A DNA stretch of 64,000 bases from Pristiophorus japonicus (taxonomy: Eukaryota): assembly GCF_044704955.1 (NCBI RefSeq), contig NC_091984.1, positions 148,490,001 through 148,554,000 of the forward strand. Direction: 5' to 3'. Each line of letters starts with the position of its first letter. The stretch's first letter is position 1. Under the pieces are notes generated by a model. It saw nothing but the letters and a program-made list of their open reading frames with translations. It had not been told where the DNA came from and did not search any database. Made by a program: the position numbers and the translations under genes. Positions 1-64,000 of the stretch are shown in pieces.

Positions 1-1850
1 TGTGTCGGCACCCCCACTGTGACGGTGTGCCCAGCCAGAATACCTGTGTCTGCTCGTATATGATGGGTGGGGCAGGCCATGTGTGGATGTGAAGGTGGAA
101 ACAGTTAGGGGAAGGGATCTAGTAGATACAGGAGCCTCTAGCACGGTTGTCCACTCACCGAATCCGACCACTTCCCCGTGGTCGAGCGGAGTCCCATTCA
201 TACTGATGGGTTTTACGGGTAATGAGCAGGCTGGGGCAGTGTGGAAACCCTTAACCGTAGAGTTAGGACCGAACATAATGAAATGGGAGTTCTCGGGGCC
301 GATTGCATGTTGGCGCACCATGCCATAGTGGATATGGAAAACAATTGTCTATGGGGGGCAGTTGATGCAGATAGGATGGGAGAGATCGTAGTGATTCCTA
401 AAAGGTTCTGCAAAACCAACCATGGAGACATGTGGCAGGGAGAATGGGAAGATGCCATCATTGAAATGACCAACTGCAGCCAACAGCCTGTAAACCACGG
501 AGGATGATGGGACTCTGGCCACCCTGTACAGGCAAAATCTCCCCAGTAATACACAAGGCAACACAAAGGGTATCAGTTTGAATAATTAAACAAAGGCCCA
601 CAGGTCTGATGCAATCAGTTTGGCCAGCCCAGACAGAGTGGCACCTCTGTCAAGATAGTGAACAATCATCTTCATTCCAGACAGATGGATACACATCGAA
701 CTGCCATTCACACCCTATGAACAGACTATAAGAAAACCTGTAAAAACACACAAGGAAGTTGGAGAGGTTGGAGGTTTTGGAAGGTGGGAGAGATTTTGGA
801 GAGGGGGGAGGTTTTGGAAGTTGGAGAGCTTGGGGCTTGGAGCTGGCAGCTTGCAGCTTGTATCTGAGAGAGCTCTCTCTCCCCCTCGCTCTCGCTCCAC
901 CAGAGGAAGAAGCAGCAGTTCCACAGATGAAGCCACCGAGACTGAAAACCAGCAGGCAGTGGCAGTGACTTCCCACAGCTGAGCTGAGCAAGGAAACCAA
1001 CCAGAGGTTGGAGGTTGGAGTCAGCTTTTGGGAGTTGAGTCAGCTTTTCACAGGGCCCTCGCTCTGGGGAAGGTGTGCTTAACTCCAGCAGCTTTTTGCT
1101 TAGGAGCCAACCGAAAGGCAAAGAGAATAAACCGACGCAACATCGAGGAGGAAAACCGAACCGACCAACAACGTAAAACCCACCCCAGAGGGACCCCGAG
1201 CTGAAATAAGTGCCCCCAGAACCCCAGAGTTGATAGGATTGTGAGTGTAGCCCAAACCCCCTCACAGACACAATTTAGGACAGGAATTGGTAAGAAGGGT
1301 GGAAGTGGGAGGTGTGGTTGTGTGTGAGTGGAATGTTTTAACCTCTTATTTTCCCCTTCCCTGTTGCGAGATTTTTCGTGTTGTTGAGTGAGATTGTGCC
1401 ATTACTGCTATTTACGAACTCTTCCTATGCCCTCTATCTTGGTGTTTAATATTCTAAAAAAACAACATGAGCCATTTTGTACTTTTACCCACTGTGTCTG
1501 CTGCCTCATTACTCACCCATCCTCATAAATCTACATACAGAACCCCAAGGAGTATGGAATCGAACCCATACCCCAAGCTCCCCTTACATTCCCAGGGACA
1601 GTACAGACAAAGGCAGCATCTGCACGAAGAAGCTGAAAGGGAGTTGTGACTTTGAGGGATTAGTCGATAACATTCCGGCCCGATATCAAGGGTATGTACG
1701 GAAGAATATGGTTGCATTTGCCATGCACAAGCACGATTGCGGGAGAGTAACTGGGGTAGAGGTGAAGATAGACGGGGATCCAATGACACGGCCTCAAAAA
1801 CAGTATAATTTTCAACCTCTCCGGCCCAGAAAGGATACAACTGAAACTGT
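1..1850 (+). pseudogene. Degraded retroviral pro-pol relic (protease and RT N-terminus), interrupted by about 1 kb of non-coding, possibly LTR-like sequence
   Basis: The aspartic protease motif LVDTGASSTVV is in ORF 83..328. FAMHKHDCGRV...RPQKQY near 1710-1810 parallels LWAKHKNHVGQV...IRQY of the ERV pol in this window. Confidence 0.55.
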
Positions 1851-1854
1851 GGAG

Positions 1855-2288
1855 TCTCAGTACTGCCCCTCCGGCTGTGCAGTGTTCCCTCAGTACTTAC
1901 CCTCCGACAGTGCAGCAATACCTCAGTACTGCCGGTCGACAGTGAAGCACTCCCTCAGTACTACTCCTCCGACAGTGCGGTGCTCCCTCAGTACTGCCCC
2001 TCTGACAGTGCAGCACTTCCTCAATACTGCCCCTCCAACAGTGCAGCACTCCCTCAGTACTGCCCCTTCGACAGTGCAGCACTCCCTCAGTACTGCCCCT
2101 TCGACACTGCAGCACTCACTCAGTACTGCTCCTCTGACAGTGCAGCACTCCCTCAGTATTGCCCCTCTGACAGTGCAGCACTCCCTTAGTATTGCCCCTC
2201 CGACACTGCAGCAATCCCTCAGTACTGCCCCTCCAACAGTGCAGCAACCCCTCTGTACTGCCCCTCTGACAGTGTGGCACTCCCTCAG
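1855..2288. repeat. 33-bp minisatellite (CTCAGTACTGCCCCTCCGACAGTGCAGCACTCC), about 13 copies
   Basis: The tandem periodicity is visible and produces the repetitive HSLSTAPPTVQ translation. Confidence 0.95.
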
Positions 2289-2296
2289 GAATGCGC

Positions 2297-5200
2297 TGTT
2301 AAGTCCTGACTCTAATGTACTGATTTACACGAGACACATGCTGAAGTCAAGGTCACTCAGGACCTGCACTTTTAATTCCAGCTCTCCAGTGCTGCACTTG
2401 CCTGAGACCTCCCTTTATATACCTCAGTGGGACAGGTATGGAGTGTCTCCTGCAAGTGCACCCCTGGTGGTAAGGTATGCTTATTGTTACAGGTCATATC
2501 CAGTTGCAGTCATGTATAGCATGGTAAGATACAGTTATATACAGTAATGTGAGATACATGACATCACCCTCCCTCAAGGTCTTATTGCCTTTATAGATTC
2601 AGGCTCTCAGGTGGTCTACGCTCTAGCGTGGAGCGTCTTAATTGTGGTTCAGTTGTTTGCCTTGGTGCCTGTTTTTCGTTCGGTGTGCTTGCTGGTATCT
2701 CGCCTGGGCTGTCTGTTGAGACTGCCCTTTCCTCAGGTTGTTCCCTCTGTCTGTCCACCAGGTGTGGTGTGAGTTCCACATTGTCGTCTGCCTCTGGTTC
2801 TGCAGTGTTGATGGTGAATCTACTTTTGACTTGGTCTACATGCCTCCGGCAGGTTTGGCCATTGTCCATTTGTACCACCAGTAGCCTGTTTCCCTCTTTG
2901 TCTGTTACTGTCCCTGCAAGCCATTTGGGACCCCGGCCATAGTTTAGCACAAACACTTTGTCCCCTATCTCATTCCACCTCCCCCTCGAATTTCGGTCAT
3001 GGTACTCAGTTAGCTATTGACGCTTAGCCACAACAATTTCATGCATGTCTGGGAGGATCAACGAGAGCCTGGTCTTTAAGGTTCGTTTCATCAATAGTTG
3101 CGCGGGTGAAACCCCAGTCAATGAATGGGGATGAGATCTGTATGCCAGCAGCAGTCACGACAGGCGGCTCTGCAGCATGGGACCTTGGATTCCGAGCATG
3201 CCTTGTTTAATGATCTGCACTGCTCGCTCCGCCTGCCCATTGGCGGCCGGCTTGAAGGGTGCCGTCTTAACGTCATTTATACCGTGGTTAACTATAGAAT
3301 CGTGAAATTCTGCGCTGGTGAAGCATGGACCATTATCACTGACCAATATGTCAGGAATGCCGTGCGTTGCAAACATGGTTCTGAGGCTCTCCACAGTGGT
3401 AGAGGTGGTGCTCGAGTTTAAAATGGTGCACTCGATTCATTTTGAAAATGCATCAACGACTACGAGGAACATTTTGCCCATGAATGGACCCGTATAGTCT
3501 ACATGCACCCGCGATCACGGTTTGGTAGGCCAGGGCCTCCCTGGGGGCATTACTGAGTTGGGCACAAATGGTGCACCAACGGATGCAGAGCTCCAAGTCC
3601 GCATCAATGCCAGGCCACCAGACATGAGATCTGGCTATGGCCTTCATACGAACGATCCCTGGGTGCTCGCGATGCAGCTCCCGGTCTAACGCCTCCCTGC
3701 GTCGTAAGGGCATAACTACTCGACTGCCCCACATCAGGCAGTCTGCCTGTAGTGAGAGTTCATGCATGTGGCTATGGAAGGATTTGACCTCCTCGGGGCC
3801 GGCATCGCGAGCCTCTGCCCAGTCACCGGTTAAAACGCATCTTTTAACGAGAGATAACGTGGGGTCACTGGTTGTTCAGGCTCTGATTTGGCGAGCCGTC
3901 ATGTGCGAATCTGTGGATTCAAAGGCATTGATTGCCATGACCATCTCACAGTCCTGTTCGTCGGACCCTTCTGTGGTCACCAGGGGTAGCCTGCTAAGCG
4001 CGTCGGTACAGTGGTCTGTGCCTGGTCTGTGCCTTATTGTGTTGTCATAAGCCGCCAGCATGAGTGCCCACCGCTGAATGCGCGCCGAGGCGTTGGCGTT
4101 TATTGCCTTGCACTCGGATAGTAGGGACGTGAGGGGTTTGTGGTCGGTTTCTAACGCAAACTTGGCCCCGAAAAGGTATTGGTGCATCTTTTTGACACCA
4201 TACACGCACGCGAGCGCCTCCTTCTCAACCATACCGTAACCGCGCTCCGCCCGCGAAAGTGACCTGGAGGCACAAGCAACGGGCTACAATTTACCCGCAT
4301 CATTGACGTGCTGTAAAACGCACCCGACCCCGTTCGCTGACGCATCACACGTAAGGACTAGCATTTTACCTGGGTCAAAAAAGGCTAAAACACTCTTGGA
4401 ACACAGAAGGTTGCGTGCCTTATTGAAAGTGCATTCTTGGGCGTCCCCCCAAAACCAATCGCACCCCTTTCTGAGTAGCACGTGGAGAGGCTTCAGCAGC
4501 GTGCTCAACTTCTGCATAAAGTTCCCAAAGTAATTGAGTAGCCCGAGAAAGGCGCGTAGTTCCGAGACATTCCGGGGCCTGGTTGCAAGGCGAATCGCTT
4601 CGATTTTGGATTCGGTTGGGCGGACTTCATCAGCGGCAATCCTTCTGCCCAAAAATTCAACCTCAGGTGTGAGAAACAGACACTTGGATTTCTTAACTTT
4701 TAGGCCTACCCGATCCAATCGACTTAGTACTTCCTCAAGATGGCGGAGATGAGAGTCGGTGCCCCTGCCCGGGATGAGTATGTCATCTTGAAACACAACC
4801 ATCCTCGGGATGGACTTGAGCAGACTCTCCATGTTGCACTGGAATATAGCAGCTGCCGACCTGATGCCGAATGGGCATCAATTGTACACAAAAAGATCGT
4901 GATGTGTGTTGATGGTGGTGAGTAGCTTAGACTCTTCGGTCAGTTCTTGCGTCATATACGCAGATGTGAGGTCAAGTTTCGAGGAAAGTTTTCCTCCAGT
5001 CAACGTGGCAAATAGGTCCTCCGCTCTGGGCAGCGGGTATTGGTCCTATAGGGAGACTCTGTTTATGGTAGACTTGTAATACCCACAGATTCGCACGGAT
5101 CCATCAGGCTTCATGGCAGGGACGATGGGGCTTGCCCAGTCACTGAATTCCACGGGAGAAATTCCGCCTTCCCGCAGAAGCCGGTCCAGTTCGTTTTCAA

Positions 5201-7025
5201 TCTTTTCCCTCATCACATAAGGCACAGCTCTAGCCTTGTGATGGACTGGTCTGGCATTCTGTGTGATGCAGATTCTAACTTTAGCCCCTTTGAAGGTGCC
5301 CACACCTGGCTGAAAGAGATGTTCAAAACGGCTTAGAACTGTTGAGCAGGTGGTCCATTCCTCTGACGACATGGCGTGAACATCATCCCATTTCCAATTA
5401 AGTTCTGCTAGCCAGCTTCTCCCCAACAGGGCTGGGAGATCCCCAGGGACAATCCACAGGGAAAGTTGGTTCACCATCTCTTTGTGTGTGGCTGAGAGCA
5501 TGGCGCTGCCAAGGACGAACGATTTCTTTAGTATAGGTCCTTAGTTTGGTGTCGATCCTTGTGAGTTTTGGTCTGTTGCTTTTGTGCAGCCACAGCTGTT
5601 CAATTTGTTGAACGCTCATGAGAGATTGACTGACCCCCGTGTCCAGTTCCATGTTGACGGGTATCCCGTTGAGTAGAACCCTCATCATAATTGGAGGCGT
5701 CTTGGTGTGAGAACAGTGGACATTGATCGTGTTAACCCGCTGTACCTCGGCGCCCCGTGCACTGTTCCAACCATCTGCTGGTCCGCTTTCCGACCCTTCT
5801 GATTCGTATACCAGCCGAGCTGCTGTTTTACTGCACATGCGAGCCAGATGCCCTGTGTTGTTGCAGTTTCTGCAAACGGCATGCTGAAATCGACACACCC
5901 TGGTTGAGTGCCTTCCCAATCTCCAACACAGACCGTTTCCATTGTTTCCGAAGGATGAGCTGCGTCTGGCTGATCTCCCTTGAGCTTCTCTCAATCTGTT
6001 GTTGATTTCTCGCATTGTGTGTTGATGAGGTGTGATCGGCCGTTCATGTGGTCCTTCATTTTGATGGCTTGTGGTGCCACTGTCTGCTGTTGAAGGCCTG
6101 CTCTCCTGCCTTTGTCTGTGTGTGGGGGTTGCGGTTTATATCACAATGTGAACCTCTTGTTCCGATGCCTCGTTGATTGTCGTACCCGAAGAAAAAATCA
6201 GCCTCGTTTCTTCTTCGCCTGCCAAGAATGTCTGTGCGACCAGTGCTGCTGTCTCTAGAGTCAAGTTCTTAGTCTCAATAAGCTTTCGGAATATGCCTGC
6301 GTGGCCTATTCCTTCAATAAAAAAATCTCTCAGTACTTCTCTCCTTAGTTCATTGGGGAACTCACATGAACTAGCCAGCCTCCGAAGTTCCGCCACGAAG
6401 TCGGGTATGCTTTGGCCCACACAGCGTCTGTAGTTGTAGAACCTGTGTCTGGCCATGTGGAGGTTGCTCACTGGCTTCAGGTGGTCTCTCACCAGTGTGC
6501 TCAACTCCTCAAACGACTTGCTTGCTGGTTTCTCGGGTGCCAGCAGGTTTTTCATTAAAGCGTATGTTTTCGAGCCACAGCTGGTCAAGAGATGGGCTCT
6601 TATCTTGTCTGTCTTACCATCGCCTAGCCAGTCTTTGGTCACAAAGATTTGCTGGAACATTTCTATAAAGTTATCCCAATTATCTCCAACATTGTATTTC
6701 TCATCTGAGCTGTTGGTAGCCATTCTGTGGATTCTGTGATCCCATAACTCGTCGCCACTGTTAAGTCCTGACTCTAATGTACTGACTTACACAAGACACA
6801 TGCTGAAGTCAAGGTCACTCAGGACCTGCACCTTTAATTCCAGCTCTCCAGTGCTGCACTTGCCTGAGACCTCCCTTTATATACCTCAGTGGGACAGGTA
6901 TGGAGTGTCTCCTGCAAGTGCACACCTGGTGGTAAGGTATGCTTATTGTTACAGGTCTTATCCAGTTGCAGTCAGGTATAGCATGGTAAGATACAGTTAT
7001 ATACAGTAATGTGAGATACATGACA
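2297..7025 (-). mobile_element. Gypsy LTR retrotransposon, full-length but frameshifted. 3'LTR 2297-2563, 5'LTR 6759-7025; gag-PR-RT-RNaseH-IN
   Basis: Two 267-bp TG...CA LTRs with 6 differences. PBS TGGCGACGAG (6748-6757, tRNA-Ser-like). Purine tract next to the 3'LTR. Motifs LDTG, FQDD, CDAS, TDHKPL and SDNGP. Confidence 0.95.
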
Positions 7026-7029
7026 TACA

Positions 7030-9790
7030 TAGTAGTGTCAGTCTTTATTTTGCACTCAGGCCATGAGATAAGGAGTCGGGCAACGTCGGTGAGAGATGAC
7101 AGTCCAGGGTCGGTGAGAGGCCAAGAAAAGGCATGCCAGTGCAACTACAGGAAGAAGGCAAAAAAGAAGTAGAAAGAAATACAAAGGTGATGTCACAGCC
7201 AAGGGGGTAAATGATGGTGACTGGTAAGTAGTTTTTCTTTTTCTCTTCTATTTCACTGAGTAACTTTTAGCATTGTTGTTGCCAATTTAAGTTAATCTAA
7301 GGGTTAAGTCATGGCAGGAGAGCTCGGACACGTGTTATGCTCCTCCTGTACTCTGTGGGAAATCAGGGACTGAAGACTACGTGTGCGGGAAGTGTATCCA
7401 CCTCCAGCTCCTGACGGACCGCGTTGCGGAATTGGAGCTGAGGGTGGATTCATTCTGGAGCATCCACGATGCTGAGAATAACATGAATAGCACGTTTAGT
7501 GAGTTGGTCTTATGGCAGGTGAAGGGTCCACAGCCAGAAGACCAAAATAGACAGCAAGGCATTTTGGCAGTGCTAAATGATATATACTTCAATGCAAGAA
7601 GTATAGGGAATAAGGCAGATGAGCTGAGAGCACAGATAGACACTTGGGAGTACGATATTATAGCTATTACTGAGACATAGCTGAAAGAAGGGCAAGTATG
7701 ACAGCTCAACATTCCTGGTTACAGGGTTTTCAGACGGGATAGAGAGGGGATAAAAAAGGAGGGGGTCGCAGTTGTGAAACAATTGAAAGAAACAATTACA
7801 GCTGTGAGGAGGGATGATATGTCGGAAGGATCATCAAATGAGGCCATATAGGTCGAATTGAAGAACGAAAAAGGGGTAATCACACTGCTGGGAGTGTACT
7901 ATAGACCCCCAAACAGTCAGAGGGAGAGAGAAGAGCAAATATGTAGGCACATTTGTGAAAAGTGCAAAAACTATAGGGCAGTAATAGTAGGGGATTTCAA
8001 CTACCCGAATATTAACTGGGATAAAATTAGTGTGAAAGGTATAGAGGGTGCGGAATTCCTAAAATGCATTCAGGAGAACTTTTTTAGCCAGAATGTAACA
8101 AGCCCAACAAGGGAGGGGACGGTTCTGGACTTGGTTTTGGGGAATGAAGAGGGCAGGTGGAAGGGGTATCAGTGGGAGAGCATTTTGGTGCTAGTGATCA
8201 TAATTCAGTTAGATTTAGGGTACTTACGGAAAAGGACAAAGATAGACCAGGAATAAAAGTTCTCAATTGGGGAAAAGCCAATTTTGCTGAGCTGTGATGA
8301 GATTTGGCCAAAGTGGACTGGAAACGGCTACTTGAAGGTAAATCAGTGTCAGAGCAGTGGGAGGCATTCAAGGAGGAAATCTTGTGGTTTCAGAGTAAGT
8401 CTGTTCCCTTAAAGAAAAAGGGTGGGGCTAACAAATCTGGAGGCCCCTGGATGTCAAGGGAAATACAGTGTCGTAAAAGTAGAAAAGGGAGGCTTATGAC
8501 AGATACCGAGGGCTCAATACTGCAGGAACTTTAGAGGAGTATAGAAAGTGCAGGGGTGCAATTAAAAAGGAAATTAGGAAAGCAAAGAGAGAGCATGAAA
8601 ACATTTTGGCAAGTAAAATCAAGGAAAACCCAAAGAAGTTTTATAAATACATTAAGAGCAAGAGGATAATTAAAGAAAGAGTAGGGCCTATTAGAGACCA
8701 TAAAGGTAATCTGTGTGTGGAGACGTAAGACGTGGATATGATTCTCAATGAATACTTTGCATCTGTTTTCACAAAAGAGAGGGGCGATGCAGACATTGCA
8801 ATGAGGGAGGAGGAGTGTGAAATATTAGATGAACTAAACATAGTGAGAGAAGAGGTATTCAGGGGCTTAGCAGCTTTGAAAGTGGATAAATCCCCAGGGC
8901 CTGATCAAATGTATCCCAGGCTGTTAAGAGAAGCAAAAGAAGAAATAGCAGAGGCTCTGATCATCATTTTCCAAGTACTGGAGGGCTGCTAATGTTGTAC
9001 CTTTGTTTAAATAAGGGAGAAAGGGATAGACCGAGTAATTACAGGGCAGTCAGCCTGACCTCATGGTGGGAAAATTATTGGAAAAAACCCTGAGAGACAG
9101 GATAAATCTTCATTTAGAAAGACACGGATTAATCAAGGACAGTCAGCATGGATTTGTTAAGGGTAGATCGTGTCTGACTGACTTAATTGAATTCATCGAG
9201 GAAGTAATAAGAAGTGTCAAAGAGGTTCGTGCGTTTGATGTAGTGTATATGGATTTTAGCAAGACTTTTGATAAGGTCCTACATTACAGAATGGTCATGA
9301 AAGTAAAAGCCCATGGGATCCAGGGCAAAGTGGCAAGTTGGATCCAAAATTGGCTCAGAGGCAGGAAGCAAAGGGTAATAGCTGATGGGTATTTTTGTGA
9401 TTGGAAGGCTGTTTCCAGTGGGGTTCCGCAGGGCTCAGTACAAGGTCCCTTGCTTTTTGTGGTATATATCAACGATTTAAAGTTGAATTTTGCAGGTATG
9501 ATAAAGAAGTTTGCAGATGCTACGAAAATCGGCCTTGTAGTTAATAATGAAGAAGATAGCTGTAGGCTGCAGGAAGATATCAATTAAATGGTCAGGTGGG
9601 CAGAACAGTGGCAAATGGAATTTAATCCAGAGAAGTGTGAGGTCATGCATTTGACGAGGGCTAACAAGGCAAAGGAATATACATTAACTGGTAGGAAACT
9701 GAGAGGTGTAGAGGAACAAAGGGACCTGGGTTTGCATGTCCACAGATCCCTGAAGGTAGCAGGCCAGGTAGATGGGTTTTTACGACAATC
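7030..9790 (+). mobile_element. CR1 LINE, degraded (ORF1 zinc-finger remnant, APE endonuclease, RT)
   Basis: Motifs CGKCIHLQLL, YYRPP, GDFNYPNINW, SQHGFVKGRSC, GVPQGSV and KFADATK. Confidence 0.9.
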
Positions 9791-10084
9791 TGGCAGTTTC
9801 ATGGTCACCATTACTGACACAAGCTTTTTATTCCAGATTTATTTAATTAACTGAATTTAAATTCCCCAGCTGCCGTGGTGGGATTTGAACTCATGTCTCT
9901 GGATCATTAGTCAAGACCATAGTAGTCCATAGCTTTGTCAAAGAGCCAACACAGGTTTGACAGGCTGAATAGCCTCCCACTGTGCTGGGAGATGCTGTGA
10001 TTAAGGAGCGGGGCTCCAGCTAGCGTCAGCAATGTGGGTTCAAGGGTTGAAATCAGGGGTTTGGGTGGAGCCCATATAGATGTA

Positions 10085-10098
10085 CCACAAGGGGGCGC
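10085..10098 (+). promoter_or_regulatory. CTCF-like motif CCACAAGGGGGCGC
   Basis: Close match to the CTCF core consensus, in a short non-repeat island. Confidence 0.4.
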
Positions 10099-10204
10099 TA
10101 CAGCATCGATTGATCCAATTATTGGCAGCGGGGAAACCGGGGATGGAAATAGATTCAATAAAATGTATGCTACGACTTTTAAAGTGGTCAACACCACCAG
10201 CACG

Positions 10205-10993
10205 ATCATAGAATCACAGAAAATTACAGCACGGAAGGAGGCCATTTTGGTCCATCGTGTCCGCGCCGGCCAACAAAGAGCTACCCAGCCGAATCCCACT
10301 TTCCAGCTCTGGGTCCGTAGCCCTGTGAGTTACGGCACTTTAAGGGCACATCCAAGTACTTTTTAAACGTGATGAGGGTTTCTGCCTCTCCCACCCTTTC
10401 AGGAAGTGAGTTCCAGACCCCCACCACCCTCTGGGTGAAGACTTGTTTCCTCACCTCCCCTCTAAACCTTCCAACAATTACTTTAAATCTATGCCCCCTG
10501 GTTGTTGACCCCTCTGCTAAGGGAAATGGGTCCATTCTATCCACTCTATCTCAGCCCCTCATCATTTTATACACCTCAATAAGATCTCCCCTCAGCCTCC
10601 TCTGTTCCAAGGAAAACACCACCAGCAGATCCAATCTTTGTTCATAGCTAAAATTCTCCAGTCCTGGCAACATCCTCGTGAATCTCCTCTGTACCCTCTC
10701 GAGTGCAATTATATCTTTCCTGTAATGTGGTGACCAGAACTGCATGCAGTACTCTAGCTGTGGCCTAACTAGTGTTTTATACAGGTCAAGCATAACCTCC
10801 CTGTTTTTATATTCTCTACCTCGGCAAATAAAGGCAAGTATTCTGAGTGCCTTTTTAAGCACCTTATCGACCTGGCCTGCTACCTTCAGGGATCTGTGGA
10901 CATGCACTCCAAGGTCCCTCCGTTTCTCCACCCCTCTCAGTACCCTCCCATTTATTGTGTATTCCCTTGCCTTTTTGCCCCTCCCCAAATGCA
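10205..10993 (-). mobile_element. CR1 LINE 3' fragment
   Basis: RT C-terminus [20 protein letters not shown]...FTQRVVGVWNSLP plus the 3' UTR. Confidence 0.9.
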
Positions 10994-11184
10994 TTGGAAC
11001 AAGGCTGCAGTTAGAGCAACCTTTCCACCCGCTGACAGCGTTCACTGAGTCTGACTCATGGCATCGATCAACTGGACATTGATCTGGAAACACCAGCCCC
11101 CTGGTGAGGGAATCAAGGCTCTGATGCGACTGATAAAAGTCAAGATGAGGTTGCGGAGAGGGACACAGCTGCTGCTGGGCACAA

Positions 11185-11692
11185 TGAACAGGAGGAGGCC
11201 ATTCAGCTCCTCGAGCCTGTTCCCCCATTCAATCAGATCACGGCTCATCTGTATCTGAACTCCATCTACCCACCTTGGTTCCGCAAGTTCCAAGTCCCAT
11301 ACTCTCCAGAGTTTAGAAGAATGAGAGGGGATCTCATTGAAACATACACAATTCTGACAAGGCTGGACAGGGTAGATGCAGGGAGGATGTTTCCTCTGGC
11401 TGGGGTGTCTAGAACCAGGGGTCACAGTCTCAGAATAAGGGGTAGGCCATTTCGGAGTGAGATGTGGAGAAATTTCTTCACTCAGAGGGTGGTGAATCTC
11501 TGGAATTCTCTACCCCAGAGGGCTGTGGAGGCTCAGTCCTTGAGTATATTCAAGATGGAGATCAATAAATTTTTGAATATTAAGGGAATCAAGGGATATG
11601 GGGACAGTGCAGGAAAGTGGAGTTGAGGTAGAAGATCAGCCATGATCTCATTGAATGGCGGAGCAGGCTCGAGGGGCCAAATGGCCTATTCC
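11185..11692 (+). mobile_element. CR1 LINE 3' fragments (short inverted piece followed by a + strand 3' end)
   Basis: RMRGDLIETY...FTQRVVNLWNSLP and a CR1 tail. Confidence 0.85.
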
Positions 11693-11929
11693 GGCTTGGG
11701 AGGGGCGGAGGGGATGGGAGGGGGGAGGAGAGGTGTGTGAGGTAGGGGTGCAGGAAGATTGGGAGGGAGTAGTGGGTGAGGGATAGGGGTGTTTGAATAG
11801 CAGGGAGGGATGGTGAGGGAGGGGTGTGAGGAGGGCGGGAGTGAGGGAGGAGAGGGAGGGAGGCGGGGGTGCTGCTCGTTGGTGGTAGGGGGGAGGGTAG
11901 TGACAGACATTGGCTTCCGGTCAAGCAAC

Positions 11930-12330
11930 ACCTTGATTTTTTAAATTCTCATCCTTGATTTCAAATCCCTCCATGACCTCGCCCATCCCTATCTCTGTGA
12001 TCTCCTCCAGCCCCACAACCTCCCGAGATGTCTGTGCTCCTCCAATTCTGCCCTCCTGAGCATCCCTGATTGTAATCGCTCAACTATTGGTGGCCGTGCC
12101 TTCTGTTGCCGAGACCCCAGCTCTGGAACTCCCTTCCCTAAACCTCTCTGCCTCTCTACCTCTCTTTCCTCCTTGAAGACACTCCTTAAAACATCCCTCT
12201 TTGCTCACTTATACTAATTTCTTCTTATGTGACTCGGTGTCAAATTTTGTATCTCATAATACTCCTGGGAATTGCCTTGGGACATTTCTCTACGTAAATG
12301 GCGCTATATAAATACAGGTTGTTGTTGTTG
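11930..12330 (+). mobile_element. L2-like LINE 3' end
   Basis: GGRAF...P.LWNSLP-type coding remnant ending in GCGCTATATAAATACAGG(TTG)n. Confidence 0.55.
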
Positions 12331-12394
12331 AATGGACGGAAAATCTGGTATTCTGGATGTCACCGCACCTTTTAACGCCCTCTCCAAAGCACGC

Positions 12395-13785
12395 ACAGCA
12401 AATGTAACACCCCTATTTAAAAAAGGAGACAGACAGAAAGCAGGAAACGATAGACCAGTTAGCCTAACATCTGTCGTTGGGAAAATGCTGGAGTCCATTA
12501 TTAAGGAAGCAATAGCAGGACATTTGGAAAAGCATAGTTCAATCAAGCAGAGTCAGCACGGTTTTATGAAAGGGAAATCATGTTTGACAAATTTACTGGA
12601 ATTCTTGGAGGATGTAATGAGCAGGGTGGATAAAGGGGAACCAGTGGATGTGGTGTATTTGGATTTCCAGAAGGCATTCAATAAGGTGCCACATAAAAGG
12701 CACAAGATAAAAGTTCACGGGGTTGGGGATAATATATTAGCATGGATAGAGGATTGGCTAACTAACACAAAACAGAGAGTCAGGTTAAATGGGTTATGTT
12801 CCCGTTGCCAAACGGTAACTTGTGGGGTGCCACAGGGATCGGTGCTGGGGTCTCAATTATTTACAATCTATATTAATGACAAAGGGATCGAGTGTAAAGT
12901 AACCACGTTTGCTGGGAGGACAGAGGCACCAACATTAGCGTCCTCGACCAGTCCAACATCCCCAGCATTGAAGCACTGACCACACTTGATCAGCTCCACT
13001 GGGCAGGCCACATTGTCCGCATGCCAGACACGAGACTCCCAAAGCAAACGCTCTACTCGGAACTCCTTCACGGCAAACGAGCCAAAGGTGGGCAGAGGAA
13101 AGTTACAAGGACACACTCAAAGCCTCCCTGATAATGTGCAACTTCCCCACTGACACCTGGGAGTCCCTGGCCAAAGACCGCCCCCAGTGGAGGAAGTGTA
13201 TCCGGGAGGGCGCTGAGCACCTCGAGACTCATCGCCGAGAGCATGCAGAAATCAAATGCAGGCAGCGGAAGGATTGCGCATCAAATCTGTCCCACCCACC
13301 CTTACCCTCAACAACTATCTGTCTCACCTGTGGCAGGGACTGTGGTTCTCGTATTGGACTGTTCAGCCACCGAACGACTCATTCTCAGAGTAGAAGCAAG
13401 TCTTCCTCGATTCCGAGGGACTGCCAATGATGATGGATGGGAAAGCAAATTGTGAGGAGGACAGAAGAAATCTGCAAAGGGATATAGACAGGCTAAATGA
13501 GTGGGCAAAAAGTTGGGAGATGGAGTGTAATGTGGGAAAATGTGATGTTATCCACTTTGGCATAAAGAATAGGAAAGCAGTTTATTTTTTAAATGGAGAA
13601 AAAATTGCAAGCTATTGCAGTACAGAGGCACCTGGGGGTCCTTGTGCATGAAACACAAAAAGTTAGTATGCAGGTACAGCAAGTGATCAGGAAAGCTAAT
13701 GGAATGTTGCCCTTTATTGTCAGGGGGATGGAGTATAAAAGCAGAGAAGTCCTGCTACATCTGTACAGGGTATTGGTGAGACCCC
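12395..13785 (+). mobile_element. CR1 RT fragment interrupted by an RTE-clade LINE 3' end (about 12915-13436)
   Basis: CR1 motifs lie on both sides. The insert encodes LHWAGHIVRMPDTRLPKQ and a CxxCGRDCGSRIGLFSH zinc finger, and ends in (ATG)n. Confidence 0.85.
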
Positions 13786-13972
13786 CTGAGAACCCCCACA
13801 CCCGATCGCCCAGGTTCTCCCCCCCCCCCAGTTCCCACAAGGTCAGCCCCCGATCACTCCCTCTGGTCTCCCCTCCACTCCCCCATCCCCCATCCCCCCA
13901 GCCTCCTAACGACCCCCGACTCCCCCAGGAGCTGGAGCATCACTGCGGAGCTCTCCTCAGGCCGACATAACC

Positions 13973-14090
13973 GTGCTGGGTAACACTCACACACACACAC
14001 ACACACACACCTGCAGACAGTGCTGGGTAACAGTCACACACACACACACACCTACAGGCGGTGCTGGGTAAGCCACACTAACACTCAGGA
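13973..14090. repeat. Compound repeat GTGCTGGGTAA + (CA)n, 3 units
   Basis: Directly visible. Confidence 0.85.
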
Positions 14091-14336
14091 ACATGTACAC
14101 GGTGATACACTGACTGCTCCTCTCCCTAAGCTGAGGCCTCACTCGGTACAGTTTTGTGCTGCTACCATGAGCCACACGTTAAGGAGAGAGAATGCAACGT
14201 TGTGACTGTGGCCTCCTGCCCCCAGATTGCCCCCAGCAGTCAGCACACAGTGCACAGTGCGATCCCACCATCGGGGGCTGCCCCAACACCCTCAGTGTGC
14301 TGAGTGAGAGCCAATGCTCAGACAGAGAGGGTTTAA

Positions 14337-14575
14337 TTTTTTTTTTTTAATTTTTCGTTGCCAATCTTTCCAATTCTTTGTCAAATCACAAACGCCAGAG
14401 GTCACCTTGCACACATCATGGATCACTCTGCGCCAATGCTTTTAGCCAAAAGGCCGGGAGCCACTGCACTGTTCCTGGAAGTACTGCAATACCAGGTTCG
14501 TGCCATGGAGGTGGATGGGTCAGGTCCCCCACACACCTCCGTGGAGGTGGATGGGTCAAGCCACCCCACCCACCC
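14337..14575 (-). mobile_element. Poly(A)-tailed retroposon fragment with U2 snRNA-derived segments in permuted order
   Basis: The minus strand reads ACCTGGTATTGCAGTACTTCCAGGAACAGTGCA (U2 3' end-like), then CGGCCTTTTGGCTAA (U2 5' end-like), about 85 nt of tail, and an A-run. Confidence 0.75.
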
Positions 14576-14813
14576 CAGCAGCTTTTAGTGTCTCTGTGTT
14601 TAATCTTGTTCACTCCAGGGGTTCAAGGCCAAATTGATCGTTTTAAAATGATTGATAACAGGCTTTGAATCAAATTTCCTTCTGATGTGCCATTGATTGA
14701 CAGCCCACCCAGCCAATCAGGACAGACACTTACTGAAATGCAGCCAATCCAGTTGAGGGGGAGGTGGGACATTTCCAAAGCATTCGCCAGACACAGACTG
14801 AATATTCTTCACG

Positions 14814-14914
14814 TTTATTGCCTTTTACAGATTCACATTTACAGAAATAAGACTTGAATAAACAGCCCAGTGAGAGCGAGCTGGAGACATTCACAGGGAG
14901 AATGCAGCTTTATT
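14814..14914 (-). terminator. Two AATAAA poly(A) signals for the Ig light-chain transcript (14909-14914, 14814-14819)
   Basis: TTTATT on the + strand, about 420 and 515 nt downstream of the C stop codon. Confidence 0.7.
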
Positions 14915-15334
14915 AAAACAGTTGTGGGGATTTTCTCCACACCGTGAGAATCCTGTCCCTTTAAACGGGGACAAAACCTTGAATTATAACAGCAGGGTAA
15001 GCAGGGAGGGGATCTGCTTACTGAAGCGGCACTTCGCAGTTTAACATTAGTTTTACTCTGCGGACAGTCTTCAGCATCTTCGAGAGGTTTTACGAGTCAA
15101 CACTGTCCCATCAAACACTCCCAGGGCAGGTACCGCACGGGTTAGATACAGAGTAAAGCTCCCCTGACACTGCCCCAATAACATGCCTTACCCCCTGACC
15201 CTCAGATGCTTTCCCTGACATAGTCCCGAGAAGGAAGAGAGTAGAAATGCAGTGCTGACAATGACCTTTGGCCTCCCGGCTCACCCCCTGTTCTGTTTAA
15301 AGTTGCGTCTCCCCCGCGGACTGTCCCTGACACA

Positions 15335-15663
15335 CTACGCACATTCTGCTCTCCTGACGCCCTTGCTGAGGGGAGAGGAGAGGCTCTCGTGGGTGAGGCT
15401 GCAGGAGAAGCTGGCGTTGGACTCCCAGTCGGAGCCAGAGAGGGTCAGCAGGCTGCTGACACTGTAGGTGTTGTCCGAAGCTCGCAGGTAGTCGCTGGTC
15501 TGGACCCCGGCCGAAATGGTCGCCCCGTCCTTCTTCCACTCCACCTCCACCGCATCGGGGTAGAAGTGATCGGCGAGGCACACCAGGGTGGCAGTGCCCT
15601 TGGTCGTGACCTCCTCCGGGGAGGGGGGCAGCAGGGTCAGCGTGGGTGGTGTCTTCCCTCGAC
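15335..15663 (-). CDS. IGKC: Immunoglobulin light-chain constant exon, kappa/type III (NS4-like)
   Basis: Acceptor tttctcctccctttcAG at 15664-15665, phase 1. The exon reads (S)RGKTPPTLTLLPPSPEEVTTKGTATLVCLADHFYP...WKKDG...YSVSSLLTL...FSCSLTHESLSSPLSKGVRRAECA*. It has the C1-set Cys/Trp/Cys and a penultimate interchain Cys. Confidence 0.97.
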
Positions 15664-15701
15664 CTGAAAGGGAGGAGAAATCTGTTTAATAGATGTATAT
15701 T

Positions 15702-15726
15702 AGTGTGTGTGTGTGTGTGTGTGTGT
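15702..15726. repeat. (GT)n microsatellite
   Basis: Directly visible. Confidence 0.9.
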
Positions 15727-15893
15727 CACTGTGGGTGTTTCCGTGTGGGGATAATTCAGATCTGATAACGGAGACCTGGGTTAATGAACTCCTGGCTGGC
15801 GATTAACCATTAGAGGCGAGCAACACTAATTCTTCATCTTCTTTGCCTCGCTTGATAAGTTTAATCTAAATATAAATGCGTTTAATGTTAAGG

Positions 15894-17350
15894 TGTAGAA
15901 TTTACCAATATTTCGCAAAGATTCCTAGTACCTTTCCCCTGCAGAGGAGAAGAATCCCTTTCTGGACTTTTAAAATGAGTTTAAAGGGGCAGACGGCGCC
16001 TGCAGGGGATAAAAGGGGATGCATTCATGGAGACCTCCCCTGTGTTTGGACTTTTTGAAAAGAGAATTCAAAATGGACCTAAATTACAGAAGCCTGAGAT
16101 CCCCTAAACATCTATGGGAAGGAGCATATCGATTTTAAGATTATACAACATTTTGGCTGCGAAAAAGAGTTGCCGAATACAGGAGGTGGGGCTAACTTCT
16201 GTGAAGAAAATTCGTGTATTAAGGATCCCAGACTGTCTGGGGGAACTATTCACCCCCTAAGAGATAATCGAATTACCCAATCAAGCATAATGGAAATCAT
16301 GGTCAGAAAAACTGGACAATCCTAAAACAATGCAAAACCAGTGATAGCACATTCTCACACCCTAATCGAGTTACTGCTGACAAAGGAGACATTTGAAAGT
16401 CAATGGATAGAACAGTTTAAACAGAGCCCAAGAGATTTGATGGGAGATAACGGAACCTTTTTTTGGGATATATCTATCCCCCAGTTTTACAAGGAAAAAC
16501 TAACAGAACACAGACTGGAACTCGCACAGACTCGAACAAGGACACAGACTGGAACACAGACACAGACAAGCAGCCTGCTTGCTCTACAGTGAAGAAATGG
16601 AATAGTGAAGGAAACTACCAGAACTGATCAGGAACTGACCGAGCACGAGGCCCACGAAACGGAAGGTTGTCAGCAACCAAATTGACAACCACTCTACAAT
16701 CTACTTCTGAACGTCCCAATGGGGAAGAAATTACCAAAAGGGACTCACTAAAACTATTCCTAACCAAAGAAAATGGGTACTTACCCCATACATCCAAAAC
16801 GCAACTTACCGCATCAACGGATGCATCCCAACCGAAGACTACGCAGTCCGAAGTCCTCTCCTCCATCCGGGGTACGGCTAGCCTAGAAGGCCAAGTGCAG
16901 AGAACCCCGAAACTGTGATTCACCGGCAACTGTCTAAAGGGATTGGTGAGCATAGCCCCTGAACCCTCAGAGCTCTAACTTAGTTAGTTAGGGGAATTGG
17001 GAGGGGGGAGGCTGGGATAACTTGTGTAAATGTATCTGCATTCTCCTCTTTACCCCATTTAGAGTTGAAGCTGTATTCTTTTCCCCACAGGCTGTAATTT
17101 GACAATTTATTCAATGTATTGTACTCCTCAGTGTGTATTGGTCTGTGTGTGTTATTAAAGGTGTGCCTTTTACTTCTTTTTAAAAACAATAAAGGCATAC
17201 CTGCTTCCTACCTTGAAACCGATTGTCTGTCCAAGTCTGTCACAATCCCTTCATAATTCCAATGTCTGGGACCAAGGGTGTGGGAGCGATTCGAAACCGC
17301 TCATATAAGGTCAGAAGGGAAAGCTGACCCCCTGCAAACCACCCCTTACA
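15894..17350 (+). mobile_element. Solo LTR (1457 bp) in the J-C intron, antisense to the Ig gene
   Basis: TGTAG...TTACA termini flanked by a 4-bp direct repeat AAGG (15890-15893 / 17351-17354). AATAAA at 17188. No coding motifs. Confidence 0.75.
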
Positions 17351-17364
17351 AAGGTGATTAAAAA

Positions 17365-17830
17365 AAATAAAAGCCATGCATTTATATTACACCTTTCACA
17401 ACCCCCATACGTCTCAAAGCACTTTACAGCCAATGAAGTACTTTTGGAGTGCAGTCACTGTTGTAATGTGGGAAATACGGCAGCCAATCTGCGCACAGCA
17501 AGCTCCCACAAACAGCGATGTGATAATGACCTGAAAATCTGTTCTTCTGTCATGTTGGTTGAGGGATATATATTGACCAGGACACCGGTGAACTCCCCTG
17601 CTCTTCTTCAAAATAGTGGCATGGGATCTTTTACATCCACCTGAGAGGGCAGACGGGGCCTCGGTTTAACGTCTCATCTGAAAGACAGCCCCTCCGACAG
17701 TGCGGCGGTCCCTCAGCAATGCACTGCAGTGTCAGCCTAGATTTTTGTGCTCAAGTCCCTGGAGTGGGACTTGAACCCACAAACCTTCTGACTCAAAGGT
17801 GAGAGTGCAATGCACTGAGCCACGGCTGAT
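17365..17830 (-). mobile_element. Shark tRNA-derived SINE (HE1-like). Related fragments lie at about 18290-18375, 18830-19130 and 20005-20215
   Basis: tRNA-like head on the minus strand with A box (GTGGCTCAGTG) and B box (GGTTCAAGTCC). The body is shared with the other copies. Confidence 0.8.
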
Positions 17831-18377
17831 ACTCAAAATCATATTGGACTGTTGTATTAACATCTGCAGTGCAGGGTTGGCACACATTCAGCACTGAAAT
17901 GGTTAACAGTAAGAGTCGGTAAAGACTGAGTGTCCCGTTAAGATGCTGTTCACTGGCAGGAAGCTCGAACTGTAGATGGGTGGATACAGGGGAAACAGGC
18001 TCAGCAGTGAGAAAGCTCAGATCACACACAGATCGGGAGAACTTTATCCGGGAACATTGCGGCACACTTGTATAAACACACTTCAGCAAGGCTTCATGTT
18101 GGGTGTCGGTGTAGAAGCTTCTAGATTGCGTTTAAAAGCTTGCTGCCCAGCACCGGGGTGAGATCAAAGGTGAGGCTACAATTAGCCTCAGTGTACCGGG
18201 GTCAGGCAGGGTCACTGCTCCCAATGATCCCGTGAGCTCCTGGAAGGTCAGAGTGCGCAGACAATGGGCGAGGGTCAGGATCAGGGCCGTCCCACTTCAA
18301 TGAAAGAAGGCCTTGAAATTATATAGCGCCTTTCACAGCCTCAGGATGTCCCAAGGTGCTTTACAACCAATTGCACA

Positions 18378-18825
18378 CAGGAAGATTTACGAGGATGTTG
18401 CCTGGACTGGAAAATTTTAGCTATGAACAAAGATTGGATCTGCTGGGGGTGTTTTCCGTGGAACAGAGGAGGCTGAGGGGAGACCTTATTGAGGTGTATA
18501 AAATTATGAGGGGCCGAGATAGAGTGGATAGGAAGGCTCTATTTCCCTTAGCAGAGGGGTCAACAACCAGGGGGCATAGATTTAAAGTAATTGGTGGAAG
18601 GTTTAGAGGGGAGATGAGAAAACAATTCTTCACCCAGAGGGTGGTGGGGGTCTGGAACTCACTGCCTGAAAGGGTGGTAGAGGCAGAAACAATCTCCACA
18701 TTTAAAAAGTACTTGGATGTGCACTTGAAGTGCCGTAACCTACAGGGCTACGGACCCAGAGCTGGAAAGTGGGATTAAGCTGGAGAGATCTTTGTCGGCC
18801 AGCGAAGATACGATGGACCAAATGG
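18378..18825 (+). mobile_element. CR1 3' fragment. Further CR1 3' fragments in the same intron at about 19460-19910 and 20740-21160
   Basis: RRLRGDLIEVYKIM...FTQRVV motifs. Confidence 0.9.
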
Positions 18826-21262
18826 TGTCAGCCAGTGGCTCAGTTGGTAGCAGCCTCACCTCTGAGTCAGAATTTGAGGGTTCAAATCCCACTCTGGTGT
18901 CCTGGCCGATATTTATTTCGCAACATGACAAAAACAGGTTATTTGGTCATCAGCACATTGCTGTTTGTGGGAGCTTGCTGTGCACGAATTGGCTGCTGCA
19001 TTTCCTACATTACAACAGTGAGTACACTTCAAAAAGTACTTCATTGGTTGTAAAGCACTTTGGGATGTCTGGTGGTCGTGAATGTCCCTCAGAGCCGAGC
19101 GTGCAAGTGACTGAGCCACGGCTGATACCTCACTGTCGATAAGCATGACACACTCAGTCTCAGGGATCACACTGGAACAGTGAGCCCACTTAGGGAGGGG
19201 AGCTGTGCCCCAGCCAGAGGTAGTGCCTTCAGGAGTGAGATGGGGAGCAGATGACGGGCAGCCTGTGGTGTAGAGGTGCGACATTTTAACGGCCGAGGGC
19301 AGGTGCTAAGCCCGTTTACCTGTAAGAATATGGTAAGTGGATGGGGAAAGTGGGCCGGGCACTGAGGTAACGTCCTGCGTTGCTGGTGGAACTCCTGCTG
19401 TCTGCTCCATCACGTATGACAAACATGAAGACACATCAGATGGACATCTGGGATGGGGGGATTGTCCTATGGAGAGATTGAGTAGACTAGGCCTATATTC
19501 TCCAGTGTTTAGAAGAATGAGAAGGGATCTCATTGACACATACAAAATTCTGACAGGGCTTGACAGGGTAGATGCAGGGACGATGTTTCCTCGGGCTGGG
19601 GAGTCTAGAACCAGGGGTCACAGTCTCAGTATAAAAGCTCGGCCATTTAGGACTGAGATGAGGAGATACCTCTTCACTCAGAGTGTGATGAATCTGTGGA
19701 ATTCTCTTTCCCAGAGGGCTGTGGAGGTTCAGTCCTTGAGTATATTCCGGAGATCGATAGATTTTTGAATATTAAGGGAATCGAGGGATATGGGGACAGT
19801 GCAGGAAAGTGGAGTTGAGGTAGAAGATCAGCCATGATCTCATTGAATGGCGGAGCAGGCTCGAGGGGCCGAATGGCCTCCTCCTGCTCCTAATTCCCAA
19901 GTTCTTATGGAACATTAGTCCGTGTTCTGGGGATTTTCTGCTGGGTCCAGATTTAATCAGCAGAGGAATTGTACGATGCCCAGTTAATAAAAAGAAAAGA
20001 GAAATTAAAGAAAGGCCTGCATTTATATAGCGCCATTTACACCTCAGGATGTCCCAAAGTGCTTCACAGCCAATGAAATACATTTTTGAAGTGCAGTCAC
20101 TGTTGTAATGTGGGAAACAGGGCAACTAATTTGTGCACAGCAAGCTCCCACACACAGCAATGAGGTAAATAAGCATTTTAAGCGATGTAGGTCGAGGGAT
20201 AAATATCGGCCTGAACTCGAGCCACAGAAACAGCAACTGAGAGTCTCCCCACAACCCTGGAGCACTGCAGCTGCCGGATTGGAGCCCTGCTGCCCCTGTT
20301 TGTGATCAGAAGTTGGACAGGAGGTGAGCGGGGGCTGGACAGATCAGAGTTGGAGCTGGGGGAGGCGGGACCTCGGGAGTGTCAGTGTGCTGAGGCTGAG
20401 CTCAGTTATATCAGAGACTGTGACAGGAGCACAGACTGCCCCCAGCGAGCTCACTCACTCACACCCACACTCTGCCCGTGTCTCACACACCGTGTCTGTC
20501 ACACTGAGACAGGCAGGAGGCTCGGGAGCGATTTCCGGGGATGGTGCAGGGATGGGACCGCAGTGTGCCAACGTCCAGATCTCCTCCACACGGTGGGTAA
20601 CAGTTCGTTACTTGTACTTTGCTGGGTGAAGGGGGAGTGTGGGTAAAGGAATACAGCCAGGCTCCCTGTCATACACAGCACTCTTCAATTAACCCTTTCA
20701 TTCACCGCAGCTCCCCACCATATTATATAACCCATACACAGGCACTGGAGAGGGTGCAGAGAAGGTTTACAAGGATGGGACCAGAAGTGCGAGGGTTTAC
20801 ATATCAGGAAAGGATGAACAGGCTGGGGCTCTTTTCTCTTGAGGCTGAGGGGTGACCTGATAGAGGTCTTTAACATTAGGAAAGGATTTGATAGAGTGGA
20901 TACAGAGAGAGTGTTTCCACATGTGGGGAAGAGCAGAACTAGAGGCCATCAATATAAGATAGTCAGCAAGAAATCCAATCGGGAATTCAGGAGAAAATTC
21001 TTTACCCGGCAAGCGGTGAGAATGTGGAACTGGCTACCACAGGGAGTGATTGAAGTGAATAGTATCGATGTATTTAAGGGGAGGCTAGACAGGGATATGA
21101 GGGAGAAGGGAATAGAGGGTTATGCTGATAGATTTAGATGAGGAAAGACGGGAGGATCGAGTGTAATCATATGTAAACTAACACCTTCGCACATTCAGCA
21201 TTTGTGTCTTAGAAAGATTCAGTATTTAAAGTGTTAATAACGGAGCATTGGGTTTTACTTAC

Positions 21263-21297
21263 TCAGTCTGAGCTTGGTTCCTTTACCGAACGTGAGC
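21263..21297 (-). CDS. IGKJ: Ig kappa J segment LTFGKGTKLRL(S)
   Basis: FGxG motif. Splice donor GTAAGT at 21262-21257, phase 1, compatible with the C exon. Confidence 0.97.
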
Positions 21298-21336
21298 CAC
21301 AGTGACAGCTTCCAGTGCAGCGGCTGTACAATATCC
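21298..21336 (+). other. J recombination signal, 23-bp spacer
   Basis: CACAGTG (21298-21304) + 23 nt + ACAATATCC (7/9 match to the consensus nonamer). Confidence 0.95.
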
Positions 21337-21349
21337 TCCGTCCCTGGCT

Positions 21350-21655
21350 CACTCAGTCTCTCTCCCCCGCTCTCTGTCTGTGTATGAGTGTGTCTCACTC
21401 ACTCTGTTTCTCATACTCTCTCGCTCTCTCTCACAGTCTCGCTGACTCTGTTTCTCCCTCCCTCTCACACTCTCTCTCTCTCCCTCACTCCCTCTTCCTC
21501 CCTCCCTCTCTGCCGCTCCCTCTCCCTCAATCTGTCTCCCTCCTTCTCCCTCCCACACTCACTCAATCTCTCTCCCATTACAATCACGCTCTCTCGTGCT
21601 CTCTCTCTCTCTCTCACTCCCTCCCTCTCCCTCTCTCCCTCCCTCTCTCTCTGTG
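21350..21655. repeat. CT-rich microsatellite-like tract in the V-J interval
   Basis: Directly visible. Confidence 0.9.
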
Positions 21656-21929
21656 TCTGAGTTGCCTGTGGCAGTGCCCGGGAGAGTTGGGAATCCGACG
21701 TGTTTGGGACAAATCTCCCAGCTGCCCTTCCCGCCCCATCAGACGGTAACCCTGGGGCCATGGAATTGCTGGAGAATGAAAGTCCCCCTCACACAGGGCT
21801 CACCTCTTTGTGCCCCTTGAACAACGGGCTCCGTCTGCAAGCGAGATGTTTGTGTTGCTGACACAGGCCTTCCTCGGGGATCATTATAAAATAACGAGTT
21901 TCAGGGGCTTTAGAAACCTGTTTCCTCAG

Positions 21930-22445
21930 TCCGTGACCCGTGTGTACATGGAGTGTGAGAGGATGCAGCCCCTCTTCCACTATTTGAAGGGGCTGCTCCT
22001 CGATTTCTGGCTCCACTTCAGTCCCACGCTCCTGGGCCTGGTCACCCGGTGCGGGGGGAGTGGACGGGTCGGAGGGCCTCCCTGTGGGCCTGCTCCTGGG
22101 CCTGGCCACCCGGTGCAGGGAGAGTGGACAGGTCGGAGGGCCTCCCCATGGGGCTGCTCCTGGGCCTGGTCACCCGGTGCAGGGAGAGCGGGCAGGTCAG
22201 AGCGCCTCCCCGTGGGCCTGCCCATGGTGGCCATCCACAGGTCCCAGTTGGACGGGGCTCATGGGGTGGTCGCGCTGCCTGCCTGCCTCCCTTCGAGGGC
22301 TATGTCCACATCAGGATGACCCTGGGGATGGAGCCCAGGGTAGGCTTGAGGCCTTCTGCGACGAGTGGGCACCGCAGGGCCTGGAGTGTGGGGTGGGCAG
22401 TGAAAGAGCACGACCATTTCACTTGTTCACTTTCCTTTCATGTTT
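21930..22445 (+). mobile_element. Tx1/L1-clade LINE 3' fragment with about 3 internal tandem copies of a ~62-bp unit, located between V and J
   Basis: VYMECERMQPLFHYLKGLLLDFWLHFSPTLL matches the element at 42170-42270. Confidence 0.7.
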
Positions 22446-22790
22446 ATGCCTTGAGTTTTATTAGTTGTGGCCCTCTCAATAGTGGGGGGTTTGTGAGATT
22501 ATTTGGATTGAGGACAGAGGGACCATCCAGTGTCTCCGTGCTGTCTGAATGTACAGAGTAGAGCTGTGAGATTGTCAGTGATGAAGACACAGCCCCAACT
22601 CCTCTCTGACCCACTCCATCCTTTCCCAATTCACTGCAGCTTCCAGCTGAATATTCCTGCCGTCACTCCCATCGAGCTGTGTGTCAGTCATGTGTTAAAC
22701 CGTACAGGAGGTGGGGCTGTGTGTCCATTATTATATATTATATATAACTGTGGGGTGAGTCAGTACAGGAGGTGGGGCTGTGTATATTGA

Positions 22791-22818
22791 GGTTTTTGTA
22801 CGGCTGTGTATCACAGTG
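22791..22818 (-). other. V recombination signal, 12-bp spacer
   Basis: Minus strand CACTGTG + 12 nt (ATACACAGCCGT) + perfect nonamer ACAAAAACC. Confidence 0.97.
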
Positions 22819-23117
22819 TCCAGCGGAGCTATACCCATACTGACAGTAATAGTTTGCGACATCCTCGCTCTGCACGTTGCTGATGCTCAGGGTGAACGTG
22901 TTGGACTGGTAACTGCCGGTGAAGCGATTGGAGGTTCCAGTGAAACGATCTGTTGCCTCATAGATCAGCAGAGTGGGTTTCTGCCCGGCTTTCTGCTGGT
23001 ACCAAGCAACATCATTGCTAACGGATGCACTGGCAGTACAGGTGATCTTTGCAGTCTGTCCCTCACTCACTGACAGCACCGGGGGAGACTGGGTCATGAT
23101 GATGTCCCCACTGATAC
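22819..23117 (-). CDS. IGKV: Ig kappa V exon, open and unrearranged
   Basis: Acceptor AG at 23118-23119. The exon reads [27 protein letters not shown]...[15 protein letters not shown]...[16 protein letters not shown]. Confidence 0.98.
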
Positions 23118-23304
23118 CTGAGGGGGAAATGGGGAAAGAAAGTGAAGTAAGCACTGTCACAGAAAGACGCTGTAAAATGAGAGATTGCTCGAGACACTGA
23201 GTTCTCCTCTAGTGTCAGCATTTGCCCTTCAATCACTGGTCAGTAGAGTTGGACAGAAATCGACAGCAGGAAGATATTAAACGTGGAAGGAGAGAGATTG
23301 GTAC

Positions 23305-23353
23305 CTGCGACGCAGAATGCCAGAGGCCAGATCAGCTGGATGGGTGAAATCAT
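23305..23353 (-). CDS. IGKV: Ig V leader exon MISPIQLIWPLAFCVA(G)
   Basis: ATG at 23353-23351, hydrophobic peptide, GT donor at 23304 (phase 1), 187-bp intron. Confidence 0.93.
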
Positions 23354-23410
23354 GGTGTCTGCTCCTGTCCCTGTGCCTGCTTACTGATAAACTGCCCTTC
23401 ACTGGGCTCT

Positions 23411-23492
23411 GCTTTATAAACCTGCAGCCTGAGAGAGTCTCACTGCCCATCCCTCAGTATGTAAATGTCTTCACCCAGAGAAAGCCACGTCA
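23411..23492 (-). promoter_or_regulatory. V promoter: TATA (TTTATAAA, 23413-23420), octamer variant ATTTACAT (23459-23466), CRE-like TGACGTGG (23485-23492)
   Basis: Order, orientation and spacing match light-chain promoters. The octamer has one mismatch to ATTTGCAT. Confidence 0.75.
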
Positions 23493-23835
23493 GCACCTTG
23501 CACTTCCTCTTCTTCTATCCCTCCCTCCCACCATCACCCTCTCCCTTCCTCTCTTTGTCTGTCACCCTCTGTTGCTCTTTCGCGATCGCACCATCTCCAT
23601 CTCCCCCTCTAACCTTCTCCCCCCTTCTCTCCCCCCTTCCCTTCTCGCCGTTCCTCACCTTCTCTCCCCCATCACCTTCTCCCCCCTCCCCTCCTCCCCT
23701 CCCCTCCTACGCCCCCCTCCCCTCCATCCTCCTTCCCTGCCTCACACCAAGTGCTGATCCAAAATGACCCCTGAACTCACTGACCTGCAGCCCCTGACCT
23801 CACTGACCTACTGCCCCTGACCTCACTGACCTACT

Positions 23836-24150
23836 CATCATCCTCATCGACGGTCCCTCGAACGAGGATGACTTGCTTGCACATGAGTTCAGAGATGTTT
23901 CAATGAAGGACCCGATGTTCCAGTCCTGAACTCCAATTGAAGAGGTTGAAGATGCCTGTGCATGGATTGTTTTAACGTGTGGTGACTGTTGCACATCAGC
24001 CACTACACAGGCTTGACAGAGCTAGGCCTTTATCCAGTGGCAAGGGTTAACCAGGACGACTGGAGACCTGCTCTACTGCATGGGCCTAGTGCGCACACAT
24101 ATCGCAGTGTAGCCTGGTCTATGCTGCTCTTGGGCCCTCGGCTCTCCTGG
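23836..24150 (-). mobile_element. RTE-tail-related non-autonomous repeat; an inverted partial copy lies at about 38937-39165
   Basis: Its terminus resembles the RTE 3' end at 13397-13436, and it shares sequence with the second copy. Confidence 0.55.
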
Positions 24151-24474
24151 TGCCGAATCCTCATTTACCGCACCTCCACCATGATCCCTCACCAAATCTC
24201 CGCCACGATCCCTCACCGCTCCTCCGCACCAAACATTGGCTGGAACTCCGCCATGACCACTCAGCAAATCTCAGCCACGATCCCTCATCGCTCCTCCCCT
24301 CGATCACTCGCCACACCTCCCCGTGACCTTCCCGCTTCTCTGCTTTACCTAGGCTCAGCCGATGCTCCTGCCCATGCTCCAAATGGCGACCTGGGTCCTG
24401 ATGACGTCACCCAATCGCCCACCTCGAAGCTGTCGCTCACTTGGAGCAGCTCGCGCTGGAAGTTGTCGTGGTAT

Positions 24475-27400
24475 GACTTGTAATGGGTGATTTTAACCTC
24501 CCTATTGATGGGACAAATCAAATTGGTCAGGGTAGCGTTGAAGAAGAGTTCATAGAGTGCATAAGGGATGGGTTCCTTGAGCAGTCTGTAACGGACCCAA
24601 CTATGGGGCAGGCTATCTTAGATCTGGTCCTGTGTAATGAGGCAGGATTAATAAACAATCTCCCAGTAAAGGATCCCCTTGCAATGAGTGATCATAGCAT
24701 GGTTGAATTTCAAGTTCAGATGCAGAGTGAGAAAGTTGAATTTCTAACCAGCGTACTAAGCTTAAATAATGGAGACTACAAAGGTATGAGGGCAGAGTTG
24801 GCTAAAGTGGACTGGGAAAATAGATTAAAGTGTAGGATGGTGGATGAACATTGGTGTACATTTAAGGAGGTATTTCACAACTCTTGAAAAATATATTCCA
24901 GTGAGGAGGAAAGGGTGTGAAAGAAAAGATAGCCATCCGTCGCTCGCGAAAGAAATAAAGGATGATATCTAATTAAAAACAAGGGCATACAAAGTGACCA
25001 AAACTCATGGAAGGACAAAAGATTGTGAAGCTTTTAAAAGTCAGCAAAGAATGACCAAAAAAATAAACAAGAAAGGAAAGATGAAAGTAAGCTAGCACAA
25101 AATTTAAAAACAGTTAGCAAGAGTTTCTCCAGGTATATAAAAAGGAAAAGAGTGGCTAAAATAAATGTTGGCCCCTTAGAGGATGAGACTGGGGAATTAG
25201 TGATGGGGAACATGGAGATGGCAGAAACTCTGAACAAATATTTTGTAGCAGTCTTTACGGTAGAGGACACTAACAATATTCCGACAGTGGATAGTCAGTG
25301 GATAGTGGGGGGAGGAACTGAACACAATCACAATCACTAAGGAGGTGGTACTCAGTAAGATAATGTGACAAAAGGCGGATAAATCCCCTGGACCTGATGG
25401 CTTGCATCCTAGAGTCTTCAGAGAAGTAGCGAAAGCGATAGTGGATGCATTGGTTGTAATTTACCAAAATTCCTGGGGAGTTCTGGGGAGATCCCAGCAG
25501 ATTCAAAAACTGCAAGTGTAATGCCTCTAATGATAAAAAGGATGCAGACAAAAATCAGGAAACTATAGACCAGTTAGCCTAACATCTGGAGATGGGGAAA
25601 TATTGGAGTCCATTATTAAAGAAGCAGTAGCAGGACATTTGGAAAAACATAATTCAGTCAGGCAGAGTCAGAATAGATTTATGAAGGAGAAGTCAAGTTT
25701 GACAAATTTGCTGGACTTCTTTGAGGATGTAACAAGCAGGGTGGATAAAGGGGAACCAGTGGATATAGAAACATAGAAACATAGAAAATAGGTGCAGGAG
25801 CAGGCCATTCAGCCCTTCTAGCCTGCACTGCCATTCAATGAGTTCATGGATGAACATGAAACTTCAGTACCCCCTTCCTGCTTTCTCGCCATACCCCTTG
25901 ATCCCCCGAGTAGTAAGGACTTCATCTAACTCCCTTTTGAATATATTTAATGAATTGGCCCCAACCACTTTCTGTGGCAGAGAATTCCACAGGTTCACCA
26001 CTCTCTGGGTGAAGAAGTCTCTCCTCATCTCGGTCCTAAATGGCTTACCCCTTATCCTTAGACTGTGACCCCTGGTTCTGGACTTCCCCAACATTGGGAA
26101 CATTCTTCCTGCATCTAACCTGTCTAAACACGTCAGAATTTTGAAAGTTTCTATGAGGTCCCCTCTCATTCTTCTGAACTCCAGTGAATACAAGCCCAGT
26201 TGATCCAGTCTTTCTTGATAGGTCAGTCCCACCATCCCGGGAATCAGTCTGGTGAATCTTCGCTGCACTCCCTCAATAGCAAGAATGTCCTTCCTCAAGT
26301 TAGGAGACCAAAATTGAACACAATGCTCCAGGTGTGGCCTCACCAAGGCTCTGTACAACTGTAGCAACACCTCCCTGCCCCTGTACTCAAATCTCCTCGC
26401 TATGAAGGCCAACATGCCATTTGCTTTCTTAACCGCCTGCTGTACCTGCATGCCAACCTTCAATGACTGATGTACCATGACACCCAGGTCTCGTTGCACC
26501 TCCCCTTTTCCTAATCTGTCACCATTCAGATAATAGGCTGTCTCTCTGTTTTTACCACCAAAGTGAATAACCTCACATTTATCCACATTATACTTCATCT
26601 GCCATGCATTTGCTCACTCACCTCACCTATCCAAGTCACTCTGCAGCCTCATAGCATCCTCCTCGCAGCTCACTCTGTCACCCAACTTCGTGTCAACCGC
26701 AAATTTGGAGATACTACATTTAATCCCCTCGTCTAAATCATTAATGTACAATATACATGTGGTGTATTTGGATTTCCAGAATGCATTTTACAAGGTGCCA
26801 CATAAAAGGCACAAGATAAAAGTTCATGAGGGAGGGGGAGGTAATATATTAGCAGGATAGAGGATTGACTAACTAACTGAAAACAGAGGGTCGGGATAAA
26901 TCGTTCATTCTCGAGTTTGCTAACAGTAATCAGTGCTGGGACCCCAACTATTTACAATCTATATTAATGACTTGGAAGAAAGGACTAATTGTAACATAGC
27001 CAAGTTTGCTGATGATACAAAGATAGGAGGAAAAGCAATGTGTGAGGAGGACACAAAAATCCTACAAAAGGACATAAACAGGCTAAGTGAGTGGGCAAAA
27101 TTTGGCAGATGGAGTATAATGTTGGAAAGTGTAAAGTTACGCACTTTGGCAAAAATAAATCGAAGAGCAAGTTATTATTTAAATAGAGAAAAATTACAAA
27201 GTGCTGCAGTACACAGTGGGACCTGGGGGTCCTGGTGCATGAAACACAAAAGGTTAGTGTGCAGGTACAGGATCAGGAAGGCCAATGGAATCTTGGCCAT
27301 TATTGCAAAAGGGATGGAGTATAAAAGCAGGGAAGTCTTGCTACAGTTATACAGGGTATTGGTCAGGACACATTTGGAATACGGCATACAGTTTTGGTTT

Positions 27401-27930
27401 ACATATTTACGAAAGGATATACTTGGTTTGGAGGCAATTCAGAGAAGGTTCACTAGGTTGATTCTGGAGATGAGGGGGTTGACTTATGAGGAAAGGTTGT
27501 GTAGGTTTGGCCTCTACTCATTGGAATTCAGAAGAATGAGAGGTGATCTTCTCAAAACGTATAAAATTATGAGGGGGCTTGACAAGGTGGATGCAGAGAG
27601 GATATTTCCATTGATGGGGGAGACTAGAACAGATGTCATAATCTTAGAATAAAGGGCCACCCATTTAAAACTGAGATGAGGAGGAATTTCTTCTCTCAGA
27701 GGGTTGTAAATCTGTGGAATTCGCTGCCTCAGAGAGCTGTGGAAGCTGGTTCATTGAATAAATTTAAGACAGAGATAGTCAGTTTCTTAACCGACAAGGG
27801 AATAAGGGGTTCGGGGAGCGGGCGGGGAAGTGGATCTGAATCCATAATCGGATCAGCCACGATCATATTAAATGGCGGAGCAGGCTCGAGGGGCCGTATG
27901 GCCTACTCCTACTCCAATTTCTTATGTTCT
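24475..27930 (+). mobile_element. Degraded CR1 LINE containing a younger inverted CR1 (about 25764-26752, minus strand, (TTTCTATG)n tail)
   Basis: EN/RT motifs continue on both sides of the insert. The insert has a 244-aa open RT C-terminus. Confidence 0.9.
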
Positions 27931-28549
27931 AATCCTTCCCCCTCTCCAGCGCTCTCTCCTCCATCAAACACCATCCTTTCACCCAGGCCTTCAATCACCC
28001 TTCCTAAAGCCCCCTGAACCCACGCTCCCCTGTTCTTACAGCAGTGATGTGAAGCATCTTGAGACCTTTGGCATGTTAAAGGCACCAGATCAATGCACGC
28101 TGTGTGTGGATTTCGGGTGAGGACAGTGCTGGACACAGTGGTGAGGCCTCCTGCAGTCGTATATCCTGCTGAGAGGGTCCAGGCTTACACACCTGGAATG
28201 GGGAAGTGGGTGAAGTCGGAACGTGCTGTCGGGGCCCATGGAACTGGACCCCAGCATGAAGCCTTCCTCAGGAGAGGAGAGGGAACGTTCAGAGCCCTGG
28301 GCTCCATTTCCCATACCAGGCATTTCCTGTCCCAGTGAATGAATGAGATGCTAATGTTGTGCCCAGGTTAGGGGCAGTCTAGTGCTGTGGGCCCAGGTCT
28401 GCAAGAGGGAATTGGATATATACTTGAAAAGGAACAATTTGCTGGGTTACGGGGAAAGAGAGAGGAAGTGGGACTAATTAGGTAATTTTTTCAAGGAGTC
28501 GGCACAGGCACGATGGGCCGAATGGCCTCCTTCTGTGATGTAAGATTCT

Positions 28550-28790
28550 AGGCTGTGAGCGCGGTTCACAGTTTTCTCCCGTGTCATGAACAAACGTACA
28601 GCTGTGACAACCTCCCTCTTTCACTTCCTCTGTGGGTGAAGTTTCATTCTTCCGATCTGACAATCTCTTCAGTTATTTTTTGCACGGGGGATTTCTGCTG
28701 TGGTCTGTGTCTCTAATAATAACCGTCCAATCAGGCAGAATAACAGCAGCTCGGACCGGCTAGGACAGTGGACCCAGGCTCAGTGCTGAC
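28550..28790. promoter_or_regulatory. Candidate B-cell enhancer island
   Basis: E-box CAGCTG at 28599, EICE AGAGGAAGTGAAA (minus, 28619-28631), kB-like GGGGATTTCT at 28687, RUNX TGTGGT at 28699 and CCAAT at 28727. Confidence 0.45.
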
Positions 28791-30480
28791 CCTGCAACGT
28801 CCTCCTCACCAACATCTGGGGACTTGTGTCAAAAGTGGGAGAGCTGCCCCACAGACGAGTCAAGCACCAGCCTGACATAGTCCTACTCACAGAATCATAC
28901 CTTTCAGCCAATGTCCCAGACTCCTCCATCACCCGAGGTGGCGGCTCAGTGGTACACAGTCGGGAGGGAGTGGCCCTGGGAGTCCTCAACATTGACTCCG
29001 GACCCCATGAAGTCTCATGGCATCAGGTCAAACACGGGCAATGAAACCTCCTGCTGATTACCACCTCCCGCCCTCCCTCAGCTGATGAATCAGTACTCCT
29101 CCATGTTGAACACCACTTGGAAGAAACACTGAGAGTAGCAAGGACATAGAATGTACTCTGGGGCAGGGAACTTCACTGTCCATCACCAAGAGTGGCTCGG
29201 TAGCACCACTACTGACCGAGCTGGCCGAGAGGGGCGATGCTGACATTGCAATCCCAGGTACTGGAGGACTGGAGGACTGCAAACGTGGTACCTTTGTTTA
29301 AAAAGGGAGAAAGGGATAGATCGAGTCACTACAGGTCAGTCAGCCTAACCTCGGGGACGGGATAGGAGGAATCTTCATTGAACAAAACACGGATTAATCA
29401 AGGACAGTCAGCTTGGATTTGAATAACTAGATTGAATTTTTTGAGGAGGTAACCAGGAGGATCGATGAGGGCACTGTGTATGATGTAGTGTATATGGATT
29501 TTAATAAGGCTTTTGATAAGGTCCCACATAGAAGATTGGTCATGAAAGTAAAAGCCCATGGAATCCAGGGCAAAGTAACAAGTTAGATCCAAAATTGGCT
29601 CAGAGGCAGGAAGCAAAGTGTAATGTGTGACAGGTGTTTTTGTGACTGGAAGGATGTTTCCAGTGGGGTTCTGCAGGGCTCAGTGCTGGGTCCCTTGCTT
29701 TTTGTGGTATTTATCAGTGATTTAGACATGAATGTGGGGAGTATTATTAAGAAGATTGCAGATGATACTAAAATCGCTGTGTGGTTGATAATGAAGATTA
29801 AAGCTGTAGACTGCAGGAAGATATCAATGAACTGTACTGCAGCTGTCATGTATCCTACATGGCCACTGTTGGTACTATATCAAGATGTGCCATTAGAGGG
29901 CACAGCAGTGAGAGACTCGTAGGTTACCTGTACAGGCGTGCCTGACATAGTGTAAAAGGCAGGCCACCAGGTGTGATCCTTACTCTGGAGTTAACTAATA
30001 AAGGCCTAAGGTCACTCCAGTTCAAGCACAACACACTGCCTCGTGGAGTCATTGTTAGCGCATCTAAGCACACAACAGCAGCATTTTGTAATCTCTGCCC
30101 ATTTAAATAATAATCTGCGTTTTTATTTTTCACATTATACTCCATCTGCCAAATCTTTGCCTACTCACTTAGCCTGTCTATATCCATTTGCAGAATCTTT
30201 GCGTCCTCCTCACAACTTGCTTTCTCACCTATCTTTGTACATCAACAAATTTGGTTACATTACACTCAGTCCCTTCATCCAAGTCATTTACATAGACTGT
30301 AAATAGTTGAGGCCCCAGCACTGATCCCTGCGGCACCCCACTAGTTACAGATTGCCAACCTGAAAATGACCCATTTATCCCGACTCTCTGTTTGCTGTTA
30401 GTTAGACAATCCTCTATCCATGCTAATATATTACCCCCAGCCCTATGAGCTCTTATCTTGGGCAGTAACCTTTTATGTGG
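28790..30480. mobile_element. Mosaic of LINE fragments (an endonuclease piece and CR1 RT pieces in both orientations)
   Basis: Motifs PDIVLLTESYL, GVLQGSVLGP and GVPQGSVLGP. Confidence 0.75.
29844..30077 (+). mobile_element. Gypsy-type solo LTR (234 bp)
   Basis: TGTCATG...CACAACA with a perfect 5-bp TSD GCAGC and an internal AATAAA. Confidence 0.9.
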
Positions 30481-31048
30481 CAAGGACGGCAGGTTTCTTT
30501 CCCTAAAGGACGTCACTGAACCAATTGGGCTTTTGTGACAATTTGACAGCTTTGTGGTCACTTTTACTGAGACCAGCTTTTTATTTCTAGAATTTAAAAA
30601 AGAGCTGAATTGAAATAGTCAAAGGGCCATGGTGAGATTGTGGGGATTATTAGTGCAGGCCTGTGGAGTGCTCTGCAGCAACATAACCACGACATGACTG
30701 TACCCACAAGAGGTGTGTGTGCTGCTGGTGCCCGCGATCACAGGGCAATCATCGGCAAAGCAGCCCTGATAACATTCAGCTTTGGCTTTACATTGATCAT
30801 TGTCCTGGATTGGTGCTGGGCACATCTCCTTGGGTTCTGTCCTCGGGTCTGGTGCTCACATTGTGCATACTATGGGGAGGTTGTGAGTGCATGATGTCAC
30901 AATCAATGTTTACAATGTTCCTGTCTTGATACATTGAGTATTCCCACCACTTCAAAGTTCTTGCCTTCAGTGTTTAATTAACAGTACGATTTCTTCGGAT
31001 GAGACATTAAACCGAGGGTACAGAGGAGATTCACGATGGTGTTGCCTG

Positions 31049-34000
31049 TGTTCTGCATGTAAACCTGTAAATACCATGTCTAAACACCAGAGGGCTCATC
31101 CTCTGGAGTTCCAAGGGATCCCACAATCCCTTGGGAGCACCTGCATATAAAGAGGCCTCACAGGCTGGAGAGGCACTCTGAGATCTGTAATAAAGGACGA
31201 CAGTCACACCTTACTTTGAGCTTGCAGTATCTAGTCTGACTCTTTATTCAAGACACAACAATTGGTGACGAGATACAGATGACAACGCAGAGAAGCGTGG
31301 GCATCCTGGAGGAATTTTCAGAGGGAGATGATTGGGAAATCTTCATGGAGCGACTCGACCAATACTTCATGGCCAATGAGCTGGAAAGAGAAGCGAACAC
31401 TGCTAAACGAAGGGCGATCCTCCTCACTGTTTGCGGGGCACCAACGTATGGCCTCATGAAAGATCTGCTCGCTCCAGCGAAACCCACAGACATGTCGTAC
31501 GATGAGTTGTGCACACTGGTCCGCGAGCAACTAAACCTGAAGTAAAGCGTTCTGATGGCGAGGTATCGGTTCTACACGTACAAGGCCAGGAAGTGGCAAG
31601 CTACGTCACCGAGCTAAGGCGCCTTGCAGGACATTGCGAATTTGAAGGACACTTGGAGCACATGCTCAGGGACTTCTTTGTATTTGACATTGGCCATGAA
31701 GTAATACTTCGCAAACTTTTGAATGTAGAGACCCCAAACTTGAGTAAATCCATAGCGATATCCCAGGTGTTTATCGCTACCAATGACAATACCAAACAAA
31801 TCTCTCAGCACACTAGTGCTGCTCCAAGTACTGTGAACAAAGTAATGTTGTTTTCGAATCGAAATGTACATGGCAGGACTTACACACCTGCAGCTGCACG
31901 TCTGCCGTTGAATCAGAGTCCACCATTAAGGGTGGTGAATATAAGGCCATTAACAACTTGTTGGCGCTGCGGGGGTGATCATCGTTTCCATTCATGTCAC
32001 TTCAAAGGATACGTTTGCAAGGGCTGTGGAACAATGGGACACCTCCAACACATGTGCAGGCGAGTGGCAAACCCTGCTAATCCTGCAAACCACCATGTTG
32101 CAGAGGAGGACAGATCCACAGTGGATCACGAAGAAACAGAGCCTCTGGCCAAGTAGGCAGATGTATATGGGGTGCACACATTTACCAAAAAGTTTTCCCC
32201 GATAATGCTGAAGGTTGACTTAAATGGACTCCCGGTGTCCATGGAGCTGGACATGGGCGCAAGCCAGTCCATAATGAGTAAAAAGACTTTCGATAAATTG
32301 TGGTGCAACAAGGCTTCAAAGCCAGTCCTGACTCCCATTCGTACTAAACTGAGAACTTACACAAAGGAACTGATTCCCGTAATTGTCAGTGCTACCGTAA
32401 AGGTCTCCTACGATGGAACAGTGCATGATTTACCACTCTGGGTGGTACCGGGCAATGGCCCCATGCCGTTCGGTCGGAGCTGGCTGGGAAAGATACGCTG
32501 GAACTGCGACGACGTCCGAGCGCTTTCTGTCCTTCGACGACACCTCATGTGCCCAGGTCCTAAACAAGTTCCCCTCGCTGTTCCCCAGGCATCGGGAAGT
32601 TCCAAGGAGCAAAAGTGCAGATCCATTTGATTCTGGGGGTGCGAACCATCTATCACAAGGTGAGAGCAGTACCTTACATGATTAGAGAGAGGGTGGAGAT
32701 CGAGCTGGACAGGCTGCAACGAGAGGGCATCATTTCGCCGATCGAATTCAAGCAGTGGGCCAGTCCAATTGTTCCAGTCCTCAATGGAGATGGAACCGCC
32801 AGAATCTGTGGCGATTACAAAGAAACTATCAATCGTTTCTCACTACAGGATCAATACCCGTTACCAAAGGCAGATGACCTATTTGCGACACTGGCGGGAG
32901 GGAAACCGTTCAGGAAGCTGGAATTGACCTCGGCCGACATGACGCAGGAGCTGGAGGAATAATCGAAAGGCCTCACCTGCATCAACATGCACAAAGGTCT
33001 CTTCATTTACAACAGATGCCCGTTTGGGATTCGATCGGTCGTGGTTGATACGTCCTTACTATACAGTATAAATGCACACGAGGCCCATGCTTGAGAGAAG
33101 GTCAGTCTGTGACCTGTCCTTTATTCCTTAGCACTCAAGTGATGAATGTGGGTGGAGCTTCCCCTTTTATACCTGAAGGTCCAGGTTAGGAGTGTCTCCC
33201 ACCTTGTGGTCATTGTTCTCACAGTGTACAACTTAGGTCAGATTATACATGGGTTACAATGCTGGTTGACATCACCGCCCCCGCAAAGTCTTATTGGGAT
33301 CACAGGTTGAGTCTCTCTGGTGGTTTACGCTCTCTTGTAGAGCGCCTGAGTTAGGGCTCTGGTTGTTGGGCGCTGGCCTGAGTGTCTGCTGTTTGAGGTG
33401 CCTCAGGCCTAACCAGACTGCCCACAGTGATTGGGCTCTCCTCCTTTTGGTTCCGGTGTTCGGTCACCTGTGGTGGAGTGAACTCGACATCGTGTTCTTC
33501 CTCTGCTTCTTCTATGGGGTTGCTGAACCTCCTTTTTGTTTGATCCACGTGTTTGCGGCAGATTTTTCCATTGGTAAATTTAACTACCAGAATCCTAATT
33601 CCCTCTTTGGCAATCACAGTGCCTGTGAGCCATTTGGGCCCTGCAGCGTAGTTGAGGACAAAAACAGGATAATTTACATCAATACATCGCGCCCTCGCAT
33701 TCCTGTCATGGTAGTCATATTGTGGCTGGCGCCTGCTCTCGACAATTTCTTTCATGGTGGGGTGAAAAAGGGATAGCCGGGTTTTGAGCGTCCTTTTCAT
33801 TCGCACCTCTGCGAGTGGAACCCCTATGAGCGAGTGTGGTCGGGATCTATAGGCCAACAGGAGGCATGATAAGCGGGTTTGTAGGAAACCCCCTTAGATT
33901 CTGAGCATCCCCTGTTTGATTATCTGCACTGCTCATTCTGCCTGGCCGTTTGAGGCCGGCTTGAACAGTGCTGTTCTGACATGGTTAATTCCATTACCTG

Positions 34001-37000
34001 CCATGAAGTCCTGGAATTCAGTGCTTGTGAAGCACGGGCCATTGTCGCTGACCAAGACGTCCGGTAGACCATGGGCGGCGAGCATTGCCCACAGACTTTC
34101 TACCGTGGCAGAGGCTGTGCTTGAATTTAAAATGACACATTCGATCCATTTGGAGTAGGCGTCTACTACAACCAAAAACATTTTTCCCATGAAAGGACCT
34201 GCGTAGTCCACATGGATGCATGACCAAGGCTTGGCGGGCCATGGCTAGGGGCTAAGGGGGGCTTCCCTGGGCACATTGCCCAGCTGGGCACACGTGTTGC
34301 ATCTGCGAACACAAAGTTCCAGATCTGCGTCTATCCCTGGCCACCAAACGTGTGACTTGGCAATTGCCTTCATCATGACAATGCCCGGGTGCTCATTGTG
34401 GAGTTCTCTGATGAACACCTCTCTGCCCATCTGGGGCATGACTATGCAGTTTCCCCACAGTAGGCAATCGGCCTGAATCGAGAGTTCATCCCTGCGCCTG
34501 TGAAATGGTTTAAATTCCTCAGGGCATGCCCTGTACGTGGCTGCCCAATCCCCATTCAGGACACATTTCTCGACGAGTGACAATAGCGGGTCTCTATTTG
34601 TCCAGACTTTAATCTGATGGGCTGTCACGGGTGAGCCTTCATTTCCGAAAGCTTTAACAGCCATGACCATCTCAGCAGCATGCTCAGTAGCCCCCTCAGT
34701 GGTGGCTAGTGGGAGCCTGCTGAGTGCATCGGCGCAGTTTTCGGTGCCCGGTCTGTGCCGAATTGTATAGTCATAGGCGGCTAACGTGAGTGTCCACCTC
34801 TGTATGCGGGCCGATGCGTTTGCATTTATGGCCTTGTTGTCGGCCAAAAGGGACGTTAGGGGTTTGTGATCTGTCTCCAGCTCAAATTTCCTGCCAAACA
34901 GGTACTGATGCATTTTCTTTACAGCATATAAACATGCGAGCGTCTCCTTTTCTACCATCCCATAACCCCTTTCTGCTGGGACAGAAACCTGGAGGCATAA
35001 ACTACCGGCTGTAACTGACCCTTGACATTGACATGCTGCAACACACACCCGACACCATAGGACGACGCATCGCACGTTAACACAAGTTTCTTACATGGGT
35101 CGTATAGTGTTAACAGAGTGTTGGAACATAACAAATTTCGTGCTCTATTAAAAGCCCTTTCCTGCCTGTCCCCCCAGAACCATTCGCGACCTTTGCGTAG
35201 GACATGTGTAGCGGCTCTAGCAGCGTGCTCAATTTGGGAAGAAAGTTACCAAAATAGTTCAGGAGCCCCAGGAACGAACGCAGCTCCATCGTGTTACGGG
35301 GTCTGGGTGCTCTCTGGATCACTTCCGTCTTGGACGCAGTAGGGCTGATCCCGTCTGCTGCTACCCTCATCCCCAGGAATTCTGCCTCTGGAGCTAGGAA
35401 GACGCACTTCACCTTTTTCAGTCGCAGCCCTACCCGGTCCAGTCTGCGTAGCACCTCTTCCAGGTTGTGGAGGTGTTCTTCAGTATCGTAACCCGTGATG
35501 AGGATGTCGTCCTGAAAAACCACCGTCCCTGGAATCGACTAGAGGAGGCTTTCCATATTTCGTTGGAAGATCGCGGCGGCCGAGCGAATCCTGAACGGAC
35601 ATCTGTTGTACTCAAATAACCCCTTGTGTGTCATGATAGTGGTCAGCTTCTTCGACTCACTCACCAGCTCCTGGGTCACGTAAGCTGAGGTCAGGTCCAA
35701 GTTTGAAAAAAGTTTGCCACCGGATAGCGTCGCAAAGAGGTCCTCCGCTCTCGGTAGCGGGTACTGGTCTTGGAGTGACACCCGATTGATGGTGGCCTTG
35801 TAATCACCACATATCCTGACCGACCCTTCCACCTTGACCACCGGCACGATCGGGCTCACCCAGTCACTGAATTCGACTGGCAAGATGATGCCTTCCCTCA
35901 GCAGGCGGTCCAATTCGCCTTCTATATTTTCCCGCATCACATACGGCACCGCTCTGGCCTTGTGGTGTACTGGCCTGGCGTCCGGGTTTATATGAATCAC
36001 TACCTTGGCCCCCATGAAAGTGCTGATGCCGGGTTGAAATAATGAGTCAAATTTGTCCAGGATCTGTGAGCATGATACTCGCTCCACAGAGGAAATTGCA
36101 TTGACATCGCCCCATTTCCAGTTCATGACAGCAAGCCAACTCCTCCCCAGTAGTGCGGGACCATCCCCTGGGACAATCCAGAGTGGCAACCTGTTCTCCG
36201 AATCTTTGTGGGTCACGACTACCATGGCGCTGCCGAGCACCGGAATGATCTGCTTTGTTTAAGTTCGTAGCTGTGCGTCAATCGCCGATAATTCTGGCCT
36301 CCTGGCCTTGGACGCCCACAACTTTTCGAACTGTTTGATACCCATCAGGGACTGGCTGGCCCCCGTGTCTAGCAAATTGATACTGGGATGCCATTGAGGA
36401 GCACTTTCATCATTATCGGTGGCGTCCTGGTGTATGAACTGTGTACATGCTCCACATGAACTCGCTGAACTTCAGCTTCCAGCGATTTCTCCCAGCATTC
36501 ACTTCTGCAATTTCTGCAGGTATTTTGCTCATCTCTGCAAACTCCGGCTGAGTGTGTGTCTCCACACATCCAACATGAGCTGTTGTTTGAAACAAAAGGT
36601 CCCTTGCCAGTCGATCGTCCCTGACTGCCCCTGTGACTGTCCTTGAATGTGCCATTAACAAGTGTTGATGGCCCCATTACTGGCCGCATTGTCCCTTGCA
36701 ATGGTGTGAATCGACGTTCAGCTTGCCTCTGTCGAACTCCTCCTCTGGGTTCGACTACATGTTGGGTCATGCCCGATTGCCCTTGTCTGCGTGGAGAACT
36801 GTGTGCTGCTTTAACAATGTTGAATCTCTGTCCCAACCATTCCTTAACACAGTACCTCTCGTCTGTTCTGCTAGTGGCCATGCTCGCGTGGTTTAAATCC
36901 CAGTTTCTCGTCGCCATTGATACGTCCGTACTATACAGTATAAATGCACACGAGGCCCATGCTTGAGAGAAGGTCAGTCTGTGACCTGTCCTTTATTCCT

Positions 37001-38685
37001 TAGCACTCAACTGATGAATGTGGGTGGAGCTTCCCCTTTTATACCTGAAGGTCCAGGTTAGGAGTGTCTCCCACCTAGTGGCCATTGTTCTCACAGTGTA
37101 CAACTTAGGTCAGATTATACATGGGTTACAATGCTGGTTGAATACATGACAGTGGTGATATTCCAGAGGAACATGGAAAACTTGTTGAAGTCGGTCCGGC
37201 GCACCATGGTCTTCCAGGACGCTAGCTTGGTTACAGGTCAGGACACCTTCAAGCACCTGCAGAACCTGGAGGAGTTTCTTAGTCGGCTTAACCGTGTGGG
37301 GCTCAGGCTAAAATGCTCGAAGTGCATTTTCCTGGCGCCTGAAGTGGAGTTCCTGGAGAGAAGAATCGCAGCGAACGGCATCAGGCCCACTGATTCGAAG
37401 ACGGAGGCAATCAAGAATGCACCGAGACCACAGAAAGTGACGGAGCTGTGGTCGTTTCTCGGACTCCTGAACTATTTTGGTAACTTCTTACCAGTTCTTA
37501 GCACATTGTTAGAACCCCTGCACTCTTTACTGAGTAAAGGAGATGAATGTGTATGGGGTAAAAGCCAAGAAAATGCCTTTGTAAATGCTAGAAAATTGTT
37601 AGACTCAAACAAATTGCTTGTGTTGTATGATCCATGTAAGTGTTTGATACTAGCATGTGATGCATCGTCGTATGCCGTGCTTTACCAGTGCCGAGTTCAA
37701 GGAGTTCATGACCCGCAATGGGTTCAAACATGTCACACCTGCCCCATTCAAACCAGCATCCAACGGTCAGGCAGAACGAACAGTTCAAACAATCAAGCAG
37801 AGCTTGAAAATGGTAACTGAAGGCTCACTGTAGACGCACCTATCCCGAGTCCTGCTTAGTTACCGCAGAAGACCCCACTTGCTCACTGAGGTCCCTTCCG
37901 CTGAACTGCTCATAAAAAGGGCACTTAAGGCAAGACTCTCATTTGTCCACCCTGATCTACATGAATAGGTAGAGAGCAGGCGGCTTCAACAGAATACATA
38001 TCATCCTCACGCAAATGTGTCACGCGAAATTGAGATAAATGATCCTGTATTTGTGTTGAACTATGGACAAGGTCCCAAGTGGCTTCCTGGTACTATTTTG
38101 GCCAAAGAGGGGAGTAGAGTGTTTGTAGTCAAACTCTCAAATGGACTCACCTGCAGGAAACACTTAGACCAAACCAAACTCAGATTTACGGACTATCCAG
38201 AACAACCCACAAAAGACTCTACTTTTTTCGACCCTCCAACACACACACAAGTGGCAACCGATCCAGCGGTTGACCACGAAGCAGCACCCATCACCCGCAG
38301 CAGCCCAGCAGGACTCCCCACCCCCAGCAGCCCAGCAAGGCCAACTGTGCAGCAGCCCAGCGAGGGTCCAAAAATGACTCACTAAAACCAACATTTGCAC
38401 CGAGATGATCTACCAGGGAAAGGAAGGCCTCAGATCGACTCACATTGTAAATAGTTACACTATTGACTTTTGCGGGGAACGGCGGGTGGGGAGTGTTGTT
38501 GTGTATGTAACCCTGTAATTACCATGTATAACCACCAGAGGGCTCATCCCCTGGAGTCCCAAGGGTTCCCACGATAGGAGTCCTCACAGGCTGGAGAGGC
38601 ACTCTGAGATCTGTAATAAAGGACTACGGTCACACTTACTTTGAGCTTGCAGTATCTACTCTGATTCTTTATTCAAGACATAACA
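31049..38685 (+). mobile_element. Gypsy element inserted in a CR1. LTRs 31049-31260 and 38497-38685; split by a nested element; RNaseH-IN internally deleted at about 37675
   Basis: TSD GCCTG/GTCTG. PBS TGGTGACGAG. Gag CCHC knuckles, protease LDMG and RT FQD. Confidence 0.92.
33046..37151 (-). mobile_element. Nested Gypsy element. LTRs 33046-33271 and 36918-37151; gag largely deleted
   Basis: Perfect 5-bp TSD GTGGT inside the host RT. PBS TGGCGACGAG. RT FQDD, RNaseH and integrase DYAGP/SDNGP motifs. Confidence 0.95.
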
Positions 38686-40572
38686 GTCTGGACTGGAGAA
38701 TTTTAACGATGAGGAAAGATTGGATAGACTGGGTTTGTTTTCTTTGGAACAGAGATGGCTGAGGGGAAACCTTATTGAGGTGTATAAAATTATGAGGGGT
38801 CTAGATAGAGTTGGTAGGATGGATTTATTTCTATCAGCCAGAGAGATCAACACCAGGAGGTATAGATTTAAAGTAATTGGGGGGAGGTTTAGAGGGGACT
38901 TGAGAGGAAATTTCTTCACCCAGAGGGTTGTGGGGGTGTGGCCAAGGCCCCAGGGGCAGCACGGGCCAGCCCACACTGCGATATGTGTGCACACGCGGTC
39001 TGTGCAGTAGAGCAGGTCTCCAGTCGTCTTGGGTAATTCTTGCCACTGGACCAAGACCAAGCTCTATCAGGCCCGTGTGGTGACCATACGTTAAACAAAT
39101 CCATGCACAGGCATCTTCCACCCTTCAGGATGTAGTTCGGGATCTGGAATATCAGGTCCTTTATTAGTAGAGGCAGAAACCCTCACCATACTTAAAAAGT
39201 ACTTTGATGTGCACTTGAAGTTCCGTAACCTGCAGAGTTATGGACCCAGAGCTGGAAAGTGGGATTAGGCTGGATAGCTCTTTGTTGGGCGGCGCAGACA
39301 TGATGGCCTGAAATGGCCTCCTTCTGTGCTGTAAACCTCTGTGATTCTATAATTCTATGACATATCTGCCAGACTGGGCCCAGAGCAGGTGGGGAGAGAA
39401 CCAACACGAGGGAAAAACCTACTTAACCTCGTCCTCATCAATCTACCTGTTGTGGATAGAATCATCGAAATTTACAGCCATTTCAGCCCATCGTGTCCAC
39501 GCCGACCAAGAGCTAGCCAGTCTCATCCCACTTTCCAGCTCTTCATCCCTAGCCCTGTAACCTTTGCATCCTCTGCACCCTTTCCAGTGCAATCACATCT
39601 TTCCTGTAATGTGGTGACCAGAACTGCATGCAGTACTCTAGCTGTGGCCTAACCAGTGTTTCATACAGTTAGAGCATAACATCCTTGCTCTTGTATTCCA
39701 TGCCTCGACTAATAAAGGTAAGTATCCCATATGCCTTCTTAACCATCTTATCTACCTGGCCTGCTACCATTAGGGATCTGTGGACCTGCACTCCAAGGTC
39801 CCTTTGTTTCTCTGCACTTTACAGTGTCGTACCATTTAATGTGTATTCCCTTGCCTTGTTAGCCCTCCCCAAATGTATTACCTCACACTTATCTGGATTA
39901 GATTCCATTTGTCACTGTTCTGCCCACCAGACCAGTACATTGATAACTTCCTGCAGTCCGCAACTTTCTTCTTCATTATCAACCACATAGCCAATTTTAG
40001 TTTCATCTGCAAACTTCTTAATCATACCCCCAACATTCAAGTCCAGTTCATTGATATATACCACAATAAACAAGGGACCCAGCACTGAGCCCTGCGGAAC
40101 CCCACTGGATACAGCCTTCCATTCACAAAAACACCCATCAACTATTACCCTTTGTTTCCTTCCTCTGAGCCAATTTTGGATCCAACTTGCCACTTTGCCC
40201 TGGATCCCAGGGGTTTTACTTTCATGATCAGTCTGCGATGTGGGACCTTATCAAAAGCTTTGCTAAAATACATATACACAACATTATACGCACTGCCCTC
40301 ATCGATCCTCCTGGTTACCTCCTCAAAAAATTCAATCAAGTTAGTCAAACACGACTTTCCCTTAACAAATCCTTGCTGACTGTCCTTGATTAATCCATGT
40401 CTTTCCAAATGAAGATTTATCCCTCAGGATTTTTTCCAATAATTTTCCCACCACTGAGGTTAGGCTGACTGACCTGTAATTACTCGGTCTATCCCTTTCT
40501 CCCTTTTTAAACAAAGGTACAACATTAGCAGTCCTCCAGTCCTCCGGCACCACACCTGTAGCCAGAGAGGCT
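38686..40572. mobile_element. CR1 fragments (+ strand 3' end to about 39357; minus-strand RT about 39460-40572)
   Basis: CR1 RT motifs in the ORF track. Confidence 0.85.
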
Positions 40573-40574
40573 CT

Positions 40575-42275
40575 GCACGCTTTTGGGTTCGGGACGCATT
40601 TCGCCGCCCGGATCTGACTTTTGTAAGTTGCCGCGGATTGTCTGATTAAGGTCTTTGACAGCACCCCTTCGCTTTGGGAGAGAGGTGCGCCAGGGATGCC
40701 CCATCTCCGGCCAGTTATATGCCATATGCCTGGAGCCTGTCCTGCGCCACTTGTGGAAGAGGTTAATGGGATTGGCTCTGCAAGGATCGGGCGTGGTGGC
40801 CGTCCTCTCGGCTTATTGACCCCATTGACCTGTGGAGGATGCGTGAGTGCCACGAGATTTATTCGGCCACATCCTCCGCCAGGATCAACTGGGAGAAATG
40901 TTCTGGACTCCTGGTGGGTCAGTGGTGGGTGGACTCCCTGCCGAAGGAGCTCAGGCCTTTTGCCTGGAGAACAACCCATCTCCTCTATCTGGGAGTCTAC
41001 CGTAGCCCTGATGAGGAAGCCTGGCCGGTGAACTGGCAAGAACTGGAGGCCCAAGTCACAGCTCGCCTAGTGCATTGGACAGGAATGCTCTGAGTGCTGT
41101 CCTACAGTAGTCGAGCGCTAGTCATAAACCAGCTGGTGGCCGCTATGCTGTGGTACCGGTTGGTCACTTTGGCAAGATACAGAAGAAGCTGCTGAACTTC
41201 TTCTGGAACAACAGGAAGCACTGGCTCTCTGCTGTGGTTCTGAATCTCCTGCTTAGCGAGGGCGGTCAGGCGTCGGTGTGCGTTAGTACTCAGCATGCGA
41301 CTTTCCGTCTTCAGATCGTGCAGAGATACCTGTACGTTGAGCCCCCTCCTAGGTGGTGTGCGCTGGCGACGTATTTCTTCCGCCAGCAGTATGACACGCA
41401 GTTCCTGTTTGTGAGCCTGGGAGGCGTCAGGACCACCATGCGGGGGCTGCCCCATCTTTTACCAGGTACTCATCAGGGTCTGGAACAGAGTCGCCACCAA
41501 GCATAGTTCTTCCCCATCTGGAGTGGCGGCTGTCCTTCGGGAGCCACGGTTCAGGAATCCATACATCAATGACCGCGGTTTTAGGTGGCAGGCAGACGAG
41601 AGGGATGTAGCTGGCGAGGTGACCAGGGTCAGGGACCGGCTTTATGGTGGAGGAGCGGGCTGGATGGCGCCAGAGGAGCTGGCACGGCGCCTATCCTGGG
41701 CCGACGTCCAGCGCGTGGCCAATGCCATCGCATCGGTAAAAACAGCATTGGGCTCTGACTCCGTTAGGTGTGTCGAGGAAACTCAAGCAGGTGGGGCGAT
41801 CCCGTCCGAACTGACCCCCAATACCTCGCTTGGGAGCTGGCGCCTCACAACTTGAGCCTCCTCCAGGAAATCTCCTCCATGCCTTTGAGTTCTGCGTGGA
41901 GGGGCTTCCTGTACGGGCTGCTCCTGCACACTATCCACCTTGCCATCCTCGTCTGCCATCTGGACATGCAATGGTGCACCATCTTGCTGTCTGGAGGAGG
42001 CGGGGGTCCCCAGTGGAGTGCACTCTACGTGGGAGTCATCCCTCTATATATTGGGGACTTGGCCTGGAGGGTGGTGCACGGAGCAGTCCCGTGCAATAAA
42101 TTTTTAAGTCAGTTCACAGTCTCCTAGGCCTCCTGTAATTTCTGCGGTCTAGATGAGTCCGTATTCCATGGTTGTATAGAGTGTGCGAGGTTGCAGGCCC
42201 TATTCCATTATTGAAGGGGCTGCTCCTCAAATTCTGGTTGCACTTCAGTCCCACACTCCTGATCTTTGGGCACCC
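40575..42275 (+). mobile_element. Tx1/L1-clade LINE ORF2 fragment
   Basis: SSARINWEKCSGL, LYLGVY, EGGQ..VC, DLAWRVVHGAVPCNKFL and a C-terminal CxxC zinc knuckle. Confidence 0.8.
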
Positions 42276-42277
42276 TG

Positions 42278-45200
42278 CTCCCCTCTTTGGCCATAATAGT
42301 GCCGGGAAGCCACTTGGGACCTTGTCCACAATTCAACACAAATACAGGATTGTTGATTTAAATTTTGCGTGACACATTTGCGCTATCATGGTATGCACTT
42401 TGTTGAAGCTGCCTGCTCTCTACCTGTTCATGGAGATCAGGGTGAACTAACGAGAGCCTTGTCTTAAGTGCCTTTTTCATGAGCAGTTCAGCAGTGAGCA
42501 AGTGGGGTCTCGTGCGGTAGCGAGTCTGCAGTGAGCCTTCAGTTACCCTCTTCAATCCCTGCTTCATAGTTTGCACTGCTCTCTCTGCCTGACCATTGGA
42601 TGCTGGTTTGAATGGGGCAGATGTAACATATTTGATCCCATTACAGGTCATGAACACTTTGAACTCAGCACTGGTGAAATATGGCCCATTGTCGCTCACA
42701 AGGACATCAGGCAGTCTGTGTATGGCAAATATGGCCCGCAGGCTTTCTGTGGTGGCAGCGGATATGCTTGCCGACATTATTTCACATTCAATCCATTTGG
42801 AGTACGCATCTACAACCACAAGGAACATTTTACCCAAAAACGGGCCTGCATAGTCGACATGGACGATGGACAGCGGTTTGGAGGGCCAAGATCATAAACT
42901 TAGTGGCGCCTCCCTGGGTGCATTGCTTAACTGCGAGCATGTGTTACATTTGTGCATGTGGGACTCTAAGTCCGCATCGATACTGGGCCACCACACATGG
43001 GATCTGGCTATCGCTTTCATCATTATGATGCCTGGGTGACTACCGTGGAGGTCACGGATAAAAGTGTCCCTGCCCTTCTTTGGGACCACTACCCGATTAC
43101 CCCAGAGAAGGCAATCTGCCTGTATAGACATTTCATCTTTGTGCCGCTGGTATGGCTTTATTTCTTCCTGCATTTCCACTGGGACACTGGACCAGCTCCC
43201 GTGAAGCACACATTTTTTACTAGGGACAGTAAGGGGTCCTGGCTCATCCAGGTTCTAATCTGTCGGGCTGTGACGGATGATTGTTCACTCCCGAATGCTT
43301 CCATAACCATGACTAAATCTGCATGCTATGCCATTTCCACCCTCATGGTGGACAATGGCAGCCTACTGAGAGCATCGGCACAGTTTTCTGTGCCTGGCCT
43401 GTGGCGGATGGCGTAGTTGTATGCGGACAACGTGAGCGCCCATCTCTGGATGCGGGCCCATGCATTCGTATTTATCCCCTTACTTTTGGAAAAATGGGAT
43501 ATCAGCGGCTTACGGTCAGTTCCCAATTCAAATTTGAGCCCAAACAGATATTGATGCATTTTCTTTACCGCATAAACACACGCTAATGCTTCTTTTTCAA
43601 TCATGCTCGAGGCTCTCAGTCTTACACAGACTTCTGGATGCATAAGCAACCAGTTGCAATTTCCCAGATGCATTAGCTTGTTGCAATACACACCCGATGC
43701 CGTACAACGACGCATCACATGCTAGTACCAAACGCTTACATGGATCATACAACACAAGCAATTTGTTTGAGCATAACCATTTTCTAGCTTTTACAAAGGC
43801 ATTTTCTTGGCTTTTTCCCCATATCCAGTCATCTCCTTTACACAGTAAAGCATGCGGTGGTTCTAAAAGTGTGCTGAGACCCGGTAAGAAGTTACCAAAG
43901 TAGTTCAGGAGTCCTAGGAATGACCGCAGCTCCGTCACGTTCTGTGGTCTCGGTGCGTTCTCGATTGCCTCCGTCTTTGAATCGGTGGCCCTGATGCCAG
44001 CCGCCACGATTCTTCTCCCCAGTAACTCCACTTCAGGCGCCAGGAAAACGCACTTCGAGCATTTTAACCTGAGCCCCAAGTGATTGCGTCGACTAAGAAC
44101 CTCCTCCAGGTTCTGCAGATGCTCGACTGTGTCCCAACCTGTAACTAAGATGTCGTCCTAGAAGACCACTGTGCGTGGGACCAACTTCAGTAAGCTTTCC
44201 ATGTTTCTCTGGAATATCACCGTGGCTGATCGAATTCCAAACAGGCATCTGTTATAAATGAAGAGACCTTTGTGCGTGTTGATGCAGGTGAGGCCCTTCG
44301 ATGATTCCTCCAGCTCCTGCGTCATGTAGGCTGAAATCAAATCTAGGTTCGAGAACGTCTTTCCTCCCGCCAGTGTAGCAAAAAGGTCATCAGCCTTTGG
44401 TATGGATATTGTTCCTGCAGGGAGAAACGATTGATAGCTACTTTGTAATCACCACAGATTCTGAGGGTGCCGTCTCCCTTGAGGACTGGAAAAATCGGAC
44501 TGGCCCACTCGTTGAATTCGATTGCCGAAATGATGCACTCTCGTCGCAGCCAGTCTAGCTCGATCTCTACCCTTTCTCTCAGCAGAGACGGTACCGCTCT
44601 CGCCTTGTGATGGATGGGTCGCGCCCCCGGAATTAGGTGGATCTGCACTTTTGCTCCTTGGAACTTCCCGATGCCTGGTTCGAACAGCGAAGGGAACTTG
44701 TTTAAGACCTGGGCAGACGAAGTGTCATCAGCGGACGAGAGCGCTCGGACGTTGTCCCAGTTCCAGTGTATCTTTCCCTGCCAGCTCCTCTGAGCAGCTT
44801 GGGACCATCGCCCGGTACCACCCAAAGTGTAGCTTGTGCACCGCTCAATCGTAGGAGACCTTTACAATAGCACTGCCGATTACGGGAATCAGTTCTTTTG
44901 TGTAAGTTCTCAGTTTAGTACGAATGGGAGTCAGGACTTGAAGCCTTGTTGCACCACAATTTATCAAAAGTCTTCTTACTCATTATGGACTGGCTTGTGC
45001 CAGTGTCCAGCTCCATTGACACTCGGAGTCCATTTAATTCAACCTTCAGCATTATCAGGGGACACTTTGTTGTAAATGTGTGCACCCCATATACCTCTGC
45101 CTCCTCGGCCTGAGGCTCTGGTTCATCGTGATCTGCCGTGCATCTGTCCTCCTCTGCAGCATGGTGGCTTGCAGGACTAGCAGAGTTTGCAGCTCGCCTG

Positions 45201-46205
45201 CACATACATTGGAAGTGTCCCACAGCCCTTGCAAACGTACCCTTTGAAGCAGCATGAATGGAAATGATGATCACCCCCACAGCGCCAACAAAGATGTTAC
45301 TGGCCCTGCATTCATCAATCTTGATAGTGGACTCTGAGACATCTACGGATGTGCAACTTCAGGCATGTGGGGCCTGCCCTGTATGTTGCGATTTGAAAAC
45401 AACATCACTTTGTTCACAGTACCCGTGTGCTGAGAGATTTGCAGGGTATTGTCATTGGTGGCCATGAACGCCTGGGCTATCGCTACGGCTTTACTCAAGG
45501 TTGGGGTCACTACAGTCAAAAGTTTGCGAAGTATCACTTCATGGCCAATGCCAAGTACGAAAAAGTCTCTGAGCATGTGCTCCAAATGTCCTTCAAATTC
45601 GCAATGTCCTGCAAGGCATCTTAGCTCGGCAACATAACTCGCCATTTCCTGGCCTTCAGACCTTTTGTATGTGTAGAACCGGTACCTCGCCATCAGAACG
45701 CTTTCCTTCCCGTTCAGATGCTCCCGGACCAGTGTGCACAAATCATCACATGATTTCTCTGTGGGTTTCGCTGGAGGAAGCAGATTTTTCATGAGGTCAT
45801 ACGTTGGTGCCCCGCAGATGGTGAGGAGAATCACCCTTCGTTTGGCAGCATTTGCTTCTCCTTCCAGCTCGTTGGCCAGGATGTATTGGTCGAGTCACTC
45901 CACAAAGGTTTCTCAATCATTTCCCTTCGAGAATTTCTCCAGGATGCCCACTGTTCTCTGCATTGTTGGGTTCATCATCTGTATCTCGTCGCCAGTTGTT
46001 ATGTATCAATAATGAGTCTGACTGGATCCTGTGAGCTCAAAGTAAAGTGTGACCTTAGTCTTTTATTGCAGGTCTCCATAGTGCCTCTCCGGCCTGTGAG
46101 GCCACCTTAAGTATCTGTGCTCCAAGGAATTGTGGAATCCCTTGGGACTCCAGGGGATGAGCTCTCTGGCGGCTATAAAAAGTATATAAAAGTTTATATA
46201 TAATA
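42278..46205 (-). mobile_element. Gypsy element (same group as 31049), 5'LTR about 45997-46205, 3'-truncated with no 3'LTR
   Basis: PBS TGGCGACGAG at 45985-45994. Gag, PR (LDTG), RT, RNaseH and IN fragments. Confidence 0.9.
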
Positions 46206-46299
46206 AAAAAACCAAGGGGGCACTTGAAAATTTTTTGAAGTGTGCCCCCCTCTTCCTTAATCAGGGGGCATTTGTTTAATGTTCACAACTAAAATAGTT

Positions 46300-49200
46300 C
46301 TGTGAGGCTGGCACCAGTTAAATCTGGCCTGCACCTCTTAATGGACAGGTGAAATGTGTCTGGAGCAGTTGCTGGAAGTGGCTGTGGAAGACATTTTGAC
46401 CTGGACCAAGACGTACTGATGACACAACAGGGGAGAGAGCCGGCTCCAAGATCCTCCAGCACTGCACTGGAGGCCTTGGGGGAGTAGGTGCAGAGGGGGA
46501 GAAATGTTCTCTATCCACATGGGGTGAGGAGGCTCCACCAGACAAACGTTTCAAAGGCAGTGAGACCAGGACCCGAGCACCGGGATGCTGTGCCGTCAAA
46601 CATTCAATGACCTCACGAGTGTGGTCAAGGTCGGTGAATTCATCTTCAAATGCCATGTCCCACCAACTGCTCCACTAGTCTCACACACTACTCAATGCAC
46701 CACACCCCCATCACCTACCTACCAACCATCTCTAGCAATCAGGACTCATTACACAAGAACATAAGGGATAGGAGCAGGAATGGAACATACAGTCCCTCGA
46801 GCTGGTCCACCATTCAATAAGGTCATGGCTGATTTGATCTTGGCCTCAACTCCACTTCGCCGCCCGCTCCCTATAACCCGTGACTCTCCTGTAGTTCAAG
46901 AATCTGTCTATCTCAGCCTTGTTTATATTCAATGACCCAGCCTCCACAGCTCTCTGGGGTAGAGAATTCCAAAGATTCACGACCTACTGAGAGAAGAAAT
47001 TCCTCCTCATCTCCGTCTTAAATGGACGACCCCTTATTCTAAATCTATGCCCCCTAGTTCCAGATTTCCCCACGAGGGGAAACATCCACATTCACAGCTT
47101 CACCTCACCCTCACACACTTAGATTCTGCTGCAAGCCTCACGCCCACATCTCACAGCTTGCACACACTGCCAGCTCTTCAACCATGACAGGCACATCACA
47201 CAAACACATGGCACCACACTCACCGATACACTTCCCTCTCTTGCAGAGCAAGGTGGCCCAGAACCCGAGGCAGCAGGAGCTCAGTGGCGGGGGGCAGGCG
47301 CGTCCGGATGTCCTTATCCCCGTGGAGCAGACGGTGCTCGCCATCATTGGCGTGCCCATCGGTGAGCCAGTGGCGGGGCAGAACCACAGAAGATGATGGT
47401 ATGGCCTACCTAATCCTCCTTCTCATATCCCATGTCCCCCTCAGCCCACAATCCCTTCTGATTTACAAGCTGCAGATGGTGTAAAGCATGCCCCTCTTAC
47501 ATCGACCCCCCCCCGCAACCACCCTCCTGGCACTGCAACCCTCCCCTTGTACCTTTCTCCTTTCACATACCCAGGAACTGCCACTTGGCCAGGCAGTGTT
47601 GGAAGAGCAAGAGGTGGAAAAGACAGAAGACATGATGGTGAAGACACACCGTCACTCCATTTCACACTCGCAGCCACCAGCTCAGATACTGACACTGCGT
47701 GTATGTAGAGGGTAGTGTAGAGGTGGGATCGGCACATGGTGAGACACCAGGCACAAGGGGCATGCAGCCAGGGCAGGGGGCAAGGATGGCGCAGGTTCCA
47801 GCTCGCCGGAGGGTGAGGTCACACACGGGTTCTGGTGTAGAGGACTCAGATGAGGATTTCGATGGGTGGGCTACAGAAGAAGGCTGATGGGTATGTACAA
47901 TGAAATGCTTGGTGCATTGGGAAGCCTGTCAGAAAGCCTGCGCTCAATGTCAAGGAGCACGGAGGAGTCAGGCACCAGCTTGGCACAGGGCTTTGTGCAG
48001 AGCTTGGAGCCCATCTTTTCCAGCATGGAATGGTGGCCCACTCCATTAGGGTTCTTGTGGACCCGGCCATGATGCAGCGTCTGATGGTCGATGTCTCGGC
48101 TTCCATTGTAGCACAAGCAGCAGCCACCCAACGCCATGCAAGCTCAGACTGCTGCCATCATGGCTGCAGATTCCAGTGTTCAAAGGGGCTTGCAGGGTGT
48201 CACAGCAGTCCAGCAATCTGCCCTCCAGCAATGATGCCCCACCTTCCCCCTGGGAGTGGCAGTGGCTCCGTGGAGCACAAACCTACTGCCCTCTCTCAGA
48301 ATGACAGCATTCCTTCAGACACCACTGCCACTCTGCCAGTGTCGATGCTGTTGCCTGTCAGCTAGCCAGCCCACACTGCTGCCGCCAAGGCCGAGGTGGT
48401 ACAGTCCGCAGCCTGGCCTTCCAGGACCAGAGCTGCTCGAGGTCGCCCTCCAAGGCCATCTCCAGTCTCCCCAACTGAAAGTCAGCAGCCTTCCAGCAGC
48501 CCTGCTGCAGCCCCTGGGGTAGCACTGCGTGACATCAGTGCGATAGGCAAAGACACACACAAGTCAGTGACTAATGGCGATCAATTGATTTTTTGATGTA
48601 GTGTTGGATGCAGATATGGATAAAGTTGGATTGGAAAGTTTGCTTTGTGGGGGGCTTTTATTTCAGCATTGTGGCCAAGAGGACGCTGTGATGGTCAGTA
48701 ACAGAGGGATGGTAAGGTGTGTGACTAATGTTGAAAGGGGATTGGGGATGTCGTCACTCGGACCGCAGGCGGATGATTCGATTCCGGATATCCCGGCCAG
48801 AAAGCGACTGTCTGGGTTGCCTCCTTCCTTCCATTTCCTCCTCCTCCCTTTGCGAGCAAAAGCTGGAAATCTGAAATAAAGGCAATAAATGTAGGAAATA
48901 CTCAGCAGGTCAGGCAGCATCTTGAGCTGAAATGTTAACTCTGTCTCTCTCCATGGATGCTGCCTGACCTACTGAGTATTTCCAGCATTCCCAGTCTTTC
49001 CAGGGACCTTCCTTTACCACCAGAAGCCTTGCAAGTGTCCAGCAGCACCCCTTGCATTCCCTGCACACTGAAAAAACATTGAGCATTTATTGCACCAAGC
49101 CATTACTTCCACAAAATATATTGTTTGAAACAGTCCCGAGCTTAAATGCAAACATACCTGAAAGATGTATGGCCCATTAAGAAGCACCAACAGCGTCTGT

Positions 49201-49468
49201 GCAGGGCTGCTTCACGCCTGCTTTTCTGTGCGTACTTAGGGCAGGACGATATGGTGAGCGCAAACGCCCCAATTAGCCATCGTGGCTCGAGTCAGGCATT
49301 GGTGTCACCATCTGACAATTCATATTTTGAGGCGTGTGCTGCCAATGACAGCGGTAAGGCCCTTACCAAAATGATGGATGACGTGTCCCGGGCTGCAAGC
49401 AAGGCGGCCATGATTATTTCAACAAAACCCTCTCAATGGCTGGTGCTACACCCTGGAAATTCTAGGCC
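46300..49468. mobile_element. PIF/Harbinger DNA transposon relic: intron-containing Myb/SANT-like gene (+) and transposase C-terminus (-, about 48755-48850)
   Basis: TGMLCRQTFNDLTSVVK|gt at about 46580-46630. ag|SKVAQNPRQQELSGGG...EQTVLAIIG at 47247. Minus strand GRDIRNRIIRLRSE*. A CR1 piece sits in the intron (46755-47090). Confidence 0.6.
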
Positions 49469-49469
49469 A

Positions 49470-51610
49470 AAGAATCATAAGAACAAAAGAAATAGGAGCA
49501 GGACTCGGCCATTTGGCCCCTCGAGCCTGCTCCGCCATTCAATAAAATCATGGCTGATCTGATCCTGAGCTCAGCTCCACTTCCCTATCCGCTGCCCATA
49601 ACCCTTTACTGCCTTATCGTTCAAAAATCTGTCTATCTCCACCTTAAATACATTCAATGACCAGCCTCCACAGCTCTCTTGGGCAGAGAATTCCACAGAT
49701 TTACAACCCTCTGAGAGAAGAAATTCCTCCTCATCTCAATTCTAAATGGGCGACCCCTTATTCTTTAACTGTGCCCCCTAGTTCTTCATTCCCCTATGAC
49801 TGGAAACATCCTCTCTGCATCTGCCTTGTCGAGCCCCCTCAGAATCTTATATGTTTCAACAAGTTCATCTCTCATTCTTCTAAACTCCAAAGAGTATACG
49901 TGGAGTGGGCGTGGAAGTGGAGCTGAGTCCATGATCAGATCAGCCATGACCTTATTGAATGGTGGAGGGGCCGTATGGCCTACTCCTGTTCCTATTTCTT
50001 ATGTTCTGATTAACCTGCTCAACCTTTATTCATAAGTCAGCCCCTTCATCTCAGGCAGGAATCAACCTCGTGAACCTTATCTGAACTGCCTCCAGTGCAT
50101 ATAAATCTCTCCTTATAATAAGGAGACCAAAACTGTACACAATACTCTCGGTGTGGTCTCACCAATACCTTGTACAGATGTAGCAGAACTTCCCTGCTTT
50201 TATACTCTATCCCCCTTGCAATTAAGGCCAACATTCCATTTGCCTTCCTGAGTATTTGCTGTACCTGCATACTAACTTTTTGTGTTTCATGCGCAAGGAA
50301 CCCCAGGTCCTGCTGTACTACAGCATTTTGTAATCTCTCTTCATTTAAATAATAATTTGCTCTTCGATTTTTTACACTCGGTCCCTTCATCCAAGTTATT
50401 ACCATAAATTGTAAATAGTTGAGGCCCCAACACCGATCCCTGTGAAACCCCACTAGTTACCGTTTGCTGACTCCCCGTTTTCTGTTAGTTAGCCAATCCT
50501 CTATCCATGCTAATATATTAGCACCAACCCCGTGTTCTCTTATTCCCACAGTGCTGTTATAGAGGGAGTTCCAGGGTTTTGCTCCTGTGATGATGAAGGA
50601 ACGGACTATATTTTTCCAAGTCAGGATGGTGTGTGACTTGGAGGAGAACTTACAGGTGATGGTGTTCCCATGCACCTGCTGCCCTTGTCCTTCTAAGTGG
50701 TAGAGGTCGTGGGTTTGGGAGGTGCTGCCGAAGAAGCCTTGGTGAGTTACTGCAGTGCATCTTGTACATAGTACACACTGCAGCCACGGTGCGCCGGTGG
50801 TGGAGGGAGTGAGTGTTGAAGGTGGTGGATCAAGCGGGCTCCTTTTTCCTGGATGGTGTCGAGCTTCTTGAGAATTGTTGGAGCTGCCCTCATCCAGGCA
50901 AGTGGAGAGGTTCCATCAAACTCCTGACTTGTGCTTTGTAGATGGTGGAAAGGCTTTGGGGAGTCAGGAGGTGAGACACTCGCCACAGAATACCCAGCCT
51001 CTGACCTGCTCTTGTAGCCACAGTATTTATGTGGCTGGTCCAGTTAAGTTTCTGGTCAATGGTGACCCCCAGGATGTTGATGGTGGGAGGTTTGGCGATG
51101 GTAATGCCGTTGAATGTCAAGGGGCAGTGGTTAGATTCTCTCTTGTTGGGAGAATGGTCATTGCCTGACACTTGTGTGGCATGAATGTTACTTGCCACTT
51201 ATTAACCCAAGCCTGAATGTCTTCCAGGTCTTGCTGCATGCGGGCACAGATTGCTTCATTATCTGAGGAGGATTAATGAAGGAAAGCCAACACAGATTTA
51301 TTAAAGGCAAATTGTGTTTAACTAAATTGATTGAGTTTTTTGATGAGGTAACAGAGAGGGTTGATGAGGATAATGCAGTTGACGTATTCCAAAAGGCGTT
51401 TGATAAAGTGCCATATAATAGGCTTGCCAGCAAAGTTGAAGCCCATGGAATGGGGAATGGAAGCATAGTGGTAATGTTACTGGGCTAATAATTCAGAAAA
51501 GTAAACCAATAATCCTACAGACATGAGTTCAAATCCCATCACAGCAGCTGGGAAATATATGTTCAATTAAATAAATCTGGAATAAAAAAGCTTGTGTTAA
51601 TAATGGTGAT
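49470..51610. mobile_element. Nested CR1/L2-group LINE fragments and a SINE piece
   Basis: RT motifs ILGVTIDQKLNW, LYKVLVRPH and SQHRFIKGK. Confidence 0.8.
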
Positions 51611-51867
51611 CATGTGGTTAACACTTAATGGCCCAGTGAGTCACTGTAAGATGTGTGGATTTACCCCTCACACCGTCCAACAGTTTATAGAGTTCGGACC
51701 TGTGGAACAGACAGCTCAAGACAAAAATTTCTGGAATAAGTTCTCTTTACTTAAAATCACCAAGAGGTTACAAGTAAGTCTCTAATAGTACTGTTACACT
51801 CAGTAATCCCGGATTATAAACAAGCCTCTAATAATAATTTTGAAGCTCTTTTTATACTACAAAACTA

Positions 51868-52582
51868 GGAGTAATGGGCAGTCCCTCAGTGTGTCCGTGT
51901 CGCATTCGATGGGAGTAATGGGCAGTCATTCAGTGTGTCCGTGTCCCATTCGATGGGAGTAATGGGCAGTCCCTCATTGTGTCCATGTCCCATTCGATGG
52001 GAGTAATGGGCAGTCTCTCAGTGTGTCCATGTCCCATTCGATGGGAGTAATGGGCAGTCTCTCAGTGTGTCCGTGTCCCATTCGATGGGAGTAATGGGCA
52101 GTCCCTCAGTGTGTCCATGTCCCATTCGATGGGAGTAATGGGCAGTCCCTCAGTGTGGCTGTGTCTCATTCAATGGGAGTAATGGGCAGTCCCTTAGTGT
52201 GTCCATGTCCCATTCAATGGGAGTAATGGGCAGTCCCTCAGTGTGGCTGTGTCTCATTCAATGGGAGTAATGGGCAGTCCCTTAGTGTGTCCATGTCCCA
52301 TTCAATGGGAGTAATGGGCAGTCCCTCAGTGTGGCTGTGTCTCATTCAATGGGAGTAATGGGCAGTCCCTCAGTGTGTCCGTGTCCCATTCGATGGGAGT
52401 AATGGGCAGTCCCTCAGTGTGTCCGTGTCCCATTCGATGGGAGTAATGGGCAGTCCCTCAGTGTGTCCGTGTCCCATTCGATGGGAGTAATGGGCAGTCC
52501 CTCAGTGTGTCCGTGTCCCATTCGATGGGAGTAATGGGCAGTCCCTCAGCGTGTCCATGTCCCATTCGATGGGAGGAATGGC
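51868..52582. repeat. 44-bp minisatellite (GGGAGTAATGGGCAGTCCCTCAGTGTGTCCGTGTCCCATTCGAT), about 16 copies
   Basis: Period 44 (e.g. 51911 and 51955). No unique spacers. Confidence 0.97.
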
Positions 52583-53499
52583 CGTAGATGTTCTTCTCCT
52601 CTCCTGATCAACCAGCTAGACAGTTAATCAGTCGAATGCAAAACTGGAGACTTCATGTGTGCTGATGTTCCTGTTTCTGAGTCTGTTCTCGCAAAGTTCT
52701 CACGGTCTGAAGGCCACTATTTCTCTTACCTGTGAAACACAGCTTTCGAAGTAGCTCAACCACAGGACAGCTTGCAGCGTTCAGCAGCTTTAATGGACAT
52801 TTGTGCAGCAGAAAGTCCTGTTGGCCTCGCGAGGCATGCTGGTACATAAAATCTGGTCAAGTTACAGCAAACTTGTACAAAATCTTACCCCACTCAGTTG
52901 TACCAAACCGCTATTAAAAAAAGGAACAGCGGTTCTTCTCAAGGGCAATTAGGGATGGGCAATAAATGCTGGCCTTTCCGGTGATGCCCACATCGCAGGA
53001 ACAAATAAAAAAAATAAACGGGACAGTGGCAGTGTCGAGGAAATTTCTAAGTTAATTAACTCAGGCGGAGGCTTTCAGAGTCGTGCTTCGAGAGAATTTT
53101 ATTTTAAAAAGCGAAATATCTCGGAGAGCCTGCTTGGACCGTACCAAGGCAGAAAACTCTCCTGTACAAGCAAATTGTCCCTATCTTTATACAGAAATAG
53201 AATACAGAAATAGAAAAGGAATCTTATTCATTAGTTCCGTGAGTACAAAGGTCATCTCGGGAGGCACACACTCTATCTGTCCTTGCATAGTTTCTCCCTG
53301 TTCACAGTCTGATAAGCAGAGTATCAGGAGACTCCCTTTTAATACCGGATAGTCATTTAATTACATTTCTAAGTTTTAAGGCTAAAAAGTGTGGGTGTTG
53401 TTCTAGTCCTATTATTTCTTCAAATATAGCAAAAACAGAATTTAATCCTTCCCTTTACCATAAGCCATGGATTCATAGATTCTTTCTTCCACAATTCCC

Positions 53500-55605
53500 T
53501 TCTTGTTGATTTTTTTTTCAGATCAACACAATTTCCTATATTCTCTTCTTGCTCAAAAGGGGGTTCATACCCTTCAGGATAGGGTCGCATTTTGAGATAT
53601 TCGTCTTCATCAACCTTTTCCTCTAAGCAACTTAACCTTCCTTTCATGCACACACTTTTCCTTTCTATTTCGGAGATCAGGCCTATTACTTGACTAATTA
53701 CATTTTTTTATTTTATCCACATTCCGCAAAGGATTATTAATAATACAAGCATAACCACACCTACGATTACTATGGGGTGTATAGCAAGCTTCAGTACTGC
53801 TGTAGCTTTTGGGGACCATCCGGTAAACACATCCCACCAGTGGTGTACTGTCAAAGAGGTGACTTCGTCTACAATTCTTACTAGTTGCCCCTTCTTGTAA
53901 CTCATTTTGACTCTAAATTGGTGGATGTTTCTGCCTTGCTTTGACAGAGCTTCCTCAATTTTCTTGTCATTCCGTATCAAATTGTGCAGTCTGGTCAGAT
54001 TAATTACAGGGGGTAAGGGTTCAATCTTGTGCATAGACAGATATTTTTCTACATTTTGCCATTGCCCAAAGGTAATTTACTTCAGGGTCATACAGGGAGT
54101 AGACTCTTCTCACGCATTTATTAATGGGGGGTTTATACAAAATTCCATCCAGATAGACAGGTTTATTTCCTGTCACACAGACCTCATTCTGTCCTATTTC
54201 CGTAATATCAGTGTCATTTGTTGGCTTTAATTCCCATTTACATACTCCAATGGAGTGCTACAGTGAGCATGGTTCGTATATGGCGGTCTGATAGGGACAT
54301 ACCATTCCGAATGGCCACCTAGCACATCCCCTCTGGTGATGTGTCATATTCTTCTCATCGACCCAATCTCCTTTAAATTCTGGGTACCAGAAGTTCTGTC
54401 CAAACAGTTGGGGCATTACTTGGAACTGACACCAAATTTCTTTTCGTGTCTTACTTACTATCTCCACAGTAACTTTACATCCTTTTGAATTACAACTGGT
54501 ATATCTTTTTTTTGAGGGTTAATGGTTAAATTAAGAAGCTTATCCCTTTTGTTAATTTCCAGCAACCTTTCCCATGTGTTAGCATGGAAGGATAATATTT
54601 TCCTTTCTAACTCGGCTCTTAATAGCTGTCTGATCATTTCTTTAAACAGGCAATGGGTGTACTTGTTACTCCCTGTTGTTCCTTTATTAGGTTCTCTATT
54701 TCCTTCTCTACCCTTTCATTCTGTTCCCAGGTCATTTTGTTTATGACGTAACCTGATATTTGTAATTGCTGTAATCCTTCATCCCAGGCATTTCTGATTT
54801 TTATATCTTCCCCTACCAGTCCTCCGACGGCCTGGATTTTATTTTGTAGGGTCTCAATATCCATGGAGTTCAATGCTCCTATTGCTGCTCCCACTCCACC
54901 TAACACAGTCTCTAATACATCCCGTTTCTTTCTTTGGGGTCTTTCTTTTTCAAAAGATACCTTAACACTGGTTGTGTGGCAACCATCTTCTTTCTTTGGA
55001 GGATATTTAATTCGTATTGTTAGATTTAATACACCTGGGGATCTTACCACTGGGATGCAAGTGGTCAGTATCCTTTTTAGATGTCCCGGGTCCCGGTCTT
55101 CTGGGTGGCCAGATTCTTTTACTGACCATTTTACCACGAATGGGTCTCCTCCATTCACCGGGGTGTTATTCATGCACAACATCCGCTGCCCTTCTACCAT
55201 ACTTGTAAATGAATAATGGAGGAAGTCTTTTCTCTCGTCCGGCCCTCCTATGTACCCCCATCTCTTGTTTTTCCTCGTGCTGTGGGTACACTTCATCCAC
55301 ACATCGGCCTGGTATTCTATGAACAACTGATACCCTTTCCCCAATATAAACTGGAATTCCCCTCTTTCTTCTTTCATTCCACACGCCTCACATCGTGTCG
55401 TAAAGTTCCCTACTTTACAACTTTGGCCTACTGTGCATATAAAATTGCCTTGTTGCCTTGCACTATTACTTCTTTCCCATACCATATTTCCCTTCCATAC
55501 TCTTCCTTCTTTTAGAACTTCTTCCTCCTGCCGGGAGTTCCCTGACGCTAAAATGATCAGTATACCTAACGTCCATTTATAATTTTTCCAAGAGTCCCTT
55601 CCCAT
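53500..55605 (-). pseudogene. env: ERV env (frameshifted after about codon 320)
   Basis: Signal peptide WTLGILIILASG, furin site RKKR (54922-54933), fusion peptide DVLETVLGGVGAAIGALN and TM anchor PIVIVGVVMLVLLIILCGMW. Confidence 0.88.
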
Positions 55606-55732
55606 CTTCCCTTTCTTGTTTGTTTCTATACCACTCTTGAATTAAGTCGTTACAATAACAACACGTCCACACGATAGTAACAGTGGCCCAAATAATAAAG
55701 GCCCAAACTGGCACACAAATGAGCTCTGACAT
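55577..55732 (-). CDS. Putative 51-aa single-pass membrane accessory protein, overlapping the env start
   Basis: Hand translation gives MSELICVPVWAFIIWATVTIVWTCCYCNDLIQEWYRNKQEREDGKGLLEKL*. It is below the ORF-track length cutoff. Confidence 0.6.
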   Translation of the reverse strand: MSELICVPVWAFIIWATVTIVWTCCYCNDLIQEWYRNKQEREDGKGLLEKL

Positions 55733-55830
55733 CCGTTCCTGAACTTTTGGGCAGTACTTTCAAGTCCAAATATTTAATTTAATGCAAGAGCAGGTACAGT
55801 TCTTCAGCGAGAAGATGGCCTTTTTCTTAG

Positions 55831-58800
55831 TCAGGCAATCGTAGTACGTCCTGTTTCGATGCCTTTTCTTTTGGCTGTATTTCGTCGGGAAAATAATTTA
55901 CAATGGGTTGCATGCACCCAATTTGGATGCTTTTCCAACTTCCGCGCAGTTCGTGTTGTGAGAATTATCTGATATGGTCCTTTCCACCTAGGAGAAAAGG
56001 ATTCTTTGTTTAATGTTTTTACCAGCAGTTGATCTCCAGGCCTGAAAGGGTGCATATTTCCTTCCGACGGGGGCACCTGTGTCTGCTTTATCTGTTCATG
56101 CAGACTCCTTGCTATTTCACACATGGCCTGAGCATACTTTAGTGATTTTTCATCATTCCAAATTAATGCTATTTTTTCAGCTGCCAGTGGTGGTTTTACG
56201 CCAGTAGGCATTGGTCTTCCCAATAAGGCTTCATGTGGTGTCAAACCAGTGTTTCGGTTTTTCTGGTTTCTCATTGTATACAATACCAATGGTAAGGCAT
56301 CTGGCCACTTTAGTCCAGTCTCCTGGCATACCTTGGTAAGGGTAGATTTTATTATCCCATTTACTCTTTCTACCATTCCCGAGGACTGTGGCTGATATGG
56401 TATATGTAACTTCCACTGGAAACCTAACGCTTCTGCAAGATTTTGCACTATTTTTCCGGTGAAGTGTGTTCCCCTGTCACTGTTGATTCCCATAGGTATC
56501 CCATATCTTGGTACTATTTCTTTAAATAGAATTTTTACTACTATTTGGACATCGTCTCTCCTAGTGGCGTACGCTTCTACCCACCTTGTGAACATGTCTA
56601 TTATGACTAATAGGTACTTAAGACCTGATACTGGAGGCGTGTGGATAAAATCAATTTGCAAATTTTCAAAGGGCATACTTGGCTGGGGTAGATGATCATA
56701 TTCAGCAGGTGTTTTACCTCTGTTATTTTGTTGACAAATTTGGCATGTTCTAGCAACTTTCTCAATTACTACTGTTATTCCTGGTGCATACCACTGTGCA
56801 TTAATAGCATGTATCATCCCTCCTTTGCCCAATTGAGCCTGACCGTGTGCTAGGCGAGACAGGGGCAAAAATAGAGATTTAGGGCAAACAGTTCGCCCAT
56901 CAGGGTGACACCAGATGTCGTTTTTGAGAAAACAACCCTGGTTTTCCCAAGTTCTTCCTTCCTGCATGGTAACTTGTTGTTGGGCTGTTTTAAGTTGTTG
57001 GATGTCAAGTACCTGTGGAGGGGAGACTGAGACTGCTTGAAGGCAGTCTGCCTGTGCCGAAGCGGCCTGTTTGGCTGCCTCGTCAGCCCTCCTATTTCCT
57101 ACTGATACTTCATCCTCACCGGTTGTGTGAGCTGCACATTTGATGACGGCTACCTTACTTGGCAACTGAATGGCATCTAATAGATTAAGCACCAGTTGAG
57201 AGTGCTTAATATGCTTTCCATCAGAGGTGATAAAGCCTCTGTTTTTCCACAGTTGTCCAAAATCATGGACCACACCAAATGCATATCTGGAATCAGTATA
57301 GATATTAGCAGTATGATCTTTAGCTATTATACAAGCTCTAGTGAGGGCAAACAATTCAGCAGCCTGAGCCGAGGTTCCGGGAGGCAGGGCGAATGCTTCA
57401 ACAGTTTCGTGGGGATTTACAATAGCATAGCCTGCCAACAGCAAGTCATCCGACGGCCTATGTGATGATCCATCCGTATAGAGAATAAGATCAGGATTGT
57501 CCATGTGCTCTGTGAGCAAATCTGGTCTTGGTAAGGTGGCTATTTCCACTGTTAACAGACAATCATGCTGGTCTGGATCCTCTATTCTTTAGTAGGAAGA
57601 AAGGTGGCTGGGTTTACTACCGGTGCGCGTCGAAAGGTATAGTTAGGGTGTGACAGCAGTAATACTTCATAACCTGTTCTTCTAGACGCTGTAAAGTGTT
57701 GTGTGGCAGCTGAATTCAAAAGTAATAACACAGCATGGGCTGTAATGACAGCACATAGATAATCCAAAACAATAGGTACCGACTTCTCCACCATGACTGC
57801 AGTAGCAGCTACAGCACGTAGACATGCTGGCATTCCCCTTACTACTGGAGGCAGCAAAACCGAATAATAAGCAACTGGTCTATTTCCCCCACCATGTTCG
57901 TGGGTTAGTACTGCGGTTGCAAATCCTTCTTTCTCATTCACATACATCTGAAAAGGTTTACCATAATTCGGAAGTCCCAACGCCGGAGCATTAGTAATGG
58001 CCTTCTTTAACTGTTTAAATGCCTCCTCTCTCTCTGGGGTCCACTCCACCTTGGGTGGGGCATCATTTAGGGCAGCTGATCTTAGGACCGCATCCCATTC
58101 TCGATAATCGGGGATCCATTGTCTACAGTACCCAACCATCCCCAAAAATGACAAGATATCCTTCTTTGTCTTTGGTATGGGGGCACTTTGAATTGTCTGA
58201 ATTCTTTCTGGTCCTAACTGCCTCTGCCCTTGAGATATGTGAAAACCCAGGTACTGGACTTGAGTCTGACAAAATTGTAACTTTGGTAACGACACTCGGT
58301 GCCCTCTTTCACATAGGTTCTGTAACAGTTTTAGGGAGTCTTGTACGCACCTGTATCCGTGGCTAGAAGCCACAAGCAAATCGTCCGCATACTGCAACAG
58401 CACAGACTGGTCTGATAATGAACAGTCGTCAAGGTCTCTTTTTACTGCTGCTGCATATACTGCGGGGCTTTCGGTGTATCCTTGGGGCAATCTGGTCCAT
58501 GTGTACTGCTGCTTTTGTGGGTGAAAGCAAACAGATACTGACTTTCTTGATTTAAGGGATGGAGAAAAAAGCTGAACACAGGTCTATCACAGTAAAGACA
58601 GTTGCTGTTGGTGGTATAGCAGATAGTATAATGTTGGTGTCCGGTACCACAGGGGTGATAGGGACTACTATCTTATTAATAGCTCTCAGATCTTGCACAA
58701 ATCTCCATTCATTCGGCCTATTAACCTTTGGTATGGGCAGTATCGGAGTGTTACACGGGCTCTGTGTCTTTTTTAAAACTCCTTGTTCCAACAATGCAGA

Positions 58801-59985
58801 AATGACTGGCTCTATCCCATTTTCTGCCTCTGGAGGCAGTCTGTACTGTCTAATGCTTGGTAACACGGTGTTCTTTATCAATTGTACCCGATGGGGTACT
58901 GCAGAATGTACTTGCCCAACATGATTCTTATGCTTTGCCCAAAGTTCAGAAGATACTTGATTCAATGCCATTGGCAGCTTAGGGCTTGGTTGTTCCGGGG
59001 GTTGCTGTTTTTCAAAAGTGGAGGCGTGATTTTTACCTTTCCACTGGAGAATCCCCCTGTTGTGGGTGATGAAGTCTATCTGAACATTTTGCAGTTTTAT
59101 TACTGCCCAAGGTTGATAGCCTTGTTGCTGTTTTTCTTTTTCTATTCCTACAATCATCGGACCCATATCTTTTGTTTTCGCTGGCGGTTTTGTAGCCAAT
59201 GTCAGATGGGGTGTCGAGTTCGCTTCTCTATACCGCTGCTGCTGTAAGGGTGTCAAATCCATGGCTACCCCCAATCCTTCTGGTCCAAAATAAATGTGGG
59301 GCGTAGCTTCTACTATTTCTTCTTTTTTTAAAAAGGATTGTACCAAACACTGGTAAGTTTCAGCTTTTTGCCGAGTGTACCAGGCTGTACAATGAAGCTG
59401 AACTGCCTGAATGCTTGTCAAAATTATATACATCAATTCTTCAGTATTAGGGTCGATTTTAGCTTTTAAATTTTGTATAACTTCATGTATCAAAGGAGAG
59501 TAGAAGTTGCCATTCAATTGCCAACAATAGAGGGCAGCCTTTTCTTTGTTATCCTCCCTTTTCTCTTCTTTAATCCCATTAAACAACTGATGAATTTTAT
59601 TTGGAGGGAGCTCCATGTACATTCCTTCCTTTGTGCAATAAATTGTGGCTCCTAGTTTGCACAAAGTCTGTCTTCCCAATAAAGGGAGAGGTGTTGTTTT
59701 AGAGACTATCAAAGTCTCATCATTAACTGGTTGTCCTTCAATTATCAATTTGGTAGGTTCAGATAAAAATTCTTTCATGGGGCTACCGGCCACACCCATA
59801 CTTAAGACGGTGGTGTTGCTTACAGGTAATCCCACAGAGGATGGTACAGAAGACATAGTAGCACCGGTATCCACCAGGAATTTCACATAAGTGTCTCCTA
59901 CTTTTACTACTGCCAAAGGGTTTTCTTCGATGTCTGCTGATAAGTGGAGGGCTGCCGCCTGTACCACTAAGCCTCCAGGGCATCC
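55831..59985 (-). pseudogene. pol: ERV pro-pol, in frame after the gag amber codon; three 1-nt frameshifts
   Basis: FLVDTGA, QDLRAIN, LPQGYTESP, LQYADDLL, RNaseH YTDGSS/SAQAAEL, integrase HHCC plus QIDF/SDRG/SGMVER and WKGPY. Confidence 0.95.
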
Positions 59986-61631
59986 CTATGCTGATTGGTG
60001 CGGGTTGGGGTTAGAGAACGAAAACTGAGGGACCAATGAAGGTGGAGGTTTGGGGAAATCCCCTTGTAACACTCCACCCTGTTTCGGGGGGCATCTGCAA
60101 TCGCGAGCCCAATGCCCTTTCCTTCCACAATTTCTACACTCATCTTGGGAGCGGTCTCGTTGGGGCCACTGTCCTCTCCCTCTTCCTCGTCCTCGTCCCC
60201 CAAACCCTCCTCTATTATTCTGTGCTTGTCCTCTTCCCTTTTGCTGATAGTACTGACCTGCTGTTTTAGCCTTATTTTCCTTATAGGTGAATAGTCCCTC
60301 CCTATCCATGTTGGCCAAGACTGTAATTGTTTCCTTCCAACTTTTTTCTTGCCAGTCCAAAACCTTAATTTTATAGGTTCTCGCGTGTTGCGGCAACATA
60401 CAATTTAACAAGGTTTGCACTGCCAAAGGTTCATTTTGATCCATTGGTATTGGTGCATGCTCGTCTCAACTATTTTTCCATCTGCCTGCAAAATCTATTA
60501 TTGATTCTTCTGCTTTCTGCAGACAGCGCGTGACTTCCCCTATATCTCCATGCTTTTTAGCTCCCTATAGTATGGCATCCTTGCCCCTGTGCTGCAACCA
60601 ATGTTCCCGGGACTCATTTCCTTCTTCCTCATTATCTTCCCGCCAATCTCCGTTTTCGCCGGCGGTACAGGGAACATATCTTTTACCCCCTGCCAAGAGG
60701 ACCCATATGCTGCCTCCAGTAATAATTTCACATCTCCGGGGAGGGGGTTATAAATGGTACAGGTTTGCTCAAGCCAGTTATGAAAGGTTACTGGCTTCTT
60801 AACAGGATTAGGGGTGGCTGATATCATATCCCGAGCTTCCAGGGCTTTAGGACAGCCGTGGTTCCAATCATTACACGGGGGGCTTGTGTCGTGGGGGTAG
60901 TGGTGGAATCGGCCTGTCTTATGGTATTCCTGGTATTCATTCCAGGGTCAGGGTTGGGGTTTTCGCCTTCGGCTCCTCCACTTGCCCCTCCTTCCCCGTT
61001 TTCATCCTCTGGTGGGTTCTGGGGTCGTGGTTGCATTCGTCGCCTAGAGGCCTGATCTAGCTGGGCAGCCACTATTTCTATGATCTCCTGCCAATCATCC
61101 GGCTTGGTGGTTGGAAGACGGGGATATAAGCCGACAGGGGAAGCGGTCATAACTGGGGCTCTCGGGGGGGCTGTAAGAGGGAGGGGGCTTCTCCTTACCC
61201 TCCTCCTCTTTCTTTTTATTTTTAGGGGGCTGGTGCCTTTTTGCCACCTCTGTCCATTTTTTAAAACAATTCTCCATATAATCTTTATCCCAAGTGGGGT
61301 CCCCCGCCCCATCTTTGGTGGTCTGTCTCCATTCCTCAATTAAGGACAATTTAAAACTTCCTCCATATGGCCAATCCCCATCATACCAACCGTACAAATC
61401 GCTACTAAACGTTACCGCGTATCTGTCGTCTCCTGTTTCTTTAATTACAGTGTCTGCCGGCGAGCCGGGCGGCACAATAGGATCTCCTACCTTCTCTCGT
61501 TGCTTTGCTACCTTACGGATTCTTTTCTCAGTCTTAGGATGTACTTTCATTCTTTCAGTTGAGAGGTCGTCTTTCTTTCCTTTTCTAGGAGCTGGGCGCG
61601 AGCGCCCTGCTCGACTAGAGCCGTTTCCCAT
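59986..61631 (-). pseudogene. gag: ERV gag (frameshifted)
   Basis: MGNGSS myristoylation start at 61631, PPSY late domain, a single CRNCGRKGHWARDC knuckle, and a TAG stop. Confidence 0.9.
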
Positions 61632-62414
61632 TCTTCCGGGTGCAACGTCTCGCGATCTTTTCTGAAATGAGAGTTGGGACAATCCTACAAAATATACAAT
61701 AATTTACAAAGCGCTCAGCTCGGGGTCTCCTTTTGCCTTTTTGTTATTTTAGCTTCTTTGCGGTAGCTACCTTAAATTATGCCTCACCCTCCAGGGGATC
61801 TCGGCAGCTCGTCCCCCTTTCAGCTAGGACGGCCGAGGCACCTTCCTCCTTTCAGCTAGGAAGGTCCTTAAAATTCCTCTTTACTCTTTAAAAGTTAAAT
61901 TTAGTTCTTTTGGATCTCGTTTTTTAGAGATCCTGCCGGACTACGCCAGAATCTGTCGAGGAAATTTCTCAGTTAATTAACTCAGGCGGAGGCTTTCAGA
62001 GTCGTGCTTCGAGAGAATTTTATTTAAAAAAGCGAAATATCTCGGAGAGCCTGCTTGGACCGTACCAAGGCAGAAAACTCTCCTGTACAAGCAAATTGTC
62101 CCTATCTTTATACAGAAATAGAATACAGAAATAGAAAAGGAATCTTATTCATTAGTTCCGTGAGTACAAAGGTCGTCTCGGGAGGCACACACTCTATCTG
62201 TCCTTGCATAGTTTCTCCCTGTTCACAGTCTGATAAGCAGAATATCAGGAGACTCCCTTTTAATACCGGATAGTCATTTAATTACATTTCTAAGTTTTAA
62301 GGCTAAAAAGTGTGGGTGTTGTTCTAGTCCTATTATTTCTTCAAATATAGCAAAAACAGAATTTAACCCTTCCCTTTACCATAAGCCATGGATTCATAGA
62401 TTCTTTCTTCCACA

Positions 62415-63810
62415 GGCAGCAAGGATACAAAATTGGCCAAGTGACAGAAAACGGAGAGTAGTGGTGAACAGTTGTCTTTCGGACTGGAGGAAGGTATACA
62501 GTGATTCCCCAGGGGTCGGTACTGGGACCACTTCTTTTCTTGGTGTATATTAATGACTTGGATGTGAGTACACAGGGCACAATTTTAAAATTTGCAGATG
62601 AGACAAAACTTGGAAGTACAGGTTGTACCTCCCTTATCCAGAAATCCCTTATCCGGAACCACCTCTCGTCCAGAACCATTCCCAACCACTACGACATGAA
62701 CAAATTGAAGTCCTTCTTCGCTGCCGACTCCCGCAATCGCTGGCCTGACCCCGTGATCCACCGCCCCCCGCTGCCCCCAATGGTCTCTCTGCTGCACTCC
62801 CAGCCCCAAGCCAGGCAGCCCCGATATCCCCTTGCTCAGTACCTGTACCATCCAATTTAACGTGACCACCCCTCATCCAGAAAAATCCCTTATCCAGAAC
62901 AGGCCCGTTCTCGAGAGTTCCGGATAAGGGAGGTTCAACCTGTACAGTGATCAGTGAGGAGGATAGTGATAGGCTTCAAAATATAGACAGGCTGGTGGAA
63001 TGGGCGTAGACTTGGCAGATGAAATTTAACGCAAAAAAGTGCAAAGTGATACATTTTGGCAGAAAGAATGATGAGAGGAAATATAAACTAAAGATTACAA
63101 TCCTAAAGCGGGTGCATGAACATAGAGAACTGGGGGTATATGTGCACAAATCGTTGTAGGTGGTAGGGCAGCTTGAGAAAATGCTTTCAAGAAAGCATAC
63201 GGGATCCTGGGCTTCATAAGTAGAGGCATAGAGTACAAAAGTGTGGAAATTATGATGAACCTGTATAAAACACTGGTTTGGCCTCAAATGGAGTATTGTG
63301 TCCAAGGATGTGAAAGCCTTAGAGAGGGTGCAGAGGGAATCTACAAGAATGGTTCCAGGGATGAGGGACTTCAGTTACGTGGATAGACTGGAGAAGCTGG
63401 GGTTGTTCTCCTTGGAGCAGAGAAGATTGAGAGGAGATTTGACCAAGGTGTTCAAAATCATGAGGGGTCTGGACAGAGTAGATAGAGAGAAACTGTTCCC
63501 ATTGGCGGAAGGGTCGAGAACCAGAGGACACAGATTTAAGGTGATTGGCAGAAGAACCAAAGGCGACATGCGGGAAAACGTTTTACGCAGCGAGTGGCTC
63601 GGATCTGGAATGCTCTGCCTGAAAGGGTGGTGGAGGCAGACTCAATCGTGGCTTTCAAAAGGGAATTGGATAAGTACCTGAAGGTAAACAATTTGCAGGG
63701 CTATGGGGAAAGGGTGGGAGAGTGGGACTTGCTGAAGTGCTCTTGCAGAGAGCCGGAACGGGCTCGATGGGCCGAATGGCCTCCTCCTGTGTTGTAACCA
63801 TTCTCTGATT
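62415..63810 (+). mobile_element. CR1 LINE 3' half (host of the ERV and the MITE)
   Basis: PQGSVLGP, KFADETK and RRLRGDL motifs plus the CR1 3' tail. Confidence 0.9.
62619..62942. mobile_element. Tc1/mariner(pogo/Tigger)-type MITE
   Basis: TIRs of about 25 bp (CAGGTTGTACCTCCCTTATCC / GGATAAGGGAGGTTCAACCTG) flanked by TA on both sides. Confidence 0.9.
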
Positions 63811-64000
63811 CAGTGAGTTGTGAATGGAACTGAACACTGTGCAGTCATCAGTGAACATCCCCACTTCTGACCTTATGTTGGAGGGAAGGTCATTGATGAA
63901 ACAGCTGAAGATGGTTGGGCCTAGGACACTGCCCTAAGGAACTCCTGCAGCGATGTCCTGGGGCTAAGATGATTGACCTCCAACAACCACAACCATCTTC

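Follow-up and report, generated by a model that had tools for sequence, protein, structure and literature searches.

The window analysed here, a 64,000-nt stretch of Pristiophorus japonicus DNA (NC_091984.1, positions 148,490,001 to 148,554,000), carries on its minus strand an endogenous retrovirus (ERV). A protein labelled with this species name is encoded in the genome without a differing letter, which supports a shark source. The coordinates of the provirus and its features are listed in Table 1. The best PDB matches of its pol are to the RNase H of MLV and XMRV, MLVIN_C is also matched, and in the ERV family gag is followed by an in-frame TAG and then by pol. The MLV-like pol together with the in-frame TAG points to a class I (gamma/epsilon-like) element, an assignment made from sequence features and at class level. 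All three major genes (gag, pol, and env) are broken in the window copy. Its pol is frameshifted near 55897, so that it stops 98 nt before the ATG of a small ORF (94 nt in most close copies). The leader splice donor is also deleted, and many other copies have it. Given these breaks and the lost donor the window copy is unlikely to express the small ORF, and the question is one for the family level. The two LTRs are near-identical in spite of this damage, and the provirus was therefore probably copied from an already defective template. A minisatellite (44-bp unit, 16 copies, 51868-52581) lies about 450 bp from the 3′ LTR.

Table 1. Coordinates of the provirus, the small ORF, and associated features in the 64,000-nt window.
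Feature	Position	Strand	Remarks
Provirus	53033-62414	minus	LTR pair; 5-bp target-site duplication GGCAG on both sides
5′ LTR, 461 bp	61954..62414	minus	5 mismatches to the 3′ LTR
Primer-binding site	61931..61948	minus	from sequence; presumably resembles the tRNA-Ser end
Major leader splice donor (place)	61710..61720	minus	30 leaders compared; deleted in window copy
Second splice donor inside gag, phase 0	61490..61491	minus	one X1 contig, 25 loose letters, 24/25 gag match by eye
RNase H-integrase part of pol	55831..57588	minus	frameshifted near its end in this copy
Env splice acceptor (candidate)	55987..56000	minus	inside integrase C-terminus; pyrimidine run and AG at 55989-55988, exon from 55987
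Weak upstream ATG inside integrase	55911..55913	minus	on spliced message; uORF of 19 codons in most copies, absent in sublineage F
Spacer, non-coding, pol stop to small ORF	55733..55830	minus	holds TTCAG
Small ORF, 156 nt, 51 aa	55577..55732	minus	predicted membrane helix and 29-residue charged tail
Predicted transmembrane helix, residues 4-22	55667..55723	minus	Kyte-Doolittle 2.2 (best 19-residue window)
Juxtamembrane CCYC, residues 24-27	55652..55663	minus	variable
IQ-like motif I-Q-x3-R-x4-R, residues 31-41	55610..55642	minus	candidate calmodulin binding
DxxxLL, acidic dileucine-like, residues 43-48	55589..55606	minus	inside env overlap
Env start and first open stretch, 323 aa	54634..55605	minus	env broken further down in window copy
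3′ LTR, 461 bp	53033..53493	minus

The original prediction had placed in the pol-env gap a hidden 51-aa membrane protein at a Vpu-like position, and the amino acid sequence and all coordinates given for it were confirmed. The gap from the pol stop to the env ATG is 225 nt, the small ORF overlaps the env ATG (55605) by 29 nt in another frame, the env frame has a TAA stop at 55644-55642, and a TTCAG is present as sequence at 55743-55739, 6 nt before the small-ORF ATG. The N-terminal hydrophobic helix that had been proposed was also recovered by prediction (Table 1). The structure model consists of one long helix with a mean pLDDT of 80 and about 90 in the membrane-helix part. The acidic four-residue N-terminus and the charged tail suggest an N-out, tail-in topology with no signal peptide. 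Four residues of the small protein (T17, T19, W10, and P8) are nearly invariant. Such conservation, together with the size, the one helix and the charged tail, would fit a small viral membrane protein of the viroporin type, in which the helix oligomerises into a pore, or a budding aid that helps particles leave the membrane; the helix, however, contains no charged or His residue in the lineage variants, and a fold search against viral models gave 0 matches. We consider a viroporin or budding role quite improbable.

Searches for relatives of the small protein were limited to protein lengths of about 27 to 90 residues. With a single query no homologue was found outside this genome, and with an 18-sequence alignment 24 candidates were returned, none with an E-value of 10 or better. 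The best ESM Atlas score was 0.79, a lead at most. Scans of viral and metagenome contigs yielded no usable locus in another species. Weak Pfam matches were obtained for one to four of 18 variants (WBP-1, MLANA, TMEM52, Hemotin, and Commissureless; best E-value 0.0023), whereas the window protein itself matches none of the five. The likeness to these cellular helix-plus-cysteine proteins is probably compositional and does not point to a captured host gene.

In the genome search we found 572 DNA candidates and 660 protein candidates for the ERV family, of which 40 and 150, respectively, were scored. The 51-aa frame is intact in 28 of the 30 best DNA matches. The small ORF recurs in five sublineages, with integrase dS of 0.23 to 1.52 between representatives; the diverged sublineages were found by env and integrase searches in which the small protein was not used as a query. 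The small-protein variants of sublineages C and D are 67 to 78% identical to the window protein. Sublineage F shares 87 of 126 nt with A over the small-ORF DNA and its open form is 66 aa long, so that the family ranges from 51 to 66 aa. Codons 1-42 align without gaps between lineage representatives, and in-frame indels were seen in copies L097, L123, and L151. Between lineages the spacer retains 48 to 72 identical nt of 90, in three to nine alignment blocks; the small-ORF ATG, its frame and the 127-nt spacing to the env ATG are kept while this adjoining spacer decays.

In all five lineages, and in each of the 30 top copies, the 127-nt spacing leaves the small ORF and env in different frames, in agreement with the earlier statement that the small ORF is not an env extension. 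This arrangement argues against the small ORF encoding the true N-terminus of Env, joined by frameshift or splicing. Two single copies (L019 and L047) do have the small ORF fused to env by deletions, but Env has its own hydrophobic leader and this leader is under selection (omega 0.43 to 0.45); we regard an Env N-terminus as extremely improbable. In family E, which has a related env and a different pol, the small ORF is absent in nine of nine loci, and it is therefore a feature of this lineage rather than of the env class.

Selection on the reading frame was estimated with our own codon model, which fits separate rates to internal branches (shared changes) and terminal branches (mostly post-insertion decay). 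The set contained 90 distinct natural copies, up to 30 of them picked by DNA likeness to the small-ORF region; 20 copies picked by small-protein likeness, copies with gaps in codons 1-42 or other spacing, and duplicates were left out. Two trees, built on the same DNA of lineages that recombine, gave an internal-branch omega of 0.51 (p 0.007) and of 0.53 (p 0.009). The other two frames of this DNA gave omega of 1.1 to 1.3 and the integrase gave 0.07. Changes to stop had a rate of 0.09 on internal branches vs 0.96 to 0.98 on terminal branches (p 0.0005). The hydrophobic/polar exchange in codons 5-23, for which the hydrophobic class was chosen after sight of the sequence, had rates of 0.07 vs 0.99 (p 0.0005). 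Stops and hydrophobic-to-polar helix changes are thus depleted about tenfold on internal branches. Without sublineage F the omega was 0.56 to 0.59 with borderline p values (0.046 to 0.063). A count-based test gave omega 0.50 (binomial p 0.008), and the shared-vs-singleton comparison gave p 0.16. Conservation and dN/dS had been proposed as a check on the prediction, and the outcome was in its favor, the ORF being kept in five sublineages of this genome. As judged from these codon comparisons, the 51-codon frame and its hydrophobic helix are under purifying selection across A/B, C, D, and F. It is quite probable that the small ORF encodes a real, selected protein.

The decay of the ORF was counted in 103 copies picked without the small protein. 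The region is lacking in 22 and retained in 81. Of these 81 copies, 66 have an open frame over the first 51 codons of env. The small ORF is open in 51; the others comprise seven copies with a micro-inversion, seven with the stop of sublineage F, five without the ATG and 11 that are broken otherwise. The micro-inversion lies between short inverted repeats at the equivalents of about 55645-55680 and recurs in A/B and D backgrounds. It keeps the frame and removes the cysteines, and was found in eight loci (L119, L121, L138, L142, L149, L153, L162, and L188). By exact sequence patterns, the stop at codon 15 in sublineage F is common to 32 copies, and 57 copies are open there (89 in total). No shared stop was seen without sublineage F and one appears when F is included. 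This sublineage (L173-L186, L193-L212) arose in a very recent burst: its integrases are nearly identical, and many of its copies have env deletions. Env is uninterrupted in four of ten F stop copies vs one of ten F open copies sampled. Since env is open in some of the stop copies, the loss of the small ORF is not tied to env decay, and since the stop clade was amplified, the small protein was not needed for the recent germ-line burst. Interruption of the ORF in the family, which the original prediction had named as a ground for rejection, thus applies in part, in the recently amplified F clade.

A decay that exceeds that of the env start, the shared F stop, the micro-inversion that destroys the cysteines and the absence from family E would also be expected if the frame were open by chance, in DNA conserved for an RNA signal or splice enhancer and now drifting. 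The constraint, however, is specific to the small-ORF frame. The small-ORF region RNA has no unusual fold (z +0.68), and a search at this region for a stable RNA or DNA hairpin found none. In a neutral simulation the ATG and open frame survived across lineages in 0 of 4000 runs with integrase-derived branch lengths, in 0.4% with the divergence of the small-ORF stretch itself and in 4% with half that divergence. With neutral survival of 0.4 to 4% at best, we consider a chance frame very unlikely.

A search for a splice acceptor upstream of 55732 had been proposed, and joins upstream of this position were found in public sequencing runs. Related sequence is present in three runs of one study, of unrecorded kind (it may be DNA or come from another species); no run recorded as RNA was among those listed as carrying it. 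Two contigs of run X2 join the leader to 55988/55987, at a GT donor that is seen in many natural leaders. In one contig of run X1 the join to the same acceptor starts from a GT donor within gag; the overhangs are only 25 to 30 letters in both runs. The use of two donors at one acceptor argues for splicing, as far as runs of unrecorded kind and short overhangs allow. A search of this genome for the joined leader gave 0 exact matches, and the acceptor AG is present in 82 of 88 copies. The TTCAG before the small-ORF ATG does not appear to be the acceptor: among the matches listed no join goes to it, and an AG is found at its position in only 43 of 90 copies. It may act as a second acceptor. The gag-donor join is in phase and would link the first 47 Gag residues to a 29-codon frame, which has that length in 84 of 88 copies; a further small product or a cryptic splice is possible.

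On the spliced message an earlier ATG, mostly weak, lies between the acceptor and the small ORF in 80 of 88 copies. All 87 small-ORF start codons carry a pyrimidine at -3 and lack a G at +4, and all 90 env start codons carry an A at -3. The stretch between the two starts is free of out-of-frame ATGs in 81 of 90 copies. In terms of sequence context, a weak small-ORF start before a stronger env start is the vpu/env leaky-scanning layout. A start context kept weak in every copy would also suit a regulatory uORF that limits Env synthesis through its overlap with the env start, the peptide itself mattering little. The F stop clade fits this explanation in that it keeps the ATG with a frame cut to 14 codons and was still amplified to 32 copies, as does an omega of only about 0.5. 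Selection, however, concerns the character of the residues (hydrophobic/polar exchange 0.07) as well as openness, and the open F form runs to 66 aa, which means that the position of the stop is free while the helix is kept. A purely regulatory uORF is in our estimate unlikely.

The known examples of the vpu/env layout are primate lentiviruses. The same arrangement, with a weak vpu start before env, is described there (PMC2657110), and Vpu is described as a TM helix followed by cytoplasmic helices with an ExxxLV motif (PMC6770538). Like HIV-1 and SIV Vpu, the shark ORF is a small single-pass ORF upstream of env that overlaps it in another frame, and it resembles Vpu in having a predicted helix and a charged tail, likewise predicted to be helical, that carries an acidic dileucine-like motif (PMC6770538; PMC3315493). 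Both are dispensable in some settings. The shark ORF differs from Vpu in its length of 51 to 66 aa, in the juxtamembrane cysteines of most lineages and in its host virus, which is a class I (gamma/epsilon-like) fish element and not a lentivirus. No Vpu profile was found among Pfam matches up to E 10 for 18 variants or in the PDB sequence search, and the DSGxxS phosphodegron is absent in five of five lineage representatives. The likeness is therefore architectural and not one of homology, as was claimed at the outset. The best reading of the sequence is that the small protein is not a Vpu homologue and has a convergent Vpu-like layout.

Among fish retroviruses, the walleye orfs A, B, and C sit outside the pol-env junction. 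Snakehead retrovirus (SnRV; ORF1-3 and 3′ORF) and walleye epsilonretrovirus carry extra ORFs on subgenomic mRNAs, and SnRV ORF1 has 52 residues (PMC12193657). By its length, SnRV ORF1 is a possible fish precedent. A search of the literature, covering few subscription papers, brought up no description of the shark ORF and no fish retrovirus described as having a Vpu-like ORF between pol and env.

The cysteines after the helix had suggested a comparison with reovirus FAST proteins, which was not supported. FAST proteins are described as having about 100 to 200 aa and an ectodomain with a cystine noose or myristoylation (PMC12945298). A small membrane protein with a helix, then cysteines and some basic residues recalls p10 FAST (PMC12945298) and would fit a FAST-like cell-cell fusogen. 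The shark ORF, however, has 51 to 66 aa, a predicted ectodomain of three to four residues, no Gly2 as a myristoylation site, no cystine noose or other ectodomain fusion motif, and a net charge after the helix of only 0 to +3 across lineage representatives (a weak basic patch compared with FAST). The cysteines number two to three in lineages A-D and none in F, so that the cluster is not a feature of the whole family, and the virus already has Env. A fusogen of this kind is highly improbable. Palmitoylation of CCYC, where it is present, is possible from the sequence.

Two motifs in the tail could link the protein to host sorting or to calmodulin. The DxxxLL motif was put forward in the original prediction and is kept in open copies (D43 in 77 of 77, L47 in 75 of 77, and L48 in 77 of 77). 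The motif is within the overlap, and the A and T of the env start codon are part of the D43 codon, so the conservation of the motif is inseparable from the constraint on env; the presence of the motif stands and its conservation is confounded. The IQ-like motif was noticed after the fact. The pattern [FILV]Qxxx[RK], as defined in PMC12828991, is found in 77 of 77 open copies, with position 31 being I, V, or F only, and the second basic residue is present in 72 of 77. Tail shuffles match the pattern in 5.7% of cases and in 0.7% with the second basic residue. A full IQ motif is not present, as residues 37 and 44 are by column counts never Gly and a hydrophobic residue together. For residues 26-38 the amphipathic moment does not stand out from shuffles, 13 to 34% of which reach it. 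The best PDB sequence match of the small protein is the CaV1.2 IQ peptide, with an E-value of 0.25 that is not significant. A modelled complex of calmodulin and residues 22-51, for which the controls were not folded, scored 0.01 (mark 0.34) and counts neither way. Vpu is reported to bind Ca-calmodulin in vitro (PMC12828991). Binding of calmodulin by the IQ-like tail helix is best treated as a lead taken from the motif.

With respect to the upstream acceptor, the weak start and the selected helix, the proposed accessory protein with a Vpu-like arrangement is the reading that fits best; the parts concerning FAST, the cysteines as a family feature and TTCAG as the acceptor were not supported. By analogy with Vpu, we propose that the small protein may be an accessory membrane adaptor that is co-expressed with Env, re-routes a partner bound in the bilayer by means of its tail, and is dispensable in the germ line, and we see this as an evenly balanced prospect. 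Once a real, selected protein is granted, an adaptor or antagonist role becomes moderately likely. Leaky scanning on the singly spliced env message would be the likely route to translation of the small ORF. The predicted single-pass protein would then bind another membrane protein through its helix, and its tail would re-route the bound partner as HIV-1 Vpu does. Sorting could proceed via the acidic dileucine and possibly via calmodulin at the IQ-like helix. The benefit would fall in the infection of body cells, and germ-line copying would need no small protein. A more specific version, in which an independent Vpu design (a leaky-scanned antagonist with an IQ-like helix and a dileucine) acts against a cartilaginous-fish restriction factor and is kept while the virus spreads by infection and dropped by a germ-line-copying clade, is doubtful on present evidence.

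The usual description of class I retroviruses is that of simple viruses in which accessory genes are few (PMC9967133, on gamma-type Env viruses). A selected small membrane ORF at this position in a shark element would mean that the vpu/env layout can arise by convergence and that accessory genes of about 50 codons go unnoticed in ERV annotation. It could also serve to probe antiviral defence at the membrane in cartilaginous fish. Natural copies of the family differ in whether they have the cysteines and whether the frame is open, so the question is directly testable by expression.

The env class of this family matched no Pfam family. The env-class relatives (P0003-P0053) are labelled as frogs, bichir, basking shark, turtle, koala, and marmoset, and P0003, a Heterodontus env, is 40% identical. 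In family E (L101-L108, L111) the related env stands on a quite different integrase and starts right after pol, an arrangement that suggests exchange of env between retroviral classes.
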